Positions 1 to 6,236 of a stretch of 6,236 nt of DNA are shown here, one piece after another; position 1 is the first letter of the stretch, and each line of letters starts with the position of its first letter. Position numbers and translations under genes: made by a program. Source of the stretch: Octopus sinensis (Eukaryota); contig NW_021829420.1 of assembly GCF_006345805.1 (NCBI RefSeq), positions 1 to 6,236 of the forward strand, given 5' to 3'. A model generated the notes under the pieces. It did not search any database. It was not told where the DNA came from and worked only from the letters and a program-made list of their open reading frames with translations.

Positions 1-18
1 ATCTCTTGCACACCTTGT

Positions 19-117
19 ATGTATGTATCTATCTATCTATCTATACTAAATATTTATATCTATATATGTGTGATTGTGTGTATGTCTATATATCTAACAC
101 TGCTTTTGTTGCACATA

Positions 118-154
<37 letters not shown>

Positions 155-283
155 TATACATATATAAAATACATTTTCTTTATCTAATAGCATTACACAT
201 GATACAACTTGTTATATGCACACATGCATACATTCATAAATTCACACAGTCATACGTACACACATTTGTGTGTGTGTGTGTGT
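19..283. repeat. Compound microsatellite region: (TATG)/(TATC)n, (TA)n at 120-166, (TG)n at 267-283
   Basis: Simple repeats read directly from the sequence. Confidence 0.9.
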
Positions 284-617
284 TTCTTTAAGATGATGTT
301 TCTAAAGCAATTTCAAGAATAGCAACATGATGTTTACTGAAAATGTGACTCAATCCTAAAAGTAGAGTCGGACACACAGAGTTCGTTTTGACAGGGTTTT
401 TAAGCTTGATGGTTTTTTTTCATTCCACCAATTCTAGTTAAAGAAGCCATCAAGCAAGATTTCTTATATAAAGAATCGTTATATATGTGTTTATGTATCA
501 ATATAAAGAGAAATGCCTGTATAAACATGAGGAGGAAAAAAATCCACAGTGATTAACCCTTTCATTACTGTATTTATTTTGAGATGCTCTGTGTTTCTTT
601 CAATTAATTTTAAATCC

Positions 618-933
618 TCATCATCATCATCATCATCATCGTTTAACGTCCGTTTTCCATGCTTGCATGGGTTGGACAGTTCAACTGGGGTCTGGGAAGC
701 CAGAAGGCTGCGCCAGGCCCAGTCTGATCTGGCAGTGTTTCTACAGCTGGATGCCCTTCCTAACGCCAACCACTCCATGAGTGTAAGTGGGTGCTTTTTT
801 ACGTGCCACCTGCACAGGTGCCAGATGAGTCTGGCAAACAGCCATGATCAGATGGTGCTTTTTATGTGCCACCAGCACAGAGGCCAGGCAAGGCTGGCAA
901 TGGCCACAATCGGATGGTGCTTTTTACGTGCCA
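618..933 (-). mobile_element. (GAT)n-tailed retroposon (SINE or RTE-like 3' end), copy 1, longest, nested in the MITE
   Basis: (TCA)n at 618-640 then GTTTAACGTCCGTTTTCCATGC...GCTGGATGCCCTTCCTAACGCCAACCACTCC. Closely similar copies at 1887-1978 and 5769-5943. The trinucleotide tail and variable truncation at the opposite end place the element on the minus strand. Confidence 0.85.
790..933. repeat. About 63-bp tandem sub-repeat (2.3 units) inside retroposon copy 1
   Basis: GGTGCTTTTT(T)A(C/T)GTGCCA recurs at 790, 854 and 916 (spacing 64 and 62). Confidence 0.85.
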
Positions 934-1240
934 ACTTAGTTATCATTCAGCTAGTGTTAGGAACATAAAATGTGACTAAGGTTTGGTGGAAGATTTTAAT
1001 TCAAAACTTATGAAAACAAGACATTTGTACCTCAGAACCAGTGCCGGTTTCAGCCAGGTTGGTCACGAAAGGGTTAAAGAATTCAATTTATGACAGGTTG
1101 TTAAACTGCAACTCCTGACTGCAGTAAAACCAGATGGAATCAACTTGCATTTATGATTTGATTGGCTAAAATGATCATTTAGAGTAACATATTTAGAATA
1201 GATACATACATACATACACTTGCACACACATAGATATCAA

Positions 1241-1510
1241 CATCATCATCATCAGCCCCTCTATTTACATTACTGTGTCTCAGGTCCTAGAATCTCATAG
1301 GGTCAATTACCTGACTCATATGACATTTAAGGGATTAAGATCACAACATTAGCCCTTAAGGGGACTCCATTTCTTCACAGGGTTTACAACTGAATGAAAT
1401 GGAGCCACATGAAATGAAGTGTTTTGCTTAATGTATTGCTGGTCTGGGAATTGAAACCACAAACTTGCAGTTGTGAGTACGACATCCAAACCATTAGGTC
1501 ATACACCTTC
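1241..1510 (-). mobile_element. Degraded tRNA-derived SINE with CORE-like centre; 3' boundary tentative
   Basis: The minus strand reads an A-box-like TGACCTAATGGTTTGG, a B-box-like GGTTTCAATTCCC, then TAAGCAAAACACTTCATTTC (CORE-like). The head at about 1385-1510 is well supported. Extension to the (GAT)n run at 1241-1253 is inferred. Confidence 0.55.
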
Positions 1511-1512
1511 AG

Positions 1513-1543
<31 letters not shown>

Positions 1544-1546
1544 TAT

Positions 1547-1624
<78 letters not shown>
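1513..1624. repeat. Imperfect (TA)n microsatellite
   Basis: Direct reading. Confidence 0.95.
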
Positions 1625-1625
1625 A

Positions 1626-1852
1626 GGCCGCGAGCTGGCAGAAACGTTAGCATGTCGGTCGAAATACTTAGTTGTATTTCAGCTGCCATTACGTTCTGAG
1701 TTCAAATTCTGCCGAGGTCAACTTTGCCTTTCATCCTTTTGGGGTCGATAAATTAAGTACTAGTTACACACTGGGTTCGATGTAACCGACTTAAGCTCTT
1801 TGTCTGTCCTTGTTTGTCCCCTCTATGTTTAGCCCCTCATGGGCAATAAAGA

Positions 1853-1856
<4 letters not shown>
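1626..1856 (+). mobile_element. Apparently full-length tRNA-derived SINE with Deu/Nin-like central domain
   Basis: GG start, A-box-like TGGCAGAAACG (1636-1646) and B-box-like GAGTTCAAATTCT (1698-1710). Then GTCAACTTTGCCTTTCATCCTTTTGGGGTCGATAAATTAAGTAC, which resembles the Deu/Nin domain as I recall it. Ends in AATAAAGAAATA, with (TA)n on both sides. Confidence 0.75.
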
Positions 1857-1885
<29 letters not shown>

Positions 1886-1886
1886 A

Positions 1887-1978
1887 TCATCATCATCATC
1901 ATTTAACGTCCGTTTTCCATGCTAGCATAGGTTGGACAGTTCGACTGGGGTCTGGTAAGCCATGGAGGCTGCACCAGG
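1887..1978 (-). mobile_element. (GAT)n-tailed retroposon, copy 2, heavily 5'-truncated
   Basis: Aligns to 618-718 and 5769-5870. Similarity stops after GCACCAGG. TA-rich sequence on both sides. Confidence 0.85.
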
Positions 1979-2105
1979 TTATATATACACATATATATAA
2001 TCTCAAATGTAATCTCATATACATGGAGATATTTTGCAGGTTTTTATGCAATTCCTATCAAAGGAATTTCAGTCATTACATCTTTGGTCAATTCACATCA
2101 CTAAA

Positions 2106-2207
2106 AGAAGAAAGTCGTAGGCCGAGGTGCCATGCTGCAGAATTGAACCAGAGACTACATCGTTGATTTAAAAGGAACTTCTAATCATAATCACACAGCC
2201 GTATGCC
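2106..2207 (-). mobile_element. Old tRNA-derived SINE 5' fragment
   Basis: The minus strand reads GGCATACGGCTGTGTGATT (A-box-like), GGTTCAATTCT (B-box-like, plus 2139-2149), then GCATGGCACCTCGGC, similar to the CACCTTGGGC core start of the SINE at 5281-5682. Confidence 0.5.
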
Positions 2208-2330
2208 AACATGGCACACGGGGATAATTACTTATTCAATAATTTCTTAACTTCACCCTAGCTGCATGCAGTCAAACCTTTTACCGGAACAAGTCAAGGA
2301 GCATAATAGATAAAATTTCATCTTTTTACA

Positions 2331-2444
2331 TATGCGTGTACGTGTGTGTGTATGCGTATGCGTATCTGTGTGTACGCCTGTGTGTATGTGTGTGTGTGTA
2401 TGTGTGTGTGTATGCGTGTGTGTATGTGGTAATGTATGTGTGTG
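2331..2444. repeat. (GT)n/(GTAT)n microsatellite
   Basis: Direct reading. Confidence 0.9.
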
Positions 2445-2549
2445 TCTTACTAGTCATATTGATCATGGTGGTTGTAGTGGTGGTGGTGGTTTTTCAGAGT
2501 TGAATTTGGTTCTGATGGCTTCCTTTTTACTTCTCTTTTACGTAAGAAA

Positions 2550-2550
2550 T

Positions 2551-2587
<37 letters not shown>

Positions 2588-2628
2588 AACTACAACTACT
2601 ACTACCACCACCACCACCACCACTACTA
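2550..2628. repeat. Compound (CTA)n(CCA)n microsatellite
   Basis: Direct reading. Confidence 0.95.
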
Positions 2629-2679
2629 TACTGGTTTTGATTCTTTGGTTGCTCATAAGGGTGGCATCTTTATTTGAAT

Positions 2680-3025
2680 GTGTGTATACATGCATGTACA
2701 TATGTATGTATGTATGTATGTGTGTATATATGTATGTAGGTATGTATGCATTTGTGTGTGTATATAAGTATGTATATATGCTATATAAGTATGTATATAT
2801 GCTATATATGTATGCACATATGTATGTATGCATATATGTCTATCTATGTATGTATGTATGTGTGTATGTGTGTACATATGTATGTAGGTATGTATGCATT
2901 TGTGTGTGTATATAAGTATGTATATATGTTATATATGTATGTACATATGTATGTATGTATGTATGCATACATGTGTATGTATGTATGTATGTATGTGTGT
3001 ATGTATGTGTGTGTAGTTATGTATG
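2680..3025. repeat. (GTAT)n-based satellite with a higher-order 148-bp duplication
   Basis: 2728-2780 is identical to 2876-2928. A 21-bp unit TATATAAGTATGTATATATGC is doubled at 2761-2802. Confidence 0.85.
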
Positions 3026-3040
3026 TGCCTTGCTGTGCAG

Positions 3041-3210
3041 CCAAAGAGATTGCAGAAGTGCGAAAAAAGATCTCCCGCTATCCTCTACCGAGGAAACGCC
3101 AAAGCTTAAAACCTGTTGATGAAATGCGATCCCGCAGAGACTTTCACAGCCAATTAACAACTGATTCAGCAACACAAACAAACAGGAAAATGGTTCTAGA
3201 GAATCAATGA
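3041..3210 (+). other. Candidate coding exon of an unknown gene (unverified)
   Basis: A non-repetitive island after TGCTGTGCAG. Frame KEIAEVRKKISRYPLPRKRQSLKPVDEMRSRRDFHSQLTTDSATQTNRKMVLENQ* with TGA at 3208-3210 and AATAAA at 3284-3289. No family recognised, and the polypyrimidine tract is weak. Confidence 0.2.
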
Positions 3211-3596
3211 AAAGACTTTAATACCAGGCAAGACAGGGTTCTTTCTATTCTGGCAACAAAACTGCACTCAAGTTTCACTGGAGAATAAATACGGTTAGCA
3301 TAAGAGAAACAAAAGGAAAATGAGGTGGAGGGGGGGTTGAGAGAAAAGAAGAGATAAATGATGAAGAAAAAAAAAGAAGAGGGAGAGAAAATGGGGGAAA
3401 ATGAAAGAAATAATGAAAGGAAGAGAGAAAGAAAGAACAAAAGAGAAGAAGGGAAAGCGAAAGCGAAAGAAAGAAATGAAAGAAGGAAGAAAGAAAGGAA
3501 AAATGGCCAACTTCAACTGTCTTGCAAGATGAAAGAATGTCAAAGAAATTGCAAATTTACAATGGTTGTAATAATTATTATCAGCAAGATTTGTGG

Positions 3597-3790
3597 CCAG
3601 TGGTGGTGGTCGTGGTTGTGATGATGGTGTTGGGGGAGCAGTGGTGGTGACGACGGTGGTGATTTTGGTGATGGTGGGGTTTGTCTTTGTCGTCATCATT
3701 GATAATCATTGTGATGGTGGTGGTGGTGCTGATGATGATGATGGTGCTGGTGCTGGTGCTGGTGGTGCTGGTGGCAGTGGTGGTCATCAT
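3597..3790. repeat. Cryptic trinucleotide repeat (GGT/GAT/GCT)
   Basis: Direct reading. Confidence 0.85.
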
Positions 3791-3913
3791 CTCCATTGGA
3801 CGAGAAGGTCGAGGCAGAAGAGAAGGAAAGAAAGAATCGGAGAAAACAAGAAACCAAACCAAACCAGAGAAGGTAAAGAGATCCTCTCTCGAAACCACAT
3901 CAATTGGTGATTC

Positions 3914-3953
3914 AAAGAAAGAAAGAAAGAAAGAAAGAAAGAAACGAAGAAAC

Positions 3954-3994
<41 letters not shown>

Positions 3995-4102
3995 AAAAGA
4001 AAGAAAGGAAGGAAGGAAGGAAGGAAGAAGGAAGGAAGGAAGGAAGAAAGAAAGAAGAAGGAAGGAAGAAAGAAAGAAAGGAAGGAAGGAAGGAAGGAAG
4101 AA

Positions 4103-4135
<33 letters not shown>

Positions 4136-4177
4136 AGAAGAAGGAAGGAAAGAAAGAAGGAAGAAAGAAAGAAAGAA

Positions 4178-4245
<68 letters not shown>

Positions 4246-4249
4246 AAAA
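3914..4249. repeat. (AAAG)n/(AAGG)n polypurine microsatellite
   Basis: Only two pyrimidines (3945, 3953). 3954-4249 is purine-only. Confidence 0.97.
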
Positions 4250-4865
4250 TAATAAAGTTCATATTTTCTTCAGTTATAAAAAAAAATAATCATGAAGCTT
4301 TAGAAATGAGACAAATGTTCTCCACATGACCACCAAAACTGGTAGAAATAGAAGCCAAACCACCTTTAATTGACACTGAGTAGTTATAAATAAGGAAAGG
4401 ACACATTAAGTAATGTATTTCTTAGATATACTGTGGTACATACTGACAACAGAATATACTAAGAGATATACTAACAACCGCAAGATATACAGGCAGCGTC
4501 TTTCACCAGAAAGCTGATTCGTTACTGAAACTGGCCAATGGCAAACCTGTTTGGGATCAAGCATGGAAGAGGACCAAAGAAGAATTAATGAGGGTGCCTC
4601 AGAGTGTGACTCACACAGAAGAAATCTCTCTATGGGTCATAGTGCTAGTATATTTATCTAGATAAATATTTCAATCACCTGAAGATTGACTGTAACTCGA
4701 ACTTTTACGAATTGGACAGCCATGAAACGATCGTAGTGTTATACTCATTATCTTTTTTTAATAATTTTGATATATATTTAAAATAATATAAATTAATTAA
4801 TCTTATGTATTGGCTTAAGTTTTTCATTGTATGATTTGCCTAATAGTGGTTTTATCTCTAATTTA

Positions 4866-4912
4866 ATATAATATATATATATTATATTATATATATATAT
4901 ATATATATATAT
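4866..4912. repeat. Imperfect (TA)n microsatellite
   Basis: Direct reading. Confidence 0.9.
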
Positions 4913-4979
4913 GTAGGTCCCGGGTTGAGTCGGGTTAACCACAGTAAATAAGGTACTCAATACATTGCAGAGTAAAGTA

Positions 4980-5037
4980 ATTTATTTTATAGAAGGAGCT
5001 TCTACAGGACTGTAGAAGCTCCTTCTATAAAATAAAT
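4980..5037. repeat. Perfect inverted repeat, 28-bp arms with a 2-nt spacer
   Basis: ATTTATTTTATAGAAGGAGCTTCTACAG (4980-5007), GA, CTGTAGAAGCTCCTTCTATAAAATAAAT (5010-5037). The arms are exact reverse complements. Confidence 0.97.
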
Positions 5038-5066
5038 ATATATATGTATCATTTATTCAGAGTCAG

Positions 5067-5109
5067 AAGGATAGCACCTACTACATGACTTGATAGCTAA
5101 AAGCTACCT
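5067..5109 (+). repeat. Left arm of long-range inverted repeat (partner 6194-6236)
   Basis: AAGGATAGCACCTACTACATGACTTGATAGCTAAAAGCTACCT matches the reverse complement of 6194-6236 at 41/43 positions. Confidence 0.95.
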
Positions 5110-5280
5110 GTATGTAGAGGCTTGTTCTAGTGAGAGGAGATTCACATGGACGGACATTTGATCACTAGAAATAGCAGCTGAATCTTCATTATTTTACAAA
5201 TAGAACTTATTGCATCATTGAATTCCTGTACAATCTGATTCTTAAAAAGAAGACAGAAAGTAAACAACAACAACAACATA

Positions 5281-5399
5281 GACACAGGTGTGGGTGGGTG
5301 GGTGAACTTATGTTCAGTCTTGCTTCACCTTGGGCAAGTATCTTCTTCTCTAACCCCAGGCTGACCAGAGCCTTGTGAATGGATGCTTGTCATGTATGT

Positions 5400-5430
<31 letters not shown>

Positions 5431-5682
5431 CATGCATGCATGTATGTATACATATATGAGTATGTGTATGTCTTTCTGTTTTCTGTTTTATTCCCCATCA
5501 TTGTTTGACAATCGGTGTTGGTTTGTTTACATTCCTGTAACTTAGTGGTTTGGCAAAAGAAACTGATAGTGTTAGAGGCAAGTTTAAAAGGTTATATAAG
5601 TCCCAGTATCGATTTGCTTGATTAAATCGCTCAGGATGGTGCTCCAGTATGGCCAAAGTCCAATGACTAAAACAAGTAAAAG
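5281..5682 (+). mobile_element. CORE-type tRNA-derived SINE with an internal (GT)n tract and a partly deleted head (octopus OR-like family, from memory)
   Basis: Remnant B-box GTTCAGTC, then CACCTTGGGCAAGT (CORE hallmark, as in MIR). Internal microsatellite at about 5394-5470. The 3' part ends ATGACTAAAACAAGTAAAAG. Confidence 0.65.
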
Positions 5683-5768
5683 GTGAAAAAAGGAAAGGTA
5701 TTTTCATGGGTGGGGGCCAGCTTGATGAGATCTAATCTGGAGGAAAAACCATGATAAGACTTTAAGTA

Positions 5769-5943
5769 ATCATCATCATCATCATCATCATCGTTTAACA
5801 TCCGTTCTCCATGCTAGCATGGGTTGGACGGTTCGACCGGGGATCTGGTAAGCCCGAAGGCTGCACCAGGCTCCAGTCTTATCTGGCAATGTTTCTACAG
5901 CTGGATGCCCTTCCTAACGCCAACCACTCCGTGAGTGTAATGG
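5769..5943 (-). mobile_element. (GAT)n-tailed retroposon, copy 3, 5'-truncated just before the tandem sub-repeats
   Basis: (ATC)n at 5769-5792, then colinear with 641-790 of copy 1. Confidence 0.88.
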
Positions 5944-6120
5944 AAAGAAGAAAAAAAAATGAAAATTCTGTGAAGTTTTTAAATAATTAGGAAATAAAAA
6001 TTGAAGGTTGAGTTAGTACAGGTGAAGCACTACCTCAGGCAGATCAACAGGTGACAACAACAGTACCATCCATCACTAATATGTATGCCTTATGTGTGTT
6101 TGACATAATCCATTGATCAG

Positions 6121-6187
6121 TGAAGCATTGCTTCCTTGCCCTAAGGGGTCTTTGACAGGGTACCTTCTGTTGGCAGCCTTTGGAATG
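6121..6187 (+). other. Candidate 67-nt internal exon (unverified)
   Basis: Acceptor GATCAG at 6115-6120 and consensus donor ATG|GTGAGT at 6187/6188. One open frame, EALLPCPKGSLTGYLLLAAFGM, ends on a codon boundary. An alternative acceptor TTTGACAG ends at 6158. Confidence 0.3.
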
Positions 6188-6193
6188 GTGAGT

Positions 6194-6236
6194 AGATAGC
6201 TTTTAGCTATCAAGTCTTGTAGTAGGTGCTATCCTT
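6194..6236 (-). repeat. Right arm of long-range inverted repeat, truncated by the window end
   Basis: The reverse complement AAGGATAGCACCTACTACAAGACTTGATAGCTAAAAGCTATCT matches 5067-5109 with 2 mismatches. Confidence 0.95.

What the first reader, a model, noticed from the sequence alone, without database searches (positions are those of the whole stretch)
5067..6236. Long-range inverted repeat (at least 43 bp, 41/43) spanning 1.08 kb and running off the window
Seen: 5067-5109 is the reverse complement of 6194-6236, and neither arm belongs to the SINEs identified here. In a plus-strand transcript the duplex has one U-U (5086/6217) and one C-A mismatch (5107/6196). Each arm also contains its own mini-hairpin (GATAGCT-ttt-AGCTATC at 6195-6211), a competing fold. 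Known: A-C mismatches in long duplexes are favoured ADAR sites (though a 5' G neighbour, as here, is disfavoured), and coleoid cephalopods edit RNA extensively. Inference: either (a) an intronic RNA pairing element, (b) TIRs of a DNA transposon of at least 1.17 kb that later acquired two SINEs, or (c) two opposed copies of a dispersed repeat.
Basis: partly seen in the sequence, partly recalled or inferred. Interest (0 to 1): 0.75.

Follow-up and report, generated by a model that had tools for sequence, protein, structure and literature searches.

The report
Transposon-type inverted repeat in octopus DNA
The 43-base inverted repeat is real, but it is one of very many such repeat-derived pairs in octopus genomes, is most likely the two ends of a small mobile element (or two facing repeat copies), and shows no sign of a dedicated RNA function.

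Summary
Observation confirmed. 5067-5109 is the reverse complement of 6194-6236 (41/43; mismatches at 5086/6217 and 5107/6196), far beyond chance, and the right arm is cut by the window end. The SINEs in the window match Octopus vulgaris copies, so the DNA is octopod.

The arms match none of the abundant SINE families. They have no other copy in the window or in 122 kb of O. vulgaris DNA. The pairing stops sharply at 5109/6194.

Between the arms lie an old SINE (5312-5697, at least 10-16% non-CpG divergence), a young truncated SINE (5769-5943, about 5%) and about 0.5 kb of unique sequence. The arms differ by only 2/43, so they are younger than the old SINE (P about 5e-5 to 5e-3). "A transposon that later acquired both SINEs" therefore does not hold as written.

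Such pairs are common: 18 in 128 kb of Octopus DNA here, and 0.44% of loci in O. bimaculoides by a published count whose criterion this pair just meets.

Best reading (about 0.5): terminal inverted repeats of a non-autonomous DNA transposon already carrying the old SINE. Main rival (about 0.27): two facing copies of a young repeat. If co-transcribed, the arms would pair (about -68 kcal/mol) and be a generic ADAR substrate. Transcription, editing and conservation could not be tested. Low interest.

The parts
5067..5109 (.). Left arm of the inverted repeat (43 nt seen; it may extend outward into 5051-5066)
6194..6236 (.). Right arm of the inverted repeat, cut by the end of the window
5092..5108 (.). 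Mini-palindrome inside the left arm (GATAGCT-AAA-AGCTACC), with one A.C mismatch caused by 5107C. It lies 1-2 nt from the inner end of the repeat.
   Evidence: sequence read directly; arm alone folds at -6.8 kcal/mol
6195..6211 (.). Mini-palindrome inside the right arm (GATAGCT-TTT-AGCTATC), perfect 7-bp stem
   Evidence: sequence read directly; arm alone folds at about -10 kcal/mol
5110..5311 (.). Interior segment with no repeat match (202 bp); no protein-family hit in its ORFs
5312..5697 (+). Old copy of an abundant Octopus SINE ('SINE A') with an internal GT/GCAT microsatellite (5385-5460). Non-CpG divergence from the O. vulgaris consensus is 16.5%, and 43% of CpG-site positions are changed. 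The strand is the orientation of my alignment, not a shown direction of transcription.
5698..5768 (.). Short interior spacer between the two SINEs, with no repeat match
5769..5943 (+). Young truncated copy of a second abundant Octopus SINE ('SINE B'). It has (CAT)n at one end, stops sharply at 5943, and is 4.8-5.1% diverged from the consensus. The strand is the orientation of my alignment, not a shown direction of transcription.
   Evidence: (D10, D12, D16)
5944..6193 (.). Interior segment with no repeat match (250 bp); no protein-family hit in its ORFs
5051..5066 (.). Possible outward continuation of the left arm (ATTTATTCAGAGTCAG). CAGAG at 5058 fits the hAT end motif YARNG, but that is about 20% likely by chance. 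Untestable because the partner lies beyond 6236.
   Evidence: sequence read directly; inference only

Best explanation
The two arms are the terminal inverted repeats of one non-autonomous cut-and-paste (class II) DNA transposon. It is at least 1.17 kb long as it now stands and about 0.6 kb without the nested SINEs. The element encodes nothing and would have been moved by a transposase made elsewhere, which binds the matching ends. The old SINE A copy was already part of the element's interior when it last transposed, because ends are kept intact by the need to be recognised while interiors decay freely. The young SINE B may have inserted afterwards. The pair has no host function. If one RNA spans the locus, the arms will form a 43-bp, nearly perfect duplex of the kind ADAR edits promiscuously. 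Shown: the repeat, its sharp inner edges, its absence from the abundant SINE families, the relative ages, and the pairing energy. Inferred: that the arms are true element termini, the transposase dependence, any transcription and any editing.
For: Real repeat, two copies only, with a sharp inner boundary. The arms are unrelated to the SINE families, which occur 15-42 times in the same sample, and have 0 copies in 122 kb of O. vulgaris. Two independent insertions of a low-copy family within 1.1 kb are a priori unlikely, whereas a TIR element gives a pair by construction. Without the SINEs the spacing is about 510 bp, which is MITE-sized. Low-copy inverted pairs of this type are frequent in Octopus DNA: 4 others in 122 kb. 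O. vulgaris carries 238 recently active TIR families, including unclassified TIR elements and MITEs (PMC13282606). The interior ORFs have no Pfam match, consistent with a non-autonomous element. The arms are younger than SINE A and compatible in age with SINE B, as expected if the ends stayed functional longer than the interior. The 7-bp palindrome in both arms is about 1% likely by chance, so it is a feature of the repeat itself.
Against: No target-site duplication can be checked and the outer ends are unseen. No second copy of the family was found, although the sample is only 0.004% of a genome and may be from another species. No terminal motif of a named superfamily is established. The age gap between SINE A and the arms requires the extra assumption that the SINE was carried inside the element. 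At least one low-copy pair in the sample (L003 12406-14564) is clearly two facing tRNA-type SINE copies, so low copy number in a small sample does not prove a TIR origin.
Confidence: 0.5

Rival explanations
1. The arms belong to two separate, oppositely oriented copies of one young dispersed repeat (a LINE or SINE end, or a Helitron-like end). They inserted independently on either side of older DNA, and each ends at the family's natural terminus, facing inward.
For: It explains directly why the arms are younger than the enclosed SINE A. Both copies stop at the same repeat position, as expected for a true terminus. A small hairpin 1-2 nt from that terminus resembles the 3' stem-loops of 'stringent' LINE/SINE tails (my own knowledge, not tested). 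Most inverted pairs in the Octopus sample (12-13 of 18) are made this way by SINEs, and one low-copy pair is two facing tRNA-type SINEs. PMC5625713 states that most such structures come from neighbouring inverted repeats.
Against: The arms match none of the abundant families and are absent from 122 kb. For a family that sparse, two independent hits within 1.1 kb are improbable. There is no poly(A) or microsatellite tail at either inner end. The Helitron ends (5' TC, 3' CTRR) are not present.
Confidence: 0.27
2. A local inverted duplication not made by a transposon, for example a template switch during replication or break repair that copied 43 or more bases in reverse about 1 kb away.
For: Only two copies are known. 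The arms are young. A perfect 28-bp-arm palindrome lies 30 nt from the left arm, which could hint at a local history of fold-back repair.
Against: Such events are far rarer than transposon insertions in a genome that is about 66% repeats (PMC13282606). Perfect palindromes also occur elsewhere in the sample. Nothing links the palindrome to the arms.
Confidence: 0.1
3. A selected RNA pairing element: the two arms pair in a transcript to direct ADAR editing, splicing or circularisation, or RNA localisation.
For: The duplex is predicted in the MFE and centroid structures. Pair probabilities are about 1 on either strand, and the duplex energy is -67.5 / -71.2 kcal/mol. It meets the published criterion for dsRNA-forming loci that are enriched in editing.
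Against: Any 43-bp inverted repeat would score the same. About 0.4% of octopus loci qualify, and 18 pairs occur in 128 kb. There is no Rfam family and no exon or coding homology between or beside the arms. The arms are young and their two differences are not compensatory. The interior is SINEs. Transcription is unknown.
Confidence: 0.03

Closest known systems
MITEs and other non-autonomous TIR DNA transposons (hAT, Tc1/mariner, Mutator, Merlin and unclassified TIR families annotated in Octopus vulgaris, PMC13282606)
   Same: Two near-identical inverted ends. A non-coding interior of about 0.5 kb once nested SINEs are removed. Low copy number in the sample. Ends better preserved than the interior.
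   Different: No target-site duplication, terminal motif or sister copies could be examined. Arms of at least 43 bp are longer than typical hAT or piggyBac ends. The interior contains an older SINE.
Inverted pairs of interspersed repeats that form dsRNA and are hyper-edited by ADAR (inverted Alu pairs in primates; repeat-derived dsRNA in Octopus bimaculoides, PMC5625713 and PMC9989829)
   Same: It meets the published operational criterion (>95% identity over >=40 bp, reverse-oriented, within 2 kb). The predicted duplex is stable. It lies in a SINE-rich, non-coding context.
   Different: The arms are not members of the abundant SINE families that make most such pairs. At 43 bp the duplex is short compared with SINE pairs of 150-400 bp in the same sample. 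Editing and transcription are untested.
3' stem-loop tails of 'stringent' LINE/SINE partners (CR1/L2-type)
   Same: A small hairpin within 1-2 nt of the point where the repeat ends, in both copies.
   Different: No terminal microsatellite or A-rich tail. No LINE coding remnant next to the left arm. The resemblance is recalled, not tested.

Membership tests
Class II TIR transposon / MITE | Inverted repeats located at the two termini of the element | tested here: inconclusive
   The inverted repeat is present, but the outer ends are not visible because the right arm runs off the window.
Class II TIR transposon / MITE | Target-site duplication flanking both ends | not testable with these tools
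   The right flank lies beyond base 6236. No collection available here holds the source genome.
Class II TIR transposon / MITE | Multiple genomic copies sharing the same ends | tested here: inconclusive
   There are 0 further copies in the window and 0 in 122 kb of O. vulgaris. The sample can only exclude families of roughly 60,000 copies or more.
Class II TIR transposon / MITE | Transposase gene (autonomous element) | tested here: not met
   The interior ORFs have no Pfam match and the interior is SINEs plus about 0.5 kb of non-coding DNA. At best the element is non-autonomous.
Opposed copies of an abundant SINE (Alu-pair type) | Each arm aligns to a recognised interspersed family present in many copies | tested here: not met
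   The arms match none of the three SINE families that occur 15-42 times in the sample.
Helitron end | 5' TC or 3' CTRR terminus with a subterminal hairpin | tested here: not met
   A hairpin is present, but the homology ends in ...GCTAYCT. Neither CTRR nor a 5' TC is present.
ADAR hyper-editing substrate | Reverse-oriented match of >95% over >=40 bp within 2 kb (criterion of PMC5625713) | tested here: met
   43 bp, 95.3% identity, 1084 nt apart; duplex energy -67.5 kcal/mol.
ADAR hyper-editing substrate | Both arms lie on one transcript and show A-to-G clusters in RNA | not testable with these tools
   No RNA-seq data or genome annotation for the locus are available.
Conserved structured RNA | Match to a curated RNA family, or covariation across species | tested here: not met
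   Rfam gives only sub-threshold miRNA-like hits on microsatellites and none on the arms. No orthologues could be fetched for a covariation test. The two arm differences are non-compensatory.

The most novel reading that the evidence does not exclude
The pair is a young, lineage-specific dsRNA element inside a transcribed region (an intron or a long 3' UTR of a neural gene). It would be heavily edited by octopus ADAR and would affect the fate of that transcript (retention, stability or circularisation). That would make it a transposon-born regulatory duplex rather than neutral debris.
Probability: 0.04. Interest if true: 0.4.

Novelty: new member of a known kind. Interest (0 to 1): 0.12.

Why it matters
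It matters little by itself. It is one example of the very abundant repeat-derived inverted pairs that give octopus genomes their unusually high potential to form dsRNA, and so contribute to their very high non-coding A-to-I editing load. One method from this work can be reused.

Tried and rejected
1. I searched for the arm in metagenome, prokaryote-genome and viral collections and found nothing. The very abundant SINE used as a positive control was also absent. These collections therefore hold no octopus DNA, and the negatives say nothing.

2. I looked up three window ORFs by exact product to find the source contig. None is on record.

3. A protein search with a possible terminal exon (3040-3207) found no homologue and no Pfam match. 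The gene context stays unknown.

4. An apparent similarity between 4950-5005 and L003 735-790 scored 67 against a shuffle mean of 56.8 +/- 6.4 (maximum 74). I rejected it as chance.

5. Weak blast hits to the arm flanks in L002 (19-38 nt, E 0.01-0.06) cross the repeat boundary, so I treated them as chance.

6. I looked for target-site duplications around the low-copy inverted pairs in the sample. None was obvious at the BLAST-defined ends.

7. A Helitron reading is rejected on the end motifs. A tRNA-like reading of 4916-4945 is not supported by ARAGORN.

8. The database holds only annotated Octopus proteins, not ORFs from raw assemblies (one search returned 7 hits for a SINE with more than 10^5 genomic copies). 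A 14-residue arm translation had almost no chance of a meaningful hit.

Full report
**Observation.** The window reads as AT-rich, microsatellite- and SINE-laden animal DNA. The repeat finder reports arms 5067-5109 and 6194-6236, 43 nt, 95% complementary, 1084 nt apart. A base-by-base comparison gives 41/43, with mismatches at 5086(T)/6217(T) and 5107(C)/6196(A). A search allowing three mismatches finds exactly these two copies on opposite strands, and none of 200 dinucleotide shuffles gives a match. blastn gives E about 5e-12. The similarity stops abruptly on the inner side: the sequences beyond 5109 and before 6194 are unrelated. The right arm ends at the last base of the window, so 43 nt is a minimum.

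**Source organism.** A translated SINE copy from the window hits only 'hypothetical' proteins of Octopus vulgaris (GCA_951406725.2) plus one ENA contig. Six 20-kb O. vulgaris loci fetched through those proteins contain dozens of copies of the window's SINEs at 80-95% identity. The window is therefore octopod DNA, from O. vulgaris or a fairly close relative. The metagenome, prokaryote and viral collections contain neither the arm nor the SINE used as a positive control, so those negatives are uninformative. Exact look-ups of window ORFs did not find the source contig.

**Anatomy between the arms.** Mapping the sample copies onto the window gives these segments:
- 5110-5311, unique.
- 5312-5697, one copy of an abundant SINE with an internal GT-type microsatellite ('SINE A').
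- 5698-5768, unique.
- 5769-5943, a truncated copy of a second abundant SINE ('SINE B'), with (CAT)n at one end and a sharp stop at 5943.
- 5944-6193, unique.

Without the SINEs the arms would be about 510 bp apart. ORFs in the unique parts have no Pfam match. Rfam gives only sub-threshold miRNA-like hits on microsatellites and on a nearby palindrome, and nothing on the arms. There are no tRNA genes.

**Copy number.** The three SINE families reach depths of 15-42 in the sample. The arms and the unique interior segments have no copy in 122 kb. This only excludes a family as abundant as the major SINEs (roughly 60,000 copies or more), and the species may differ. It does show that the pair is not the usual 'two SINEs facing each other'.

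**Relative ages.** I built consensus sequences from the O. vulgaris copies.
- The window's SINE B copy differs from its consensus at 5.1% of non-CpG positions.
- The SINE A copy differs at 16.5% of non-CpG positions and 43% of CpG-site positions, with many indels.
- Part of the SINE A difference is subfamily structure: one old sample copy shares 18 of the 48 substitutions counted over its 3' part (5461-5692).
- I therefore also took half the non-CpG distance to the closest old copies as a conservative estimate. This still gives about 10-13%.

The arms contain no CpG and differ at 2 of 43 positions. If they had been in place as long as SINE A, 8.5-12.6 differences would be expected. P(<=2) is 5e-3 under the most conservative estimate and 5e-5 under the direct one. 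With SINE B as the yardstick, 4.3 differences are expected and P is 0.19, which is compatible. So the arm pair was established, or was last kept intact, well after SINE A arose.

Caveats on this test:
- The arms are short.
- It assumes a neutral clock.
- The consensus comes from another assembly.
- Gene conversion between the arms is not excluded.

**Base rate.** A self-comparison of the six loci plus the window (128 kb) finds 18 inverted pairs of >=40 bp and >=90% identity within 2 kb, and 7 of them are at >=95%. Twelve or thirteen are made by the abundant SINEs. Five, including this one, have arms present only 2-4 times in the sample. Of the four others, one (L003 12406-14564) is two facing tRNA-type SINEs, and the others look like small fold-back or MITE-like units with 57-145-bp arms and 76-311-bp spacers. 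The sample is biased, because its loci were chosen through SINE-derived ORFs. It nevertheless agrees in order of magnitude with Porath et al. 2017 (PMC5625713). They found that 0.44% of random 50-bp loci in O. bimaculoides have a reverse-oriented match of >95% over >=40 bp within 2 kb, an exceptionally high value among 19 species, and that such loci are enriched in hyper-editing. The present pair (43 bp, 95.3%, 1.08 kb) just meets that criterion. O. vulgaris is about 66% repeats and has 238 recently active TIR families, including unclassified TIR elements and MITEs (PMC13282606).

**RNA pairing.** Folding 5037-6236 as RNA puts the long-range helix in both the MFE and the centroid structure. 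Pair probabilities are about 1 for nearly all 43 positions on either strand. The duplex energy is -67.5 kcal/mol for a plus-strand RNA and -71.2 for a minus-strand RNA, where the C.A mismatch becomes a G.U pair. The arms alone fold at only -6.8 to -10.3 kcal/mol. The mini-hairpins are therefore not serious competitors. This shows only what is true of any 43-bp inverted repeat. Nothing indicates that the region is intronic, or transcribed at all. A possible terminal exon at 3040-3207, followed by AATAAA at about 3286, has no homologue. If that exon were real, the transcript would probably end about 1.8 kb upstream of the left arm.

**Interpretation.** The arms are a real, young inverted duplication of a sequence that is not one of the abundant SINEs. 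In a genome with this repeat load, a transposon origin is by far the likeliest, and I put it at about 0.77 in total.

Within that I favour terminal inverted repeats of one non-autonomous DNA transposon (0.5). A sparse family gives a close inverted pair by construction only if the pair is one element. The SINE-free size is MITE-like, and ends better preserved than the interior are what selection for mobility produces.

Two independently inserted, facing copies of a young repeat (0.27) explain the age order without that assumption. They also fit the shared terminus with its small hairpin. But they need a coincidence of position for a family not seen elsewhere in the sample.

A non-transposon inverted duplication gets 0.1. 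A selected RNA element gets 0.03. The remaining 0.1 is left unassigned.

**Function.** The most likely 'mechanism' is neutral. If the locus is co-transcribed, the duplex would be a generic ADAR substrate like the roughly 0.4% of octopus loci that share this property.

**Verdict.** This is an ordinary member of a known, very common class, of low interest. The decisive tests need the source genome and RNA-seq, which were not available here: sequence to the right of 6236, genome-wide copies of the arm, the orthologous empty site, and A-to-G reads.

Noticed in passing
window 4980-5037: A perfect 58-nt palindrome (28-bp arms, 2-nt spacer) lies 30 nt upstream of the left arm. As RNA it folds at -38.9 kcal/mol, z = -10.2. 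Rfam gives only sub-threshold miRNA-like hits (MIR5649, 36.8 bits against a gathering score of 100). It has no copy in 122 kb of O. vulgaris. Comparable perfect palindromes occur elsewhere in the sample (L005 7016-7114, 45-bp arms; L001 16016-16059). Its origin is unknown; it could be a tiny fold-back element or part of the same repeat as the arm.
   Followed up: partly
window 3040-3207 (+): An exon-like open frame follows a ...ctgtgcag acceptor-like site: AKEIAEVRKKISRYPLPRKRQSLKPVDEMRSRRDFHSQLTTDSATQTNRKMVLENQ, then a stop, with AATAAA about 80 nt downstream. It has no homologue in the 5.8-billion-protein search and no Pfam match, so it may be spurious or an unannotated lineage-specific terminal exon.
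   Followed up: partly
window 553-615 and 933-1087: A further interspersed repeat is split by the SINE B copy at 620-933. In O. vulgaris the two halves lie nearly adjacent (L001 15477-15538 and 15562-15713). This is a clean nested-insertion example.
   Followed up: partly
L003 3682-4496 (O. vulgaris OX597840.1): A 137-bp fragment of SINE B is amplified into a tandem array of 5.9 copies at 97% identity. This is a SINE-derived minisatellite.
   Followed up: partly
window 3897-4250, 2326-3030, 3600-3790: Very long compound microsatellites: (GAAA/GGAA)n of about 350 bp, (TGTA/TG)n blocks of about 700 bp, and (GGT/GCT)n. They produce long spurious ORFs and the sub-threshold miRNA hits in Rfam.
   Followed up: no
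window 1623-1856: A third abundant Octopus SINE family, with multiple copies in L001 and L002, some arranged as close inverted pairs (L002 4447-4717 and 18858-19286). These are the commonest source of dsRNA-forming pairs in the sample.
   Followed up: partly
L001-L006 (GCA_951406725.2 annotation): The O. vulgaris annotation calls SINE-derived single-exon ORFs of 103-137 aa as 'hypothetical predicted proteins' (P0001-P0005, P0007). These are almost certainly not genes.
   Followed up: no
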